Shown: piece after piece, positions 1-64,000 of the stretch
Position numbering within the stretch: the first letter of the stretch is position 1
How the letters are laid out: every line of letters starts with the position of its first letter
Assembly: GCA_938082345.1 (NCBI GenBank)
Contig: CALLKZ010000019.1
Location: 1,538 to 65,537 of the forward strand
DNA: 64,000 bases
Reading direction: 5' to 3'
DNA from: an uncultured Alphaproteobacteria bacterium
Lineage (GTDB): Bacteria > Pseudomonadota > Alphaproteobacteria > Puniceispirillales > Puniceispirillaceae
Notes under the pieces: generated by a model
The model's input: only the letters and a program-made list of their open reading frames with translations
What the model was told of the DNA's origin: nothing
The model's database searches: none
Position numbers and translations under genes: made by a program

Positions 1-1922
1 GCACCAAGGAAATTCACGAACGCGCCAAAATCAACGGTTTTCACAACGGTACCATTATAGATAACGCCCATTTCAGGCTCGGCCACAATGTCACGAATAC
101 GAGCAACCGCAGCTTCTCCAGACGCACCGGTGACAGCAGCAACCTTTACGGTTCCATCATCATCAATGTCGATCTTGGCACCGGTCGTCTCACAAATTTC
201 GCGGATGATCTTGCCACCCGGGCCGATAATATCGCGAATTTTGTCAACCGGAATTGAAAGCGTGGTGATCTTTGGTGCGCTGTCGGCAAGCCCATCGCGT
301 GACGAGGTCAGCGCCTTGGACATTTCGCCAAGGATATGAACCCGGCCTTCGCGAGCCTGTTCGAGAGCGATTTTCATGATTTCCGGCGTGATCGAGGTGA
401 TCTTGATATCCATCTGCAACGATGTGATACCATTTTCTGACCCGGCAACCTTAAAATCCATGTCGCCAAGATGATCTTCGTCACCAAGAATGTCGGACAG
501 GACAGCGTAATCATCGCCGTCCTTGATCAGACCCATGGCAATTCCGGCAACTGGACGCGACAGCGGAACCCCGGCATCCATCAGCGCCAGCGAGCCACCA
601 CAAACCGTCGCCATTGAAGACGAGCCGTTTGATTCGGTGATCTCAGAAACCAGACGAATGGTGTAGGGAAAATCCTCTTTCGCTGGAAGCAGCGGGCGAA
701 GAGCGCGCCAAGCCAGCTTGCCGTGACCAATTTCACGGCGGCCCGGTGAGCCAACACGCCCGGCTTCACCAACCGAATAAGGCGGGAAGTTGTAATGCAG
801 CATAAAGTTTGAGCGGCTCTCACCAACCAACGCGTCAATGATCTGCTCATCCTGTCCTGTGCCAAGCGTGGCCACAACCATGGCCTGCGTTTCGCCGCGC
901 GTAAACAGTGCCGATCCGTGGGCACGCGGAAGGAATCCAGCCTCTGAAACGATCTGACGGACTGTTTTGGTATCGCGCCCGTCAATCCGCTTGCCAGTTT
1001 TCAGGATTGATCCGCGAACGATGCCAGCTTCTAAAGCTTTAATCAGCCCGCCAACCAGAACGCTGTCATACTCATCACCCAGCTTTTCCTTGGCAGCGGC
1101 TCTGGCTTCGCCGAGAGCTGCCTGACGCTCAGATTTATCACCGATTTTATAGGCAGCTTTAAACTTTGACTCGAATTTTTCGATGATTGCCTTAATTTCA
1201 GCAGTCTCGGCTGGCTCTTCTGGAAGCGCACGCGGCTCTTTTGCACATGATTCAGCAAGCTCAATAATCGCATCAATAACCGGTTTGATTGACTTGTGAC
1301 CAAAATTAACCGCTCCTAGCATAATCTCTTCAGACAACTCACTTGCTTCGGATTCAACCATCAGCACGCCTTCATGCGTTCCGGCCATAACCAGATCGAG
1401 CGATGTTTCTTCCATCTGATCAACGGTTGGGTTCAAAACATATTCGCCATCAATCCAGCCGATACGCGCGGCGGCAATTGGGCCAAAGAACGGCACACCC
1501 GACAAGGTCAACGCGGCAGAAGCGCCGATAATCGCAGCAATGTCCGGGTTGTTTTCCATATCATGCGCAAGCACGGTACAGATGATTTGCGTCTCGCATT
1601 TGAAGGATGACGGGAACAGAGGCCTGATAGGCCGGTCAATAAGGCGGCAAACCAGCGTTTCATTTTCAGATGGGCGGCCTTCACGCTTGAAAAATCCACC
1701 GGGAATTTTGCCAGCTGCAAATGCCTTTTCCTGATAATTGACGGTCATCGGGAAAAAATCCTGACCGGGTTTTGCTTTCTGCGCGGCGACCGCCGTACAC
1801 AGAACTTTTGTCTCACCGAGGCTGACCATAACAGCTCCATCGGCCTGACGCGCAACTTTACCTGTTTCAAGAACGAGCGATGTGCCATTCCAGTCCAGCT
1901 CTTTGCGGAAAATTTTAAACAT
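1..1922 (-). CDS. pnp: Polyribonucleotide nucleotidyltransferase (PNPase); 3' end runs off the window
   Basis: Manual translation from ATG at 1922 gives [31 protein letters not shown], followed by RNase PH-like and KH segments (e.g. [25 protein letters not shown]). It is absent from the ORF track because the stop lies outside the window. It lies downstream of rpsO. Confidence 0.97.
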
Positions 1923-1954
1923 TATATTTTGTCTCTTTCATCTACATCTTGCCT

Positions 1955-1995
1955 GACCTGACAAATTCCAGCCAATCTGGAACCGGCAATCAGTC
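1955..1995 (-). promoter_or_regulatory. Stem-loop in the pnp 5' leader (candidate RNase III/autoregulatory hairpin)
   Basis: The minus strand GACTGATTGCCGGTTCCAG-ATTGG-CTGGAATTTGTCAGGTC can fold into a long hairpin with an internal loop about 30 nt before the pnp ATG. Confidence 0.45.
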
Positions 1996-2300
1996 TTGAT
2001 TACCAGTTAAGAACAAGGGATGTTTTTTTGGGGGGTGTGCGACCACCGCTCGGTCCGCGGGTATGGTCACTTGGGCCCCCGTTGCATCTTGTCCGGGCCC
2101 AGGCATTGTTTCCTGTGTTTCTTGTCTCGGCGATGTTGTGGCATGCAACCTGTTAAAATGCAAACATTAATGCACCGTGCGCACTAAGGCGTAGCCCAGC
2201 GCTGGGATAGCGGCTGGGCAAACACAATTTGAATCCCGAAAAATTTGCTAATACCGATCTGGTATTTGACGCAAAACTTGGCCTGAAAATTAAGCCAGAA

Positions 2301-2570
2301 TTAACGCCGCAGACCCAACCGTGCAATCAGCGCCTTGTAGGCAGCTTCATCGCCTGATTTGATGTAATCAAGCAGGTTACGGCGTTGACCAACCATCGAC
2401 AAAAGACCGCGGCGTGAACCGAAGTCCTTTTTATGTGTTTTCAGATGTTCAGTCAGGTTGACGATGCGCTCGCTCAAAATGGCGACCTGAACCGCTGCTG
2501 ACCCTGAATCTGTATCAGACTTGCCAAATTCCTTGATAAGCTCGACCGTACGTTCACTCGTAATCGACAT
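2301..2570 (-). CDS. rpsO: 30S ribosomal protein S15
   Basis: MSITSERT...[37 protein letters not shown]...LGLRR. AAGGAGG lies 5 nt upstream of ATG 2570 (the track start at 2591 is probably too long). Confidence 0.97.
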
Positions 2571-2606
2571 CGAAACCTCCTTTGGTTTCATCCATTTAAA
2601 AATGGA

Positions 2607-3545
2607 TCAAAGATTAAAAACACGCAGCGGCTGCAACTGGCCCGACTTAACCGAAACCAACGCCACAGGCACACTGCTGGCAAGCGCCACCCCAATCTCA
2701 GACGAGATCACTTCCTCAAAACGCGCCTGAGCCGAAGGGCCAAGCGCCGGAAGTGTCTGTCCATGACGGAGCTTTACCGCCTCATCAGCCGAAATGGGCA
2801 CCGCCGGGATGTCGTCCAGCGCGCTCACAACAGGCTTCAAATGCTCGAAAGCGGCCGAACTATGCTCTAGCTTTTCCAGAAAATCCAGTGAAATCGCATC
2901 ACTTTCGAAAAACGGACCAACTGAAAGTCGTCGCAGCGAGCTAACATGTCCAGCGCTGCCAAGAATTAGCGCAATATCGCGCGCCAATGAGCGGATATAA
3001 GTACCTTTTCCGCAAGCAACAAAAAACGAGGCACTGGCAGCATCAACCGAGCGTAATTCCAGCCGGTCAATGTCAATCGGACGCGCATCAAGCTCAGGCA
3101 GATCGGGGGCACCACTGGCAATTGCTTTGCGGGCAATATCATAGGCCCGCGCGCCATCAACCTTAATAGCCGAGAAAATTGGAGGACGCTGTTGAATGGT
3201 GCCGATAAATTGAGGTAGGACCGTCTCAATCTGCGCTGCGGTCGGCATTATATCAGAGCTAAAAATGACCTCGCCTTCGCGGTCATCGGTTGTTGTTTGC
3301 GCCCCGAATGCCAGAGTGAATTCATAGCTTTTGGCGCCATGCATAGCAAAAGATACGGTTTTTGTAGCCTCGCCAAGGGCAATGGGAAGAAGACCTGTTG
3401 CCAGCGGATCCAGAGTTCCGCCATGCCCTGCTTTGGCGGCGTTAAAAATGCGGCGAACGATACCCACCGCCTTTGATGAGCTCAGGCCAATGGGTTTGTC
3501 TAGAACGACCCAACCATGAACGGGATTACCTTTTCGTGACGCCAT
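2607..3545 (-). CDS. truB: tRNA pseudouridine(55) synthase
   Basis: LDKPIGLSS, KAGHGGTLDPLATGLLP and CGKGTYIRSLARD motifs; synteny with rbfA and rpsO. Confidence 0.97.
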   Translation of the reverse strand: MASRKGNPVHGWVVLDKPIGLSSSKAVGIVRRIFNAAKAGHGGTLDPLATGLLPIALGEATKTVSFAMHGAKSYEFTLAFGAQTTTDDREGEVIFSSDIMPTAAQIETVLPQFIGTIQQRPPIFSAIKVDGARAYDIARKAIASGAPDLPELDARPIDIDRLELRSVDAASASFFVACGKGTYIRSLARDIALILGSAGHVSSLRRLSVGPFFESDAISLDFLEKLEHSSAAFEHLKPVVSALDDIPAVPISADEAVKLRHGQTLPALGPSAQARFEEVISSEIGVALASSVPVALVSVKSGQLQPLRVFNL

Positions 3546-3566
3546 GCCGGTTGCTTTAAACCATTA

Positions 3567-3956
3567 TCAATCATCGCGCCGGATGGTGTTGAAAACAACA
3601 TTCAGGCGTGCGGCATTGTCAAAACTGTCATCAAGATAGAATTTCAGCTTAGGGACGCGGCGAAGATGCACCTTTGAGGCAATCTCTTTTTGCAGCAGCG
3701 GGGCAAGCCGGTTCAGGGCAGGCAAAACAGTTTCCGACTTTTCCCCGCCAAGCGGCATCGTATAAACGCGGGCGTTAGACAAATCAGGACTGACTGAAAT
3801 CTCGGAAATTGTGATTGGCACATTTTCCAGATCCGGATCAAAAAAATTGTCGCGTGATAGAATAACCGACAGCGCATGACGCAACGTTTCACCAACGCGC
3901 AACTGGCGCTGGCTTGGCAAATTCGCCGACATTGACCGTCTGGATTTTCCAGCCAT
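3567..3956 (-). CDS. rbfA: Ribosome-binding factor A
   Basis: QRQLRVGE...VSPDLSNARVY...LRRVPKLKFYLDDSFD; directly after infB. Confidence 0.96.
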   Translation of the reverse strand: MAGKSRRSMSANLPSQRQLRVGETLRHALSVILSRDNFFDPDLENVPITISEISVSPDLSNARVYTMPLGGEKSETVLPALNRLAPLLQKEIASKVHLRRVPKLKFYLDDSFDNAARLNVVFNTIRRDD

Positions 3957-3985
3957 GATTACCTCGCACGCACAATTTGACTCAA

Positions 3986-6622
3986 TCAGTCGAGCGTTCT
4001 GGCGACCTCGCGGACTTCAAAACATTCGATCATATCGTTTTCCTGAATGTCCGAATAATTCTCAAATCCCATGCCGCATTCAAAGCCCTCACGAACTTCC
4101 TTAACTTCATCCTTAAAGCGCTTGAGCGTTTTCAGCGCGCCCTCATGGATAACGACATTGTCGCGCAGCAGGCGAACTTTACACCCGCGCTTGATAACAC
4201 CTTCGGTGACCATACAACCGGCAATCTTGCCAATTTTTGAAACCCCAAAGACCTTTCTGATTTCGGCATATCCGATAAAATCTTCCTGCGTATACGGGCT
4301 GAGTAGACCACCCATCGCCGATTTCACTTCATCAATCAATTCATAGATGATCGAGTGGTAACGAATTTCAACACCATCGCGCTTGGCAAGATCACGAGCC
4401 TGCGGGATAGCGCGCACGTTAAAGCCAATGACAATGGCATTGGTCGCCGCCGAAAGCGAAATATCAGATTCGCTGATAGCACCAACGCCCGAAGACAGAA
4501 TACGCACTTTAACCTGATCGGTACCCAGTTTTTCAAGCGCAACCCGAATAGCCTCAAGCGAGCCGTGAACATCGGTCTTGATAATAATTGGCAGCTCTTC
4601 GGCCTCACCAGCTGCAATCGCAGACAACATCTGTTCAACTGATCCACGCGCACCGCGCGCAGCTTCACGTTCCTTAATCTGGCGCGTCCGGTATTCGGCA
4701 ATTTCCCTTGCACGTGCTTCGGATTCAACAACCACACAGCTATCGCCGGCCATTGGCGTTCCGTTCAGACCCAGAATTTCCACCGGCTGACCTGGCAATG
4801 CCTGAACCAATTTTTCACCACGATAATCCAACAGCGCCCGAACACGTCCGCTTTCAGCGCCAATGACAAAAATATCGCCCTGGCGCAGCGTGCCGCGCTG
4901 CACAAGAACAGTAGCAACAGAACCCCGGCCGCGTTCGACCTTGGCTTCCACCACAACGCCAGCAGCATCGCGGTCCGGATTGGCCTGCAACTCAAGAAGT
5001 TCGGCCTGAAGCATGATCGCCTCTTCCAGCTTATCCAGCCCCTGACCGTTAAGCGCCGAGACATCAACACATAAAACATCGCCGCCAAACTCTTCGGTGA
5101 TGATCTCATGCTGGAGCAAATCACTGCGCACCCGCTTTGGATCAGCACCGGGCTTGTCACATTTGTTGACAGCCACAATCACCGGACACCCCGCAGCTTT
5201 GGAATGATTGATTGCCTCGATAGTTTGCGCCATCACACTGTCATCAGCCGCAACAACCAGAACCACAATATCGGTGATATCGGCACCGCGTAATCGCATT
5301 TCAGTAAAGGCCTCGTGGCCCGGAGTATCAATAAACGTAATCAGGTTACCGGCTTGGGTGTTGATTTGATAGGCGCCGATATGCTGGGTAATGCCGCCCG
5401 ATTCGCCCGCCGCAACATCAGTTCGGCGAATGGCATCCAGCAAGCTGGTTTTACCGTGGTCAACATGACCCATTACAGTCACAACAGGGGGGCGTGGGAG
5501 CATATTCTCGGCAGAATCATCATCGCCCTCAAGGCCGATTTCAACATCCGATTCCGAGACCCGCTGAGCTCGGTGTCCAAATTCCTGTGAAACCAGCTCG
5601 GCAGTCTCACCATCAATGGTCTGTGTTGCCGTTGCCATAACGCCGAGCTTCATCAGCTCTTTGACAACATCGGCTGTACGTTCGGCCATCCGGTTGGCGA
5701 GTTCAGCAACCGAAATTGTATCTGGAATAATAACGTCACGAACCTGTTTGACCTGCGGTTGGTCGTCCCGCATGCGGGCCTTTTCACGCTGACGGCGAAC
5801 CGAAGCCAGCGAACGCTGACGGCGTTGTTCATCACCGGACAGTGCTTGCGTGATTGTCATTTTACCCGACTGGCGGCGACCCGGGCCATCACGGCGCGGT
5901 GCTGATGGTCTGCGTGCAGGCATCTCTTCGACCTGACGGCGGCGGCGGCCAAACGCATCACCAGTGGCTTCACCCCCAGCAGGCGGAACTGCAGCAGCAG
6001 CAGGCGGCACGTCAACGCCAACGCTACGGCGGGCATTTGCCTCGGTATGTTTGCGGGCTTCTTCCTCACGGCGGCTGGCTTCTGCAGCCTCAATTTCCTG
6101 AAGCTCGGCAAGTTCAGCGGCACGGCGGGCATCAATCTCGCTTAAAGGTGCAGCGGGCTCGGCAGCGGTGGCAGGTTCGGCAGTGGCTGTGTCAGCAGCC
6201 CCATCACCCGCGCCATCGCTAGCGGCGGTTTCGTCGGCCATACCGCCAGACATTTCACTAGCGACCTCGTCAGCGGTCGCATCGGCACCCTCATCAGAAG
6301 ACGGTTTTTTCATAATTTCTTGAAGAGCGCGGTTACGCGCGGCACGTTCCTGCGTAGTCAGCCGGTCATCAGCATTGCTGGCAGGCGATGCTTCGACGGG
6401 GGCTGGTGCGACGGGTACGGCGATTTCTTCCGGTTCAACCGCTGGTGGTGTTACAGCGCGGTGTGGGGCGGCAGGCGCGCGTTTACGACGTACCTCGACC
6501 TGAACAGTACGACGACCGGCTCCAGCCGTGCTTGGGCGCATCTGACCAGCTTCAACGCCGCCAAGTGTCAGCTTGTTGCCTGACAGGCTGAGCTTCTTTG
6601 ATTTGCCGCTATCGTCACTCAT
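3986..6622 (-). CDS. infB: Translation initiation factor IF-2
   Basis: G1 motif [35 protein letters not shown]; long acidic Ala-rich N-terminal region. Confidence 0.98.
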
Positions 6623-6712
6623 AGTAAACCTTTCCTGGCTATTGATGCTGCATGATGCAAAAAAGCACCTGACAGCGTCGCAGCCTATATTGCGAACGGT
6701 GATACACCGGTA

Positions 6713-7306
6713 TCACCCAGCATGACAACCCGAAGACACATAAAAGGCCTCTAGGCGGCCAAGTTCATGCTTCAGATTTTCTGCAAGTTTTGCGCTCTTA
6801 CCACCACGAATAGCGGCAAAAGCAAGGCTTGGCCTGCCACAAATCTGGCCAAGCTCGGTTGCGTCCAGAATTTGGCTAACCCAACGCGCTTCAATTCTGG
6901 TGCTTAATTTACGAAGTTCTCTTTGCGATGCATCGGGCGCTGCTAGCAATCCGACAAACTGACCTTCACTCGTCAGTTTGCCGCCACCGCCAATGAGTGC
7001 ACCTGACCGCCGCGCCATCGCCGCAAGCGACAGGGCGCGTTTGCGCATCAGCACAGCGATCATTGAAATATCATTTTCTATATCACGAAAGCTTGCATCG
7101 ATGGACCGTTTGAACAGGCCTTTACTATCGGCCCGCCGCACAGCACCGGCGTCGTTCGAGACCCACACACCGCGACCCGGCAATTTTTCAGCGAGGTCAG
7201 CAACAGCAAACCCGTCCGGATTTGCAACGATCCGGATTAGCTGGTCACGCGGCAGGTTTTGTCCGGTGACAATGCAGGTGCGCTCGCCCATTGGTGCTCT
7301 CGCCAC
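6713..7306 (-). CDS. DUF448/YlxR-family RNA-binding protein with L7Ae-like C-terminal part
   Basis: ERTCIVTG...LIRIV...KLPGRGVWV; conserved position between nusA and infB. Confidence 0.88.
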   Translation of the reverse strand: MARAPMGERTCIVTGQNLPRDQLIRIVANPDGFAVADLAEKLPGRGVWVSNDAGAVRRADSKGLFKRSIDASFRDIENDISMIAVLMRKRALSLAAMARRSGALIGGGGKLTSEGQFVGLLAAPDASQRELRKLSTRIEARWVSQILDATELGQICGRPSLAFAAIRGGKSAKLAENLKHELGRLEAFYVSSGCHAG

Positions 7307-7312
7307 ATCGCA

Positions 7313-8866
7313 CTAGCTGGCGTCGGCGTTAGAATCAGGCGTCTCTTCTGCTGCCTGTTCTTCGTCCGCAAACCAGTGTGCCCTTGCCGCCATGATGATA
7401 TCACCGGCTTCTGTATCGTCTTCCAGCCCGTGCTCCGACAACATCTCAACAAGCTCCTCATTATCGAGGTCGGCAAGATCATCAAGTGTCAGAACGCCGC
7501 TTTCAGCAAGCTTTAGCATCATGCCAAGGCTGATATATTCGAAATTCCGCAGATCTTCCGATACTTTTAACGTGTTCAGTGCCTCGTTGATGCGCTCGGC
7601 TTCACGCTCGACAAATTCGACGGCGCGGGTTTGCAACTCTTCGGCAATGCCTTCATCAAAGCCTTGAATGGCAGCGAGCTCTTCGATTGGTGTTTCAGCA
7701 ATTTCTTCAGGCAGAATAAACCCTTCAGCCACCAGCAGATGCGCGATTACATCATCGATGTTCAGCGCTTCAATAAAGCCCGTTGACCGGGTACGGAATT
7801 CTTCTTGGCGGCGCTCAGATTCTTCAGCCTCGGTCAGAATATCAATGTACCAACCGGACAATTGTGATGCCAGCCGGACATTCTGTCCGCGGCGCCCAAT
7901 GGCAAGGCTAAGCTGATCATCGGGAACAACAACCTCCATCCGTTTGGCGACTTCATCCATCACCACCTTAGCAACTTCGGCCGGGGCCAATGCATTCACC
8001 ACAAAAGAAGCCGGGTCCTCGGTATAGGGAATAATCTCGACTTTTTCACCCTGCAACTCACCAACCACTGCCTGCACACGGCTGCCGCGCATACCAACAC
8101 AGGCACCGACCGGATCAATGCTTGGATCGTTGGAGAGAACGGTAATCTTGGCGCGACTGCCAGCTTCACGGGCAACGCCTTTGATTTCAATAATGCCGTC
8201 ATAAATTTCCGGCACTTCCTGCGTGAACAGTTTTGCCATGAATTCGTTACATGCCCGCGACAGGAAAATCTGTGGGCCGCGCGGCTCTTCGCGAACGTCT
8301 ATGATATAGGCGCGCACCCGGTCTCCTTGACGCAGATTTTCGCGCGGAATCATTTCTTCGCGGCGGATAACGGCTTCGGCACGGCCAAGATCAACGGTAA
8401 TTGAATAGCTTTCGGCGCGCTTGACCGTTCCAACAACGATCTCGCCAATCCGGTGCTTATATTCCTCAAACTGACGCGCGCGTTCAGCATCGCGTACTTT
8501 TTGTGAGATAACCTGTTTTGCGGTCTGCGCAGCAATCCGGCCAAATTCGATAGGCGGCAATGATTGACGCCAGAACTCACCAACGGCCAGCGGCGGTGAT
8601 TGCTTGGTGCCTTCGTCAACTGTCATCTGGGTTGCGTCGTCTTCGACCTCTTCGACGACTTCAATCCAGCGTTCCAGCGTAATTGTGCCTGATTTACGGT
8701 CGATCATCGCGCGAATATCGCGATCTAGGCCGTATTTAGCGCGACCGGCTTTTTGGATCGCCTCTTCCATTGCCACCATCACTTCTTCGCGATCGATGGA
8801 TTTCTCGCGCGCAACAACATCCGCAACTTGGATCAATTCAAGACCCGGTATCGATGAAGTATCCAT
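7313..8866 (-). CDS. nusA: Transcription termination/antitermination factor NusA
   Basis: FGRIAAQTAKQVI, AREAGSRAKI, DPVGACVGMRGSRVQAV, LAIGRRGQNVRLASQL; acidic C-terminal repeats. Confidence 0.98.
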   Translation of the reverse strand: MDTSSIPGLELIQVADVVAREKSIDREEVMVAMEEAIQKAGRAKYGLDRDIRAMIDRKSGTITLERWIEVVEEVEDDATQMTVDEGTKQSPPLAVGEFWRQSLPPIEFGRIAAQTAKQVISQKVRDAERARQFEEYKHRIGEIVVGTVKRAESYSITVDLGRAEAVIRREEMIPRENLRQGDRVRAYIIDVREEPRGPQIFLSRACNEFMAKLFTQEVPEIYDGIIEIKGVAREAGSRAKITVLSNDPSIDPVGACVGMRGSRVQAVVGELQGEKVEIIPYTEDPASFVVNALAPAEVAKVVMDEVAKRMEVVVPDDQLSLAIGRRGQNVRLASQLSGWYIDILTEAEESERRQEEFRTRSTGFIEALNIDDVIAHLLVAEGFILPEEIAETPIEELAAIQGFDEGIAEELQTRAVEFVEREAERINEALNTLKVSEDLRNFEYISLGMMLKLAESGVLTLDDLADLDNEELVEMLSEHGLEDDTEAGDIIMAARAHWFADEEQAAEETPDSNADAS

Positions 8867-8954
8867 TTTATCTCACCTGCTTCTCTGCTGGTTCAAATCT
8901 GCTTAACTTCTTAAACTTCTGACCACTTATAGTGTTAATGGTCTTGGAGGTATT

Positions 8955-9443
8955 CTATTTGTCTTTGGTTTGGCGGTTCAAAATTTCTGACGGATCAATT
9001 CGTCCGGAATCAATTTCGTCAAAGGCAAAAGCAAACTGGCCAAAGCTTGTTTCCAGAACCACGCGTCCCTCTTCATCCAGACCGCCAAGTCTGCCATTAA
9101 AGCGGCGGCGGCCATCCTGCATCACACGAAGCGTTACCTTGGCAAGCTCACCGGCGAACCGACTGTAATCTTCAAGGCGCGTCAGCGGACGATCTATTCC
9201 GGGCGAACTCACTTCCAACGTATAGGCATCCGAAATTGGATCATCCACATCAAGGAGCGCCGCCACCTGCCGGCTCAGCATTTCGCAATCCTGAACCGTC
9301 ATTTCGCGCTCTTCAACCGGCTCAGCCATGATCTGCAACTGGCTGCGGCCACTATTGGCGCCCGAATAAAGTACCCTGACAAGACGGAATCCGAGATCGG
9401 TTACCGCGTTTTCAACAATTTGACTGACCCGTGATTCTACCAC
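8955..9443 (-). CDS. rimP: Ribosome maturation factor RimP
   Basis: YTLEVSSPGIDRPL motif; first gene of the nusA operon. Confidence 0.96.
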   Translation of the reverse strand: MVESRVSQIVENAVTDLGFRLVRVLYSGANSGRSQLQIMAEPVEEREMTVQDCEMLSRQVAALLDVDDPISDAYTLEVSSPGIDRPLTRLEDYSRFAGELAKVTLRVMQDGRRRFNGRLGGLDEEGRVVLETSFGQFAFAFDEIDSGRIDPSEILNRQTKDK

Positions 9444-9476
9444 TGCGTTCCAGCCCGTCCCTTATCCGGTTTCCAT

Positions 9477-9527
9477 GTGATCATTTAATTCAAGTGATTA
9501 TCTAGGCCAGATGATCATTTAGGCCAA
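9477..9527. repeat. 17-bp tandem repeat x3 in the rimP leader
   Basis: gtgatcatttaattcaa / gtgattatctaggccag / atgatcatttaggccaa. Confidence 0.8.
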
Positions 9528-9538
9528 TTATTATAGGC

Positions 9539-9564
9539 AATAAAAAAGTGGGCTCGCGGCCCAC
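9539..9564 (-). terminator. Intrinsic terminator (attenuator) in the rimP-nusA 5' leader
   Basis: Minus strand GTGGGC-CGCGA-GCCCAC-TTTTTTATT, located between the promoter and the rimP start. Confidence 0.8.
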
Positions 9565-9595
9565 CGTCATATTCGACAGTATGTTTATGGGAGGA

Positions 9596-9624
9596 AGTAT
9601 AATGCGCGACGCGGCGAAAGGCAA
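9596..9624 (-). promoter_or_regulatory. sigma70 promoter of the rimP-nusA-infB operon
   Basis: TTGCCT-N17-TATACT on the minus strand. Confidence 0.7.
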
Positions 9625-9628
9625 GCCC

Positions 9629-10303
9629 TCAAGAGTGTCGGTCAAAAATGAACCATGATGGTACACGGTCCTCACGTTCGGCTTTTTTCATATAGCGGGT
9701 TGCGCCAAGATCATCCGGGCGGGTGCGCCAGTCAGCCGGGCCACGCGCGCTCCACGTAAAAGCCGGATGCGCCATCGCCGCTTGCAAAAGCCAGCTTTTC
9801 GCCACCGCATGATCGCTTGCCAGAACAAGACGCCCCTTTGGCCGGATAAGTCGTGCCAATTCATCCAGCACCGCCGGTTGCAGAATGCGCCGCGCCGAAT
9901 GACGCCGTTTGGGCCAGGGATCCGGAAACAGCACATAGGCACCCGCAAGATCCGCATCAGACATCCCGCCAAGGATCAGGCGCACATCATCATCCCACAC
10001 TCTTATGTTGGTGATCGACATGTCTTCGATGTGGCGAACGAGGCTGGCAACACCATTGACGAAAGGCTCGGCGCCAATAAAACCTGCCTGCGGATTTGCC
10101 GCGGCCATTGCAGCAAGATTCTCACCGCCACCAAAACCGATTTCCAGAAACAGATCAGCGGGCCGGTGGGTGAACTGGCTGGCAACCGGTGCCTGTCGGT
10201 CAATGCGCAACTGGGGAAGACGCGTCTCCAGCAAATCCTGCATAGAGCGCCGCAACCGACGCCCCTTGCGCCGACCAAAAAATTGCGGCTTTTCACCCTG
10301 CAT
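9629..10303 (-). CDS. trmB: tRNA (guanine-N7)-methyltransferase
   Basis: FGRRKGRRL, LEIGFGGGENL, IGAEPFVNG, VLFPDPWPKRRH. Confidence 0.96.
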   Translation of the reverse strand: MQGEKPQFFGRRKGRRLRRSMQDLLETRLPQLRIDRQAPVASQFTHRPADLFLEIGFGGGENLAAMAAANPQAGFIGAEPFVNGVASLVRHIEDMSITNIRVWDDDVRLILGGMSDADLAGAYVLFPDPWPKRRHSARRILQPAVLDELARLIRPKGRLVLASDHAVAKSWLLQAAMAHPAFTWSARGPADWRTRPDDLGATRYMKKAEREDRVPSWFIFDRHS

Positions 10304-10333
10304 GACACATCATCCGATTTACGCTTGGCTGTA

Positions 10334-10393
10334 ATCAGAAGCCTCAACGATCAGAAGCCCCAACTTGGCCAAATTCAAACTTGGCTAAATTCC
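10334..10393. repeat. Two adjacent 16-bp tandem duplications in the metK-trmB intergenic
   Basis: atcagaagcctcaacg/atcagaagccccaact and aacttggccaaattca/aacttggctaaattcc. Confidence 0.75.
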
Positions 10394-10410
10394 AGTGCCT
10401 AAGGTGCGTT

Positions 10411-11589
10411 TCACTCTATCGCCGCCACCAACGCATCGGCAAGATCGGTAGCCTCCCAGCTGAATGATCCGGGACCAGCCTCACCCGCTATTCGGCCAAA
10501 ATGACCATAAGCGGCAGTAGCTGCATAAATCGGATTATTCAGACCAAGATGTTTACGGATATTACCCGGGGTCAGCGGCATAAGTGTTGTCAACGCGGCC
10601 TCTAGCATCTTGTCGCCAACCTTGCCCGTGCCATGCGTATTAGCATAAACCGAAACCGGCTCGGCCACACCGATCGCATAGGCAATCTGGATAGTGCACC
10701 GATCCGCAAGACCAGAGGCGATGACATTCTTTGCCAGATAGCGCGCGGCATAGGCGGCGGACCGGTCAACTTTTGTCGGGTCTTTACCAGAAAAAGCGCC
10801 GCCACCATGCGGGGCCGCACCACCATAAGTATCAACAATGATTTTGCGTCCTGTCAGACCGGCATCGCCATCAGGCCCACCAATGACAAAATTGCCAGTC
10901 GGGTTCACCAACAGATCATCCGCGCCAACCATCCATCCCTCAGGCAGAATATCAGCAATAACTGGGGTTACCAGATTGCGAATATCGGACTGCGTGGCAC
11001 CTTGGGCATGTTGGGTTGAAAGAACAACCTTATGCGCCCCGGTTGGATTGCCGTTATCATCATAGACAAGCGTGATCTGGCTTTTCGAGTCCGGGCCAAG
11101 AATGGAATCAGCGTCCGCTTTACGGATGGCCGCAAGTCGCTGTAGAATCTGATGCGAGTAGTGGATCGCCGCCGGCATCAACACATCAGTTTCGCGGCAG
11201 GCAAAACCGAACATAAGTCCCTGATCGCCTGCGCCTTCTTCCTTTTTGTCATCGCCATCCACACCCATGGCAATGTCGGTTGACTGTTCATGCAGGTAAT
11301 TCTGAAATTCAAAATGCGCATGATGGAATTTTTCCTGCTCATAACCAATATCGGCTACGGCAGCGCGCACCGCGCTTTCGATTGACTCCATAATTCCCGG
11401 CATCATGTCTTTGGGCGCACGAACTTCGCCGCCGATAATCACGCGGTTCGTTGTAGCAAAAGTCTCACAAGCAACACGGGATTCAGCATGATTTGAGAGA
11501 AACAGATCAAGCACGGTGTCTGAAATACGGTCACAGACCTTATCCGGATGGCCTTCCGACACTGATTCTGAGGTGAAAAGATAGGGCAT
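10411..11589 (-). CDS. metK: S-adenosylmethionine synthetase
   Basis: [55 protein letters not shown]. Confidence 0.98.
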
Positions 11590-13128
11590 TTAATCCTCCA
11601 ACAAAGCGCGCTTCTTCTGCCTCAATACGAATCTCCGGTCAAGGCTGACGATCATTATCAACATAAAGAACAAAATTAAAATCAAAATTAACTGTCGTAA
11701 TTCAGCATAGATCGTCACCTCCAGCGGCGGCGGTATGTCAACATCAATAAACCCCTGCTCGCCAAGACCAATCATCGCTAGCTGGCGCCCGGCTCCATCA
11801 AAAGCAGCACTCACACCGGTATTTGCAACCCTGACCATCGGAATACCTTCTTCAACTGCCCGCATTCGCGCTTGTGCCAAATGCTGCCAAGGGCCGGGGC
11901 TGTCCCCAAACCAGCCATCATTGGTAATGTTAACCAGTATGTCGGGGCGCGGACCGGGACCGGCGGCAACCCCCGGAAAAATGGCCTCATAGCAAATCAA
12001 CATCTGGATCCTGCCATAACCCGAAACCGAAAAAATGGCGTTTTTGGCACCCGCAGAAAAATCCGTTGGTCCGGCGATAATATCGGCAAAAGGCAGAAAA
12101 TCGCGAAAGGGAACAAACTCCCCAAAAGGCACAAGGCGGCGCTTGTCATAAAGCATTTCAATCTTGCCGTTTGCGCGGATCAGCGCGGCAGAATTGAAAA
12201 GCCGCGATTGGGAATCCAGCCTCGGAACGCCGGAAATCAGCCACCCGTCAAAAGGAAGCGTTGACCATACCGTCTCGCTTAACAAATCGGCTTCGTCGTT
12301 CAAAAGTCCGGCAAAAGCTGATTCGGGCCAAATGACCAATTGTGGCACCGGCATGCTATCCCGCGACAATGATTGCAATGTTGCCAGATGCTCTGGGCGG
12401 CGTTGTTTATTCCATTTTTCATCCTGTGCAACCATAGGCTGAACCAGCCGCACCCATTTCGGCCTATTGGCCTCCGATGCACCTTCGGATGCTGGCAGAT
12501 CCGTCAACCGGATATGTCCAGCAACCGCCATCAACGGCAGCATAAGTAAGATCATCGCAGCAGATTTGCGCCATCCGACCACCCAGAAAGCCGGAACAAG
12601 GGCAAATGCCAGCGCCACCAAGGTCAGCCCAAATAGCCCCAGAACACTGGCGGATTGAAGAAGAGAGATATGCGCAGAAAATAGATATCCCGGCGCGTTC
12701 CAAGGAAAACCGGTGGCGATATATCCGCGACCCCATTCGCACAGGGTCAACAAACCCAAAAACCATACAAGCCGGCTAGCAGGATAAACACCAAAACGGC
12801 GCGCCAGCAGCGCGGCCGGAATCCAGAACAGCATTAACAGCGCAGGAATTCCAAAAACAGCAAAAGGTAAAACCGGCCAATACCCTTCGTTACTGGCAAA
12901 TAGCGAAAGCGAAATCCACCAAGTTGACGCCAGAAACCAGCCGAAACCAGCCGCCGCACCGATGCGGGCAGCTGACAGGGATGAGCGGGCGCGGGCAATG
13001 CCTAGCGCCGGCCATGATAAAGCGGCAATCAACGGCACTAGCCCAAATGGCGGCAAGCACAAGGAGGCGACCATTCCCGCCAATACATGTCCCGACAATT
13101 GCCAAATTGCCGGTTTATTTATCGACAT
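11590..13128 (-). CDS. lnt: Apolipoprotein N-acyltransferase
   Basis: Multiple TM segments, then WPES, YDKRRLVPFGE, LICYE and NITNDGWFG. Confidence 0.95.
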   Translation of the reverse strand: MSINKPAIWQLSGHVLAGMVASLCLPPFGLVPLIAALSWPALGIARARSSLSAARIGAAAGFGWFLASTWWISLSLFASNEGYWPVLPFAVFGIPALLMLFWIPAALLARRFGVYPASRLVWFLGLLTLCEWGRGYIATGFPWNAPGYLFSAHISLLQSASVLGLFGLTLVALAFALVPAFWVVGWRKSAAMILLMLPLMAVAGHIRLTDLPASEGASEANRPKWVRLVQPMVAQDEKWNKQRRPEHLATLQSLSRDSMPVPQLVIWPESAFAGLLNDEADLLSETVWSTLPFDGWLISGVPRLDSQSRLFNSAALIRANGKIEMLYDKRRLVPFGEFVPFRDFLPFADIIAGPTDFSAGAKNAIFSVSGYGRIQMLICYEAIFPGVAAGPGPRPDILVNITNDGWFGDSPGPWQHLAQARMRAVEEGIPMVRVANTGVSAAFDGAGRQLAMIGLGEQGFIDVDIPPPLEVTIYAELRQLILILILFFMLIMIVSLDRRFVLRQKKRALLED

Positions 13129-13134
13129 AACTAG

Positions 13135-13992
13135 TCACGGGGAAGGAGGTTCACTGGCAGGTTTGACCAATTTGGCAACGCCGTGAATTTTAACAAGCGC
13201 AAGACGGCGCGGATCACCATCGACGACTTCAAACTGCAACCCAGACGGATGACGAACAACCTCACCGCGTCCGGGCACTTGGCCTGCAACCGCACAGACC
13301 AGCCCACCCAACGTATCAATCTCGTCGCGGTCATCATCTTCGAGAAGCCGGCCGGTGACTAGTTCCAACGCTTCGACTTCCAGCCGTGCTTCGGCCAGAA
13401 TCGTTCCATCATCATTGATTGTCATCTGTGGCTGAACCGTCTGATCATGCTCATCTTCAATCTCACCAACGATTTCCTCGACAAGATCTTCAATGGTGAT
13501 CAGACCGTCAACCCCGCCAAATTCATCAACCACAAGTGCCAGGTGGCGACGGCGAAGACGCATTTCATGGAGCAGATCAAGAAGCCTAATCGACGGCGCA
13601 ACAAACAGCGCCGGGCGCAGCATGGTGTCAATATCGGGCGCTTTACCAGCATAAAGATGGGCAAAAACATCCTTGATATGAATGATGCCGGCGATATCGT
13701 CCAGGCTGTCGCGGCGCACCGGAAGGCGGCTATGATTGGCCGCTGTCATCTGCTCAATAATTTCAGAAAAGCTTTCGGCCATGCTGACCGAAATAATGTC
13801 GGCACGCGGGATCATCACATCCGAGGCATTCAAATCGCGAAGCCCCAGAATATTGCGAAGCAGCACCCCCTCATGATGATCAAAACTGGCCTTGTCAGCT
13901 GCAGATACCGCCAACAAAGTTTCTAGCTCTGCCCGACGCGAGGCTGGTTGATACAAAGATGGAAATATCTTGCCGAGAATCTTGCGAACCAT
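13135..13992 (-). CDS. corC: CorC/HlyC-family CBS-domain Mg/Co efflux protein
   Basis: VMIPRADI, HSRLPV, LVVDEFGGVDGLITIEDLVEEIVGEIEDEHD, C-terminal CorC_HlyC domain; ybeY-corC-lnt synteny. Confidence 0.9.
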   Translation of the reverse strand: MVRKILGKIFPSLYQPASRRAELETLLAVSAADKASFDHHEGVLLRNILGLRDLNASDVMIPRADIISVSMAESFSEIIEQMTAANHSRLPVRRDSLDDIAGIIHIKDVFAHLYAGKAPDIDTMLRPALFVAPSIRLLDLLHEMRLRRRHLALVVDEFGGVDGLITIEDLVEEIVGEIEDEHDQTVQPQMTINDDGTILAEARLEVEALELVTGRLLEDDDRDEIDTLGGLVCAVAGQVPGRGEVVRHPSGLQFEVVDGDPRRLALVKIHGVAKLVKPASEPPSP

Positions 13993-14654
13993 CAGCTGGT
14001 TATCCTTTTTATCGTGCCGTCTGGCCCTAAATTATCATCCGTTGAATTTTTCAAAACAGGAGAAAATTCCGAATAGGGATTCGCGATTCCCAGCGTGGCA
14101 AGAATGGCCGTCTCCAGCTCTTCCATTGCTGCTGCGTCGCTGTCGGTTTCGTGATCAAAGCCAAACAGATGCAACACGCCATGAACCCATAGATGCGTCA
14201 AATGGTTACCCAGCGTTTTTGCCTCAAACTGAGCTTCGGCCATTACGGTTTGCCGCGCAATTGCAACCTCACCAAGGATTTGCACTTCAGCAGTTGAGTT
14301 GGTCTCGCCACCTTCAGGACCACCCCCATCTTCAAAGCCAAAAGCAGGAAAGGACAGCACGTTTGTCGCGGAGTCCTTTCCGCGGAATTGTTGATTTAAG
14401 AGGTGAATGCGCGCATCGTCGCCAAGCAAACAGCCAACCTGCACCGCTGCTTCTTCCAGCATTTCACAAATAACGTCGGTAGCAGCGCAAAAGCGTACCT
14501 TTGCAAGATCAATATCAGCGCGCGGCCAGCACGCTGTATCGATCATCATTTCCAGATGGTTTCCGCCATCGCTTTGCCAAACCTCAGATACATAGGTATC
14601 GGGCGTAAAGGCAGCCATGTCCAAACTGTCGGGCTCCAGGGGCATATCACTCAT
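13992..14654 (-). CDS. ybeY: rRNA maturation endoribonuclease YbeY (start uncertain, 14654-14672)
   Basis: LNQQFRGKDSATNVLSFP and the HGVLHLFGFDH zinc-binding motif. Confidence 0.95.
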   Translation of the reverse strand: MSDMPLEPDSLDMAAFTPDTYVSEVWQSDGGNHLEMMIDTACWPRADIDLAKVRFCAATDVICEMLEEAAVQVGCLLGDDARIHLLNQQFRGKDSATNVLSFPAFGFEDGGGPEGGETNSTAEVQILGEVAIARQTVMAEAQFEAKTLGNHLTHLWVHGVLHLFGFDHETDSDAAAMEELETAILATLGIANPYSEFSPVLKNSTDDNLGPDGTIKRITS

Positions 14655-14793
14655 GCCGATAATCTTGCACACTCCATGCAGCTATTCCAGCGATGAGCGG
14701 TGTTAAAACAAACAGGCCGCATCGCCAATAAATTCCATTTGGTACGAAATTGCACCATCTGTCTAGTCGAGTTCTGTCTGGTTAGCTTATCAC

Positions 14794-15738
14794 TCAATTC
14801 GAATCATACGCTTGCAGAATTCGCGCCACAACCGGATGGCGAACAACATCCTTGCCTGACAGATGAATAATGCCCACACCTTCGATATTATCCAGACGCC
14901 CCACTGCATCGGCCAAACCTGATGGCTGGCTGTCGGGAAGATCAATCTGGCTGAGATCGCCGGTGATAACCATCCGCGAATTTTGCCCAAGGCGCGTCAG
15001 CACCATTTTCATTTGTACCGGCGTCGTATTCTGCGCCTCATCAATAATCACATATGATTCGCTGAGAGTGCGCCCCCGCATAAATGCCAGGGGGGCAATT
15101 TCAATTTCGCCGCTAACCAGCATCCGGTCAACCTTATCGGCAGGCATCATGTCATAGAGTGCGTCATAGAGCGGGCGAAGATACGGATCGACCTTTTCCT
15201 TCATATCCCCCGGCAGAAAGCCCAGCCTCTCGCCAGCTTCAACCGCAGGGCGAGACAGGACAATGCGCTCAACTTCCCGTTTTTTCAGCGATTCAACCGC
15301 TTTGGCGACCGCCATATAGGTCTTGCCAGTCCCCGCAGGTCCAAGGCCAAAGACAACCTCATGCGCCCTTAGCAGTTTAGCATAACTTTTCTGGCCAGGC
15401 GTTTTGGCAATGATCTTTTTCTTCCACGTATCCATGCTGTCGCCGTTGGTCGGGCCGCCATCGCTGGATTCAACCCAGCGCAGCGCATCATCGATCATCG
15501 AATTATCGTTCAAAAGATTGTCGCCCTCACCAATCCGGCGATAGATATCTTCTAGCGCGCGGCGGGCCTTTTTAACTGGCGCGGCCAAGCCTGAAATCGT
15601 GATGCTATTGCCAAAGCTATCAAGGGATACGCCAAGTGCTGCTTCAAGCTGTGCAAGATTCTGGCTATGCTCGCCGGTCAGCAACGCCAAGGTACCATTA
15701 TCTTCGAAATCCATCCGGATGGTTGTGGATTTAGTCAT
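14794..15738 (-). CDS. PhoH-family ATPase (YbeZ-like)
   Basis: GPAGTGKT, RPAVEAGERLGFLPGD, APLAFMRGRT, DEAQN. Confidence 0.95.
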   Translation of the reverse strand: MTKSTTIRMDFEDNGTLALLTGEHSQNLAQLEAALGVSLDSFGNSITISGLAAPVKKARRALEDIYRRIGEGDNLLNDNSMIDDALRWVESSDGGPTNGDSMDTWKKKIIAKTPGQKSYAKLLRAHEVVFGLGPAGTGKTYMAVAKAVESLKKREVERIVLSRPAVEAGERLGFLPGDMKEKVDPYLRPLYDALYDMMPADKVDRMLVSGEIEIAPLAFMRGRTLSESYVIIDEAQNTTPVQMKMVLTRLGQNSRMVITGDLSQIDLPDSQPSGLADAVGRLDNIEGVGIIHLSGKDVVRHPVVARILQAYDSN

Positions 15739-15757
15739 ATTTGTGAAACAATCCTAC

Positions 15758-17110
15758 TCATTCAACGTTTCCAACAATACTATTCTGTCGAGCTTCGACA
15801 ATCTGACAGGCTAGAATTTTGCCAATCATTTTATCATTCCCAGCAAGATTCACCGCCTGCATATAAGGGCTGCGACCTGCAACTTGTCCCTCACGGCCAC
15901 CGGCACGCTCAATCAACACATTCATCGTTTGGCCTTCGGTTTTCTTATTGAAGGCATATTGCTGTGCATTTAGCAATTGCTGCAAGGCTTCAAGACGATC
16001 CGATTTCACTTCTTCAGGAACTTGATCAGCAGATGTCGCCGCCGGCGTTCCCGGGCGCGGGCTATATTTAAAGGAATAGGCCGAAGCATAGCCCACCCTG
16101 TCCACCAGCGCCAAAGTATCGGCAAAGTCACGATCACTTTCACCCGGAAAACCAACGATGAAGTCACCCGAAAAGGCAATATCCGGACGTACATCGCGAA
16201 GCTTGTCGATGATTTTCATATATACATCATGTGTATGCCGCCGATTCATCTCCGCCAGAATATGGTTTGATCCGGATTGAACCGGAAGATGAAGATAAGG
16301 CATCAATTGCGGAATATCACGGTGCGCATCAATCAAATCATCTTCCATATCCAATGGATGCGACGTGGTATAACGGATGCGCTCCAGCCCCTCAATTTCG
16401 GCAAGCTGATAAATCAGCCGCGCCAAGCTCCAACTTCCCCCATCGCTGGCTTCGCCATGATAGGCATTCACGTTTTGCCCCAAAAGGGTGATTTCACTGG
16501 TTCCGGACGCCACCAATCGGCCCGCTTCTTCAAGAACGCCTTCAACAGGACGTGAAAATTCGGCGCCCCTAGTATAGGGAACCACACAAAAAGCGCAGAA
16601 TTTATCGCACCCTTCTTGAACACTCAAAAACGCCGCGGGCCCGCGGGGGGCATGTTCACCCGGAAGCTTGTCGAACTTCACCTCTTCGGGAAAATCGGTA
16701 TCAATCACCCGCTGCTTGACACTGGGGTCAATCCGGCTGACCAGTTCGGGGAGACGGTGATAAGTCTGCGGGCCAACAACGATATCAACCCATGGCGCGC
16801 GCCGGGTAATCTCGTCACCTTCGGCTTGAGCCACACATCCGGCAACGGCGATGGTCACATCACGCCCCTGCTGGTCGCGCGCGCGTTCCTTCATCATCCG
16901 CAACCTGCCAAGTTCGGAAAACACCTTCTCGGATGCTTTTTCACGAATGTGGCAGGTGTTCAGAATCACCATATCCGCGCCATCAGCGGTTTGCGTCGGC
17001 GTGTAGCCAAGCGGGGCCAACACGTCGGTCATACGGTCAGAATCATAAACATTCATCTGACAGCCATATGTTTTGATGAAGAGTTTTTTCAAAATGCTCG
17101 CAGCTTTCAT
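15758..17110 (-). CDS. miaB: tRNA-2-methylthio-N6-dimethylallyladenosine synthase
   Basis: [16 protein letters not shown], radical SAM motif [10 protein letters not shown]-terminal TRAM domain. Confidence 0.97.
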
Positions 17111-17208
17111 TTGTCAAACCTTGAATGCGCCAAGTTCTATGCCGGTCAAGCAAGCGGGTCAAGCTAGCAGGCCTGTTTGATGCGTTATCCAAAGTTCATG
17201 ATACATAG

Positions 17209-17709
17209 TTAAGTATCCGAAAAGGTATCGACAAGATTTTGGCGCATCAAAATTGCATCAACCCGGTCCTCATGATGCCCCTTATTTCTGAGACCCTCAT
17301 TTTGGGGGGCGTAGTATCCGGGCCGCCTGCCGATTTCGACAAATCCTAGGCGCGAATAGAGCCTGCATGCGGTCATATTATCCACCGCAACTTCCAGAAT
17401 GATTTCTTCCACACCGGCTGCAGCCAGATTTTGTGCGGCAGCCTGCATAAGCGCCGCACCGCGCCCCGCACCCTGAAACTCAGGCACGGTTCCAATCGAT
17501 ATCAGATCCGCACTTGGTCCGGCATTCAAAAACAATACATAGCTTTGGAGCGATGATAGGTCTGCATCACCGGTCATCACAAACCCGCAAAAGGCGGGTC
17601 CGTCAAAAAGCCTTTGCAGCGCGTCCAGCTCTAATGGCCGGTTAAACAACCGATCCTCAATAACCGCAATTTCATCCAGATGTGCGGCGCTGATGGCGAC
17701 AATTTTCAT
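17209..17709 (-). CDS. rimI: RimI-like GNAT acetyltransferase
   Basis: LEVAVDN..A..LYSRLGF..IGRRPGYY; tsaB-rimI coupling. Confidence 0.8.
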   Translation of the reverse strand: MKIVAISAAHLDEIAVIEDRLFNRPLELDALQRLFDGPAFCGFVMTGDADLSSLQSYVLFLNAGPSADLISIGTVPEFQGAGRGAALMQAAAQNLAAAGVEEIILEVAVDNMTACRLYSRLGFVEIGRRPGYYAPQNEGLRNKGHHEDRVDAILMRQNLVDTFSDT

Positions 17710-18506
17710 GACTGATTGACTTTAGGCGGACCAAGAAAAACCGGCGCAACATACAACGGAACCAACGCATCGAACCCGGCACCTATATTCAGTCTGTCGG
17801 CCGCCAGCGCGGCAATCTGCGCGGCGTCAATCGCGGGGGTATGCGGCATGGGATAAAGCTCCAGCTCAGGCAGCGCGCGGGTCATTACATCCGCCCCGGG
17901 GCCAATGATCACCGCGCCCTTCCATGATTCGGGCAGAAAAAAATCAGGTGGCTGGGAATCCACGTCAATTTCAATGATTCTGTCAGTATCTGTAACGCCA
18001 TCTTGTGGGCGATAATCTGCGCTGAAAACTTGCGCAAAGAACGATCCGCGGCGGGTATCAGCAGTGGCAATAATCGCCCGCGCCCGAAAACTATCATCCG
18101 AAAATTGCGTCGCGTCTTGGTCAAGGGTACGCCGGACAACAAAAGCGGCTGCTTCCAAACAAGAAAGCCCCATTCCCAGCACTTGGGTCTCTTCAACCCC
18201 ATTTTTTCCGGCGATTCTGCTACCTCCAGCTGCAATACAGAACCCTTTGGCGGCCGCCAGTGCAACACGAATTCCGGTAAAGGATCCGGGTCCGCGCCCC
18301 GCTGCAACATGCGTGATATCTTTGGCCGTTACCCCTGCTTTCGTCAACGCCGCAGTGGCCAGCTCGGTGATAATTGCCGCGTGCCCGTGCCGCGCACTAT
18401 GCACTTCAATCGACATCGCGCCGCCCGATGTTAATACCGCCACCGAGGCCTGATCCGCACTTGCTTCAAAGGCCAAAATGACAAATTCCTGTTTGCTGTC
18501 AGACAT
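17706..18506 (-). CDS. tsaB: tRNA threonylcarbamoyladenosine biosynthesis protein TsaB
   Basis: ILAFEAS, VAAGRGPGSFTGIRVALAAAKG, DTRRG, PLYV. Confidence 0.92.
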   Translation of the reverse strand: MSDSKQEFVILAFEASADQASVAVLTSGGAMSIEVHSARHGHAAIITELATAALTKAGVTAKDITHVAAGRGPGSFTGIRVALAAAKGFCIAAGGSRIAGKNGVEETQVLGMGLSCLEAAAFVVRRTLDQDATQFSDDSFRARAIIATADTRRGSFFAQVFSADYRPQDGVTDTDRIIEIDVDSQPPDFFLPESWKGAVIIGPGADVMTRALPELELYPMPHTPAIDAAQIAALAADRLNIGAGFDALVPLYVAPVFLGPPKVNQS

Positions 18507-18657
18507 AACGGGCCCATTTCTGCAAGATTCAGCAGGAAATTCCTTCCTTGCCGTCTAATTCTAGTTATTCTAGTCCAATTAGACGATTCTAACACTGGTC
18601 GGCAATTGTCTATCACAGTATGATCAATGGACAAGCCGTTGCATGTGAAAAACCCAG

Positions 18658-19827
18658 ATGATTATGAAAAACATTCTTTATCGCCAAAATCTACAGGTCG
18701 GCCTTCGCCAAATTCTATCGGTCGGCCTTGGTAAAATTCTGCAGACTGGCTTTCTGTTAGGCGCATTAACAGGCGCAGCTAGTGGCATAACTGGTGCGGG
18801 CATAACTGGCGCGGGCATAGCTGGTGTGGGCATTTTTGGCGGCATCTTGACCGGTTTTGCAGCAAGCGCCCATGCTGCCGATCATACAGCTGACCATGCT
18901 GTTATATTAATGTATCACCGCTTTGGCGAGAATGATTACCCCACAACCAACGTCCGGCTAGAGCAGTTTGACGATCATCTCGAAGTGCTGGCAAATGGCG
19001 ACTATAACGTGTGGGCGCTGGAAGATATTGTTGATCATTTCCAGAAGGGACTGCCCTTACCGGACCGAACCGTCGCGATCACCATCGATGACGCCTATCT
19101 TTCGGTCTATGAAGAAGCCTTTCCGCGGTTGCAGAAATATAATTTCACCGCAACGGTTTTTGTGGCAACCCGGCCCGTTGATCAGGGGTTGCGGCGGTAT
19201 ATGTCATGGGACCAGCTTCGTGAAATGCAGGCTGCCGGCTTTGATATTGGCAGCCAGACCCAAACCCATCCGCATATGCACCGGCTATCGGATGACGAAA
19301 ACCGCGCCGAGCTAGAAATCTCCAACAAACGCTTTCTTGCCGAGCTTGGCCTTCGTCCCAACCTGTTTGCCTATCCATATGGCGAGTACGATCTGGATGT
19401 GATCAAAATTACGAAAGAGGCTGGTTTCATTGCTGCATTCGGCCAGAATTCAGGGGTAGCGCATGGATATAACGGGTTTTTTGAATTACCCCGCTTTGCC
19501 ATGAACGAGCAGTATGGCAACCGTGACCGGCTGGAACTTGCGATTAACGCACTGCCGTTGAAGGTTAAGCAGATTGTCCCTGAGGACGTTGTTCTGACTG
19601 AAAACCCGCCAGTTTATGGCTTTACCTTGGCCGATGATATGGATCAGGAACGACAATTGCGTTGCTTTAATAACAGGTTTGGCAAGCTGGATGTTTCGAT
19701 CATCGGGCGGCGTGCCGAAATCCGTATGCCCGGACCGCTGACCGGCAAACGCGCCCGTGTGAATTGTACAATGCCGGGTCCCAACGGCCGGTGGCGCTGG
19801 TTTGGGCGGCAGTTTCTCACAGAATAG
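18658..19827 (+). CDS. Exported polysaccharide deacetylase (CE4/NodB family) with extra C-terminal domain
   Basis: ILMYHRFGE, ITIDDAY, GSQTQTHPHM, FAYPYGE; signal peptide ending AHA. Confidence 0.88.
   Translation: MIMKNILYRQNLQVGLRQILSVGLGKILQTGFLLGALTGAASGITGAGITGAGIAGVGIFGGILTGFAASAHAADHTADHAVILMYHRFGENDYPTTNVRLEQFDDHLEVLANGDYNVWALEDIVDHFQKGLPLPDRTVAITIDDAYLSVYEEAFPRLQKYNFTATVFVATRPVDQGLRRYMSWDQLREMQAAGFDIGSQTQTHPHMHRLSDDENRAELEISNKRFLAELGLRPNLFAYPYGEYDLDVIKITKEAGFIAAFGQNSGVAHGYNGFFELPRFAMNEQYGNRDRLELAINALPLKVKQIVPEDVVLTENPPVYGFTLADDMDQERQLRCFNNRFGKLDVSIIGRRAEIRMPGPLTGKRARVNCTMPGPNGRWRWFGRQFLTE
18784..18840 (+). repeat. 15-bp tandem repeat x~4 encoding GITGA/GIAGV in the deacetylase signal peptide
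   Basis: ggcataactggtgcg / ggcataactggcgcg / ggcatagctggtgtg / ggcatttttggc. Confidence 0.85.
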
Positions 19828-19849
19828 ACTTGTTTAAGTTTAGACTGGG

Positions 19850-21067
19850 CTATTGCAGCCGGGCGGTGTCGTATTTGTTAAAGCTATTGATTCGCATCAG
19901 ATCACGAAGCTTATAGACATATTGCATGCCGATCTCGGCATAAGAATCTAAAAACCCGGCCAGCTGGTATCCCATATCTTCGCGCTGGCGGCCCCTTAGA
20001 ATGTAGCGGCGCTCCCGAAATTTCTTATAGCTCGCATGGGTGTTCAGATTGTGCATATAGGCCCGAACTGACCCGAAAAGGTTCGGAAAGCTGCGAACGA
20101 CTGCATTGGAATTCGATGCGTTTAGCGGTCTCAGCCCGGCATCACGCTGCCAGGCCCATTGCCCAAAAAGGGCATTTCCCTTAAGCGCAAACCGCGAAGT
20201 ACCCCACCCAGATTCGATTGCCGCCTGCGACAGAGCCAGCGAAACCGGGATGACATCGGCGCGGCGCAAAAGCTCTTCCTCGATCATAGCGATACTCTTA
20301 TTTTCCGTCTTCACTTTATACAACTTAGCCCAGCGCTCAATCGCACTCCTGTCATCATTTTTCGCGCCACGGATAATGGCGGTGCGCCGCTGTTTGATTT
20401 CATCATTCGCGGCCAGAATTAAGGGCAAGGTCATCGCGATAAAGCTTGCTTTTTGTTCTTTTACCGGAAGATCAACATGCACTTGCGAAATCCGCTTTAC
20501 GAACAGGCGCGAAACAATTATCGGCTCATCCGGCAGATTTTTTGAGGGTGGTACTTTGGCGGCGGGCAGCGTTACCGATGCGAGTTTCGTCGTTGATGAT
20601 GTGTCTTTTTGGACTTTTCCGCGAACTGCTGGCTGTTCAGGCTGCGGTGGTGTTTCCGGCTGATCGACCTTCGACGCCCATTGTTTAGCCTGTGTAGATT
20701 GGTTAAGTTGCTGGTCAGCCCGTGTCGGGGGATTGGCCCGTGTCGGGGGGGTGGCCCGCGTCTGTTGATCAACACTTGCAGGTGGCGTTGGCGTTACCGG
20801 CTTTGCTTCGACGGTATTTGGTACTGCTTTATAACTCGGATCAGTCGCTGTTATCTCCGCCTTAGCCACATCAATTTTGGCCGAATCGGTAACGACTTTT
20901 TCTGGGAGTGTGGATTTAGCTATATCTTCGGGCTCATCATGCGGGGTAATCCATTGCGGCGGGCCGATCCGGAAAATTCCGGGCCCAAGCATGCTAAGCA
21001 CAACCAATACCGCACAAGCGCGCAGCAGGTGTGAGTTATTTAACACAAAACTAACTTGCCGAGCCAC
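19850..21067 (-). CDS. Membrane-anchored glucosaminidase-domain (GH73/Bax-like) protein
   Basis: SLALSQAAIESGWGTSRFA..GNALFGQW, VRAYMHNLNTH, YAEIG..YV; N-terminal TM followed by a P/T/Q-rich linker. Confidence 0.85.
   Translation of the reverse strand: MARQVSFVLNNSHLLRACAVLVVLSMLGPGIFRIGPPQWITPHDEPEDIAKSTLPEKVVTDSAKIDVAKAEITATDPSYKAVPNTVEAKPVTPTPPASVDQQTRATPPTRANPPTRADQQLNQSTQAKQWASKVDQPETPPQPEQPAVRGKVQKDTSSTTKLASVTLPAAKVPPSKNLPDEPIIVSRLFVKRISQVHVDLPVKEQKASFIAMTLPLILAANDEIKQRRTAIIRGAKNDDRSAIERWAKLYKVKTENKSIAMIEEELLRRADVIPVSLALSQAAIESGWGTSRFALKGNALFGQWAWQRDAGLRPLNASNSNAVVRSFPNLFGSVRAYMHNLNTHASYKKFRERRYILRGRQREDMGYQLAGFLDSYAEIGMQYVYKLRDLMRINSFNKYDTARLQ
20718..20764. repeat. 18-bp tandem repeat (TRATPP/TRANPP) in the glucosaminidase linker
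   Basis: gcccgtgtcgggggattg / gcccgtgtcgggggggtg / gcccgcgtctg. Confidence 0.8.
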
Positions 21068-21108
21068 GACGCATCCAAATCAAAAAATTATGTAGAGAGC
21101 GTTTCCGA

Positions 21109-21666
21109 CTAAAATTCGGCTGCGCGTACCTCACGCACTTCGGGGATATAATGCCGCAACATGTTCTCGATACCCATCTTCAATGTTGCGGTTGAACTAG
21201 GGCACCCCTGACAGGCACCGCGCATCTGCAAGGTGACCACACCATCATCGAAATCTTCAAAAACAATGTCGCCGCCATCCATCGCAACGGCGGGACGGAC
21301 ACGCGTATCAAGAAGCTGTTTGATCTGCTTGACCGTGTCACTGTCATCATCATCTGACGTATCGCCGCTGGTCTGATCCGCGGTCTCAACAACAGGCATA
21401 CCCGAGGCAAAATGTTCCATGATACCCGCCAGTATTGACGGCTTTAGTGCAAACCAATCCAGCTCTTCATTCTTGGTTACGGCAACAAAGTCACCACCCA
21501 GAAAAACCCCGGCAACACCGTCCACCTGAAACAGGCGGCGTGCCAGCGGTGAATTGCTGGCACTATCAGCAGCTGGATAATCAGCTGTACCAGCTTGCAT
21601 AACCGGAACCCCCGGAATGAATTTGAGAGTCGCCGGGTTAGGCGTATCTTGCGTCTGAATAAACAT
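21109..21666 (-). CDS. NifU/NfuA-family Fe-S cluster scaffold
   Basis: MFIQTQDTPNPATLKF (Nfu_N domain), VRPAVAMDGGDI, GACQGCPSS; GAGGGG SD upstream of ATG 21666. Confidence 0.93.
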   Translation of the reverse strand: MFIQTQDTPNPATLKFIPGVPVMQAGTADYPAADSASNSPLARRLFQVDGVAGVFLGGDFVAVTKNEELDWFALKPSILAGIMEHFASGMPVVETADQTSGDTSDDDDSDTVKQIKQLLDTRVRPAVAMDGGDIVFEDFDDGVVTLQMRGACQGCPSSTATLKMGIENMLRHYIPEVREVRAAEF

Positions 21667-22008
21667 CGCGTTTCCCCTCTTGGAATTATGTTGCTCTATA
21701 CAGTCTGGGACCTGTTCAGCCTTATGATAGAACTGCCCAAACTTATGTTTGAACCGGGCCCATGCCGGGTCCAATTATAAAATCTATACGGTCTTAACCG
21801 CACGGCGCGCGGCAGATAACACGCCATTTATAAGCCATTTTTGCCGATTGGTTTCTTATATGGTGGGACAATAGCATAATTCCATGGCAACTTTGTGTGA
21901 AAATTTTGGCAATCGCCAACTCTACACATTAGACTAATCCATCCGGCCTACATTTTCGGCCAATATTCGTTCCGCCAATCTGTTTAGGGCTGTTCCTTGC
22001 ATGGCGGG

Positions 22009-23046
22009 CTAGCTTTGCGGCCCCAAAAATCCAACAATCTGATGAACCTCTTCTAAAATAGGTGCGGCAATGGCCCGTGCCTGCTCGGCGCCTTGATCCA
22101 GAATTTTGTCAATTTCATCAGGATTCTCTAAAAGATCACGCATTTTTGCACCCATCGGGGCCAGCTTTGTTACCGCAAGCTCGGCGAGTGCAGGCTTGAA
22201 ATCACCAAATCCTCTTCCACCAAAATCAGCCAGCACCGTTGCCACATCACTATCCGCAAGGGCAGCAAATATCCCCACCAGATTTTGCGCTTCGCCGCGC
22301 CCATCCAGACCCTCTGGCTCAGAAGGTAGGGCGTCGGGGTCGGTTTTCGCTTTGCGAATTTTCTGCGCGATCAGGTCTGCATCATCCGTCAAGTTGATCC
22401 GCGAATTGTCCGAAGCGTCTGATTTACTCATTTTGGCACTGCCATCACGAAGGCTCATCACCCGTGTGGCACTGCCAAAAATCTGTGGCTCGGGAAGCGG
22501 GAAAAACGGCACATCATAGGCCATGTTAAAGGCCTGCGCGATATCGCGTGTAAGCTCAAGATGCTGTTTCTGGTCCTCGCCAACAGGAACATGCGTGGCG
22601 CGGTAAGCAAGAATATCGGCGGCCATAAGCACGGGGTAGGAATACAAACCAACCCGCGCATTTTCACGATTCTTTCCGGCTTTTTCCTTAAATTGCGTCA
22701 TCCGGTTCAACCAGCCCATCCGCGCCACACAATTAAAAACCCAAGCAAGCTGGGCGTGTTGCGGCACACGGGACTGATTGAACATAATAGAGCGTTCAGG
22801 CGAAATTCCGGCAGCAAGCAGGCTTGCCGCCACCTCGCGTGTGCTCTCACGAAGCTGGGCTGGGTCCTGTGCCACGGTAATTGCGTGAAGATCAACCACA
22901 CAATAGATCGATTCAAAACTGTCCTGAAGCGTCACCCAGTTGCGAATTGCACCAAGATAATTTCCCAAATGCAAATTGCCCGTAGGCTGAATTCCGGAAA
23001 AAATCCGGCCACTCGACTTGTTGGTTTTAGTCTGGCTATCGGTCAT
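22009..23046 (-). CDS. trpS: Tryptophanyl-tRNA synthetase
   Basis: [42 protein letters not shown]. Confidence 0.98.
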
Positions 23047-23097
23047 GTCCTGTCTCGTCTTTAACGAAGGTCACAAAATCAGCGATTGTTGATGGCG

Positions 23098-23126
23098 GTT
23101 ATCGTCGCTGACGCGGCGCGGGTCAA
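23098..23126 (-). promoter_or_regulatory. Candidate sigma70 promoter of trpS
   Basis: TTGACC-N17-GATAAC on the minus strand. Confidence 0.45.
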
Positions 23127-23165
23127 GCCCAACAGCCCAATATGGCGTATTTGTCGGGGTTGGGA

Positions 23166-24704
23166 TCATCCGCGAATAAGCTGCTGCGGAATCGCCTGCA
23201 AGATTTTTGCTATCACCAAATAGCCGCTACCGCCAGCCACCACTAAAATCACCAATTGCAACGCGCCAGCCAGCCCAGCAACAAGCGGGGCAAGCATCGT
23301 TAGACACAACACCATCACCGAGGTTGCAACAGCGATTCGGGCAATCAGGTTGCCAATCAAAATAAGCGATGCACCGTCAAAATAATCAGCTTTCACCACC
23401 GCAATCATCAAAACAAACGCCGCAAGCAAACCCGAAATTGACGTCGCAAGGGCCAACCCAATATGGCCAAATACCGGCATCATAACTAATGACAGCGCTA
23501 TATTGCAGGCAACCGCACCCGTCGAAACCAACAGCATAAATCCGGCACGATGCGCTGCGTAAAACGCTGCCTGCAGAATTTTGACAAGAAGATGCCCGGA
23601 CAGACCCACCGCATAGGCAGCCAGCGCAAATCCACTAGACCGGGCATCATCAGCCGTGAATGCGCCATACTGAAAAAGACCAGTGATAATCTGCGGGCCA
23701 ATAGCAATCATCGCAGCCGTCGCCGGAATGGTAAAAAAAGCGGCAAAACTGATCGCCTGCAACAAAGTTGCCTTGACCGGGGCAATATCTTTTTCGCGAA
23801 ACTGCGCCGAAAGCCGGGGCAACAGCGCCGTGCCAAGGGCAATACCAATTACCCCAAGCGGCAATTGCACGATGCGGTCGGCATAATACAGCCACGAAAT
23901 CGCCCCAACCGGCAAAAGTGACGCCAGAACAAGATCAACAATCAAATTGATCTGCATCGCGATAGCGCCGCCCGAAGCGGTTAAAAACCGCTTCCACATC
24001 AGCCGCGCTGCATTGGTTATCCGCGGCCATCGCCAATGCGGCAGAACCCGCGCGCGCCGCAGCACAAAAAACATCAGGCAAAGCTGTAAAAACCCCGCCA
24101 CCAAAAGACTGACCGCCAACGGCATCGCGCGTTCGAGTGCCAGAAATCCGGTTGCTACCGGAATAATCAACGCCCCGGAAATCAGACAGGCATTAAAAAT
24201 CAGCGGCATTGCTGCTGGAATCAAAAACCTGTCATGGGCATTGGCAATGGCCGCCCAGAACGCCACCAACGATATCATCGGCAAATAGGGAAAGGTGACG
24301 CGCGCCAACATTATCGCCGCATCCAGCCGGTCCGGCGTTGCAACAAACCCCGGAGCCAGCACCATGATAATCGACGGCATAAAAATCTCGGCAATGATAA
24401 CAAGGCAAATCAGCGCCGCCACCAGACTGGTCTGCACTTCGGCAGCCAGCGTCATGGCCGGGCCCGCACCGTCAGCTTTGCGAATATCGGCAAAAGTGGG
24501 AACAAATGCATTGGCAAGCGCGCCCTCTGCGGTAAGACGGCGGAACATGTTGGGAAGTTTCAGTGCCACAAGAAACGCATCTGCAGCAGGGCCCGCACCA
24601 AGTATGCCAGCAAAAACCACATCGCGCAAAAATCCAAAAATGCGGCTAAGCCCTGTCAACACACTGATCTGACGAAAAGCACCTCCAAATGAAATCACCT
24701 TCAT
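23166..24704 (-). CDS. murJ: Lipid II flippase MurJ (MviN)
   Basis: SRIFGFLRD, ADAFLVALKLPNMFRRLTAEGA, YYADRIVQLPLG; many TM segments. Confidence 0.96.
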   Translation of the reverse strand: MKVISFGGAFRQISVLTGLSRIFGFLRDVVFAGILGAGPAADAFLVALKLPNMFRRLTAEGALANAFVPTFADIRKADGAGPAMTLAAEVQTSLVAALICLVIIAEIFMPSIIMVLAPGFVATPDRLDAAIMLARVTFPYLPMISLVAFWAAIANAHDRFLIPAAMPLIFNACLISGALIIPVATGFLALERAMPLAVSLLVAGFLQLCLMFFVLRRARVLPHWRWPRITNAARLMWKRFLTASGGAIAMQINLIVDLVLASLLPVGAISWLYYADRIVQLPLGVIGIALGTALLPRLSAQFREKDIAPVKATLLQAISFAAFFTIPATAAMIAIGPQIITGLFQYGAFTADDARSSGFALAAYAVGLSGHLLVKILQAAFYAAHRAGFMLLVSTGAVACNIALSLVMMPVFGHIGLALATSISGLLAAFVLMIAVVKADYFDGASLILIGNLIARIAVATSVMVLCLTMLAPLVAGLAGALQLVILVVAGGSGYLVIAKILQAIPQQLIRG

Positions 24705-27538
24705 TCTGCTGCCTCGCCAAGCTGATCAAACACCTGCAGCAAACGATCACGGATGGTATCGAGGCGCGCCTGATTATGAACTTGCAGTCCGAACAAATCC
24801 TTCACATAGAACACATCAACAACGCGCTCCCCATAGGTGGACACCGTTGCCGTCTGAATTTGTAGGCCAAGCTCGGCCAGCGCATGCGTCAGCAGATGCA
24901 AAAGCCCCGGAAAATCCCGGCCATTCACCTCAATCACCGTATGTGTCGAGCTCAGCTTGTTTGAGACCATAACCCGCGACGGAACCGGCAAGTGGCGAAC
25001 ACGGGCCGGCAGTCTATGCCATCTCTCGCGAAGGGCTGCTTGCGGGCGCAACGTTCCGGTGACTGCCTTTTTGATCGATTTCTCCAATCCGCCCATAAGG
25101 CGTTGATCAGAAATCATCTGATTGTCCGAGGTCTGCAACATGAAAACGTCAAGAATTGTACCGTCTGAGCAAGTGGTAATGCGCGCGCCAGCAATGTTTA
25201 TTCCATGCCCTGCAACCGCTCCTGCAACCCGCGAGAAAAGCCCGGCATCATCAACCGTCAGCAAGGTCATCTCGGTTACGTTACGCGCAGGATCTTGACG
25301 GAAATCGGCCAGCAGGGGAACATCCATCTGCCGGAAAGCTTGGCTGAGGTTAGCGTGGCGGACATGAGCCTCAGTCTCGAAACCGGTCCAGTAGGCCTGC
25401 GGTAAATTGGCGGCGTGATCGGCAAAATCCTGATGGGACCAGCCGTCAAGCGCCGCTAGCGCCGCCTCTCTCGCTGCTTCGGCATTGCCTAGCGCAATCA
25501 CATTCGCATCAGCGCCCCGAAGAACGGCATCCGTCTGATAATAGAGATCACGCATCAAAGCAGCCTTCCAGCCATTCCAGACTGTTGGCCCAACACCTCT
25601 GATATCCGCTACCGTCAGAACAAGAAGAAGTTTCAGACGCTCAGGTGACTGAATGATAGCGGCAAAATCTTCAATCGTTTTTGGGTCATTCAAATCATAT
25701 CGAAAGGCTGTTTTGCTCATCAGCAAATGATGGCGCACCAGCCAGCTGACAGTTTCGGTCTCCTCCTGACTTAACCCCAGAACAGGACATAAATTCAACG
25801 CCAGCTCAGCCCCCAATATTGAATGATCCCCATTGCGACCTTTTTCCATATCATGCAGCAGCGCGGCAACAAACAGCGCCCGCCGTGATTCGATTTCCGG
25901 CATCACATTCGTTGCAACCGGCGCGGTATCAGCCAGTATTCCGGTTTCAATTTGATGCAAAACATCAATCACCTTGATCGTATGCTCATCAACCGTGTAG
26001 CTATGATACATATCGAACTGCATCATCGCCACGATCCGCCCAAAATCTGGCAAATATCGCCCCAAAACCCCGCTTTCATTCATCAGACGCAAGATACGTT
26101 CAGGATTATGGCGCGAGGTGAGAATTTTCAGAAATGTCTCGGATGCCTCGGGATTTATTCTGGTTGCGGGGCCAAGCGCAGGAAGACCGCGAGTGATCCG
26201 TTGCAGCGCCTGAGGGTGCAAATCAGCATTCTGTTCCAGAGCAAGATCAAAGATTGTCAGCATTCGCAGCGGATCATCGCGAAACATCAATTCAGGGTCG
26301 AGATTAATCCGGCCCGACCTGATGGTAAAAGATCCAAAATGCTGGCCTGGACGAAAATCTTCGCGCCAGACCGTGCGGCGCTTGCGAAAATCCATTTCCA
26401 TGGCAGCGCAAATGATCCGCGTGAGGTTTCCAACATCCCGCGCCGCCAGATAATAGCGCTTCATAAAACGCTCAACAGCACTCATCCCGCCCCGATCAGC
26501 AAACCCCATAAGCGGAGCAATCGCCATCTGAGCGTCAAAATCCAGCCGTTCATCAGCCCGACCTGACCGGAGATGAATATGACATCGCACCGTCCATAAA
26601 AAACGCTGCGCTGCGGCAAATCTACGAGCTTCGGTTTCACGAAGAATGCCCCGGTCAAGAATATCAACAAGGCTATCGACTCGGTAGGCGAATTTCGCAA
26701 TCCAGAACAATGTATGAAGGTCGCGAAGCCCGCCTTTACCCTCTTTGATATTCGGCTCAAGCATATAGCGCGTAGCCCCGTGTTTTTCGTGCCGCATATC
26801 GCGCTCAAGAAGCTTGGCTTCGAAAAACTCAACCGGTTTTATACGTCCAATTTCCCGCCAAAAAGCACGCTCAAGCTTGGCGTAAAGACCGGCATCGCCC
26901 GAAATAACCCGCATTTCCAAAAGCCCGGTCAAAGTCGCCTGATCTTCGCGTGAAGCTTTAATCGTATCGTTAACAGTGCGCTTGGCATGGCCGACTTTGA
27001 TACCTAGGTCCCACAACAGATATAGCATTTGCTCGACGACAAGATCGGGGCCTTTTTGCCGGGCTTTCTCGGTCACAAACAGCAAATCAATATCGGAATT
27101 GGGGGCAAGTTCACCGCGGCCATAACCGCCGACGGCAACCATGGAAATGCTGGTCACTTTGTGGCGTGCCATTAACGCGTCAAGAACCATACTCAACAAC
27201 TGATCCATTCCCCACGCGTGACGGCCAACATAAATGGCCCCGTCATGGGTGCTGGTCAATTCAGCCGCCAGCCGCGCCTTCATATCTTGATGTAGGACCT
27301 TGGCCGCCTTGACGAGACCGTTCTGAAACGCGGTATCAGATGCCTGATCCAATGCCGCCAACTCGCCGGCAAGATTCCCGGAAAAACCTCCCTTCTGGGC
27401 ATCATTATCGGCTAGGGGGCCGAATAGCGGATTGCCAGCCGCACGCGCCGCCTGCAAAGGTTGAATCCATTGCCACCACTGCATCTTAGGATTTTCGAGC
27501 CGTGCTGCCATCTGCATCACATTACTACCTTTTGCCAT
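24701..27538 (-). CDS. glnD: PII uridylyltransferase/uridylyl-removing enzyme (probable start 27538; track start 27580)
   Basis: AVGGYGRGELAPNSDIDLLF, EPNIKEGKGGLRDLH, HD domain (YTVDEH, LLHD), two C-terminal ACT domains. Confidence 0.96.
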   Translation of the reverse strand: MAKGSNVMQMAARLENPKMQWWQWIQPLQAARAAGNPLFGPLADNDAQKGGFSGNLAGELAALDQASDTAFQNGLVKAAKVLHQDMKARLAAELTSTHDGAIYVGRHAWGMDQLLSMVLDALMARHKVTSISMVAVGGYGRGELAPNSDIDLLFVTEKARQKGPDLVVEQMLYLLWDLGIKVGHAKRTVNDTIKASREDQATLTGLLEMRVISGDAGLYAKLERAFWREIGRIKPVEFFEAKLLERDMRHEKHGATRYMLEPNIKEGKGGLRDLHTLFWIAKFAYRVDSLVDILDRGILRETEARRFAAAQRFLWTVRCHIHLRSGRADERLDFDAQMAIAPLMGFADRGGMSAVERFMKRYYLAARDVGNLTRIICAAMEMDFRKRRTVWREDFRPGQHFGSFTIRSGRINLDPELMFRDDPLRMLTIFDLALEQNADLHPQALQRITRGLPALGPATRINPEASETFLKILTSRHNPERILRLMNESGVLGRYLPDFGRIVAMMQFDMYHSYTVDEHTIKVIDVLHQIETGILADTAPVATNVMPEIESRRALFVAALLHDMEKGRNGDHSILGAELALNLCPVLGLSQEETETVSWLVRHHLLMSKTAFRYDLNDPKTIEDFAAIIQSPERLKLLLVLTVADIRGVGPTVWNGWKAALMRDLYYQTDAVLRGADANVIALGNAEAAREAALAALDGWSHQDFADHAANLPQAYWTGFETEAHVRHANLSQAFRQMDVPLLADFRQDPARNVTEMTLLTVDDAGLFSRVAGAVAGHGINIAGARITTCSDGTILDVFMLQTSDNQMISDQRLMGGLEKSIKKAVTGTLRPQAALRERWHRLPARVRHLPVPSRVMVSNKLSSTHTVIEVNGRDFPGLLHLLTHALAELGLQIQTATVSTYGERVVDVFYVKDLFGLQVHNQARLDTIRDRLLQVFDQLGEAAE

Positions 27539-30278
27539 CTTTATTTGCCGTCTGATCAGCCAGCAATTCACGAAGCTCATAAATCAGGTCAAGCGCCTCT
27601 TTTGGAGCCATCAAATCAGGGTTGGCTGCCTCGAGCCGGAGACGCAGTGCATAATTAAAGTCATCTGGCGCAGCATTATCCGAACCGCTATTATTTAGGG
27701 CAAGATTATCCGCAGCATGTCCGCTTGCCTTATTATTTTCTGAAAAATCATGATCAAAAAGCGGCAGGTTCTCGACCAGCTTACTAGCATCAATGACGCC
27801 ATGCCCCCCGGATTCCATCTCGCTAAGTAGCGCCTGCGCGCGCGCAATAACACCAGATGGCAAGCCGGCAAGTCGCGCCACATGAACGCCGTAAGACCGA
27901 TCAGCCGCGCCATCAACAACCTGATGCAAAAAAATAATATCCCCCTGCCATTCACGAACCTTCATCGAATGGCACGATAGCCGGTCCAGCACATGCCGCA
28001 GATTTGTCAGCTCATGATAATGCGTTGCAAACAGCGTCCGGCAGCGATTTTGCTGATGAAGATGTTCCAGCGTAGCCCAGGCAATCGCCAACCCGTCATA
28101 GGTCGCTGTACCACGTCCGATTTCGTCCAGAATGACAAAGGAACGCTCAGTCGCGCGGTTCAAAATAGCCGCCGTTTCCACCATCTCAACCATAAAGGTC
28201 GACCGCCCACGCGCCAAATCATCGGCCGCACCAACACGGCTGAAAATCCGGTCGATAATACCAATTGTGGCAGATTCAGCCGGAACAAAAAGACCTGCCT
28301 GCGCCATGATTGCAATATGCGCATTCTGCCGCAAAAACGTTGATTTACCTGCCATGTTAGGCCCGGTTATCAGCCAGATATCCCCTTCATAACCAAGCTG
28401 GCATTCATTCGGAATAAAGGTTTCATCCGCGCTGAACATCTCCTCAATCACCACATGCCGGCCTTTGACGATATCAAAGCTTATATCGTCGCGGATTTCG
28501 GGCCGGCAAAAGCCGCCGCGCGCTGCAAGCTCGCCAGAGGCCATCGCCACATCCAGTCTGGCTAGGGCCCGCGCCGCTTCGGCCAGATCATCGGCATTGG
28601 CAAGCGCCACGTCACAAAGCCGGTGGAAAATTTCCATTTCTTTGACAAGCGCGCGGTCAGCCGCGGTGGACATATCGCGTTCCAGTTCGGCAAGTTCGGT
28701 GGTTGTAAAACGAACAGATTGCGCGTTTGTTTGACGATGAATGAACTGGTCATCTTCCATCAGCTTGTCAGCGTGCGTGTTGCGGACATCAATATGATAC
28801 CCCAGCACATTATTATGTTTCACCTTCAACGACGTGATGCCGGTTAAAGTGCAATAGCTTTGCTGCAACGCGGCAATCAGCCGCCGACTTTCGTCCCGCA
28901 ACCCGCGAAGCTCATCGAGAGCGGCATCATATCCTTGCCGCACGAACCCTCCATCACGCGCCAACAGGGGTAATTCATCGCCCAGCGCCGGACCCAACGT
29001 ATCAACCAATGGCACCGGCTTCATGATATTGTCATACAACGCAGCCAGATCGTCCAGATCACCGATTCCACCATTGCCCGCAGCGCCGCCCGTCGCCGCC
29101 CCAACCATGTCAGCCGCAATTGTCAGACCGCGCGAAAGCGCATCAAGGTCACGCGGACCGCCATGCCCCATCGATAAGCGCGACAACGCCCTGTCAATGT
29201 CGGGAAACCCCTTCATCATCCCACGGAGCGTTCCGCGCAAATCAGCATTGCTAACAAACCAGCTAACCAGATCATGCCGTCGCATCACCGCATCACGGTT
29301 GGCAAGCGGAGCCCCAATTCGCGCCGCCAAAAGCCGCCCGCCCGCCGCGGTCACAGTTTTGTCAATCGCCGCCAAAAGGCTGCCTTTGGTCTCTCCGGTT
29401 AGCGTGCGGGTGATTTCCAGCGAGCGCCGCGTCGCCGGATCAATTTCCAGATATTCACTTTCGCGCACAGCTTTCAGCGGCAGCAAACGCGGCATATTAC
29501 CTTTCTGCGTTAGATCAATATAGCCAAGCAACGCGCCTGCCGCACTAAGCATCGGGCGCGAAAACTGGCCAAATCCATCAAGGCTGGACACGCCGTAATA
29601 GCGCGTCAAGGCGCGCAAACCCGAAGGTGAATCAAACAAGGAAAGCGCCGCCTCACTGCAACAGATGCCCAGCGTCTCAGCACTTTCGGGAAACCCCATT
29701 CCGGCAGCGCTGATAAGTTCTGCCGGCAACAACATCGCCAGCACACCTTCCAAGCGTCCAGCTGATATTTCCTGAACCGAAAAATCACCAGTCGACATAT
29801 CCGCCCATGCCAACGCCATAACATCACCCGACCGGCCCAATGCAGCCAGATAATTATGCGCGCGGGGCGGCAGAAGATCATCCTCGGTCAGCGTTCCGGG
29901 GGTCAGGATTCGAATAACTTCACGGCGAAGCGGACCCTTACCACCGCGCTGCTTTTGTTCGGCCGGATCTTCGACCTGCTCGCAAATAGCAACCCGATGT
30001 CCAGCACCAATCAGCCGGGCTAGATATCCATCAACCGAATGCACTGGAACCCCGCACATCGGAATATCACCGCCATCGCTTTTGCCGCGCTTAGTCAGGG
30101 TAATTCCAAGAATGCCGGCACCGATTTCGGCATCCTCAAAAAACATTTCGTAAAAATCACCCATCCGATAAAAAAGCAAAGAATCCGGATGGGTCTCCTT
30201 AACGCGCATATATTGTGCGATCATCGGGGTCGGCGACTTTACTTTTGCTGTCGTAGATGTAGATAATGGCTCCGGCAT
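27525..30278 (-). CDS. mutS: DNA mismatch repair protein MutS
   Basis: TPMIAQY, FYRMGDFYEMF, GPNMAGKST, STFMVEM, DEIGRGT, ADRSYGVHVA. Confidence 0.98.
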   Translation of the reverse strand: MPEPLSTSTTAKVKSPTPMIAQYMRVKETHPDSLLFYRMGDFYEMFFEDAEIGAGILGITLTKRGKSDGGDIPMCGVPVHSVDGYLARLIGAGHRVAICEQVEDPAEQKQRGGKGPLRREVIRILTPGTLTEDDLLPPRAHNYLAALGRSGDVMALAWADMSTGDFSVQEISAGRLEGVLAMLLPAELISAAGMGFPESAETLGICCSEAALSLFDSPSGLRALTRYYGVSSLDGFGQFSRPMLSAAGALLGYIDLTQKGNMPRLLPLKAVRESEYLEIDPATRRSLEITRTLTGETKGSLLAAIDKTVTAAGGRLLAARIGAPLANRDAVMRRHDLVSWFVSNADLRGTLRGMMKGFPDIDRALSRLSMGHGGPRDLDALSRGLTIAADMVGAATGGAAGNGGIGDLDDLAALYDNIMKPVPLVDTLGPALGDELPLLARDGGFVRQGYDAALDELRGLRDESRRLIAALQQSYCTLTGITSLKVKHNNVLGYHIDVRNTHADKLMEDDQFIHRQTNAQSVRFTTTELAELERDMSTAADRALVKEMEIFHRLCDVALANADDLAEAARALARLDVAMASGELAARGGFCRPEIRDDISFDIVKGRHVVIEEMFSADETFIPNECQLGYEGDIWLITGPNMAGKSTFLRQNAHIAIMAQAGLFVPAESATIGIIDRIFSRVGAADDLARGRSTFMVEMVETAAILNRATERSFVILDEIGRGTATYDGLAIAWATLEHLHQQNRCRTLFATHYHELTNLRHVLDRLSCHSMKVREWQGDIIFLHQVVDGAADRSYGVHVARLAGLPSGVIARAQALLSEMESGGHGVIDASKLVENLPLFDHDFSENNKASGHAADNLALNNSGSDNAAPDDFNYALRLRLEAANPDLMAPKEALDLIYELRELLADQTANKDGKR

Positions 30279-30419
30279 GTTCGCCCTCTCAGTTCCCCTT
30301 TTCGTATGATAGCATCTAGGGATGAGTATGATACTAATTTCCAGTTATAGTGTTCCTATGATCAGACCTATTTAAGAAACGGAAAGACACCTCAAAACAG
30401 GATAAAGAAAATAACTGCA

Positions 30420-32684
30420 ATGAGCAAAAAAATGAACAAACTGGATGAAGAGGCTCTTGCCTTTCACGCCAATGGGCGTCCTGGCAAACTGGAAATCACG
30501 GCAACGAAGCCTTTGATGAGCCAGAATGATCTGTCGCTGGCCTATTCTCCTGGTGTTGCAGCCCCGTGTCTTGCCATCGAAAAGGACCCTGACGCCGCCT
30601 ATGATTACACGGCAAAGGGTAATTTGATTGCGGTTATTTCAAATGGCACAGCGGTTCTGGGTCTTGGCGATATAGGCGCGGCAGCGTCCAAGCCAGTGAT
30701 GGAGGGCAAGGCCGTCCTGTTCAAGAAATTTGCCGATATTGACGGGCTGGATCTTGAGGTTGATACCCGCGATACCGACAAATTCATCGAAGCTGTGGCG
30801 CTTTTAGCCCCGACTTTTGGCGGTATCAACCTTGAAGATATAAAGTCTCCCGAATGTTTCATCATCGAACAACAACTTCGCGAGCGACTGGATATTCCAG
30901 TTTTTCACGATGACCAGCACGGCACCGCAATTATCGCAGCCGCCGGAATGATCAATGCACTGCATCTAACAGGGCGTGACTTAAAAACCGTGAAAATTGT
31001 TTCCAACGGGGCCGGGGCCGCATCTATTGCTTGTGTTGAACTGATTAAAAGCATGGGTGTGCCGCACGAAAATGTAACGCTGGTTGATCGTGTCGGAGTG
31101 ATTTATCAAGGGCGCGAAGACTCGATGAATCAGTGGAAATCTGCGCATGCGATCCGTACCGATGCCCGCACACTGGCCGATGCCATAAAGGGGGCCGATA
31201 TATTTCTTGGTCTGTCGGTCGCCGGTGCGCTTAGCTCGTCGATGGTTGAATCAATGGCAGACCGCCCGATTATTTTCGCGATGGCCAATCCAGTTCCTGA
31301 AATTATGCCCGAAGAAGCCAAGGCCGTGCGCCCCGATGCAATCATTGCAACCGGTCGGTCTGACTATCCCAATCAGGTGAATAATGTTTTAGGATTTCCC
31401 TATATTTTCCGCGGAGCCCTTGATGTACGGGCCAGCAAAATTAACGAGGAAATGAAAATCGCTGCCGCTGAAGCCATTGCCATGCTGGCGCGCGAAGATG
31501 TTCCTGATTCGGTTGCTGATGCCTATGGCGGGCAGACGCTTCAATATGGTGAGGATTATATCATTCCGGCACCGTTTGATCCGCGGCTTATCTCAGCGGT
31601 TTCATCAGCCGTGGCAAAAGCTGCGATGAAAAGTGGTGTCGCCCGCAAACCAATTGATGATCTTGACGCCTATCGGCGTGAGTTATCGGCGCGCCTCGAT
31701 CCTACCGCATCAACCCTGCAAGTTATTTTTGACCGGATCAGCGCCAACCGCAAACGTGTGGTATTCGCCGAAGGAGAGGAAGAGCGCGTCATTCGCGCCG
31801 CGCTGGCCTTCCGCAATGCCGGTTTTGGTGATCCGATCCTTGTCGGGCGTGAGCACCGGGTCCGCGAGACTATTGAGCGCCTTGGGTTAGACGGGGCCGA
31901 GAATCTGCCTGTTATCAATGCCAAAGTTTCAGACCATAATGAGCAATATATCGATTTTCTTTATGAGCGTCTGCAACGCAAAGGAGCGCTTCGGCGTGAC
32001 TGTCAGCGGATGGTGAATCTGGACCGTAATGTCTTTGGCGCCTGCATGGTTCTAAAGGGACATGCCGATGCGATGGTCACCGGCGTGACGCGGTCCTTTC
32101 AGCCAAGCTTTGAGCATGTGACCCGGGCAATTTCACCGCAAGAAGGCAAGGATTTCGTAGCCACTTCGATGATTGTTTCCAGAGGGCGCACCGTGTTTAT
32201 CGGCGATGTATCGGTGCATGAACGCCCGAATGGTGAGCAGATTGCCGATATTGCCGAGGCAATTGCCGCCAAAGCACGCCAGATGGGCCACACGCCGCGT
32301 GTTGCCATTCTGTCCTTTACCAATTTCGGTAATCCCGATTCCGAGATTACCTTCGAAGCCCGCCGCGCCGTAGAGATTTTGGACGAACGCAAACCGAAAT
32401 TTGAATATGACGGCGAAATGTCTGTTGATGTCGCCCTTGATTATGACCTAATGAAGCAGCGTTACCCGTTCTGCCGTCTGTCAGGTCCGGCCAATATTTT
32501 GGTAATGCCCGGGCTGCATTCTGCGAATATATCTTTCAAGCTGATTCAGAATTTGACCGAAGGGTTGGTTATCGGGCCAATCATTCTGGGGGCCGAAAAA
32601 CCATTCCAGATTGTACAGATGGGCGCCTCGGTCAATGATTTGGTGCAGGCAGCGGCTTTTGCGGCCTATGAAGCCCTGCGTTAA
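30420..32684 (+). CDS. maeB: NAD(P)-dependent malic enzyme with C-terminal phosphotransacetylase-like domain
   Basis: [49 protein letters not shown]; PTA-like second half (VVFAEGEE). Confidence 0.93.
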
Positions 32685-32716
32685 GAAACAATATTCTGCG
32701 CTGGAAATAGGTAGTT

Positions 32717-33703
32717 TTAGACGCCAGCTTTATCTACCAGATCGGCAATCGAATTGTTGGGGCGTGCACCGATGTGCGAAATCACTTCACCCGCAGCGAT
32801 ACTGGCGATGGTTCCAGAATCTCTGAGCGAACGACCATTTGTCCGGCCATAAAGATACCCGGCAGCAAAAAGATCACCCGCCCCCGTCGTATCAACAACG
32901 TCGCCAAGCGGGCGGGCGGGAATTTCATGCCGGTCATCACCGCTGCCAACAAAGGCACCATTTGGTCCACGGGTAACCACCGCCTCGTCAACCTCGACGC
33001 ACAGGCGTGTAATTGCGACCTCAACCGTGCTGTCACAAAGGCTGGCAGCCTCATCCTCGTTCGCGAACAGAATATCGACATGATCCCGGGTAAATCGGCT
33101 TAGCTCTTCACGATGCCGTTCGGCGCACCACGGATCCGACAAGGATAAAGAGATACGTGCGCCGTGCTGGCGCGCCAGCTGTACCGCACGATCAAAAATC
33201 GCCGGGCCCTGCGGCGCATCATACAGATACCCTTCAAGGTAAATAATTTCGGCCATGGCGGCATCTTCTTCGCGAATATCGCTGGGTTGAAATTCAATAC
33301 ACGCCCCAAGATAAGTATTCATCGAGCGGGTCGCATCGGGCGTCACCAAAATGATGGATGATGCGGTTGGCGCCCCTTCATTCTGCGGCTCAGCGGAAAA
33401 ATGCACTCCGGCATCGCGAATTTCACGGATAAAGGAATGGCCAAGCGTGTCATCATGAACCCGCCCGGCAAAACCGGCGCTGCCGCCAAGCATCACAATA
33501 CCAACCGCCGTATTTGCCGCTGACCCGCCTGAAATCTCGCGTTGATCAGAAATGGCGGAATACAGCATCGCCGACCGATCAGCATCAACAAGGTTCATCA
33601 TCCCCTTGCCGATTTCCTGATCAAAAAGAAACTGGTCCTCACATCGCGCAAACACATCAACGATGGCATTACCGACGGTCAGGACATTTGTTTTCTTACC
33701 CAT
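32717..33703 (-). CDS. PfkB-family sugar/nucleoside kinase (adenosine-kinase-like)
   Basis: VGNAIVDV, GGSAANTA, LEGYLYD, DTTGAGDLFAAG. Confidence 0.88.
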   Translation of the reverse strand: MGKKTNVLTVGNAIVDVFARCEDQFLFDQEIGKGMMNLVDADRSAMLYSAISDQREISGGSAANTAVGIVMLGGSAGFAGRVHDDTLGHSFIREIRDAGVHFSAEPQNEGAPTASSIILVTPDATRSMNTYLGACIEFQPSDIREEDAAMAEIIYLEGYLYDAPQGPAIFDRAVQLARQHGARISLSLSDPWCAERHREELSRFTRDHVDILFANEDEAASLCDSTVEVAITRLCVEVDEAVVTRGPNGAFVGSGDDRHEIPARPLGDVVDTTGAGDLFAAGYLYGRTNGRSLRDSGTIASIAAGEVISHIGARPNNSIADLVDKAGV

Positions 33704-33889
33704 TACTCTTCACATTTTAATAACTTCAAACCCGCGGACGCTAGTCAAGTTGAACCTGAACTACAAGCCTAAATAAGCCGAAACGGGTAAATAACTAACA
33801 TTTGTAAAACGAGCGTTTGCGCTGCCGGTACCTGCTGGTTTATGGTGCCGCCGACCATTGGTGTCCTTTTCCTTTTTTGTGGCTCAATC

Positions 33890-34660
33890 ATGCAACATCC
33901 AGTTCTCATCCCGGTTCTAGCCGTTACGTTGTTGGCGCTGGGAGCTTGTGAGCATTCTACGCCAAACATCAGTGGCACGCCGGCATCACCGCCGGATACG
34001 ACTTTGAATTCAATAATCAGCGAGGTTGTGTCTGAGTTTTCGGTTGCAGATATAAAAACTGCTGAAACGGACAAAGATGATGGAACCATTACAGATACTA
34101 GGGCTGACATAGATAGGGGGGCCAACGCAGATACGGGCACAGAATCCGATACAGCAACGGATACGGCCACAAAGAAAGCAACGGATACGGCCACAGAGAC
34201 GAACATAACCGCACCTATTCAGCCAACACCCCAGCCCACCGAAACCGCTAATGATAAAGCTAATGATAAAGCTAATGATAAAACTGAAGATGGGGCTGAA
34301 GATGGGGCTGATGATAAGCCCATCACCGAAACCGTTACCGAGACTGCAGCATTAGCACCGCCGCCGCCACCACCAGCGCCGCCACCGCCACCAGCGGAGT
34401 TTTCCCCTGAAGATTTGGTTGGCGCGGCTCTGGCAAAGCTGGAAAATAGCCTTGGTGGGGCAGACATGTTGCGCCGCGAAGGCCAAACCGAAATCTGGCA
34501 GTACCGCACGTCCATCTGCGTGGTGGATTACTTTGTCTATCCCGGCACCAGCGGAAAAACGATCACCGGCTGGGCTTGGCGCACGCCAATGATGAACGGG
34601 ACGCTCGACCCAACGCTCTGCCGCCGTGAACTAGCCAAGCGCGAGTTGAATAATCCTTAG
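33890..34660 (+). CDS. Hypothetical lipoprotein with disordered acidic/poly-Pro stalk and small C-terminal domain
   Basis: Lipobox LALGA-C; T/D/E-rich repeats, PPPPPPAPPPPP; C-terminal LVG..L..SLG..D..RREG..EIWQY motif with two Cys. Confidence 0.75.
   Translation: MQHPVLIPVLAVTLLALGACEHSTPNISGTPASPPDTTLNSIISEVVSEFSVADIKTAETDKDDGTITDTRADIDRGANADTGTESDTATDTATKKATDTATETNITAPIQPTPQPTETANDKANDKANDKTEDGAEDGADDKPITETVTETAALAPPPPPPAPPPPPAEFSPEDLVGAALAKLENSLGGADMLRREGQTEIWQYRTSICVVDYFVYPGTSGKTITGWAWRTPMMNGTLDPTLCRRELAKRELNNP
34154..34318 (+). repeat. In-frame tandem duplications (24-bp and 12-bp periods) in the lipoprotein stalk
   Basis: gcaacggatacggccaca at 34154 and 34178; gctaatgataaa x3 (34247-34282); (g/a)ctgaagatggg x2-3. 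Confidence 0.85.
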
Positions 34661-34685
34661 GGATTCAACCGTCAGGTGCATATTC

Positions 34686-35345
34686 CTAAACGGTCTTTTC
34701 GTTGAACAGACAGAAATCATAAATTATGCAGGACGCACAGTCAGGCTTGCGAGCTTTGCAAGTATAGCGACCATGTAGGATCAACCAGTGATGCGCGCCC
34801 TTTTTCCATGTATCGGGAACGCGCCGTACCAGCTCAACCTCAACGGCGTCCGGTGTGCGGCCCGGGGCCATGCCGGTGCGGTTGCCAACACGGAAAATAT
34901 GTGTATCAACCGCAATTGTCGGATGCCCAAACGCCTCATTCAAAACAACATTGGCCGTTTTACGTCCAACACCAGGCAACGCCTCCAACGCCTCCCGGCT
35001 TTGAGGAACTACACCGCCATGTTCTGCAAGCAAAATTTCTGAAAGCCGGTGGACATTTTTAGCCTTGGTGTTGAAAAGCCCAATTGTGCGGATGTGATGG
35101 GCAATGCCATCCGGGCCAAGCGCAGCCATTGCTGTTGGAGTATCGGCGGCGGCAAATAACCCGCGAGTAGCGCGGTTTACACCAACATCGGTTGCCTGCG
35201 CCGACAGCACCACCGCAACCAACAGAGTATAGGCATCACTGTAGTTAAGTTCGGTTTTGGGATCGGGAAGCTGTTTTGCCAACCGAACAAAGCATTCCTC
35301 CATATGTGCAAGCTTCATCTTGCGGGAGCGGGCCGTTTTGGGCAT
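34686..35345 (-). CDS. nth: Endonuclease III
   Basis: LLVAVVLSAQATD, HhH motif LPGVGRKTANVV, C-x6-C-x2-C-x5-C Fe-S motif. Confidence 0.97.
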   Translation of the reverse strand: MPKTARSRKMKLAHMEECFVRLAKQLPDPKTELNYSDAYTLLVAVVLSAQATDVGVNRATRGLFAAADTPTAMAALGPDGIAHHIRTIGLFNTKAKNVHRLSEILLAEHGGVVPQSREALEALPGVGRKTANVVLNEAFGHPTIAVDTHIFRVGNRTGMAPGRTPDAVEVELVRRVPDTWKKGAHHWLILHGRYTCKARKPDCASCIIYDFCLFNEKTV

Positions 35346-35407
35346 GTGATCTGGCCTCTCGGTTCTAATTCTGTTTTTGATAGATGAAAATAGCTACTGA
35401 AAACAAA

Positions 35408-35455
35408 TATTGGGTAAAATTTTAAATGACCTATTGGGTAAAAATACTGGACGTC
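35408..35455. repeat. 13-bp direct repeat at 24-bp period in the nth/ribokinase divergent promoter
   Basis: TATTGGGTAAAAT at 35408 and 35432. Confidence 0.8.
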
Positions 35456-35507
35456 CCCAAAGAATGCCCTAATCTCATTTCTGTTTCAATTTTTCACGGC
35501 ATTTCTG

Positions 35508-36407
35508 ATGACCATCTTCAATTTTGGCTCGATAAATATTGATCTTTTCTACACGGTGCCTCATTTCCCGGATGCTGGTGAAACTCTGACAACGCTATCC
35601 CACCAGCGAACGCTTGGTGGTAAAGGCGCAAACCAGTCAATTGCACTCGCCAAAGCCGGAGCAAAGGTCATTCATATTGGTGCAATCAATGCCGATGACG
35701 CATGGATTCGCAGCGAAATGCAGGCGGTAGGCGTTGATACATCCCAAATTCAAGACAGTGCGCTGGCAACCGGACATGCGATTGTGGCGGTGAATAGCGA
35801 CGGCGAAAACCAGATCATGCTTTGCCCAAGCGCTAATCGGGATATTACGATGGAGGCCGCGCTGGCAGTGCTGAAAACCGCCGGTACCAATGACTGGGTG
35901 TTACTGCAAAATGAAACAAATGGCGCCAAAGAATTCGCCGAAGCAGCCCGCCAGCAGGGGCTGAAGCTTGCCTATAGCGCGGCCCCTTTTGAGGCAGAAA
36001 TTGTCTTGGAACTGCTGCCCCATACTGACCTTCTGGTGGTTAATGAGGGCGAGGCCAAAGCGCTGGAAACAACGCTTGGCAAGCCCGCATCAGAAATCGG
36101 ACTCGCCCATTTGGTGATTACGCGCGGCGGGGATGGCGCTGAATATTTTGGTGAGGCCGGACATCTGCACCAACCAGCTTTTGATGTTGATGTGGTCGAT
36201 ACAACCGGCGCCGGCGACTGTTTCTTTGGCTATCTTTTGGCAGCGATCGCCGATCAGCCTCTTACTGATGAATCCTTGGCTGATGCCCTTGCATCTGCCA
36301 GCGCGGCGGCGGCTTTACAGATTACGGCGGCGGGGGCATCGCTCGCTATTCCGCACCGCAGTGAAGTTGACGCCTTTCTTGAATCATACCGAGCCGAAAC
36401 GTCTTAG
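35508..36407 (+). CDS. rbsK: Ribokinase
   Basis: FGSINIDL, GGKGANQSIA, LLQNE, NEGE, DTTGAGDCF. Confidence 0.85.
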   Translation: MTIFNFGSINIDLFYTVPHFPDAGETLTTLSHQRTLGGKGANQSIALAKAGAKVIHIGAINADDAWIRSEMQAVGVDTSQIQDSALATGHAIVAVNSDGENQIMLCPSANRDITMEAALAVLKTAGTNDWVLLQNETNGAKEFAEAARQQGLKLAYSAAPFEAEIVLELLPHTDLLVVNEGEAKALETTLGKPASEIGLAHLVITRGGDGAEYFGEAGHLHQPAFDVDVVDTTGAGDCFFGYLLAAIADQPLTDESLADALASASAAAALQITAAGASLAIPHRSEVDAFLESYRAETS

Positions 36408-36562
36408 ATAAATAGGTTATGAATAATTTTTCTTTCAGCGGTTTTTGAGTACATAATTTGTTAAGCGCATAAGTCTTTATTATCTCTTTAGGGTCTTTAT
36501 ACTTCCTTACGGGAGTTTACCGCGAAACCTGCTTTTTTCTCCAACTTCTTGATAGCTGTGAC

Positions 36563-37522
36563 ATGGCCCAAAAACTGATCATTGATACCGACCCGGGCGT
36601 TGACGATGCCATGGCCATTCATCTGGCGTTTGCTGATCCGCGCCTTGAGGTGATTGGACTAACCACTATTTTTGGTAATGTCACCACCCGGCAAGCCACG
36701 CGCAACGCCCTGTATCTTGCCGAAATGGCGCAGTATAGGACAGTAATTGCCGAGGGCAGTTCAGTGCCGCGGCGGCGCACTCCCCAGCCGCCCGCCCATT
36801 TCGTTCATGGCAGTGAGGGCTTTGGCACCCTGCCAGCGGTTACCCCAAAAACCAGCGCCGACCCCCGCGATGCGGCCCGGTTTTTATGTGAAAGCTGTGC
36901 GGCGGCACCTGATGAGATTGTGATTTGCGCGGTTGGGCCCCTAACCAATCTGGCGGCGGCATTGGATCATGATCCGGCGATTGTTGACCATGTCAAACAT
37001 GTGGTGATCATGGGCGGCAGTGCAGCGCGTCACGGCAATGTATCGGACTGCGCCGAGGCAAATATCTGGAACGACCCCGATGCCGCTGATACGGTCTTTG
37101 CGGCCGACTGGAACCTGACGATGATTGGCCTCGACGTTACTGAAAAAACGCAGTGCACTCCGGATGATTTCACCACGATTGCCAAAACTTCGCCGCATAT
37201 TGGCGGATTTCTGGAAGAAGTTGCTGAATTTTATTTCGATTTTCATGAAAATAAAACCGGTAAGCGGATTTGCTTTATGCATGATCCATCAGCGATTATC
37301 GCGATAACCAACCCTGAATTATTCGGGTATGAGATGGCGCCAATCACGGTAACTTGCGACGGTGATGAAATTGGCCGCACGGTTGCTATGCCCAACACTC
37401 CAGAAAATAACGCCGGGCGGCGCGATGTACAAATTGCCACCGATGTTAATACGACAGCCGTCCGGCAGATGTTTATGAGCATTCTGGCCACGGCCGATAA
37501 GAAAATAGGACAGCGCGGGTAA
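36563..37522 (+). CDS. Nucleoside hydrolase (IU-NH/RihA-like family)
   Basis: IIDTDPGVDDAMA, GNV, VHG, GPLTNLA, MGG, AEANIWNDPDAA, GLDVT, HDP. Confidence 0.93.
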   Translation: MAQKLIIDTDPGVDDAMAIHLAFADPRLEVIGLTTIFGNVTTRQATRNALYLAEMAQYRTVIAEGSSVPRRRTPQPPAHFVHGSEGFGTLPAVTPKTSADPRDAARFLCESCAAAPDEIVICAVGPLTNLAAALDHDPAIVDHVKHVVIMGGSAARHGNVSDCAEANIWNDPDAADTVFAADWNLTMIGLDVTEKTQCTPDDFTTIAKTSPHIGGFLEEVAEFYFDFHENKTGKRICFMHDPSAIIAITNPELFGYEMAPITVTCDGDEIGRTVAMPNTPENNAGRRDVQIATDVNTTAVRQMFMSILATADKKIGQRG

Positions 37523-37557
37523 AACTGCGCGGCACACGAATTAAAGAGGGACCAATC

Positions 37558-38388
37558 ATGAAAGTTGCAACCGTCGATTACAAATCTGCCAATGCAGCGG
37601 CAACTCTGTCACAATCGCTTCGTGACACCGGTTTTGCCGTGCTGGCAAATCACCCGATTTCATCGGATCGAATCACCGATATTTATGAGAACTGGGGCCA
37701 GTTTTTTGCTGACACGAAGAAATTTGATTTCGCCGTTCAGCCGCCAGCGCATGACGGATATTTTGCCTTTCGCTCGGAAAACGCCAAGGATTCGCCGGTC
37801 AAGGATCTAAAAGAATTTTTCCATGTCTATCCAGGGTGTGATCTTCCTGAAGAGCTGACAGCAATCACCCGCACAATCTATGCTGAGCTTGATGCCTTGG
37901 GGCGCGAAATTCTGGGATGGCTCGACGCACAATCCCCGGTCGAAGTCGCCTCGCAACTTTCAATGCCGCTGGCCGATATGATGGAAGACAGCGATCAGAG
38001 TTTGTTGCGCATTCTGCATTACCCACCGGTTGAAAATGCCGAACCCGATGCAATCCGTGCTGCCGCACATGAAGATATCAACCTGATCACGCTGTTATTA
38101 TCAGGATCAAAACCCGGCCTGCAGGCCAAGGACGCTGCCGGAAACTGGCATGATATCGCCTGTGATGCCGGAATGATTACGATTAATAATGGCGATATGC
38201 TGGCAATGGCGACGGGTAACCACTACCCTTCGACAACGCACCGGGTCACCAACCCTGATGCCAAGCAGAATGAATCGCGCTATTCGATGCCGATGTTTTT
38301 GCATCCGCGTCCGAACGTGTTTTTGCAGCCCGGATTGACCGCTGATGATTATCTTCAGCAACGCCTTCGCGAAATTGGCCTAAAATAG
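37558..38388 (+). CDS. 2-oxoglutarate/Fe(II) dioxygenase, isopenicillin-N-synthase-like (DIOX_N + 2OG-FeII_Oxy), substrate unknown
   Basis: SLRDTGFAVL, LRILHYPP, HxD (AAHEDIN), distal His (THRV), RxS (RYS). Confidence 0.9.
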   Translation: MKVATVDYKSANAAATLSQSLRDTGFAVLANHPISSDRITDIYENWGQFFADTKKFDFAVQPPAHDGYFAFRSENAKDSPVKDLKEFFHVYPGCDLPEELTAITRTIYAELDALGREILGWLDAQSPVEVASQLSMPLADMMEDSDQSLLRILHYPPVENAEPDAIRAAAHEDINLITLLLSGSKPGLQAKDAAGNWHDIACDAGMITINNGDMLAMATGNHYPSTTHRVTNPDAKQNESRYSMPMFLHPRPNVFLQPGLTADDYLQQRLREIGLK

Positions 38389-38430
38389 CCGCATTAATTC
38401 AAATTTTAGGGATTTGTACGGCAAAGGAAT

Positions 38431-38466
38431 TGGACTGGACTATCAAAAACAGATTAGAATTAGTCC
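38431..38466 (+). promoter_or_regulatory. Candidate sigma70 promoter of the nucleoside ABC operon with overlapping inverted repeat
   Basis: TGGACT-N18-TAGAAT; GGACTA (38437) ... TAGTCC (38461) inverted repeat brackets the -10. Confidence 0.35.
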
Positions 38467-38551
38467 TTAGAGTGAGGTGCCTTCGTCGGTGCTTCATGGA
38501 TAAGTGGTGATTGGCAACTGCCATGAGCCCCACACGAACGGGAGAAGAATA

Positions 38552-39577
38552 ATGAGCTTTAAAAAAATGACTGTGGCTTCCGGTGTTGCTGCGGCGTTCA
38601 TCATGGCGTCGGCTAGCGCAGCCAATGCCTTTACCGCATGTCAGGTAACTGACGTTGGCGGCATTGACGATTCCGGCTTTAACCAGACCGCTTGGAAAGG
38701 CGTTCAAGATGCCATGAGCGCGTATGGTGTTGATGGCCGCTATCTGGAATCACAGTCTGAAACAGACTATGAGCCAAACCTCAATGCGCTTCTGGAAAGC
38801 AACTGTGATATTATCATTTCAGTTGGATTCCTGATGGCAGATGCCACAAAGACCTCGGCCGAAGCCAATACTGACAGAAAATTCTCAATTGTAGATATGG
38901 CCTACAACCCGACCGTTCCAAACCTTCTCGGTCAGGTTTATGCCACTGATCAGGCATCTTTCATGGCTGGTTATCTTGCTGCTGGCATGTCAAAGACTGG
39001 TATTGTTGGCACATATGGCGGCATTAACATCCCGCCTGTTACAGCATTCATGGATGGCTTCTACTATGGAGTCGCCCATTATAACGCCCAGAAAGGCGCC
39101 AATGTTCAAGTCCTTGGCTGGAACCCACAAAGCAAGGATGGCCTGTTTACCGGAAACTTTGAGAGCCTTGATGATGGCCGCGCCTTTGCCCAGAACCTTT
39201 ATGATGAAGGTGCTGACATTGTAATGCCTGTTGCCGGTCCTGTTGGCATGGGTTCAGCAGCACTTGCCAATGAGCTTGGTGTTGATTCGCTGAAAATCAT
39301 TGGTGTTGACGCTGACCAGACAAAGACTGATTCGGCCAACGCGCATGTCTATCTGACATCGGTTCTAAAGCGGATGGACAAAACCGTTATGCAGGTTATC
39401 AAGCAGGCTATGGACGGCTCGTTTGCTGGCGGCATGATTGTTGGAACACTGGAAAATGGTGGTGTGAGCCTGGCGCCATACAACAAGTTTGAAAGCGCCG
39501 TTCCAGCTGGTCTGAAAGCAGAAGTTGAGGCCGTGAAAGCTGGCCTTATCTCCGGCTCAATCAAAGTCGGCGGCTGA
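38552..39577 (+). CDS. BMP/PnrA-family nucleoside ABC transporter substrate-binding protein
   Basis: VTDVGGIDDSGFNQTAWKG, ASFMAGYLAA, IGVDADQ, TSVLKRMD; Sec signal peptide; SD GGGAGAAG. Confidence 0.92.
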   Translation: MSFKKMTVASGVAAAFIMASASAANAFTACQVTDVGGIDDSGFNQTAWKGVQDAMSAYGVDGRYLESQSETDYEPNLNALLESNCDIIISVGFLMADATKTSAEANTDRKFSIVDMAYNPTVPNLLGQVYATDQASFMAGYLAAGMSKTGIVGTYGGINIPPVTAFMDGFYYGVAHYNAQKGANVQVLGWNPQSKDGLFTGNFESLDDGRAFAQNLYDEGADIVMPVAGPVGMGSAALANELGVDSLKIIGVDADQTKTDSANAHVYLTSVLKRMDKTVMQVIKQAMDGSFAGGMIVGTLENGGVSLAPYNKFESAVPAGLKAEVEAVKAGLISGSIKVGG

Positions 39578-39591
39578 CGCTAAACAAGTTT

Positions 39592-39634
39592 TCCGCTGCC
39601 TCTCGTTATTTTGAGGGGCGGCGGATTTTTCTTT
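39592..39634 (+). terminator. Hairpin plus T-tract after the binding-protein gene (partial terminator or mRNA stabiliser)
   Basis: TCCGCTGCCTCTC-GTTATTTT-GAGGGGCGGCGGA-TTTTTCTTT. Confidence 0.7.
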
Positions 39635-39646
39635 GGATATTTTTTT

Positions 39647-41170
39647 ATGGATATTGAGCTTCGCGGTATCAGCAAGCGCTTTGGATCAGTGCTTGCCAAT
39701 CAGGACATTAACCTGACAATCCGGGCCGGTGAGGTGTTGGGATTGCTGGGCGAAAATGGTGCCGGAAAATCCACCCTAATGAACGTGCTTTCGGGACTTT
39801 ACCGGTCCGATTCAGGCGTAATTCTGATCGACGGCGAACCCGTTGAATTTAACGGCCCGGGCGACAGCATTAGCAGTGGTATTGGCATGGTTCATCAACA
39901 TTTTATGCTGGTTCCGGTCTTTAGTGTTGTTGAAAATGTTATCCTAGGGGTCGAGCCGACGGGAAAGGCCGACTATCTGGATCTGGCAACAGCGCGCAAG
40001 CAGGTGCAGCAAATCAATACCCAATACGGTATGCAGGTGCCAACCGATGCATTGATCGAAGATATTCCGGTTGGCATTCAACAACGTGTTGAAATTCTAA
40101 AAGTTCTGTTCCGCTCGGCCGATGTGCTGATCCTGGATGAGCCAACCGCCGTTCTGACACCGCAAGAAGTTGAAGAGTTTTTTGGCATCGTGCGCGCGCT
40201 TCGTGATGCTGGAAAAGCGATTGTTTTCATCACGCATAAACTTCATGAAATTCTGGAAATTGCCGACCGGGTTAGTGTTTTGCGGCAGGGCCGGATTGTT
40301 GGTAGTGGAATCCCGTCAAATTTCTCTGAGGCCGATCTTGCCGAAATGATGGTTGGACGCCCGGTCAGCTTTTCGGTTGATCGCACACCAGCATCGCCGG
40401 GCGATTCAGTTTTGCAACTGGTTAACATCAATCTGATTGATAGCGTCCACGAGCAACAACTGGAAAATATCAACCTTAATGTTTGCGGCGGCGAAGTTGT
40501 CGGCATTGCCGGAGTTCAGGGCAATGGCCAAACCGAACTTGTTGAGGCAATCACCGGCATCGCCAGCGTTGCCGGCGGTAAAATTCAATTCGAAGATCAG
40601 GACATCACCCGGATGAGTGTGCGCCAGCGCCACCAACTGGGAATCGCGCATATTCCCGAAGACCGCCAGAAATCAGGCATGGTCTCCAGCTTTAGTGTCG
40701 CCGAAAATATGGTGCTGGATTCCTATTATGATGAGCGCGTGGCAAACGGTGTGCAAATTGACTGGCAACGCGTCAATAGACAGGCTGCCGAAGGGTGCCT
40801 TAAATATGATGTTCGCACGCCAAATGTTTTTCTGGGGGCTGGCAGTCTGTCTGGTGGCAACCAGCAAAAGATGGTTGTGGCGCGCGAACTTGAACGTGAC
40901 GTTAAGCTTGTCGTCGCATCTCAACCTACACGCGGTGTTGATGTTGGTTCGATCGAATTTATCCATCAGCAGCTGATTACCTGCCGCGATCAGGGTAATG
41001 CGGTGCTGATCATTTCGTCGGAGTTGGATGAAATTATGGATCTGTCTGACCGGATTTATGTGATGTTTGAAGGGCGGATTACCGCCGAATTTGACAATAA
41101 GGGCGGCAGTGCTGACCGCAACAAGATCGGGCTGGCCATGGCAGGCGTCAAGAAGACAGAGGCGGCATGA
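39647..41170 (+). CDS. Nucleoside ABC transporter ATP-binding protein (CUT2/NupA type, duplicated NBD)
   Basis: GENGAGKST, ILDEPT, LSGGNQQK, QPTRGVDVG. Confidence 0.94.
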   Translation: MDIELRGISKRFGSVLANQDINLTIRAGEVLGLLGENGAGKSTLMNVLSGLYRSDSGVILIDGEPVEFNGPGDSISSGIGMVHQHFMLVPVFSVVENVILGVEPTGKADYLDLATARKQVQQINTQYGMQVPTDALIEDIPVGIQQRVEILKVLFRSADVLILDEPTAVLTPQEVEEFFGIVRALRDAGKAIVFITHKLHEILEIADRVSVLRQGRIVGSGIPSNFSEADLAEMMVGRPVSFSVDRTPASPGDSVLQLVNINLIDSVHEQQLENINLNVCGGEVVGIAGVQGNGQTELVEAITGIASVAGGKIQFEDQDITRMSVRQRHQLGIAHIPEDRQKSGMVSSFSVAENMVLDSYYDERVANGVQIDWQRVNRQAAEGCLKYDVRTPNVFLGAGSLSGGNQQKMVVARELERDVKLVVASQPTRGVDVGSIEFIHQQLITCRDQGNAVLIISSELDEIMDLSDRIYVMFEGRITAEFDNKGGSADRNKIGLAMAGVKKTEAA

Positions 41171-42366
41171 CTCAGAACCAGTCAGACATCAACCACAAGC
41201 TGCAAAAATTATTGGCACCAACGCTGGAAACCCGCACCGATAAGCGGGACATTTTTTTAGTTCCTGTTGCCGCGGTCATTCTGGCGCTAGTAATTGGCGC
41301 CGCCATTATGATGGCAACCTCGGTCGCGCCGGCAACCATACTACAAAGTTTTGTTGCTATGGCGCGCGGATCGGTTGGCTCGCTTCATGCCATTTCGGAA
41401 ACGCTGACGGCTTCAGTTCCTCTGGTTCTTGCCGGGCTTGGTATTGGCCTTGCTTTTCGTGCAGGACTTTTCAACATCGGTGCTGAGGGCCAGATGGTTG
41501 TCGGTGGGCTGGTTGCCGCAATCGTCAGTTTCAGCTTTACCGATCTGCCACTTGCAATTCACCTGCCGCTGGTGCTGATTGCCGGATTGGTGGTTGGCGC
41601 GCTTTATGCCGCTATTGCCGGATTTTTGAAAGCCGCCACTGGTGCGCATGAGGTGATTTCCACCATCATGCTCAATCTGATTTCGTTCCGTCTTTTAGAC
41701 TATATGCTGCGTCAGCCCTTTATTCAGAAAGAGGGGCGGTCTGATCCGATTTCAAAGGCTGTTCTGGAAACCGGCGAACTGCCACGCATTTTGACTTTTG
41801 TCGATGCTAATCTTCGGGTTCATGCCGGATTATTCATCATGATTGCCGCTGTCATCTTGGTTTATTGGCTGCTGTTTAAATCAAAGCTGGGATTTGCGTT
41901 CCGTGTTTCGGGGGAGAATCCCGATGCAGCACGGTATGCCGGTATTCGCTCTGGAGTGACCATTGTTTTGGCGATGGCGATTGCTGGCGGGCTGGCGGGG
42001 TTGGCCGGTGCCAATCAGATTAGCGGTGTGCTTGGCCGTGCATCCCCCGGATTTTCTGCCGGTATCGGGTTTGACGCGATTGCTGTTGCGCTGCTTGGCC
42101 GCTCGCACCCTGTTGGAATTCTGCTGGCCGGATTATTGTTTGGAGCGTTAGAGGCTGGCGGGCGGCAGATGCAGGTCGATGCCGGTGTTTCGATTGATAT
42201 GATCAGTATTATTCAGGCGCTGATTATCGTGTTTGTGGCGGCCCCGCTTTTGGTCAAGCAAATCGTTCCGGCATGGCTCTGGGATAGGGCTTCGAATAAC
42301 GCCGCAACCCCTGACGACGAGGCCAGCAAACCCACAAAGGACGAGAAGGGCGAAACCAATGTCTGA
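41167..42366 (+). CDS. Nucleoside ABC transporter permease 1
   Basis: FRAGLFNIGAEGQ, GAHEVISTIMLN, GENPDAARYAGI, GFDAIAVALLGR. Confidence 0.92.
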   Translation: MTQNQSDINHKLQKLLAPTLETRTDKRDIFLVPVAAVILALVIGAAIMMATSVAPATILQSFVAMARGSVGSLHAISETLTASVPLVLAGLGIGLAFRAGLFNIGAEGQMVVGGLVAAIVSFSFTDLPLAIHLPLVLIAGLVVGALYAAIAGFLKAATGAHEVISTIMLNLISFRLLDYMLRQPFIQKEGRSDPISKAVLETGELPRILTFVDANLRVHAGLFIMIAAVILVYWLLFKSKLGFAFRVSGENPDAARYAGIRSGVTIVLAMAIAGGLAGLAGANQISGVLGRASPGFSAGIGFDAIAVALLGRSHPVGILLAGLLFGALEAGGRQMQVDAGVSIDMISIIQALIIVFVAAPLLVKQIVPAWLWDRASNNAATPDDEASKPTKDEKGETNV

Positions 42367-43645
42367 GCGCGGTTTTGGGCCTAGCAGCGATCAACAAAAT
42401 ACGCCCTTTCGCGGCGGCGTTAGCGTTATTGACTGGCGGACTTCAATTTCCGGCGGCGTGCTTATACTGCTAGCGCTTATCATCGCCTTTTTGCTAGATA
42501 CGCCGTGGGAGAATGTTTCAACTTTTCGTATTTCCCGCCCCCGTGATGAATGGGCTGTTGGCAATCTGGTTGTGCCAAGCCAATGGTTCAACGTCATTGC
42601 GGCGGTCTTCCTCGCCTTTTTGGGAACCCGGCTGTTTTTGAAAGGCGGCGGGCGGTGGACCGCGCTGTTCCTTGGCGTTGGGTTGGTCGTTCTGGCGATA
42701 ACTTTTCTGGTTTGGGCGACGTCTGGCAAGGCTATTTCGCTGACAGGAATGATGCAAGCAACGGTGGTCCGCGCGGTGCCAATTGCGCTGGCCGCGGTTG
42801 CCGGAATTATGTGTGAGCGCGTTGCCGTGATCAATATTGCGATTGAAGGCATGTTGCTGGCCGGGGCTTTTGCTGGGGCGCTGTTTGGATCGCTGCTTGG
42901 CGGTTGGGCTGGAATTATCTGCGCGATGATGATCGGCGGATTGTTCGGCCTGTTGTTGGCAGCGTTGGTAATTACCTACCGCGTTGACCAAATTATCGCC
43001 GGAGTGGTGATCAATCTGTTTGTTCTGGGGTTGACCTCTTATGTTTCGAGTCAGGTATTTTCAGAATTTCGATGGCTGAATAAGGCAACGCCGTTCCGTG
43101 CGTTCAAGGTCCCTGTTCTTGGCGATATCCCGCTGATTGGACCAGTTTTCTTCAATCAGAATCTGTTTGTTTATGGGGCACTGATTCTGGTCACGATTTC
43201 CACCTATTACCTGTTTCATACACGGCATGGTCTTCGTGCCCGCGCGGTTGGTGAACACCCTCGTGCCGCCGACACGCTGGGCATCAACGTCATCAAAACA
43301 CGGTATGCGCATGTCATTGTCGCAGGTATGGTTGCCGGGTTTGGCGGGGCATGGTTCACCCTTGGATCCGTTGGCCGGTTTGACGAGAACATGACCTTTG
43401 GCAAAGGTTTCATCGGACTGGCGGCGATGATTTTTGGCCGCTGGCATCCGTTGGGAGCCTTAGCGGCGGCACTGGTCTTTGGCTTTGCCGATTCATTGCA
43501 GCAAAAACTATCAATCCTTAACACGCCGATTCCGTCAGAATTTCTGTCAATGGCGCCCTATATCGCCACCATTGTTGTGGTTGCAGGTTTGGTTGGAAGG
43601 GCCCGTCCACCCGCCGCAATTGGTAAGCCATATGTCAAAGACTAG
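42359..43645 (+). CDS. Nucleoside ABC transporter permease 2 with N-terminal extra TM segments
   Basis: ERVAVINIAIEG, RARAVGEHPRAADTLGI, GKGFIGLAAMIFGRWHP, PYIATIVVV. Confidence 0.92.
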   Translation: MSERGFGPSSDQQNTPFRGGVSVIDWRTSISGGVLILLALIIAFLLDTPWENVSTFRISRPRDEWAVGNLVVPSQWFNVIAAVFLAFLGTRLFLKGGGRWTALFLGVGLVVLAITFLVWATSGKAISLTGMMQATVVRAVPIALAAVAGIMCERVAVINIAIEGMLLAGAFAGALFGSLLGGWAGIICAMMIGGLFGLLLAALVITYRVDQIIAGVVINLFVLGLTSYVSSQVFSEFRWLNKATPFRAFKVPVLGDIPLIGPVFFNQNLFVYGALILVTISTYYLFHTRHGLRARAVGEHPRAADTLGINVIKTRYAHVIVAGMVAGFGGAWFTLGSVGRFDENMTFGKGFIGLAAMIFGRWHPLGALAAALVFGFADSLQQKLSILNTPIPSEFLSMAPYIATIVVVAGLVGRARPPAAIGKPYVKD

Positions 43646-43687
43646 GCCCAATGCAGGACAGTACGGATTTTTGCAGGAGTGTATCTG

Positions 43688-44101
43688 ATGAGCCTTGACC
43701 AAAAATTAGCCGATGACTTAATTACCGCTGCGATCGGGGCCATGGGCCGGGCCTATGCGCCCTATTCAAAGTTTCCTGTTGGGGCTGCTATTCTGGATGA
43801 GGATGGCGCGATTCATGTCGGTGCGAATGTTGAAAACGCCGCCTATCCAGTTGGTAACTGCGCCGAAGCAAGCGCCATTGCCGCGATGATTATGGCGGGC
43901 AAGCATAAAATCATGAAAATTGCCGTCGCCGGCGGCGATGGGAAAATGCTGTGCACGCCGTGCGGTGCATGCCGTCAACGAATCCGGGAATTTGCTGCAT
44001 TGGACACGCCGGTGTTGATTTGCGATCCCAACGGGTTCCGCGTGCAATTCTCATTGGAAACGCTTTTACCTGAAAGCTTTGGTCCTGAACATCTCAGCTA
44101 A
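43688..44101 (+). CDS. cdd: Cytidine deaminase (homotetrameric type)
   Basis: AYAPYSKFPVGAA, GANVENAAYP..NCAE, PCGACRQ. Confidence 0.95.
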   Translation: MSLDQKLADDLITAAIGAMGRAYAPYSKFPVGAAILDEDGAIHVGANVENAAYPVGNCAEASAIAAMIMAGKHKIMKIAVAGGDGKMLCTPCGACRQRIREFAALDTPVLICDPNGFRVQFSLETLLPESFGPEHLS

Positions 44102-44111
44102 ATTGACCAGT

Positions 44112-44756
44112 TTAGTTTGTGCCATAAATACGATCACCCGCATCGCCAAGACCCGGTAGAATATAACATTTATCATTCAATTCGCGATCAAGCGCCGCCG
44201 TGATGATCGCAATATCAGGATGCGCGTCCTGAAATGCGGCAATACCCTCTGGGGCAGCAACAAGACAGGCAAACACAATATCGCGAACGCCCATTTCACG
44301 AAGTTTGCTGGCCGCCATCGCGGCACTGCCGCCGGTTGCCAGCATTGGGTCACCCAGAATAACCTGACGCTTGGCAATATCGGTCGGCAGGCTGGTGTAA
44401 TAAGATACCGGCACCATCGTGTCATGGTCACGGTAAAGGCCCAGATGACCAACGCTGGCCTCAGGGCAAACCTGACTAAATCCGTCAATCAAGCCATTAC
44501 CAGCACGCAAAATCGACACCAGGCACGGATATGGTGCCTGCATACCGCGCGCCGTCATCGGCTCCAAAGGGGTCTCGATTTCAATGTTGGCAACCCTTAA
44601 CGCAGCGAACGCCGGATAGGCAAGAAGCCATGATAGCTCATGCAGGGTGTGGCGAAATTGATGCGGCGGAGTTTTACGATCACGAAGGATTGACAGTTTA
44701 TGATCAACCAGCGGGTGATCCATCACATGAACTGATGCCAAAGAAGGGGGCGCCAT
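44112..44756 (-). CDS. upp: Uracil phosphoribosyltransferase
   Basis: HPLVDHKLSILRD, VSILRAG, DPMLATGGSA, YILPGLGDAGDRIYGT; start taken at ATG 44756. Confidence 0.96.
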   Translation of the reverse strand: MAPPSLASVHVMDHPLVDHKLSILRDRKTPPHQFRHTLHELSWLLAYPAFAALRVANIEIETPLEPMTARGMQAPYPCLVSILRAGNGLIDGFSQVCPEASVGHLGLYRDHDTMVPVSYYTSLPTDIAKRQVILGDPMLATGGSAAMAASKLREMGVRDIVFACLVAAPEGIAAFQDAHPDIAIITAALDRELNDKCYILPGLGDAGDRIYGTN

Positions 44757-44791
44757 ATAAATCTCCGATGCCAAAATCTTGCTTTGTTTAA

Positions 44792-44827
44792 GCTGGAAAG
44801 ACATTAGATGTTTTTCCAGCGTTTTTC
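44792..44827 (+). terminator. 13-3-13 inverted repeat plus T-tract between divergent upp and tdk
   Basis: GCTGGAAAGACAT-TAG-ATGTTTTTCCAGC-GTTTTT. Confidence 0.55.
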
Positions 44828-44882
44828 CATTCACAAAAGCTCCGATGGGCGGCAGAATGACGCGTGTTTTTTTGAGGATCGA

Positions 44883-45464
44883 ATGGCAAAGCTTTATTTT
44901 TCTTATGCGGCGATGAATGCCGGAAAATCCACTATTCTTTTGCAGGCATCGCATAATTACCGCGAACGCGGAATGACAACGATGTTGATGACAGCAAAGC
45001 TGGACGACCGTTTAGCTACTGGGCGGATCGGCTCGCGGATCGGCATTGAGCAGCCAGCTTTTGCCTTTGCTGAATCGACCGATATGGCCGCGGTAATCAG
45101 TGCTGAGCACACCAAAACACCGGTCGATTGTGTATTGATTGATGAGGCGCAATTCCTTACCGACGCCCAAGTGTGGCAGCTTGCCGACCTTGTTGATCAA
45201 TTGCGTATTCCAGTTATGTGCTATGGGCTGCGGACCGATTTTCAGGGCAATCTTTTCCCGGGAAGCGCGCGCCTTCTTGCGCTGGCTGACGAGCTTCGCG
45301 AGATTCGCACAATCTGCCATTGTGGAAGTAAAGCCACGATGGTGGTCCGTCAGGATGGTGATGGTAAAGTGATTCGCGAAGGGGCGCAGGTGGAGATTGG
45401 CGGGAACGAGAAATATATCTCGCTCTGCCGAAAACATTGGGCGCAAGCAATGTCCGAAGTTTAG
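44883..45464 (+). CDS. tdk: Thymidine kinase
   Basis: MAKLYFSYAAMNAGKST, VLIDEAQF, YGLRTDF, ICHCG, YISLCRKH. Confidence 0.96.
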   Translation: MAKLYFSYAAMNAGKSTILLQASHNYRERGMTTMLMTAKLDDRLATGRIGSRIGIEQPAFAFAESTDMAAVISAEHTKTPVDCVLIDEAQFLTDAQVWQLADLVDQLRIPVMCYGLRTDFQGNLFPGSARLLALADELREIRTICHCGSKATMVVRQDGDGKVIREGAQVEIGGNEKYISLCRKHWAQAMSEV

Positions 45465-45478
45465 GCGTTTTAACAAAT

Positions 45479-45525
45479 CCCGAGCGTTTTACCGAAGCCC
45501 GAGTGTTTTGCCGAAGCCCGGGCGT
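45479..45525. repeat. 19-bp tandem repeat x2.5 between convergent tdk and dapB
   Basis: cccgagcgttttaccgaag / cccgagtgttttgccgaag / cccgggcgt. Confidence 0.8.
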
Positions 45526-45544
45526 GGGCCAAAATTTATGCGTG

Positions 45545-46366
45545 TCAGCCTGCCAACACATCTTCCATATTGTAGAATCCCGTTGCAGCTGAAGCGGCGA
45601 ATCGCGCAGCGCGCAATGCCCCGCGCGCAAAAATCACCCGATCATTGGCTTTGTGGGTAATTTCGACGCGCTCAGCCTCGCCAAAAAAGATAACTGAATG
45701 CTCGCCCGCAACATCACCGCCGCGCAGGACAGAAAATCCAATGTCACCCTTTTTGCGCGCTCCCGTTTGGCCTTGACGGACCATATCGGCGACATCATCA
45801 AGAGCAACCCCGCGCCCGCGCGCAGCCGCGTGACCCAGCGCCAACGCGGTCCCTGACGGGGCGTCAACCTTATGGTGATGATGCGTTTCCAGAACTTCGA
45901 TATCCCAGCCATCAACCAGCTGGGCCGCCACCTGTTCAACCAGATTGCCAATAAGCGTAACGCCGAGCGAGGTGTTGGCACAATATACCAGCGTGCTATG
46001 TTTCCCAGCAGCGGCAAGCAACTTTTCGTCATCAACGGTCAATCCGGTAGTGCCAACAACCAGCCCTACACTATGTTTTGCGGCAAGACCGGCATGCGCA
46101 ACGCTGGCAGCCGGGCTACTGAAATCAACAACGACATCGGCGTTTTGAAATAACACGGCCGGATCATCTGAGATGATCACCCCATTTTCGCCTGTTCCAG
46201 CCAGCTGGCCAGCATCCATATTGATGGCATCACTGCCGGGACGATCCGTTGCCGCGACAAGCTGCAAATCATCACTGGCGGCAATTTCCCTGATCAACAT
46301 CTGGCCCATTCGGCCAGCCGCGCCCGGAATGGCAATTTTTATTGGTGACTTTATTGATGGTGTCAT
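45545..46366 (-). CDS. dapB: 4-hydroxy-tetrahydrodipicolinate reductase
   Basis: GAAGRMG, VVDFS, VGTTG, ETHHHHKVDAPSGTA, RGGDVAGEH. Confidence 0.96.
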   Translation of the reverse strand: MTPSIKSPIKIAIPGAAGRMGQMLIREIAASDDLQLVAATDRPGSDAINMDAGQLAGTGENGVIISDDPAVLFQNADVVVDFSSPAASVAHAGLAAKHSVGLVVGTTGLTVDDEKLLAAAGKHSTLVYCANTSLGVTLIGNLVEQVAAQLVDGWDIEVLETHHHHKVDAPSGTALALGHAAARGRGVALDDVADMVRQGQTGARKKGDIGFSVLRGGDVAGEHSVIFFGEAERVEITHKANDRVIFARGALRAARFAASAATGFYNMEDVLAG

Positions 46367-46450
46367 CGTCTCAACCCTTTTCTCACCGATTGCGGCGAGA
46401 CTATAAAGCTGTCGCCAGCAGGGCAAGGGTTAAACGCATTTCGGCCCAAT

Positions 46451-46515
46451 GTTAAGGCCCGATGATAAGGCCCGTCGTTAGAGTCTATCGTTAGAGCCTG
46501 TCGTTAAGGCTTAAA
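46451..46515. repeat. Degenerate 13-bp tandem repeat x5 directly after the dnaJ stop
   Basis: gttaaggcccgat / gataaggcccgtc / gttagagtctatc / gttagagcctgtc / gttaaggcttaaa. Confidence 0.75.
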
Positions 46516-46516
46516 A

Positions 46517-47662
46517 TTAGGGTTTTTCAGCCCAGATTCGCCGCGCCCGTTTCAGAAAACTATCGGTCTCTGGACTGGTGTCCCCCGCCTCAGCGAATGA
46601 TTTCAGCAGGTCTTTCTGCCGCTTATTCAAATTGGTTGGTGTTTCCACCTGAACTTCGACGATTTGATCGCCGCGCGCATTCCGCCGCAAAATAGGCATT
46701 CCCTTGCTTCGCATCCGAAACCGTCGACCTGACTGGGTTCCGGGCTCAATCGTCAACCTGGCCATTTTGCCCTCAACCGTCGGAACATCGATTGTTCCAC
46801 CAAGCGCAGCTGTAGTCATTGGCAGGGGAATGCGGGTCATGATATCGGCGCCATCACGGTGCAAAATAGGGTGCGAATCAACCGCTATGAAAATATACAG
46901 ATCACCGGCAGCAGCACCACGAAGTCCGGCCTCCCCTTTGCCGGAAAGGCGAATCCGTGTTCCTGTATCAACCCCAGCCGGAACAGAAACCGACAGAATT
47001 TTGCTTTGCTGGACGCGTCCGTCACCACCACATGATTTACACGGATCAGAGATAACCTGTCCCATTCCCTGACAAGCGTGACAGGTTCGTTCAACGGCGA
47101 AAAATCCCTGCTGCGCACGAATGCGCCCGCTGCCGCCACATGTCCCGCAACTCCGCGGCTGACTGCCTTCTGATGACCCGGATCCGCCGCACCCATCACA
47201 CCCGACAGGAACGGTAACAGTTATATCACGCTGCACGCCGGTAAACGCCTCTTCCAGCGACACATTCATATCATAGCGAAGATCGTTTCCGGCATGATCG
47301 GGCTGGCTGGCGCGCCCACGCCCCGAAAATTCGGAGAACATCTGGTCAAAAATGTCTGAAAAGCCGCCGCCGCCACCGCCAAATCCACTCGCACCGAAAC
47401 CACCGCCGCCCGCGCCAGCATTATCAAACGCTGCATGTCCCATCCGGTCATAGGCGGCACGCTTTTGTGGATCTTTTAGAACATCATATGCTGCGGTAGC
47501 TTCACGAAACCGCTCACCAGCAGCCTCATCATCTGGATTGCGGTCCGGATGATTTTGCATGGCAAGCTTGCGATAAGCTATTTTCAGTTCTTTTTCGTCG
47601 GCATCCTGCGACACGCCGAGGACTTCGTAGAAATCACGCTTGCTCATGCCCGTTGCCGCCAC
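46517..47662 (-). CDS. dnaJ: Chaperone DnaJ
   Basis: J domain with HPD, G/F-rich region, four CxxCxGxG motifs. Confidence 0.98.
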
Positions 47663-47737
47663 ACTATCTGATAAAGTTATTTGCTAAAGGAGAGGGGCCA
47701 CCCTTCCAGACAGCCCCGCTAATTCTGCCTGAAAGGC

Positions 47738-49642
47738 CTATTTTTTGTCAGCTTCGTCGTCGACCTCTTCAAAATCGGCATCGACAACGGTTTCATCGCC
47801 ACCTGTTGTTGCTCCCTCTTGGGATGGGTCCGCATCCTGCTCAGCTTGATAGGCAGCCTCGCCCATCTTCATCATCAACTGTGACAGCTCAGCAGATTTT
47901 GCTGTGACGCTTTCTATATCATCACTTTCAAGGGCTTCTTTTAAGGCAGCAATTCCAGCTTCGACTTCGGCCTTTGCTTCAGGTTCAGCTTTCTCACCAA
48001 GATCATCGATTGCTTTTTGCGCGCCATGCACCAAAGCTTCGCCCTGATTGCGCGTTTCAGCAGCATCGCGGCGTTTTTTATCTTCCTCGGCATTGGCTTC
48101 GGCCTCACTGACCATGCGGTCAATTTCGCTATCTTCCAGTCCACCAGACGCTTGAATCCGGATTTCCTGCTCTTTTCCGGTGGCTTTATCTTTCGCGCTG
48201 ACCTTAACGATGCCGTTGGCATCGATATCAAAAGTCACCTCAACCTGTGGAACACCCCGCGGGGCAGGGGCAATACCTTCCAGATTAAACTGGCCGAGAT
48301 GCTTATTATCAGAGGCCATTTCGCGCTCGCCCTGATAGACCGAAATGGTCACAGCGGACTGATTATCATCAGCAGTTGAGAAAACCTGACTTTTCTTTGT
48401 CGGGATTGTTGTATTGCGGTCAATCAGACGTGTGAAAACCCCGCCAAGGGTTTCAATGCCAAGCGACAATGGCGTCACGTCGAGAAGCAGAACATCCTTA
48501 ACCTCACCGGTCAGAACACCCGCCTGAATAGCCGCACCCGAGGCAACAACCTCGTCCGGGTTCACGCCGCGATGAGGTTCAGTTTCAAAAAATTCTTTCA
48601 CCGCTTCGATGATCTTTGGCATTCGGGTCATTCCGCCGACCAAAATTACTTCATCAATCTCGCTGGCCTTAATACCGGCATCTTTCAGCGCCGCTTTACA
48701 TGGCTTGATGGTACGCTGGATCAACTCCTCAACCAGCTGTTCCAGCTTGGAGCGGGTCATCTTTACATTCAGGTGCTTTGGTCCGGTTGCATCAGCGGTG
48801 ATAAAGGGAAGATTGACATCGGTCTGGATTGCCGAAGAAAGCTCAATCTTGGCTTTCTCAGCAGCTTCTTTTAGACGCTGGAGCGCGAGTTTGTCTTTAC
48901 GAAGATCGATACCCTCGCTCGATTTGAACTCATCAGCGAGGTACTGGATGATCTGATGATCAAAATCCTCTCCGCCAAGGAAGGTGTCTCCGTTTGTTGA
49001 TTTCACCTCAAAAACGCCGTCACCAACCTCAAGGATTGAAACGTCAAACGTGCCGCCGCCCAGGTCATAAACAACAATCAGACCCGATTCGCGCTGTTCC
49101 AGACCATAGGCCAAAGCCGCTGCGGTTGGCTCATTAATGATGCGCAGAACTTCAAGACCGGCAATTTTGCCAGCATCCTTGGTTGCTTGGCGCTGCGAAT
49201 CGTTAAAATAGGCTGGAACCGTGATCACAGCCTGCGTCACGCTTTCACCAAGATAGGCCTCGGCATCTTCTTTCAGTTTGCGAAGAACAAAGCTAGAAAT
49301 CTGGCTTGGTGAATAATCCTCGCCCTCAACCCGTACCCAAGCATCACCATTGCTGGAATCTGCTATTTCGTAGGGAACGAGTTCGGCGAATTTTTTCGTT
49401 GATTTGTCATCATGACGACGGCCAATCAGGCGTTTGATGGCGAATAGCGTGTTTTCCGGATTGGTTACGGCTTGGCGCTTTGCGGCCTGTCCGACAAGGC
49501 GTTCATCACCATCTGCAAAGGCAACCATTGACGGGGTGGTCCGGGCGCCTTCAGCGTTTTCAATCACACGCGCCTCTTTACCATCCATCACTGCTACGCA
49601 TGAATTTGTGGTTCCAAGGTCAATACCGATAACTTTGGCCAT
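47738..49642 (-). CDS. dnaK: Chaperone DnaK (Hsp70)
   Basis: [37 protein letters not shown]. Confidence 0.99.
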
Positions 49643-49775
49643 GACTTATTCCTTTCTCATTCACCGATCTTCACCGAGGTAGGACCCCAGTGAAATATTC
49701 TCGACTTAAATCCATGCCTTACCCTGAGGGCGGCGATAATGGGACTAAGCTTTTAACGTTGAAATAATACCGTTC

Positions 49776-49803
49776 ATATGGGACGCCAATCTTTGGTTGC
49801 AAG
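49776..49803 (-). promoter_or_regulatory. RpoH (sigma32)-type promoter of dnaKJ
   Basis: CTTG-N17-CCCATAT on the minus strand, between the grpE stop and dnaK. Confidence 0.75.
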
Positions 49804-49824
49804 TACGGGCTGCTTGCTCCGCCG

Positions 49825-50553
49825 CTAATCTTTTTGCGGCGGCGGGTCTGTAGCAGGGGCCTTGGCCACACCAACCATCGCCGGTCGCAGCAACCTTTCA
49901 TGCAAAACATAGCCGTGCTGAACTACCTCAACCACCGTTCCGGGCTCTTGCTCGGCGGTTGGAACCTCAAACATGGCCTGATGGAAATTATAGTCGAACT
50001 TCTCGCCAAGCGGCTTAACTTGGCGAATGCCGTGACGCTCCATTGTTGACTGAATTTCAGACCAACTAAGTTCCAGTCCGGTAATGAGGCTCCCAATTGT
50101 TTCGGCCGACACCTGCTCATCAGCGGCAGGAGCGGCATCGATGGCGCGTGACAGATTATCTATCGCGCCAACCAGATCGCGTGAAAACCCTGTATGGCTA
50201 TATTTGCGCGCAGTTTCCATCTCGCGTTCGGTACGCCGACGCATATTTTCAACATCGGCTAAAGCTCGCAACAGCTGATCCTTTAGCGAGTCACGCTCAG
50301 CCAACAAGGCATCAAACGGATCAGCAGAACCCTCATCTTGAGACGAGGCGTCACCATCAGGGCCAAAATCTGATGCATCTTGAACGCCAGAATTATCGCC
50401 AGAATTATCGCCCGAATTATGGGGGCTCGGAGTCATGTCAGGGGTCGAACTTTCCTCTGCAGGGTCTGCTTGCTCCGGGTTCCCGGAAGTTGGGCCACCC
50501 TGCAAAAGAGTATCCTCCGGGGGTGTATCCCCAGTGTCATTCTGTTCTGTCAT
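49825..50553 (-). CDS. grpE: Nucleotide exchange factor GrpE (long acidic N-terminus)
   Basis: LLRALADVENMRRR, FDYNFHQAM, VVQHGYVLHERLLRPAMVGVAK; SGDN x3 12-bp repeat at 50386-50421. Confidence 0.97.
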   Translation of the reverse strand: MTEQNDTGDTPPEDTLLQGGPTSGNPEQADPAEESSTPDMTPSPHNSGDNSGDNSGVQDASDFGPDGDASSQDEGSADPFDALLAERDSLKDQLLRALADVENMRRRTEREMETARKYSHTGFSRDLVGAIDNLSRAIDAAPAADEQVSAETIGSLITGLELSWSEIQSTMERHGIRQVKPLGEKFDYNFHQAMFEVPTAEQEPGTVVEVVQHGYVLHERLLRPAMVGVAKAPATDPPPQKD

Positions 50554-50611
50554 TTCTCATCCTTCGCAAAAACACCGCACTGCACGGACAGCTCGCCCTT
50601 TGCGTAGAGTT

Positions 50612-50640
50612 ATTTAAGGAGGAATGCTGCATCATCCAAG
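50612..50640 (-). promoter_or_regulatory. RpoH (sigma32)-type promoter of grpE
   Basis: CTTG-N17-CCTTAAAT on the minus strand, about 60 bp upstream of the ATG. Confidence 0.6.
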
Positions 50641-50920
50641 TGGAAAACGCATAGTTTTTTCAAAAACATCGGCCGAATCGCCAATAATCGCCAATAAAAA
50701 CGCATTTTCGCGCTTAAAGAGCGAATTTCACGATCATCTTGACGCCAGAATTCGCCCCGCAATCGATTTGGATATGCTGATGTTATCTTGGCAAAATCTG
50801 GTTACAGCCAAATCTTGTCACTTAGTCTATTGCAACATTTATCATCGGGCTTAAACTATCGATTGAATCTAGGCATCCAAAATTTGATGCCCAAACTCTG
50901 GTTTGAAGGAGTAGCTGTTC

Positions 50921-51880
50921 ATGACGTCGGTGAGGCAGTCAATCACGGCTCAATCGATTACAGCTTTGTATGAAGAAGCTGAGCAACATGCAGGCGATGG
51001 CCCGCCGATGCTGGCACTTGTTCATTCAGCGCCAAATTCTGATTCGCTAACAAGTCCTGAGATAGGCCAAGACCCCGAGTTTGAACCAATTTCAATTACC
51101 CAGAGGCTCGAAACGCTGCATTATCTTGCCGAAAAAGAAGTTGCAACGGAAATCTTGCCCACCGAGCCGCCCACACCCAGCGCAATGGACACACCCTCCG
51201 ATCTTAATATGGGCGATATTCATGAATTGGTTCGGCAAGCGTGGGAAGATGATGCCGCTCTTGGAAATCAGGTAAAACCGGCGGTAGAAACGCTGCCAGA
51301 GTCCGACTCGGAGCCCAATATTGAGATCGCAATGGAGGAAATTGCAGCGGCGGTTGAAGACTCAACTCCCAATTCTGATTCCCAAACCTCGGATCAGAAG
51401 ATTTTGGATCAAAGTCTTTTGGATCAAAGTATTTCACGTCAAAATATCTCGAACGACAATTTAGCCGGCAGAAAAACCGAAAGTTCGAATGACCTGGCGA
51501 ATGACCCCGCACCCGCAAACGACACGGTAAATGACACCGGGAATGACACCGGGAATCACAAGGTGAACGACACCTTGATCGGGGATGTGAGCGAGGATGT
51601 AACCAGCAATTTTAGGGACTACATAAATGCCACAATCAGAAGCGAATTGCGCCTTGCTCTTGCTGACAGTCTGAGCAAGGACCTGAACGGCATTATTGGC
51701 GATATCATAAAGGATGTTGTGAGCGATACCGTAACGCAAATTCTTGACGGACCAGTTGCCAAAAAATCCACGGAGAAAAAGCCTGCAGCCAAGAAAGCTA
51801 CAGCAAAAAAACCTGCGTCGAAGAGAACCACATCAAAGAAATCCGCAGCAAAGAAAACTGTATCTAAAAAACGCAACTAG
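50921..51880 (+). CDS. Hypothetical acidic disordered protein with PopZ/DUF2497-like C-terminal helices and Lys/Ala-rich H1-like tail
   Basis: Strong SD (AAGGAG, 8 nt spacing); D/E/P/S/T-rich; IRSELRLALADSLSKDLNGIIGDIIKDVV; tail KKSTEKKPAAKKATAKKPASKRTTSKKSAAKKTVSKKRN. The CDS is well supported; the PopZ similarity is by eye. Confidence 0.75.
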   Translation: MTSVRQSITAQSITALYEEAEQHAGDGPPMLALVHSAPNSDSLTSPEIGQDPEFEPISITQRLETLHYLAEKEVATEILPTEPPTPSAMDTPSDLNMGDIHELVRQAWEDDAALGNQVKPAVETLPESDSEPNIEIAMEEIAAAVEDSTPNSDSQTSDQKILDQSLLDQSISRQNISNDNLAGRKTESSNDLANDPAPANDTVNDTGNDTGNHKVNDTLIGDVSEDVTSNFRDYINATIRSELRLALADSLSKDLNGIIGDIIKDVVSDTVTQILDGPVAKKSTEKKPAAKKATAKKPASKRTTSKKSAAKKTVSKKRN

Positions 51881-51993
51881 TCTCTTTACAAACCTATTCT
51901 TTATCGGGTGATAACGGTTTTTTAAATGATCTGTCTGCATAAGTCATAATGTAGCGTGATTTGCGCTGCAGCATTATTGACGGACATCACATC

Positions 51994-52494
51994 ATGCAGT
52001 TGCTGTGCCCCCATTGCCGGACGTCGGTTCAAATCCCGGATGTCTTTTCACGGTTTTTTGATATCCCGGTGGTGTGTTATCTTTGTGGGCGGGCGTTTGC
52101 CGTTCCCCCTCAGAACCCCGATTACGACAATATTACCAGCAATATTACCGGCAATATTACCGCCAACCCCCCTAATCACCTGTTTGAACGGTTGGTTTCA
52201 GCCCATCACCACAATCACATCATCACCTGCACAGCCTGCAAAAGCAAAATCGGGCTTGCCGGAACCAAATCTCACGCATCTCCACCCACCAATATTATAA
52301 CTGAAGATATCGAAGTTAGATGTCCGGTATGTGGTGAAGATTTCGTCCATAATTCACAGCAATCTTGGTCGGAGAGCCACGGCTTTTTGTGGACAGTGGT
52401 TGCGGGGCTGGCACTTGCAGCAATTGTCTTGATGCTGAATTACTTCGGCTTCATCTCGCTGCGCAATGCGGCAATACTGCTATCATTTAGCTAA
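51994..52494 (+). CDS. Hypothetical double zinc-ribbon (MJ0042/zinc_ribbon_4-5-like) protein with C-terminal TM anchor
   Basis: CPHC..CYLC and CTAC..CPVC pairs; hydrophobic FLWTVVAGLALAAIVLMLNYFGF; start taken at ATG 51994 (MQLLCPHC); 12-bp repeat x3 at 52128-52163 (NITS/NITG/NITA). Confidence 0.8.
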   Translation: MQLLCPHCRTSVQIPDVFSRFFDIPVVCYLCGRAFAVPPQNPDYDNITSNITGNITANPPNHLFERLVSAHHHNHIITCTACKSKIGLAGTKSHASPPTNIITEDIEVRCPVCGEDFVHNSQQSWSESHGFLWTVVAGLALAAIVLMLNYFGFISLRNAAILLSFS

Positions 52495-52497
52495 AAT

Positions 52498-53568
52498 TTA
52501 GCTGAGAACCGCAGCAATGGCCTTGCTGGTATAATCAACCATCGGGATAATTCGCGCATAATTCATATGCCGCGGCCCCAAAACACCAATCGCGCCGATA
52601 ACCGTCTGGTTGGCGTTGTGATAAGGCGCGATGACCAACGAGCAGCCGGTATTCACGAACAGATTATTCTCCGCACCAATGAAAATCTTCACGCCATCAC
52701 CATTACCCGTCGCCGATAATAGCCGCAAAGCATTTTCGCGCGCCTCAAGCTCATCAAAAAGTTGGCGAATAGTGCTAAGATCTTCGCCCGTATCAAGCGA
52801 GTCAAACATTGTAGCATCCAGCAAATTGGACTGGCCGCGCATCACCAGAACAGTTTCTTCCGAGGCATTTCCCTCAGACCACAACCCAACGCCCTGTTCC
52901 ACCAGACGCCGTGACATTTCATCAAGCTCGGCACGTTGCGCCGCTATTTCCGAGCGAATCAACCCGGTGGCAGCGGTCAGATCGCGCCCCGAAAGCCGGG
53001 CATTCATATAGTTGCTGGCGCGGATCAGCGCTGATTGCGGCACCCCTGCCGGAAGATCAATCAGGCGGTTTTCAACCTTGCCATCCATCCGCACCAAAAC
53101 CGCCAACGCACGTTTTTCACCCAACGGAACAAATTCAAAATGCTGAAGTTCGGCATTGCTGGCAGGCGACAGAACAAGACTGGCACATTGCGAAAGCCCG
53201 GACAGTGTACGACTGGTTTTTTCCAGCAATTCATCAACCGAAATGCCCCGCGTGGCGCATTCACCGTCAATCGACATCCGATCTTCTTTGGTCAGATCAT
53301 TGGTGAATTCCATTAATCCATCAACAAACATCCGCAAACCGGTCTCGGTCGGAACGCGCCCCGCCGAGATATGCGGCGAGAAGAGCAACCCCGCCTGTTC
53401 CAAATCACTCATGTTACTGCGAACTGATGCCGGCGAGAGATCATGTTTCAAATGTCTCGCCAGTGTTTTTGACCCGATGGGCTGGCCAGTTTCAAGATAC
53501 GCACCGACTAGCGCGTTGAAAATCTCAAGAGCGCGAGGTTTCAATCCGAGAAGGGTGGCGTCATTCAT
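52498..53568 (-). CDS. hrcA: Heat-inducible transcription repressor HrcA
   Basis: YLETGQPIGSKTL, SPASVRSNMSDLE..GLL..PHISAGRVPT..GLRMFVD, GVLGPRHMNY. Confidence 0.96.
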   Translation of the reverse strand: MNDATLLGLKPRALEIFNALVGAYLETGQPIGSKTLARHLKHDLSPASVRSNMSDLEQAGLLFSPHISAGRVPTETGLRMFVDGLMEFTNDLTKEDRMSIDGECATRGISVDELLEKTSRTLSGLSQCASLVLSPASNAELQHFEFVPLGEKRALAVLVRMDGKVENRLIDLPAGVPQSALIRASNYMNARLSGRDLTAATGLIRSEIAAQRAELDEMSRRLVEQGVGLWSEGNASEETVLVMRGQSNLLDATMFDSLDTGEDLSTIRQLFDELEARENALRLLSATGNGDGVKIFIGAENNLFVNTGCSLVIAPYHNANQTVIGAIGVLGPRHMNYARIIPMVDYTSKAIAAVLS

Positions 53569-53576
53569 CAAACCAG

Positions 53577-53605
53577 CTTAGGGTAATCTCAAACTCGTGG
53601 TCAAT
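53577..53605 (-). promoter_or_regulatory. Weak RpoH-type promoter candidate for hrcA
   Basis: ATTG-N18-CCCTAAG just upstream of the ATG; imperfect match. Confidence 0.3.
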
Positions 53606-53650
53606 GTCACAGTCCCTTTATTGTCTAATAAATTTTCAAAAGAGGTTTCG

Positions 53651-54376
53651 ATGCAACGTCCATCAGGCAGAGATGCCAGCCACCTTCGCGCTATTTCTAT
53701 TGAGCCCGACATATCGCTGCATGCCGAAGGGTCCTGTATGGCGAAATTTGGCAACACCCATGTGTTATGCACCGCATCGGTTGAAAATCGCGTTCCCAAT
53801 TTTTTGCGCAACACCGGCAAGGGCTGGGTGACCGCTGAATACGGAATGCTGCCCCGGTCAACTCACTCTCGAAGCGACCGTGAAGCGGCGCGCGGAAAAC
53901 AGGGGGGCCGCACGCTGGAAATTCAACGCTTAATCGGTCGGGCGCTGCGTTCAGTTACCGATCTTAGCGCGCTTGGTGAACATCAAATTAAACTGGATTG
54001 CGATGTTATTCAGGCTGATGGTGGTACGCGTACAGCGGCAATCACCGGGGCTTGGGTTGCGCTGCGGATTGCCTGCGAGAAGTTGCTTTTGGCCGGGGCA
54101 ATCACGCGCCAGCCAATGACCGATCAGGTTGCCGCAATTTCATGCGGAGTTTGGCAGGGAATGCCGGTTACTGATCTGGATTATGCCGAAGATAGCACCG
54201 CCGAGATTGACGCCAATTTCGTGCTAAGCGCCAGTACCGGACTGGTGGAAATTCAGGCCACCGGCGAAGAGCGCCCCTTTTCCCGCGCCGAACTTGATTC
54301 CATGCTGGATCTCGCAACATCCAGCTGCTCACAGCTTTTCGAATTGCAGATGAGCGCCGTACGCGCTGCAAGCTGA
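53651..54376 (+). CDS. rph: Ribonuclease PH
   Basis: [50 protein letters not shown]. Confidence 0.97.
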
Positions 54377-54405
54377 CCGGCTCAGGCTCCAAGATTTGCC
54401 CCATC

Positions 54406-54438
54406 GGAAAGGCCAAGTGGGAAAGGCCAAGTGGGAAA
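54406..54438. repeat. 14-bp perfect tandem repeat x2.4 between rph and rdgB
   Basis: ggaaaggccaagtg x2 + ggaaa. Confidence 0.85.
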
Positions 54439-54458
54439 TAACCGCATAGGACGAGAAC

Positions 54459-55100
54459 ATGACAAATCGGATTTTTGATCAGGATGAGCTTGTTCTGGCA
54501 TCGCATAATGATGGCAAGCTTGTTGAAATTGCAGCGTTGTTTGACTCCCGTCCCTTTAAGATTTCTTCGGCCAAGGAATATGATCTGCCTGAACCCGAAG
54601 AAACCGAGGCTACATTTACCGGTAATGCCCTTTTAAAGGCAAAGGCGACAACGCTTGCCACCGGCAAAGTTGCGCTTGCCGATGATTCAGGTCTTGTCGT
54701 TCCGGCGATTAATGGTGATCCGGGAATTTATTCGGCAAGATGGGCCGGCCCCAATAAAGATTTTGGCATGGCGATGGAAAGGGTTAATTCGTCAATCGCC
54801 AACTTAAAAAACACCCGAACTACCAATGTTCCTGAAGGGTCCGGCGATAAGGATCGATCTGCCCATTTTATCTGCGTGCTGGCTATGTGCTGGCCAGATG
54901 GGCATGAGGAAGTGTTCGAAGGCCGGGTTGATGGCACGCTGGTTTGGCCGCCGCGTGGCAAAAATGGTTTTGGCTATGATCCAATGTTTGTGGCCACCGG
55001 ATATGATGTAACTTTTGGCGAGATGGATTCTGAAGAAAAGTTGGCCATTGGACACCGCGCCGATGCCTTTTCCAAACTTGTTGCGGCCATCCTGCCATGA
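54459..55100 (+). CDS. rdgB: dITP/XTP pyrophosphatase (HAM1 family)
   Basis: [41 protein letters not shown]. Confidence 0.95.
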
Positions 55101-56356
55101 TTGAAGCTACTACGCCAGCATCAGGAAATGCGGTGTTGGGCCCCCATAATAGATTGGGACCCAATGCTAGATTAGCGCCCAATGCTAGATTAGGACTCTA
55201 CGTTCATTGGCCTTTTTGCCGCGCGAAATGCCCCTATTGTGATTTTAATTCGCATGTATCCCGCGACGTTGATAACGCCGCTTTTGCCCGCGCTTTTCGA
55301 CGCGAAATGCAACATCTGGCTGATTTATATTCTGCTGGAAGAGAGGTAAGCAGTATCTTTTTTGGCGGCGGCACGCCCAGCTTGATGCCGCCTTGGCTGC
55401 TCGATGGAATTTTGCAGGATGCAGAAGATATTTTCGGTTTTAGCGATGGTATAGAGATTACCGCCGAGGCCAATCCAACATCAACCGAGGCTGAGAACCT
55501 AAGCGCGTTCAAATCGGCAGGTGTAAACCGGGTTTCGCTTGGGGTTCAGTCGATGAGTGACGCTGATCTGAGTTTTTTGGGGCGCGAACATTCCGTTCGT
55601 GAGGCTTTGCAGGCGGTGGAGGTTGCGCGGCAGCTTTTTGACCGCGTTTCCATAGATTTAATTTATGCGTTGCACGGCCAAACGGCACAGCGCTGGGAGA
55701 AGGAACTGACATCCGCGCTGCAGCTGGGGCTGGATCATATGTCACTTTACCAACTGACGATTGAAAGTGGCACCGCGTTTTTTGCGCGCAACAATGCAGG
55801 GGAAATTCTGACTGTCGATGATGATCTCGCCGCCGATCTCTATCTGTTGACGGACGATATAATGACGGCGGCGAAGATGCCAGCCTATGAAGTGTCAAAC
55901 TATGCGCGCCCCGGCAGCGAATGCCAGCATAATTTGATTTACTGGCGGGCCGAGGACTGGATTGGCATCGGCCCCGGAGCGCATAGTCGTATCACCAAAA
56001 CCGGTGCGCGTGGCAGGGAGCGTCACGGCCTTGCGACACGCCGCAATCCGTCCAGCTGGCTTGCAGATATTGAAAAAAATGGCCACGGAATCGATATCAC
56101 CACACAAGACACGCTGGCCGACTGCGTTGCCGAGCGGTTGATGATGGGATTGCGCCTGTCAGAAGGCATTGATCTTGGCGTTTTTGAAAGCCAGTTTGGC
56201 GCGCTGAACCGCCATATTGATCCAGCATCCATTCAGAATTTTTGCCAAATGGGGCTGTTAACACAAACGCCTGACCGACTGGCCGCAACCAGAGACGGAC
56301 GGTTGGTGCTGAACCGGATTCTGGCTGATTTGCTTACTGATACAGCCTCAAAATAA
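55097..56356 (+). CDS. hemW: Radical SAM heme chaperone HemW (HemN-like)
   Basis: [44 protein letters not shown]; N-terminal 18-bp repeat at 55142-55195. Confidence 0.92.
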
Positions 56357-56360
56357 CTTG

Positions 56361-58214
56361 TCATATCTTATCGGGGGCTGGTTGGACTAATGTCGATATG
56401 CCGCCACTGATCTGCCGCAGCTCAAAACTGCGTTGGTTGCCGCCATTTGGCAGCAGCCGATAGGCCCCGCTAAAACCGCTAAACCCTGTTTCAGAAACCA
56501 GCGCTTTTCGCCATTCGGTATTTTGACTTTTCGCCAGCACCGACATCATCGCCATCGCATCAAAGCTAAGCCTAGCCAGTGCACCAGGCCGGTTTTCCCA
56601 GACCTCCGACCACAGCGCATTGAATTTTTCATCCTGAGCGGTTGGCCGCGAGGTAAACAGCCCACCCTGAAGCGACGGTTCGCTTAAAATGCGACTCTGA
56701 TTCCACTGTGCATTGCCAAGATAAAGAACGCGCTCTGAATCAGCATCGTAATAAGCCAAAACAGGGGCGGTACGAAGAGCAAAATCAGCACTGCCAGCAA
56801 ATAGCACAGCATCAAAGCGCGGCGGCGGTAAGTCTGTAACCGCTATAGGACCTTCATCTTCGGCCGGTGGTTCATAACCAGTAAAGGTGCGAATGGCCGA
56901 TTTCAACTGATCCTCATCAGCAAGCTGATCGGCATTCAAGGTCATCATATCTTCGGGGCGAAGACCGAACTGGCCAAGCCTTTTGGCAGCATGACGCGCC
57001 AGACGCTGACCAAAGGAAGAATTCTCAGCAATAATTCCAATTTTGCCGCGCCCCGCAGTCAACGCATGACCAAGAAGAAGATCAACCTGCTGCTCTGGCA
57101 TATACCCGAATAGCCAACTACCACTAGCCGCAATCTCAGCATTATTAGATAGGGCCAGCATGGGAAGACCAGCATTTCTGGTGACAACACGCGCCGGAAT
57201 AACGGCATCGGAGAACAGCGGCCCAACAATAATGTCAGCTTGCGAGTCAATCGCTTGGCGGGCAGCCATCTCAGCGTTTGGGCCTGATTCGGTATCAAAC
57301 ACCATAAGTTCAATTTGCGGATCACGAAGAGAGAATAGCGCAAGCTCGGCGCCGCGAAGAAGTTCATTCCCAAGGTTGATATTAGCCCCGCTTTGAGGGA
57401 TCAAAAGAGCAATGCGCGTAATTCCCTGACCCTTTGCAGGAAGTTTGAATGCTTTGGGAATGGGGGGGGATTGTTTTGCTGCCAGCATTGAAAAAGCCGC
57501 CTCCAGCGCTTCAGCAGCAAGAGATTCGTCCGGCCCAACCGGAATTTTAGGCTCAATAACCGGCGTTTTATTTTTTTGCGCAGTTTCTATGTTCCAGATA
57601 ATGCTGCCAACGACATCTTTTTCAACCGGCGCATCTTCTTTCAAATTATTGGCAATTTTCCCTTCTTCGCTCTGGTCCAGGTTGGATTGGCTCCGGGTGA
57701 TCTGGTCCTGTGTAGCTTGATCATCAGCAATTCGGTCATCAGAACTTGGCACCGCCCGATCAATCACCCCGGCAATCGACGGGTTCAGGCGGGCGATCTT
57801 CAGCTCTTTGGAAGGTTGCGTTAATACAGGATCTGGCTCTGCTTCACTATTTGGGCCAGTTTGGGTTGGTGGCACAGCACTTTCAGTATTGGGACCTTCA
57901 GTAGTGCGACCTGCAGCATTGGTAATTATGCCCGTTTCGGTAATTTCTTCAGTTGACGTCGGGGCCTTGTTCTGTGGAAGCGACGCCTGATCTACCGCCA
58001 CACCGCAAGCCGAAAGAACCCCCGCACACAGCAAAGTAACCAGAAAGCTGGCATTTTTACTGTTACGATAATTCTGACTTTTCGCCCGATTCTTCAATCC
58101 TTTCCAGTTTTTCAAACCAGATAGGTGCCCGACAAACTTTTTCCGCCCCAAAACAATCCTCATAAGAAACCTCCCACGGACATGTATAATGACCTGTTTT
58201 TGCGCATAAGTCAT
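56361..58214 (-). CDS. Penicillin-binding protein activator, LpoA/LppC-like lipoprotein (start uncertain)
   Basis: Lipobox VLSA-C; periplasmic-binding-protein-like domain (IALLIPQSG..G, IIVGPLFS, LALSN, ARLSFDA); divergent from rsmI. Confidence 0.8.
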   Translation of the reverse strand: MTYAQKQVIIHVRGRFLMRIVLGRKKFVGHLSGLKNWKGLKNRAKSQNYRNSKNASFLVTLLCAGVLSACGVAVDQASLPQNKAPTSTEEITETGIITNAAGRTTEGPNTESAVPPTQTGPNSEAEPDPVLTQPSKELKIARLNPSIAGVIDRAVPSSDDRIADDQATQDQITRSQSNLDQSEEGKIANNLKEDAPVEKDVVGSIIWNIETAQKNKTPVIEPKIPVGPDESLAAEALEAAFSMLAAKQSPPIPKAFKLPAKGQGITRIALLIPQSGANINLGNELLRGAELALFSLRDPQIELMVFDTESGPNAEMAARQAIDSQADIIVGPLFSDAVIPARVVTRNAGLPMLALSNNAEIAASGSWLFGYMPEQQVDLLLGHALTAGRGKIGIIAENSSFGQRLARHAAKRLGQFGLRPEDMMTLNADQLADEDQLKSAIRTFTGYEPPAEDEGPIAVTDLPPPRFDAVLFAGSADFALRTAPVLAYYDADSERVLYLGNAQWNQSRILSEPSLQGGLFTSRPTAQDEKFNALWSEVWENRPGALARLSFDAMAMMSVLAKSQNTEWRKALVSETGFSGFSGAYRLLPNGGNQRSFELRQISGGISTLVQPAPDKI

Positions 58215-58245
58215 TATTCAGCTATATCTGTGCCTAATCAGAAAA

Positions 58246-59118
58246 TTGAGCAAGATAGATCACATGAAACCGAAAGCGAATGGGACGCTTACCATTGTGG
58301 CAACGCCGATCGGCAATCTTGGTGATTTTACCCCACGCGCCTCAGAAACTCTGTCCAATGTCGATATTATCGCCTGCGAGGATACGCGCGTGACACGCAA
58401 GCTCTTGCGCCTGACCGGAACCAATACAAGCGCAAAACTAGTGCCATATCATGACCATAATGGGGCAGGTATGCGACCATGGCTTATCGAAAAAATGGAA
58501 ACCGGGGCGAATGTCGCCCTTGTCAGCGATGCCGGAACGCCGCTGATTTCAGATCCCGGATATAAGCTGGTTGCCGCCTGCCGTGATCAGAATATAGGTG
58601 TATTCAGCACCCCTGGTGCCAGCGCTGTCATCACCGCGCTGGCGGTGTCCGGCCTGCCAACCGACAGGTTTCTGTTTGCCGGATTCGTGCCGTCTGGAGC
58701 TAGTGCGCGGCAAGATATTTTTAAAGAGTTCGCCCAGATTTCCGCGACAACTATCTGGTTTGATGCGCCAAGCAGACTGGCCGTGACTCTGGGTGAAATG
58801 GCGGAAATTATGGGTCCGCGCATCGCCGTGATTGCCCGCGAGCTAACCAAGCTTCATGAAGAAATAATCCGCGGTGATCTTGCCGATCTGGCCACGCGTA
58901 TAAAAACCGGGCCTACGCTGAAAGGTGAAATTGTGCTGGTTGTGGCGGGTGACGATGGCACAAAATCCCGCCTCGATGATGAAGCGCTGGTAGCGATGAT
59001 CAGCGCTGAGCTGGAAGGTCAATCTGTTCGTGATGCCGTCGCTTCGGTCGTTGAAACCACAGGAATTGCCAAAAACCGCGTCTATAAGCTAGCACTATCC
59101 CTTGTCGATAAATCCTAA
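58246..59118 (+). CDS. rsmI: 16S rRNA (cytidine1402-2'-O)-methyltransferase
   Basis: VATPIGNLGD, ACEDTRVT, LVSDAGTPLISDPG, ARELTKLHEE, KGEIV. Confidence 0.96.
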   Translation: MSKIDHMKPKANGTLTIVATPIGNLGDFTPRASETLSNVDIIACEDTRVTRKLLRLTGTNTSAKLVPYHDHNGAGMRPWLIEKMETGANVALVSDAGTPLISDPGYKLVAACRDQNIGVFSTPGASAVITALAVSGLPTDRFLFAGFVPSGASARQDIFKEFAQISATTIWFDAPSRLAVTLGEMAEIMGPRIAVIARELTKLHEEIIRGDLADLATRIKTGPTLKGEIVLVVAGDDGTKSRLDDEALVAMISAELEGQSVRDAVASVVETTGIAKNRVYKLALSLVDKS

Positions 59119-59146
59119 CGGGCCCTTGTCGATAAATCCTAACGGG
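59099..59146. repeat. Perfect 24-bp tandem duplication spanning the rsmI stop codon
   Basis: cccttgtcgataaatcctaacggg x2. Confidence 0.95.
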
Positions 59147-59189
59147 ACCATAAACGTTTCTTGATATTTAAGATTCGGCAAAAAGGGAA

Positions 59190-59611
59190 ATGGCATCATC
59201 AAAACCACGAAACCTAGCCGCCGCCGCGCTGAAAGACTTGGCCGTCTTGCCGAGATTTTCGTGATGATATGGATGCTGTGTACAGGCCACACTATTCTGG
59301 CGCGCCGTTGGAAAAGCCGGGTTGGCGAGATTGATCTGATCGTCCGGCGCGGCATGATGTTGATGTTTATCGAAGTGAAATTCCGGTCATCACCGCATCA
59401 TGCCTTGGTTAGGATAACCGATCATCTGGTTGTTCCGGGGCTGCGTCAGCGCCAACGGATCATGCGTGCCGCACAGGCATTTGCCATCCAGCAACGCACT
59501 TCGGACGAATTTGACTGGCGCTTTGATATCGTTCAGATGCAATGGCCAAGCTGGAAAAACTGGAAATTTCTGCATCACACCCCCAATGCGTGGACCGCCG
59601 ATGGACTATAA
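59190..59611 (+). CDS. yraN: YraN (UPF0102) family protein; start anomalous, possible frameshift near 59217
   Basis: RRRAERLGRLAEIFVMIWMLCTGHTILARRWKSRVGEIDLIV...FIEVK...RFDIV. Homology extends upstream of GTG 59261 with no in-frame ATG/GTG/TTG, and ATG 59190 is in another frame. Confidence 0.75.
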
Positions 59612-59695
59612 ACTTCACTGCTTTCTCTTGACCATAGAATCACCAAGCGGCACATTGACCAAGATACTAATCATGCAACCCAAGGAGGCGCTCGA

Positions 59696-60343
59696 ATGTC
59701 ATCCTATTCAACTCAGATGACCCAGAACAGCCGGCAAGCTGGTCGGCAGATCAGAATGTCAGTTTTCTTGCCCTTTATTGCCATCGCTATCATGTGCAGC
59801 CTGCTATCAGGGTGTGTTGGCGCCGTAGTTGGCGTGGGAACCGCCGCAGTGGCTGCGTCAAACACCGAAAAGGGGCTGTCAACTTCGGTTGCTGACAGCG
59901 TGATTTTTGCCAAGTTGCATGACAAATTCGTGCAAAATGACGCTAGTCTTTCCACCACAGTTGATGTGACCGTCAATGATGGGTCGGTATTGCTGACAGG
60001 AAAAGTCAAAACACCGGAAGAAAAAATTCTGGCAACAAAGCTTTCTTGGGAGATTCGCGGCGTCCGTGAGGTGATTAACGAGATACAGGTAACCGACAAA
60101 TCATCAATCAAGGAGATCGCCAAGGATATGGCGGCCGGCGCACAGCTTCGTGGCAAGCTCATTGCTGACGGCGATGTGTCTTCGTTGAATTTCAGCATTG
60201 ATGTGGTGAATGGTATCGTATACCTGTCCGGTGTCGCATCTGATGCTGAAGAAATGAACCGGGTAGTGCGCCATGCACGCGACCTTAAGTTTGCCAAGCA
60301 GGTGGTGAATTATATCACCCTGCAAACCGACCAGCGCGACTAG
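59696..60343 (+). CDS. Dual BON-domain lipoprotein (DolP/YraP-like)
   Basis: SD AAGGAGG; lipobox LLSG-C; two BON repeats (VTVNDGSVLLTG, IDVVNGIVYLSG). Confidence 0.88.
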   Translation: MSSYSTQMTQNSRQAGRQIRMSVFLPFIAIAIMCSLLSGCVGAVVGVGTAAVAASNTEKGLSTSVADSVIFAKLHDKFVQNDASLSTTVDVTVNDGSVLLTGKVKTPEEKILATKLSWEIRGVREVINEIQVTDKSSIKEIAKDMAAGAQLRGKLIADGDVSSLNFSIDVVNGIVYLSGVASDAEEMNRVVRHARDLKFAKQVVNYITLQTDQRD

Positions 60344-60382
60344 GCCCGTTCGGGTTAATTTGATAAAATTAGGTCTGAAAAT

Positions 60383-61357
60383 ATGAAATCGGCACTTCGT
60401 GTGGCTATCCAGATGGATCCCGTCGAAACGATAGATATCGGTGGGGATACGTCTTTTGCCTTTGGGTTAGAGGCGCAAAAACGTGGCCACAGCCTTTGGT
60501 ATTACACGCCCGACAGACTGTCATTGAACGAAAATAGGATTGAGGCGATAGGCCAATCACTGACGCTTCGGGATGAAGGCGGCAATCATGCCAGCACAGG
60601 TGCTCTTGAGACGCGCACGCTAACCCATTTTGACGTCATTCTAATGCGTCAGGACCCGCCTTTTGATATGAGCTATATCACCGCGACGCATCTTCTTGAG
60701 ATGCTGCCATCCTCCACAATGGTAGTGAATAATCCGGCTGAAGTTCGCAACGCGCCGGAAAAGCTGCTGGTCACGCTGTTCAGCGACCTGATGCCACCGA
60801 CGCTAATCAGCCGTGATGTTGATACTATTCGCGCCTTTCGCCAAAAACATAAGGATATTATCGTCAAGCCGCTGTTTGGCAATGGCGGGGCTGGTGTTTT
60901 CCGCCTTCAACCCGATGATCAAAATCTGAACTCGCTTCTTGAGATGTTTTTTGCCAGCAACCGCGAGCCGGTCATGGTGCAAGCCTATTTGCCTGCAGTA
61001 AGGCAAGGGGACAAGCGGATTATCCTAGTTGATGGTGAAGCTGTTGGAGCTGTTAACCGCATTCCAAGTGAGGGCGAGGCCCGGTCAAACATGCATGTAG
61101 GCGGAAAAGCCGTTGCCAGTAATCTGACACCGCGCGATCAGGAAATTTGTGACCGCATAGGGCCGGAACTTCGACGGCGCGGACTGTTATTTGTCGGAAT
61201 TGACGTGATTGGCGACTATATGACCGAGATCAACGTCACCTCACCAACGGGTATCCGCGAAATTCAGCGACTTTCCGGAATTGATATCGCCGCGCTGACC
61301 TGGGATGCCATTGAACGGGCACTTCCAAATCATGCCAGCAATGGCATCGAGCGATAG
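60383..61357 (+). CDS. gshB: Glutathione synthetase
   Basis: [44 protein letters not shown]. Confidence 0.97.
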
Positions 61358-62829
61358 GCCAGCGCTTCGGCAAGATGTGGCCGGTCAATTTGTGCTATCT
61401 GCTGTAAGTTCGCAATCGTTCGCGCCACCCGGATAACTTTGTGAAATCCGCGCGCTGACAGCGATTGTTTGTCGAGTGCCAACGTCAGCAACGCCCTTGC
61501 ATCGGCGCTCATATCATCGGCAGAGGGCGGCTTTTCCTCAGCCACAATTCCATCTGGGTTGCCTTTTATCTGAAGCTGGCCAAACTCGCGTGCCGCCGCA
61601 ACCCGGCCTGCTATTGATAATGTTGCCTCGCCTTCCTCCGGCGATAACAACAATTTCGCGCTGACTTCAGGGACCTCAATGATCAGATCAAACCGATCAA
61701 TCATCGGTCCTGAAATGCGTTCTGCATAGGCGCGTCCACACGCCGGTGCCCGCGCACAAGCACGCGCCGGATCACCAAGATGCCCGCACCGGCAGGGATT
61801 CATCGCGGCAATCAGCTGAAATTGTGCCGGATAGGTCACATGATGATTGGCCCGCGCAACAACAATCCTTCCTGTTTCCAAAGGTTGGCGAATGGCATCA
61901 AGGACAGATTTGGAGAACTCAGCCAGCTCGTCAAGAAACAGAACGCCGCAATGCGCCAATGAAATCTCGCCAGGCTTGGCGCGCATCCCGCCACCTACAA
62001 GGGCAGGCATTGACGCCGAATGATGCGGCTCTCGAAAGGGACGACTCTGGATCAGGCCGCCAGCCGATAATTGTCCAGCAACCGAATGCAACATTGTGAC
62101 CTCCAATGCCTCACGCGGCGTTAACGGCGGCAAAAGCCCAGGTAGGCGTGCCGCAAGCATGGATTTTCCTGCACCTGGCGGTCCAATCATCAACAAATTA
62201 TGCTTTCCTGCAGCAGCTATTTCCAGAACGCGGCGTGCGGTTTCTTGCCCTTTAAGATCACTCATATCCGGGGCGGTACTAGCGGCAGGCAGTAATTTGG
62301 GCTTGGGCGACGGCAAAAACTGCCCACCGCGAAGATGGTTCAACAATGAACCCAGATCCGGCGGTGCGATAATATTCAAATCCGTTGCCCATGCGGCTTC
62401 GGGACCACATTTCGCTGGACAAATAAAATTCTGACCGGCACCCACCGCCGCCATCGCAGCTGGCAGAGCGCCCGACACAGCTTCGATCCCGCCATGCAAG
62501 GATAACTCACCAAGAATCAGGTACCCATCAACGGCATCCGCCGGAACAGCCCCCATGGCAACCAGCAGTCCAAGCGCAATGGGAAGGTCGAAATGCGCAC
62601 CTTCTTTCAAAACATCGGCAGGCGAAAGATTAATCACAATACGTTTGGGAGGAAGCGCCAAGCCAATGGATGCTAACGCGGCGCGGACACGTTCCTTAGA
62701 CTCGCCAACAGCCTTGTCAGCAAGACCAACAATCGCCATCGACGGAAGGCCTTTGCCAATATGCACCTGAACCTCAACCGGAATAGTGTCGATGCCCCGA
62801 AAAGCCACGGTGCTGATTTTGGCGTGCAT
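61330..62829 (-). CDS. YifB/ComM-family Mg-chelatase-like AAA+ ATPase
   Basis: [61 protein letters not shown]. Confidence 0.95.
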
Positions 62830-63071
62830 AATAAATCATCCGATCCATCCAGCGCGCTATCGAACCAGCGCCCCTCTCGGCAGGGATGGACTCAAAAACG
62901 GGCAGAACATTCACCGCAGCACTCATTTGAGTGAAGCTATACCTTTGAATAGGGTATGATGGATACATGTAGGCGAGCCCGCAAGTATGTTAGATTTACC
63001 TAAAATACCGCACCGGTGGGATTAATTAACCTGTTGGAATCCCGACTAAATCAGCATTATCAAATTAGTAT

Positions 63072-63467
63072 TTAACTGGGGCTCACCATCCGGCCAACAG
63101 CCTCACCGCCGAGCACATGCATATGTAAGTGAGGGACTTCCTGATGACCATTCTGGCCAATGTTAGAAATCACCCGAAAGCCGGTTTCGGCAATACCAGT
63201 TATTTCAGCGACATGCGCAATCATCCGCATGAAAGCTATCTGTTCATCGGCTGAGGCTTTTGCGGCAAAATCCAACCAGTCCACATAAGGCCCTTTAGGA
63301 ATCACCAAAACATGTACAGCGCGCGCGGGGCTGATATCTTCAAAGGCCAGCGTATGGTCATCTTCAGCTATCTTTTTGCAGGGAATCTCGCCGCGCAAAA
63401 TACATGCAAACACATTGCTATTATCGTAGCGCACCGGCTCGCAGGATGATTTTTGAGGGGGCGTCAT
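63072..63467 (-). CDS. Histidine triad (HIT/HinT) nucleotide-binding protein
   Basis: YDNSNVFACILRGEIPC, HVLVIPK, QEVPHLHMHVLGG. Confidence 0.93.
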   Translation of the reverse strand: MTPPQKSSCEPVRYDNSNVFACILRGEIPCKKIAEDDHTLAFEDISPARAVHVLVIPKGPYVDWLDFAAKASADEQIAFMRMIAHVAEITGIAETGFRVISNIGQNGHQEVPHLHMHVLGGEAVGRMVSPS

Positions 63468-64000
63468 TTCAGCTCCTTATGATAATAAAACCCCTGAACA
63501 TACTGATTATCGACACGGGCATAAAAATCATTGGTGGCATAGCGTTTGAATCCACGTGCCTCAAAAGACTGAATAGCGCGAACTTGCGTCGATCGCACAT
63601 CCAGATTGATCATGGTGAATCCCTTGGATTTAGCCAACGCTTCGGCTTCGGCAACGATCATCTGGGCCAGACCATGACCGCGCGCCCATGGCGCTACAAA
63701 AAATGTTGTCAGCTGGCAGGTAAATCTCTGAGCTTCATTATTGCGTGGCGGACGCACGATCTGACAGCTTCCACTGACAACCTTATCCAAACGCGCCAAG
63801 ACAAGGTGGCGTTCGGGTACCATCTGCACACCGCGCCAGTAATCTTCCATGACCGAGCGTGGCGGCGGGGTTAGCCAGCCAAAACCACCACCAGCAAGAA
63901 TTGCATCTTCGGCGGCATCACATATCTGAGGCAAGTCACTTGGCGAGAGCCGCGACGGTGTTTCAACTGAAATTTTGGCGGCTCGTCCAACAAGCTTTTC
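63464..64000 (-). CDS. GNAT-family acetyltransferase; 5' end lies outside the window
   Basis: The frame stays open to 64000 (EKLVGRAAKISVETPSRLSPSDLPQIC...); FFVAPWARGHGLA, LDVRSTQ..AI..FE..GF motifs. Confidence 0.85.
   Translation of the reverse strand, partial: EKLVGRAAKISVETPSRLSPSDLPQICDAAEDAILAGGGFGWLTPPPRSVMEDYWRGVQMVPERHLVLARLDKVVSGSCQIVRPPRNNEAQRFTCQLTTFFVAPWARGHGLAQMIVAEAEALAKSKGFTMINLDVRSTQVRAIQSFEARGFKRYATNDFYARVDNQYVQGFYYHKELK

What the first reader, a model, noticed from the sequence alone, without database searches (positions are those of the whole stretch)
50554..52497. Candidate undescribed polar-scaffold module (PopZ-like + ZitP-like pair) inserted between hrcA and grpE
Seen: two co-oriented + strand hypothetical genes interrupt the minus-strand hrcA-grpE-dnaK-dnaJ run, and grpE has its own RpoH-type promoter. 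Known: hrcA and grpE are commonly neighbours in alphaproteobacteria, and in Caulobacter the N-terminal zinc finger of the membrane protein ZitP binds the polar scaffold PopZ. Inference: one gene looks like a divergent PopZ and the other like a ZitP-type zinc finger with a membrane anchor. Their adjacency suggests a cognate scaffold-anchor pair, possibly a second or lineage-specific polar hub. The basic tail could tether DNA, and the location beside the chaperone genes could link it to polar protein quality control.
Basis: partly seen in the sequence, partly recalled or inferred. Interest (0 to 1): 0.78.

Follow-up and report, generated by a model that had tools for sequence, protein, structure and literature searches.

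The report
Linked PopZ-like and ZitP-like gene pair
Marine SAR116 bacteria carry, wedged between two heat-shock genes, a conserved and expressed pair of genes that are distant extra copies of the cell-pole scaffold PopZ and its zinc-finger membrane partner ZitP; this suggests a second, untested scaffold-and-anchor system.

Summary
Two + strand genes lie between hrcA and grpE: ORF1 (50921-51880, 319 aa) and ORF2 (51994-52494, 166 aa). grpE has a conserved RpoH-like promoter.

ORF1 misses Pfam DUF2497. Profile-profile comparison nevertheless aligns its C-terminal helices with the PopZ oligomerisation domain (probability 26-79%, E 7e-4 to 2e-5; shuffled and reversed controls score far lower). An ORF1-core HMM ranks 15 PopZ proteins above all 21,142 ORFs of the genome. 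ORF1 is acidic and largely disordered, with a +15 histone-H1-like tail.

ORF2 has two MJ0042-type zinc ribbons and one C-terminal membrane helix. Ribbon 1 has ZitP's exact cysteine spacing, with F/Y where ZitP has W35. Its best PDB fold match is the ZitP zinc finger. Its best paralogue in the genome is the true ZitP-like gene.

A positional PopZ candidate (tolC-valS site) and a ZitP orthologue (with DUF3426) lie elsewhere, so this pair is extra. The pair is adjacent in at least ten Puniceispirillaceae genera and both genes are absent in two. ORF2 has decayed in some species of one genus. Both genes appear in metatranscriptomes.

Interaction, polar localisation and DNA binding are untested. The proposed chaperone link is unsupported. 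I rate it a new variant of a known kind.

The parts
49776..49803 (-). RpoH-type promoter upstream of dnaK (context)
   Evidence: CTTGCAACCAAAGATTGGCGTCCCATAT is the only exact window match to CTTG-N16-19-CYYATNT. About 2 matches are expected by chance, so the placement before dnaK is what matters.
49825..50553 (-). grpE
   Evidence: Pfam GrpE, E 1.2e-46.
50612..50640 (-). RpoH-like promoter of grpE (CTTG-N17-CCTTAAAT)
   Evidence: Read from the sequence. The CCAAG and GCGTTATTTA(A/G)G blocks (+ strand view) are conserved in L095 and L097-L100.
50921..51880 (+). ORF1: PopZ-like paralogue, 319 aa. Residues 1-275 are acidic; the tail is basic.
50924..50998 (+). ORF1 N-terminal conserved helix (VRQSITALYEEA...; family consensus SIEALYxEAE)
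   Evidence: Invariant columns; AF2 helix 2-26. Not significantly similar to the PopZ N-terminal helix.
51155..51253 (+). ORF1 motif LPxEPPxP...DLxxGDIxxLVRQAWEDE (residues 79-111)
   Evidence: The most conserved block within the genus; AF2 helix 97-117, pLDDT about 87.
51317..51361 (+). ORF1 helix IEIAMEEIAAAV (residues 133-147), aligned to the first helix of PopZ DUF2497
   Evidence: Invariant M138, E140, I141, A142-A144, V145; hhalign alignment.
51560..51745 (+). ORF1 long C-terminal helix (residues 214-275), aligned to the PopZ core LRPxLKEWLDxNLPxxVE
   Evidence: AF2 pLDDT 88-93. hhalign probability 26-79%; controls; reverse HMM ranking.
51746..51877 (+). ORF1 histone-H1-like A/K-rich tail (residues 276-319, net +15, pI 11.1)
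   Evidence: Sub-threshold HC2 match, 24.4 bits against a cut-off of 40. Charge. Built from 15/30-nt tandem repeats. Disordered in AF2.
51994..52494 (+). ORF2: tail-anchored protein with two zinc ribbons, 166 aa
51994..52104 (+). ORF2 zinc ribbon 1 (C5, C8, C28, C31, F35), MJ0042/ZitP type
   Evidence: TIGR02098 21.7 bits against a cut-off of 20.9. Same Cys positions as ZitP (PMC5182065). Foldseek top hit 2nb9, the ZitP zinc finger. Best paralogue in the genome is the ZitP-like ORF.
52216..52347 (+). ORF2 zinc ribbon 2 (C79, C82, C110, C113)
   Evidence: Invariant cysteines. Pfam Zn_ribbon_4 and DZR matches. The ribbon-2 HMM hits the two other MJ0042 proteins of the genome.
52378..52449 (+). 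ORF2 transmembrane helix (about residues 129-152)
   Evidence: AF2 helix 129-165. Kyte-Doolittle maximum 2.40 centred on residue 139.
52498..53571 (-). hrcA
   Evidence: Pfam HrcA, E 1.4e-55.

Best explanation
The hrcA-grpE gap holds a two-gene operon that is specific to the family Puniceispirillaceae (SAR116). It is a diverged second copy of the alphaproteobacterial PopZ/ZitP polarity pair.

ORF1. It keeps a PopZ-like C-terminal helical domain, whose inferred role is self-assembly into oligomers or a condensate. This follows a long acidic, mostly disordered region that carries several short conserved helices, which are probably partner-binding sites. In most genera it ends in a strongly basic histone-H1-like tail. 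That tail could bind DNA or other polyanions, or could pair with the acidic region to drive condensation.

ORF2. It is a tail-anchored inner-membrane protein with two ZitP-type zinc ribbons facing the cytoplasm.

Proposed mechanism. By analogy with ZitP's zinc ribbon binding PopZ, ORF2 binds ORF1 and fixes or positions the ORF1 assembly at the membrane.

Shown here: the homologies, the domain architecture, the conserved adjacency, the co-occurrence and the transcription.
Inferred, not shown: self-assembly, ORF1-ORF2 binding, localisation, and any role for the tail.
For: ORF1 resembles PopZ.
- hhalign of the ORF1 family against a 27-sequence PopZ alignment gives probability 61-79% and E 8e-5 to 1.7e-5. 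The match covers both the MADIAAAV helix and the ELPxMVR helix against DUF2497.
- The tool's own hhalign gives 47%, E 2e-4. The genus-only alignment gives 26%, E 7e-4.
- Controls against a real score of 38.6-39.9: reversed PopZ 13-14, column shuffles at most 16, 7-column block shuffles at most 24.
- An ORF1-core HMM without the tail was searched against 21,142 ORFs of the genome plus PopZ sequences. After the self hit, ranks 2-16 were all PopZ or tolC-valS PopZ-like proteins; the first decoy came at rank 17.
- AF2 gives helices separated by disorder, with the C-terminal helix at pLDDT 88-93. Residues 1-275 have pI 4.05.

ORF2 resembles ZitP.
- TIGR02098 is just above its cut-off.
- 10 of 13 orthologues hit PF13717 and 4 of 13 hit PF13719, which is ZitP's family according to PMC5182065.
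- The cysteines sit at 5, 8, 28 and 31, and residue 35 is aromatic.
- The Foldseek top PDB hit is the ZitP zinc finger 2nb9: probability 0.95, TM 0.57, rmsd 2.4 A.
- The best non-self hit in the genome is the ZnR+TM+DUF3426 protein, E 1e-4.

The pair is extra.
- The ZitP orthologue lies on contig C120 and has W35.
- A tolC-[ORF]-valS positional PopZ candidate lies on contig C60.
- In G024 the tolC-valS ORF is clearly PopZ-like, and the same genome also has the pair.

The two genes are linked.
- They are adjacent in genera g1, g2, g3, g4, g91, g92, g94, g95, g96 and g98.
- Both are absent in g97 and g99 and in the sister families f2 and f3, where hrcA abuts grpE.
- Start and stop overlap in g3, g4 and g98.

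The genes are expressed. Metatranscriptome contigs cover both genes and the junction 51812-51999, while hrcA shows no coverage.
Against: - No member reaches the Pfam DUF2497 threshold; the best single hit among 34 members has E 0.21.
- A PopZ HMM does not rank the window's own ORF1 among the top ORFs of the genome.
- The similarity covers about 40-70 columns of amphipathic helix, a kind of sequence prone to convergence.
- The PopZ N-terminal helix is not recovered.
- The proline of the NLP signature is not invariant; the window has DLN.
- ZitP determinants W35 and R24/R27 are not conserved. The window has F35, I24 and V27.
- The ORF2 model is of low confidence (mean pLDDT 58), and the fold and sequence matches to 2nb9 are not statistically significant (E 0.15 and 0.1).
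- Several g2 species keep ORF1 but have lost or truncated ORF2, so ORF1 does not strictly need ORF2.
- The basic tail is absent in g96 and g98.
- No interaction or localisation data exist.
Confidence: 0.55

Rival explanations
1. ORF1 is a nucleoid-associated or condensate-forming polyampholyte: an acidic disordered region plus a histone-H1-like tail. Its helices resemble PopZ only by convergence. ORF2 is an unrelated small membrane zinc-ribbon protein that is merely co-transcribed. On this reading there is no scaffold-anchor relationship and no role in polarity.
For: - The only above-noise Pfam or NCBIfam hits of ORF1 are to H1-like tails (HC2; 12 of 34 members).
- The protein is split into a -37 block and a +15 block.
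- There is no DUF2497 hit.
- Some species keep ORF1 without ORF2.
Against: - The tail is missing in g96 and g98, whereas the helices are conserved.
- PopZ proteins are very strongly enriched at the top of the tail-less ORF1-core HMM search.
- The hhalign scores are far above the shuffled and reversed controls.
- The partner gene carries the one zinc-ribbon type known to bind PopZ.
- The two genes are present together or absent together across about 12 genera.
Confidence: 0.2
2. The pair is a stress-linked module co-regulated with grpE through the shared 367-bp divergent intergenic region, for example a membrane-tethered holdase or a regulator of the HrcA/DnaK system. On this reading its position beside the chaperone genes is functional.
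For: - The position between hrcA and grpE is conserved across the family.
- It shares an intergenic region with a conserved RpoH-like grpE promoter.
- A weaker CTTG-N17-CCAAATCT lies on the + strand about 105 nt before ORF1. I read this; it is not conserved in the alignment.
Against: - The pair is kept where hrcA has been lost (g98).
- It lies on the opposite strand.
- There is no zf-DNL/Hep1, DnaJ-type or anti-sigma zinc-finger signature.
- One ancestral insertion followed by vertical inheritance explains the position without any functional link.
- The sister families f2 and f3 and the genera g97 and g99 manage with hrcA directly next to grpE.
Confidence: 0.12
3. ORF1 is the true PopZ orthologue, relocated, and the tolC-valS ORF is something else.
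For: In genus g1 the ORF1 family scores better against PopZ (probability 61-79%) than the tolC-valS family does (8.8%, E 0.004).
Against: - In G024 and G037 the tolC-valS ORF matches PopZ directly (E about 1e-6 with my HMM; Pfam E 9e-4), with the correct V-to-W spacing.
- G024 also has the ORF1/ORF2 pair, so the two coexist.
- By eye, the g1 tolC-valS ORFs keep a PopZ-like N-terminus (AMEAIRALVE), a VLxL motif and a C-terminal LRxxVRxxIDxWL.
Confidence: 0.08

Closest known systems
PopZ (polar organizing protein Z; Pfam DUF2497, PF10691) of Alphaproteobacteria
   Same: - An acidic, proline-rich, largely disordered protein.
- Its C-terminal helices align with the PopZ oligomerisation domain (helix afaxL plus LRPxLKEWLDxNLPxxVE against MADIAAAV plus VRxVLxEELPxMVRxAV).
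- Similar overall size.
   Different: - Below the Pfam threshold.
- The N-terminal client-binding helix MEEILASIRRII is not detectably conserved.
- It has extra conserved helices: SIEALYxEAE, RFxELxxLAE and DIxxLVRQAWEDE.
- Most genera have a C-terminal basic H1-like tail.
- It is not at the tolC-valS locus, which another PopZ-like gene occupies.
- It is genetically linked to a zinc-ribbon partner, whereas popZ and zitP are unlinked in this genome (contigs C60 and C120).
ZitP (Caulobacter CC2215; ZnR + TM + DUF3426), PDB 2nb9
   Same: - An N-terminal cytoplasmic MJ0042-type zinc ribbon with Cys at 5, 8, 28 and 31 and an aromatic residue at 35.
- A single transmembrane helix.
- ZitP is its closest paralogue in the genome and the top PDB fold match.
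   Different: - A second zinc ribbon is present.
- There is no periplasmic DUF3426; only 15-45 residues follow the membrane helix.
- W35 is replaced by F or Y.
- The R24/R27 basic patch is not conserved.
- The gene lies directly downstream of its presumed partner.
GltJ/AgmX ZnR domain of Myxococcus (PDB 7zok)
   Same: The same zinc-ribbon class, on a membrane protein, used as a cytoplasmic protein-binding switch. It is a weak sequence hit (E 0.047).
   Different: It belongs to a different lineage and has a different partner. According to the abstract of PMC11135422 it is part of the MglA-guided gliding machinery. It has Ile at the W35 position and does not bind PopZ (PMC5182065).
Histone-H1-like bacterial tails (Hc2, AlgP, PhaF type A/K/P repeats)
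   Same: A lysine- and alanine-rich repetitive C-terminal tail with a sub-threshold HC2 match.
   Different: The resemblance is in composition only. The tail is attached to an acidic PopZ-like body and is dispensable in some genera.

Membership tests
PopZ / DUF2497 (PF10691) | Match to the Pfam DUF2497 model at the gathering threshold (27 bits) | tested here: not met
   - No hit for the window protein.
- No hit anywhere in the genome.
- 0 of 24 and 1 of 34 family members hit, the best at E 0.21.
PopZ / DUF2497 (PF10691) | C-terminal helical oligomerisation domain homologous to PopZ helices H2-H4 | tested here: met
   - hhalign probability 26-79%, E 7e-4 to 1.7e-5.
- Controls score far lower.
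- The ORF1-core HMM ranks 15 PopZ-type proteins above all 21,142 decoy ORFs.
- This is remote homology; convergence is not fully excluded.
PopZ / DUF2497 (PF10691) | N-terminal client-binding helix (MEEILASIRRIISED) | tested here: not met
   hhalign of the two N-terminal regions scores 14.3 (probability 0.9%). This was not controlled directly; a parallel N-terminal comparison had a shuffle background of mean 15, maximum 20.
PopZ / DUF2497 (PF10691) | Acidic, Pro-rich, disordered linker | tested here: met
   Residues 1-275 have pI 4.05 and net charge -37. AF2 shows low-pLDDT linkers between the helices.
PopZ / DUF2497 (PF10691) | Canonical tolC-popZ-valS neighbourhood (orthology) | tested here: not met
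   ORF1 lies between grpE and hrcA. A different 240-aa PopZ-like ORF occupies the tolC-valS gap on contig C60.
PopZ / DUF2497 (PF10691) | Self-assembly into a polar matrix or condensate | not testable with these tools
   Needs microscopy or biophysics.
ZitP | N-terminal MJ0042 / Zn_ribbon_5-type zinc ribbon with C5, C8, C28, C31 | tested here: met
   - TIGR02098 21.7 bits against a cut-off of 20.9.
- PF13717 in 10 of 13 and PF13719 in 4 of 13 orthologues.
- C8, C28 and C31 are invariant; C5 is conserved in 12 of 13.
- Top PDB fold hit is 2nb9.
ZitP | Invariant W35 and the R24/R27 basic patch required for PopZ binding (PMC5182065) | tested here: not met
   Position 35 is F in g1 and Y in g3 and g4. 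The window has I24 and V27; some orthologues have R27.
ZitP | Single transmembrane helix after a cytoplasmic linker | tested here: met
   AF2 helix 129-165. Kyte-Doolittle peak 2.40 at residue 139.
ZitP | C-terminal periplasmic DUF3426 | tested here: not met
   No DUF3426 hit, and the protein ends about 15 residues after the membrane helix. The genome's DUF3426 protein lies on contig C120.
ZitP | Direct binding of the zinc ribbon to the PopZ(-like) partner | not testable with these tools
   A multimer prediction could not be run here. Needs AF-Multimer, ITC or co-localisation.
Histone H1-like Hc2 (PF07382) | Match at the gathering threshold (40 bits) | tested here: not met
   24.4 bits over residues 280-317 only. 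The resemblance is compositional.

The most novel reading that the evidence does not exclude
Puniceispirillaceae run two parallel PopZ/ZitP systems. The second is a genetically fused 'cognate pair'. In it, a PopZ-like condensate scaffold has gained a DNA-binding (or self-coacervating) basic tail and is held at the membrane by a minimal, tail-anchored double-zinc-ribbon ZitP relative. This would be a membrane-nucleoid tether or second hub that is insulated from the canonical PopZ-ZitP pair, in an abundant free-living marine clade with no known polar development.
Probability: 0.3. Interest if true: 0.75.

Novelty: new variant of a known kind. Interest (0 to 1): 0.6.

Why it matters
In this survey the Pfam PopZ model matched once per genome in 64 of 81 alphaproteobacterial genera, so PopZ behaves as a single-copy hub. 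In this genome the ZitP orthologue and the PopZ candidate lie on different contigs.

A diverged, co-inherited PopZ-like/ZitP-like operon would be a natural experiment in three respects:
- how scaffold-anchor specificity evolves (W35 to F/Y, loss of the basic patch, new helices on the scaffold);
- how condensate scaffolds acquire new modules (a block of charge -37 next to a tail of +15);
- what such systems do in streamlined marine plankton such as SAR116.

The pair is small and, by analogy with the published PopZ/ZitP work, should be testable by expression in E. coli. It also gives provisional names to two 'hypothetical' gene families found in nearly all Puniceispirillaceae genera examined.

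Tried and rejected
- Pfam and NCBIfam scans of ORF1 gave only compositional tail hits.
- The Pfam DUF2497 search of the whole genome was empty.
- A PopZ HMM searched against all ORFs of the genome did not pick out ORF1 or the tolC-valS ORF. Only the reverse search and the profile-profile comparisons work.
- The word-indexed homology search for ORF2 found only the species itself. Orthologues had to be found by position and by profile.
- N-terminal homology to PopZ, and between ORF1 and the tolC-valS ORF (IxRLAEEADKVA against ITALYEEAE), is not above the shuffled background.
- The Foldseek and PDB sequence matches for ORF2 are top-ranked but not significant.
- A Hep1/Tim15-type Hsp70 escort zinc finger was considered because of the neighbouring genes. 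It was rejected: there is no zf-DNL hit, and 2e2z appears only at rank 26 with E 2.5.
- No CtrA box (TTAA-N7-TTAA) lies in the ORF1 upstream region. One 1-mismatch site lies at 51911-51925 between the two ORFs, and the window-wide count is no higher than chance.
- The sigma-70 and terminator scans were uninformative.
- No Rfam match.
- The literature search found no PopZ paralogue and nothing linking SAR116 to PopZ.
- Spurious ORFs were rejected on conservation and expression.
Full report
**Observation**

The window carries dnaJ (46517-47662), dnaK (47738-49642), grpE (49825-50553) and hrcA (52498-53571), all on the minus strand. Pfam confirms GrpE at E 1e-46 and HrcA at E 1e-55.

Two + strand ORFs lie between grpE and hrcA. 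ORF1 is 50921-51880 (319 aa). ORF2 is listed as 51961-52494, but its conserved start is the ATG at 51994, giving 166 aa that begin MQLLCPHC.

grpE is preceded by CTTG-N17-CCTTAAAT at 50640-50612 on the minus strand. Both boxes are conserved in five relatives. dnaK has a textbook CTTG-N17-CCCATAT at 49803-49776.

**Organism and distribution**

Related loci come from SAR116 / Candidatus Puniceispirillaceae MAGs. One relative has a contig of 2,753,527 bp. From memory, that is the genome size of Puniceispirillum marinum IMCC1322.

Presence of the pair:
- All 10 complete loci of the same genus have hrcA | ORF2 | ORF1 | grpE.
- Across 96 genomes of the family, the genus-level ORF1 profile hits 7 of 13 genera and the ORF2 profile hits 12 of 13. 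The ORF2 count includes weak matches to ribbon 1 alone that probably belong to ZitP orthologues. Wherever both genes are hit, they are adjacent.
- Positional inspection adds diverged ORF1 homologues in g3, g4, g92, g94 and g98.

Absence of the pair:
- Both genes are missing in g97 and g99. There hrcA abuts grpE, or rph abuts grpE.
- Both are missing in the sister families f2 and f3, where hrcA directly abuts grpE.

Exceptions and context:
- In genus g2 several species retain ORF1 while ORF2 is deleted (G022) or truncated to about 55 aa (G156, G165, G168).
- In g98 hrcA itself has been lost but the pair remains.
- The ORF1 family is small: 76 clusters at 50% identity among 1.84 billion representative proteins.

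**ORF1**

Database scans. Pfam and NCBIfam give only sub-threshold histone-H1-like hits to residues 280-317. DUF2497 is not hit in the protein, in the genome, or in 57 of the 58 family-member scans run (24 + 34, with some members in both sets); the single hit has E 0.21.

Conserved blocks:
- an N-terminal helix, SIEALYxEAE;
- RFxELxxLAE;
- LPxEPPxP...DIxxLVRQAWEDE (genus level only);
- MAxIAAAV;
- a long C-terminal helix with consensus VRxVLxEELPxMVRxAV, followed by an A/K-rich tail.

Structure and charge. AF2 with 24 sequences gives helices 2-26, 59-76, 97-117, 133-147, 157-178 and 214-275. The last has pLDDT 88-93. The linkers and the tail are disordered. Residues 1-275 have pI 4.05 and net charge -37. 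Residues 276-319 have pI 11.06 and net charge +15.

Similarity to PopZ. I built a 27-sequence PopZ alignment from a class-wide DUF2497 survey in which 64 of 81 genera had one copy each.
- hhalign of the ORF1 family against this alignment gives probability 61-79% and E 8e-5 to 1.7e-5. It aligns MAxIAAAV and the C-terminal helix onto the DUF2497 helices.
- The tool's own hhalign gives 47%, E 2e-4. The genus-only alignment gives 26%, E 7e-4.
- Controls against a real score of 38.6-39.9: reversed PopZ scores 13-14, column shuffles at most 16, and 7-column block shuffles at most 24.
- An HMM of the ORF1 core without the tail was searched against 21,142 stop-to-stop ORFs of the genome plus PopZ sequences. 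After the self hit, ranks 2-16 were all PopZ or tolC-valS PopZ-like proteins. The first decoy appeared at rank 17.

Limits of that similarity.
- The reverse search fails. A PopZ HMM does not rank the window's ORF1 highly.
- The N-terminal regions are not significantly similar.

I conclude that ORF1 is probably a remote homologue of PopZ in its assembly domain, and that it is not a DUF2497 member by the curated criterion.

The tail. It is missing in g96 and g98, so it is an accessory part and not the core of the family.

**The genome also has a positional PopZ and a true ZitP**

PopZ candidate. Between a tolC-like gene and valS on contig C60 lies a 240-aa ORF.
- By my reading of the sequences, its genus-level family has a PopZ-like N-terminus (AMEAIRALVEAN), an ILDLDDVVW motif and a C-terminal LRxMVRAQIDAWLA.
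- hhalign of that family against PopZ is weak but falls in the correct register (8.8%, E 0.004).
- In G024 (same family) and G037 (sister family) the tolC-valS ORF matches PopZ more clearly: Pfam E 9e-4 and 3e-3, and my HMM about 1e-6.
- G024 also has the ORF1/ORF2 pair, so the two kinds of gene coexist as paralogues.
- G037's PopZ carries a basic tail. This hints that ORF1 may descend from a PopZ that already had a tail.

ZitP orthologue. It lies on contig C120 and has a zinc ribbon with W35, K24 and R27, then a membrane helix, then DUF3426 at 28.9 bits.

**ORF2**

Conserved features. Thirteen orthologues from three genera share C5 (Ser in one of the 13), C8, C28, C31, C79, C82, C110 and C113, plus a hydrophobic helix and G152.

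Family matches.
- TIGR02098 (MJ0042) scores 21.7 bits against a cut-off of 20.9.
- 10 of 13 orthologues hit Zn_ribbon_4, and 4 of 13 hit Zn_ribbon_5. Zn_ribbon_5 is the family that Bergé et al. (PMC5182065) assign to ZitP.

Comparison with ZitP. That paper defines C5, C8, C28, C31, W35 and R24/R27 as the determinants of PopZ binding, and notes that AgmX, with Ile at position 35, fails to bind.
- ORF2 ribbon 1 has the identical cysteine positions and F or Y at 35.
- It lacks the basic patch in the window's protein.

Structure.
- The AF2 model is weak (mean pLDDT 58). It shows two four-stranded ribbons and a helix at 129-165.
- Its best PDB fold match among 350,542 chains is 2nb9, 'Solution structure of ZitP zinc finger' (probability 0.95, TM 0.57, rmsd 2.4 A, E 0.15).
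- The profile search of PDB sequences lists GltJ/AgmX ZnR (E 0.047) and 2nb9 (E 0.1) as the matches to ribbon 1.

Paralogues. Within the genome, the best non-self hit of the ribbon-1 HMM is the ZitP-like ORF (E 1e-4). Ribbon 2 hits the same two MJ0042 proteins.

Difference from ZitP. There is no DUF3426, and only 15-45 residues follow the membrane helix. ORF2 is therefore a minimal, tail-anchored relative of ZitP with two ribbons. It is not a ZitP orthologue.

**Expression**

Seawater and marsh metatranscriptome contigs at 99-100% identity cover:
- ORF1 (50938-51191 and 51390-51554);
- the ORF1-ORF2 junction (51812-51999);
- ORF2 (51916-52105 and 52244-52453).

hrcA shows no coverage in the same runs. 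This argues for real transcripts and is compatible with co-transcription. Contig depth is a crude measure, however.

**Mechanism**

Shown here:
- remote homology to the assembly domain of PopZ and to the PopZ-binding zinc-ribbon class of ZitP;
- a cytoplasm-facing, membrane-anchored topology for ORF2;
- a conserved operon-like arrangement, with start/stop overlaps in g3, g4 and g98;
- joint presence and joint absence across genera;
- transcription.

Inferred, not shown:
- ORF1 oligomerises through residues about 130-275.
- ORF2's ribbons bind ORF1 and tether it to the inner membrane.
- The basic tail binds DNA or polyanions, or the acidic region.

I put the overall model at about 0.55. The main uncertainty is whether the helix similarity reflects homology and a conserved interaction. 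The loss of ORF2 in some g2 species shows the partnership is not obligatory.

The suggested link to chaperones or protein quality control is unsupported. The genes are on the opposite strand, the pair outlives hrcA in g98, and a single ancestral insertion explains the location.

**Novelty**

Searches of the literature found no PopZ paralogue, no study of a tail-bearing PopZ, and nothing on PopZ in SAR116. I classify the pair as a new variant of a known kind: a diverged, genetically linked duplicate of the PopZ-ZitP module.

Noticed in passing
G000 contig C60 (locus L027 2459-3181), outside the window: A 240-aa ORF lies between a tolC-like gene and valS, the position where PopZ-like ORFs lie in G024 and G037. 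It is so diverged that Pfam DUF2497 misses it. It has a PopZ-like N-terminus (AIEAIRQLVEDN) and ends at ...LRSIVRDHIDAWLASQNSK, so it appears to lack the last PopZ helix.
   Followed up: partly
G000 contig C120 (locus L001 1315-1914), outside the window: The canonical ZitP orthologue, 199 aa: a zinc ribbon with W35, K24 and R27, then a membrane helix, then DUF3426. It lies next to lysA.
   Followed up: partly
L021 1183-1890 (genome G037, sister family f2): The tolC-valS PopZ orthologue of this SAR116 relative carries a long S/K/R-rich basic tail after the DUF2497 core. It may represent the ancestral state from which tail-bearing ORF1 arose.
   Followed up: partly
window 50936-50965: ORF1 of this species has a 5-aa tandem duplication, QSITA-QSITA, that is absent in all other aligned homologues. 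The two copies (cag tca atc acg gct / caa tcg att aca gct) differ at the third position of four of the five codons; the last codon, gct, is identical.
   Followed up: no
window 52128-52166 and 51391-51434, 51530-51560: Species-specific in-frame tandem repeats: NIT(S/G/A) x3 in the ORF2 linker, and (I/L)LDQS and NDTG repeats in the disordered part of ORF1. They show that the linkers change rapidly by repeat expansion.
   Followed up: no
L103, L105, L107, L108, L111, L112 (genera g98 and g97): hrcA has been lost from the rph-hrcA-grpE locus in genus g98 and in two of the three g97 genomes examined. I did not check whether the CIRCE/HrcA regulon is gone in these lineages.
   Followed up: no
window about 50755-50785; L095, L097-L100 upstream of ORF1: A conserved element, ATGTTGTCG-N7-9-GAATATGC(A/C)AGA, lies about 100-150 nt upstream of ORF1 in relatives. 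The window has CAATCGAT..GGATATGCTGA. It could be the ORF1 promoter or an operator.
   Followed up: no
window 49776-49803 (-): A textbook alphaproteobacterial RpoH promoter (CTTG-N17-CCCATAT) lies between grpE and dnaK, so dnaK has its own heat-shock promoter.
   Followed up: partly
G000 contig C12 16435-17349 (locus L002): A third MJ0042-type zinc-ribbon protein (305 aa) with a weak DUF3426 match. It is hit by both ORF2 ribbon HMMs.
   Followed up: no

What the first reader, a model, noticed from the sequence alone, without database searches (positions are those of the whole stretch)
50921..51880. Acidic disordered protein with PopZ-like oligomerisation helices fused to a histone-H1-like tail
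Seen: short amphipathic helices (SITALYEEAE, GDIHELVRQAW, EPNIEIAMEEIAAAV) separated by D/E/P/S/T-rich linkers. These are followed by IRSELRLALADSLSKDLNGIIGDIIKDVV and a ~40-aa K/A-rich tail. The hydrophobic register of that segment matches my recollection of the PopZ C-terminal consensus (approx. VRxxLRPMLKEWLDxNLPxLVERLVRxEI), including the L-R, L-x3-L-x3-L and I/L-I/V-x2-I/L-I/V positions. The PopZ proteins I know end at those helices. An acidic body plus a strongly basic tail is a charge-block design that could drive condensation or DNA/RNA binding (inference).
Basis: partly seen in the sequence, partly recalled or inferred. Interest (0 to 1): 0.7.

Follow-up and report, generated by a model that had tools for sequence, protein, structure and literature searches.

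The report
SAR116 PopZ-like scaffold with basic tail
This gene encodes a fast-evolving, mostly disordered acidic protein found only in the marine SAR116 family; its last helices weakly but reproducibly resemble the self-assembly domain of the pole-organising protein PopZ, it ends in a lysine-rich tail, and it always sits next to a small membrane zinc-finger protein resembling PopZ's partner ZitP, so it is probably a second, undescribed scaffold-plus-anchor module.

Summary
The ORF 50921-51880 (+, 319 aa) is a real gene. It has a good RBS, near-identical copies in many metagenomes, metatranscriptome coverage, and about 67 clusters of relatives, all SAR116/Puniceispirillaceae. The described anatomy is correct: six predicted helices separated by acidic disordered linkers (body net -38, pI 4.05), then a 39-43 aa K/A tail (+16).

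The PopZ reading is only partly supported. The protein itself does not hit DUF2497 (no Pfam hit at E<=10; 0.1 bits against a PopZ C-terminal HMM). hhalign gives P=3.6e-4 full length and 3.4e-5 for the C-terminal module, against a shuffle maximum of 22 for a real score of 31. That is as strong as this order's own tolC-valS-linked PopZ orthologues score.

It is not the positional popZ, because the genome has another PopZ-like gene between tolC and valS, plus a canonical ZitP.

The gene is always followed by a tail-anchored double zinc-ribbon protein. Its first finger has ZitP's C5/C8/C28/C31 register with F35 in place of W35. The pair is inserted between grpE and hrcA across most genera of the family.

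Best reading: a PopZ-like paralogous hub with a ZitP-like membrane anchor and a polyanion (DNA)-binding tail. It is a new variant of a known kind, of moderate interest.

The parts
50905..50911 (+). Shine-Dalgarno GAAGGAG, 9 nt upstream of the ATG
   Evidence: read directly from the sequence
50921..51880 (+). Gene for the 319-aa acidic scaffold protein (P0001), stop codon included
50924..50998 (+). N-terminal conserved helix (res 2-26), family motif V[RWM][QK]SIxALxxEA...G.PMxAV. This genome carries a 5-residue duplication (QSITA-QSITA).
   Evidence: alignments; AF2 helix; duplication fixed in 10 population variants
51095..51145 (+). Helix 2 (res 59-75), motif I(V/A)xRF(D/E)ELRRLAE, present in genus g1 and partly elsewhere
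51155..51178 (+). LPTEPPTP, the invariant LPxEPPxP proline motif of the family
   Evidence: invariant columns L79 P80 E82 P83 P84 P86
51209..51271 (+). Helix 3 (res 97-117), DLxIGDIxELVRQAWEDE motif
51311..51361 (+). Helix 4 (res 131-147), IExAMEEIAAAV motif. hhalign aligns it to the PopZ helix preceding the oligomerisation helices.
51365..51577 (+). Species-specific N/D/S/T-rich low-complexity insert (res 149-219) with 15-nt and 12-nt tandem repeats; absent from other family members
51578..51745 (+). Long C-terminal helix (res 220-275), the PopZ-like module (VRxVLxxELPxMVxxAV in divergent members)
   Evidence: AF2; hhalign
51749..51877 (+). K/A-rich basic tail (res 277-319), 10-residue KKxAAKKxTx repeats, predicted disordered
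51994..52494 (+). Partner gene: 166-aa tail-anchored double zinc-ribbon protein. The probable start is ATG 51994, matching orthologues; the ORF lister starts it at TTG 51961.
51994..52104 (+). Zinc ribbon 1, MJ0042/Zn_ribbon_4-5 type, Cys at positions 5, 8, 28, 31 and Phe35 (ZitP register)
   Evidence: TIGR02098 scores 21.7 bits against a cut-off of 20.9; an orthologue scores 30.1 on PF13719 against 29.3; register compared with PMC5182065 and PDB 2nb9
52228..52332 (+). Zinc ribbon 2 (CxxC-x27-CxxC)
   Evidence: invariant Cys; weak match to the AgmX zinc ribbon 7zok, E=0.068
52384..52461 (+). C-terminal hydrophobic transmembrane segment FLWTVVAGLALAAIVLMLNYFGFISL, followed by only 10 residues
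   Evidence: read directly from the sequence; conserved position
49825..50553 (-). grpE, divergent upstream neighbour (dnaK at 47738-49642)
   Evidence: Pfam of syntenic loci
52498..53571 (-). hrcA, convergent downstream neighbour

Best explanation
P0001 is a lineage-specific (SAR116, family Puniceispirillaceae) scaffold protein built like PopZ. It has a conserved N-terminal amphipathic helix, an acidic proline-containing disordered body studded with short conserved helices (likely binding sites), and a C-terminal helical module that is probably a remote homologue of the PopZ self-assembly domain (DUF2497). It is a paralogue or analogue, not the positional popZ. It probably works as a pair with the downstream gene. 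That gene encodes a tail-anchored inner-membrane protein whose first zinc ribbon has the ZitP zinc-finger register. By analogy with ZitP-PopZ, this partner would hold or position the self-assembling scaffold at the membrane. The K/A tail adds a polyanion-binding end, most likely for non-specific nucleoid DNA. Alternatively, it could pair with the acidic body of neighbouring molecules to drive coacervation. Shown: the gene and family are real; the modular anatomy; the charge blocks; the conserved gene pair and its insertion site; the weak but reproducible profile similarity to the PopZ C-terminus; and the zinc-finger type of the partner. Inferred: self-assembly, the physical interaction with the partner, and what the tail binds.
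For: Family and anatomy. PopZ similarity always falls on the same about 60 columns of the PopZ C-terminal domain: P=8e-3, 3.8e-3 from a non-overlapping subset, 3.6e-4 full length with 54 representatives, and 3.4e-5 with probability 72% for the module alone. The match to the order's own mini-PopZ gives P=8.4e-4. The shuffle control has a maximum of 22.2 against a real score of 31.3, and the reversed alignment scores 12.0. One divergent member hits Pfam DUF2497 over positions 6-71 of 75, at E=0.17. Calibration: positional (tolC-valS) PopZ orthologues of this order score no better against PopZ (P=2e-4 and 1.1e-4). The family also matches one of them at P=2.6e-4. Partner: it lies directly downstream in 17 of 18 family loci spanning at least 4 genera, and in 4 more genera with very divergent scaffold versions. 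Its finger is MJ0042-type and above the curated cut-offs. Only two ORFs in this genome have the M-x3-CxxC-x19-CxxC register: this partner and the canonical ZitP. A membrane-anchored ZitP zinc finger without DUF3426 is sufficient to redirect PopZ in Caulobacter (PMC5182065). A basic tail on a PopZ-like protein recurs in the order: the tolC-linked PopZ-like protein of a sister family carries an S/K-rich tail ending in an AT-hook-like GKRGRPPK. Expression: metatranscriptome contigs lie on both genes.
Against: No HMM-to-sequence hit to DUF2497 for this protein. hhalign probabilities are 5-72%, below the usual confidence level, and column shuffling destroys helix periodicity, so part of the signal could be generic amphipathic-helix likeness. 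The N-terminal helix shows no significant match to the PopZ client-binding helix (P=0.13-0.26). In genus g1, including this protein, the NLP/ELP proline of the PopZ-like helix is lost. The partner has F35, not the W35 required in ZitP, and this genome's copy lacks the K18/R24/R27 basic residues. A complete genome of the same family (L094) has the cassette but no K/A tail, so the tail is dispensable in at least one genus. No interaction, assembly or DNA-binding data exist.
Confidence: 0.5

Rival explanations
1. This is an unrelated lineage-specific disordered protein. On this view the similarity to PopZ is convergent (amphipathic helices plus an acidic linker), and the protein is essentially a nucleoid-associated or membrane-nucleoid tether. 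Its function would reside in the K/A tail, and the acidic body would act as an autoinhibitory or DNA-mimicking counter-ion. The zinc-ribbon partner would be its membrane receptor, with no relation to ZitP-PopZ.
For: No direct DUF2497 hit. hhalign probabilities are mostly below 50%. The K/A tail gives the only database hits: HC2 at 24 bits and hist_H1_lk_Burk at 19.8 bits. The gene pair and charge blocks are conserved.
Against: The profile match falls on the same PopZ columns in independent family subsets and exceeds 100 of 100 shuffles. The most conserved parts of the family are the helices, not the tail. One genus lacks the tail altogether. The partner's first finger has the exact ZitP Cys register.
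Confidence: 0.3
2. This is a proteostasis or heat-shock accessory. On this view the pair sits between grpE-dnaK-dnaJ and hrcA because it acts with the chaperone system, for example as a disordered holdase or a membrane-bound sensor of unfolded protein, and is co-regulated with it.
For: The position between grpE and hrcA is strictly conserved in every locus examined. The gene is divergent from grpE and shares a 367-bp intergenic region with it.
Against: No CIRCE operator in the window at up to 3 mismatches. The pair is on the opposite strand to all heat-shock genes. Sister lineages have hrcA and grpE directly adjacent without it (L095, L099), so it looks like an insertion into that site. No chaperone-related domain is detected.
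Confidence: 0.1
3. This protein is the functional PopZ of this genus. On this view the tolC-valS-linked gene has decayed and the cassette protein has taken over polar organisation.
For: In genus g1 the positional candidate matches PopZ worse (P=0.083) than the cassette family does. In this genome the positional candidate ends right after ...IDAWLASQNSK, so it lacks the last PopZ helix.
Against: The positional gene is retained with a conserved N-terminal helix and a conserved WRSP...DPTD...RLAEEADKVA core across the genus, so it is under selection. Other genera keep both genes, e.g. G024 with L006 plus L098. A canonical W35 ZitP is also retained.
Confidence: 0.1

Closest known systems
PopZ (polar organizing protein Z; Pfam PF10691/DUF2497) of Alphaproteobacteria
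   Same: Same class of bacteria. Shared architecture: a short conserved N-terminal helix, an acidic proline-containing disordered linker, and C-terminal helices. The family's C-terminal module aligns to PopZ columns about 166-228 of 238 in profile-profile comparison. It is associated with an MJ0042-type zinc-finger membrane protein.
   Different: No HMM-level DUF2497 hit. The N-terminal helix motif differs (VRQSIxALYEEA against SMEEILASIRRIISED). There are extra conserved helices (IVARFDELRRLAE, DIxELVRQAWEDE). A K/A basic tail follows, whereas 30 of 30 canonical PopZ proteins end after the helices. The gene lies between grpE and hrcA rather than tolC and valS (PMC6414705). It coexists with a positional PopZ-like gene.
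ZitP (zinc-finger targeting the poles; ZnR-TM-DUF3426), PDB 2nb9
   Same: The partner has an N-terminal MJ0042/Zn_ribbon_5 finger with Cys at 5, 8, 28, 31 and an aromatic residue at 35, followed by a linker and one TM segment. In Caulobacter the membrane-anchored ZnR alone controls PopZ (PMC5182065).
   Different: F35 instead of the essential W35. The basic patch is only partly kept. There is a second zinc ribbon, no DUF3426, and almost nothing beyond the TM segment. The genome has a separate canonical ZitP at G000:C120:29707-30315.
Histone-H1-like K/A tails (chlamydial Hc2 PF07382, Burkholderia H1-like NF038053, AlgP, PhaF C-terminus)
   Same: AKKA/KKPA-type repeats, strong positive charge and predicted disorder. 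In these other proteins, from general knowledge, such tails bind DNA non-specifically.
   Different: The only hits are below cut-off and compositional (24.4 of 40 bits; 19.8 of 80 bits). Here the tail is appended to a large acidic scaffold, and it is missing in one genus.
tolC-valS-linked PopZ-like protein with basic AT-hook tail in a sister SAR116 family (L007, P0180)
   Same: A PopZ-like C-terminal helix followed directly by a long basic tail. It matches the P0001 family profile at P=2.6e-4 in that helix.
   Different: It occupies the canonical popZ slot. Its tail is S/K/T-rich with a GKRGRPPK AT-hook-like end. It has no adjacent zinc-ribbon gene in the locus, and only one relative was found in 5.8 billion proteins.

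Membership tests
PopZ / DUF2497 (PF10691) | Pfam DUF2497 HMM match at or above the gathering score (27 bits) | tested here: not met
   No hit for P0001 at E<=10. No hit in the whole genome at E<=1. The best family member scores 12.8 bits, E=0.17. P0001 scores 0.1 bits against a PopZ C-terminal HMM.
PopZ / DUF2497 (PF10691) | Homology of the C-terminal helical (oligomerisation) domain, detectable by profile-profile comparison | tested here: inconclusive
   hhalign P=3.6e-4 (probability 37%) full length and P=3.4e-5 (probability 72%) for the module. The same columns are matched in independent subsets, and the score beats 100 of 100 shuffles. This is comparable to the order's positional PopZ orthologues.
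PopZ / DUF2497 (PF10691) | N-terminal client-binding helix (xPSMEEILASIRRIISED) | tested here: not met
   A conserved N-terminal helix exists but does not align to the PopZ N-terminus (best alternative hits P=0.13-0.26).
PopZ / DUF2497 (PF10691) | Acidic, proline-rich disordered linker between the N- and C-terminal helices | tested here: met
   Body pI 4.05, net -38; invariant LPxEPPxP; pLDDT below 50 in the linkers.
PopZ / DUF2497 (PF10691) | Conserved genomic position next to valS and an outer-membrane efflux (TolC-like) gene | tested here: not met
   The gene lies between grpE and hrcA. The PCMT-OEP-X-ValRS slot at G000:C60 holds a different PopZ-like ORF. The synteny rule comes from PMC6414705.
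PopZ / DUF2497 (PF10691) | Self-assembly into a polar, nucleoid-excluded matrix | not testable with these tools
   Needs microscopy or biophysics. A single-chain AF2 model shows only one long helix at 220-275.
ZitP-type zinc-finger anchor (partner gene 51994-52494) | N-terminal MJ0042/Zn_ribbon_5 finger with four Cys in the C5/C8/C28/C31 register | tested here: met
   TIGR02098 scores 21.7 against a cut-off of 20.9. An orthologue scores 30.1 on PF13719 against 29.3. The register is seen in only 2 ORFs of the genome. Compared with 2nb9.
ZitP-type zinc-finger anchor (partner gene 51994-52494) | Invariant Trp35 and the basic patch K18/R24/R27/R34 needed for PopZ binding (PMC5182065) | tested here: not met
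   Phe35 is invariant in the partner family. R20 and R33 are conserved. R27 is present in several orthologues, but this genome has V27.
ZitP-type zinc-finger anchor (partner gene 51994-52494) | Transmembrane segment followed by a periplasmic DUF3426 | tested here: not met
   A TM segment is present at 52384-52461, but only 10 residues follow and there is no DUF3426. DUF3426 is found instead in the canonical ZitP at C120.
Histone H1-like / Hc2 (PF07382, NF038052/3) | Match at or above the curated cut-off | tested here: not met
   HC2 scores 24.4 bits against 40. NF038053 scores 19.8 against 80. NF038052 scores 18 against 135. All matches are confined to residues 279-317.

The most novel reading that the evidence does not exclude
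Puniceispirillaceae carry a second, self-contained PopZ/ZitP-like module. It would consist of a PopZ-derived self-assembling acidic hub that has gained a histone-like DNA-binding tail, and a minimal tail-anchored ZitP-like zinc-finger receptor. Together they would form a direct membrane-scaffold-nucleoid tether or condensate. This would run in parallel with the canonical PopZ-ZitP-ParB system that the same genomes retain.
Probability: 0.3. Interest if true: 0.7.

Novelty: new variant of a known kind. Interest (0 to 1): 0.55.

Why it matters
PopZ is the model bacterial condensate-forming hub, and its partner ZitP is the only known membrane factor that repositions it. A duplicated, strongly diverged hub-plus-anchor pair in one of the most abundant marine bacterial clades would show how such modules diversify. 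In particular, a PopZ-like self-assembly domain joined to a basic tail would turn a nucleoid-excluded scaffold into a nucleoid- or polyanion-binding one. The family offers natural variants for testing: tail present or absent, proline present or absent in the helix, and linkers of 60-250 residues. SAR116 isolates are in culture (PMC12262181 lists comparative physiology of isolates), and all predictions can first be tested by heterologous expression in E. coli, as was done for PopZ and ZitP.

Tried and rejected
1. Direct family searches (Pfam, NCBIfam) gave only sub-threshold K/A-tail hits, plus a compositional ValRS-extension hit.

2. PDB sequence search with the family profile gave no match at E<=10. 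I did not run a fold search, because the model has pTM 0.24 and is not globular.

3. Several weak DUF2497 hits in related genomes were chance or unrelated. These were 394-412 aa frames in sister families: an EamA-type transporter with a PopZ-like C-terminal helix (L011) and an acyl-CoA dehydrogenase (L012). The top hit of my PopZ HMM in the own genome was the Pro/Ala linker of an E2 acyltransferase.

4. The PopZ N-terminal helix against the family's N-terminal helix or AMEEIAAAV motif showed no significant match.

5. No CIRCE operator is present. The sigma-70 and terminator scans were not above shuffle expectation in a useful way.

6. I planned to test whether lineages lacking the cassette have basic-tailed positional PopZ proteins. 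A protein search with the one tailed example found only one relative.

7. The representative-library search found no relatives outside the family and no bridge to canonical PopZ.
Full report
**1. The observation**

A GAAGGAG Shine-Dalgarno sequence lies 9 nt upstream of the ATG. The N-terminus (M-x-x-VRQSITALYEE) coincides with that of all homologues, so the start is right.

AlphaFold2 with a 24-sequence alignment gives pTM 0.24, so there is no globular fold. It predicts six helices (2-26, 59-75, 97-117, 131-147, 157-179, 220-275) separated by low-confidence linkers, and a disordered tail at 276-319.

The body has net charge -38 (pI 4.05). The last 39 residues carry +16 and are 44% K+R. At the DNA level the tail is a 30-nt x2.8 repeat.

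Ten 98-100% identical proteins from independent contigs show that this exact version is stable in the population. That includes a 5-residue duplication in the N-terminal helix and a 70-residue N/D/S/T-rich insert.

Metatranscriptome contigs from four runs lie on parts of the gene and of the next gene at 98% identity or more. This is modest evidence of expression, because DNA carry-over cannot be excluded.

**2. The family**

The word-indexed search found 174 relatives of 270-430 aa. The few that carry names are Candidatus Puniceispirillaceae / SAR116 MAGs. An exhaustive profile search of 1.84 billion representatives found only 67 clusters at E<=1e-3. All belong to this family, with no spill-over to other K/A-rich proteins.

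In whole genomes of the order, the profile detects the family only in the window's own family (f1).

Alignment of divergent genera shows the universal core:
- an N-terminal helix V[RWM][QK]SIxALxxEA..G.PMxAV;
- LPxEPPxP;
- (A)MxEIAAA(V/I);
- a C-terminal helix, VRxVLxxELPxMVxxAV in the divergent genera;
- a K/A tail.

The charge-block design holds in all 36 members examined, with body -5 to -56 and tail +7 to +27.

**3. Context**

In every locus the order is dnaJ-dnaK-grpE (-) | scaffold (+), zinc-ribbon protein (+) | hrcA (-), then rph-rdgB-hemN.

The zinc-ribbon gene follows directly in 17 of 18 loci. Some copies are broken or masked in MAGs.

I then looked at the same grpE-hrcA slot in genera where the profile had found nothing. 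Four more genera carry a very divergent scaffold (N-terminal SIExLYxxA helix, PFxAIRxAV motif) plus the zinc-ribbon gene.

A sister family (L095) and one genus of the own family (L099) have hrcA and grpE directly adjacent. The pair is therefore a family-wide, co-inherited, fast-evolving cassette inserted into the hrcA-grpE site.

In a complete 2,753,527-bp genome of the family (L094) the scaffold ends ...ELRATHDDKAKSTPSDR, with no K/A tail in any frame. The tail is therefore typical of the family but not indispensable.

**4. Is it PopZ?**

Direct tests fail.
- P0001 has no DUF2497 hit at E<=10.
- The whole genome has none at E<=1.
- Against an HMM of the C-terminal domain of 30 canonical PopZ proteins, P0001 scores 0.1 bits and ranks 717th of about 21,000 six-frame ORFs.

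At the family level the picture changes. hhalign against an alignment of 30 canonical PopZ proteins always places the best local alignment on the same stretch: family AMEEIAAAV...C-terminal helix against PopZ columns about 166-228 of 238.

| Family alignment | P | Probability |
|---|---|---|
| 24 g1-type members | 8e-3 | |
| 8 members of other genera only | 3.8e-3 | |
| 54 representatives, full length | 3.6e-4 | 37% |
| C-terminal module alone | 3.4e-5 | 72% |
| C-terminal module against the order's own 115-124 aa mini-PopZ | 8.4e-4 | |

In controls, 100 column shuffles of the module scored 12.0 +/- 2.8 (maximum 22.2) against 31.3 for the real alignment, and the reversed alignment scored 12.0. 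One divergent member gives a collinear Pfam DUF2497 alignment over positions 6-71 of 75, at E=0.17.

As a yardstick, the order's positional PopZ orthologues score P=2e-4 and 1.1e-4 against the same PopZ alignment. The P0001 family matches one of them at P=2.6e-4. In this fast-evolving lineage, the cassette protein is thus about as PopZ-like as genes whose orthology is supported by synteny.

I put homology of the C-terminal module to DUF2497 at roughly 60%. The N-terminal helix shows no significant similarity to the PopZ client-binding helix.

**5. It is not the positional popZ**

popZ lies next to valS and an outer-membrane efflux gene in Caulobacter and Magnetospirillum (PMC6414705).

In this genome, contig C60 carries PCMT - OEP (TolC-like) - a 237-aa ORF - ValRS. 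That ORF has an N-terminal DEAAIEAIRQLVEDN helix and a C-terminal ELRSIVRDHIDAWLASQ helix. Its orthologue in the same genus gives a weak DUF2497 hit, E=0.05.

The same slot holds weak-DUF2497 proteins in another genus (L006) and in a sister family (L007).

The genome also has a canonical ZitP: Zn_ribbon_4/5 + TM + DUF3426, with W35, matching PDB 2nb9 at E=9e-8. ParB is present as well.

The cassette is therefore an additional module, not a relocated popZ.

**6. The partner**

The downstream protein probably starts at ATG 51994 and is 166 aa long. It has two CxxC...CxxC ribbons and a C-terminal hydrophobic segment followed by only 10 residues.

Evidence on the first ribbon:
- It passes NCBIfam's MJ0042 cut-off, 21.7 against 20.9.
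- An orthologue passes Pfam Zn_ribbon_5, the family of ZitP's finger, 30.1 against 29.3.
- Counted from its Met, the cysteines are at 5, 8, 28 and 31, exactly as in Caulobacter ZitP. Position 35 is an invariant Phe where ZitP has the Trp required for PopZ binding (PMC5182065).
- Only this ORF and the canonical ZitP have that register in the genome.

The second ribbon weakly resembles the AgmX zinc ribbon, E=0.068.

In Caulobacter, a membrane-anchored ZitP finger without DUF3426, even with a foreign TM segment, is enough to redirect PopZ (PMC5182065). A minimal finger-plus-anchor protein is therefore a plausible receptor for a PopZ-like scaffold.

**7. The tail**

The database hits to the tail are below cut-off and compositional: HC2 24.4 of 40 bits, H1-like NF038053 19.8 of 80. 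The case for DNA binding is therefore inference from composition.

One parallel supports it. The positional PopZ-like protein of a sister family (L007, and its single relative P0180) also continues after the PopZ-like helix into a long basic tail. That tail ends in an AT-hook-like GKRGRPPK.

Canonical PopZ never has such a tail, 0 of 30. The alternatives for the tail are binding of RNA, polyphosphate or acidic lipids, or pairing with the acidic body in trans (coacervation).

**8. Verdict**

My best reading, at about 0.5, is a PopZ-like paralogous hub working with a ZitP-like tail-anchored receptor and carrying a polyanion-binding tail. The rivals are:
- a convergent, unrelated nucleoid/membrane tether (about 0.3);
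- a heat-shock accessory (about 0.1; no CIRCE, opposite strand, insertion-like distribution);
- replacement of a decaying positional PopZ (about 0.1).

No paper in the held library links PopZ to SAR116. The family has no Pfam, NCBIfam or PDB relative. I rate it a new variant of a known kind, of moderate interest.

The planned survey of tolC-valS slots in lineages without the cassette was therefore not done.

Noticed in passing
G000:C60:2456-3178 (own genome, outside the window; locus L084): Positional PopZ-like ORF between a TolC-like OEP gene and valS. In this genome it stops right after ...IDAWLASQNSK, so it lacks the last helix that same-genus orthologues have (…AWLAKHSPEEVQDALRARV…). Its frame overlaps the valS frame. 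hhalign of this small family against PopZ gives only P=0.083.
   Followed up: partly
L007:1183-1890 (-), and protein P0180: In a sister SAR116 family, the tolC-valS-linked PopZ-like protein (DUF2497 at 18-19 bits) carries a roughly 100-aa S/K/T-rich basic tail ending in an AT-hook-like GKRGRPPKATT. Only one relative was found in 5.8 billion proteins.
   Followed up: partly
L011:1397-2599 (+); similar 394-412 aa frames in four genomes of one genus: An EamA/DMT-type multi-pass transporter ends in a cytoplasmic helix, EKLLIPSLNNWMDKNLKKVLQKNIKDQINEIKN. This gives weak DUF2497 hits (E 0.006-0.1) in the genomes that also have a 115-124 aa mini-PopZ. It may be a PopZ-like helix fused to a membrane protein.
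   Followed up: no
window 50936-50965: A 15-nt tandem duplication (QSITA-QSITA) sits inside the most conserved N-terminal helix. It is unique to this species and present in all 10 near-identical population variants.
   Followed up: partly
window 51391-51434, 51530-51560 and 52128-52166: Short in-frame tandem repeats occur in both genes of the cassette: 15-nt LDQS-type and 12-nt NDTG in the scaffold, and 12-nt NIT[SG] in the zinc-ribbon protein. They suggest ongoing repeat expansion in the linkers of both partners.
   Followed up: no
L094:2583-3446 (+), a complete 2,753,527-bp genome of the same family: This genome has the cassette (scaffold plus zinc-ribbon gene between grpE and hrcA), but the scaffold lacks the K/A tail. 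It is a natural tail-less variant.
   Followed up: partly
G000:C12:16435-17349 (own genome): A third zinc-ribbon membrane protein has two CxxC...CxxC ribbons, a TM segment and a weak DUF3426-like C-terminus (E=0.099). The genome thus has a small set of ZitP-related anchors.
   Followed up: no
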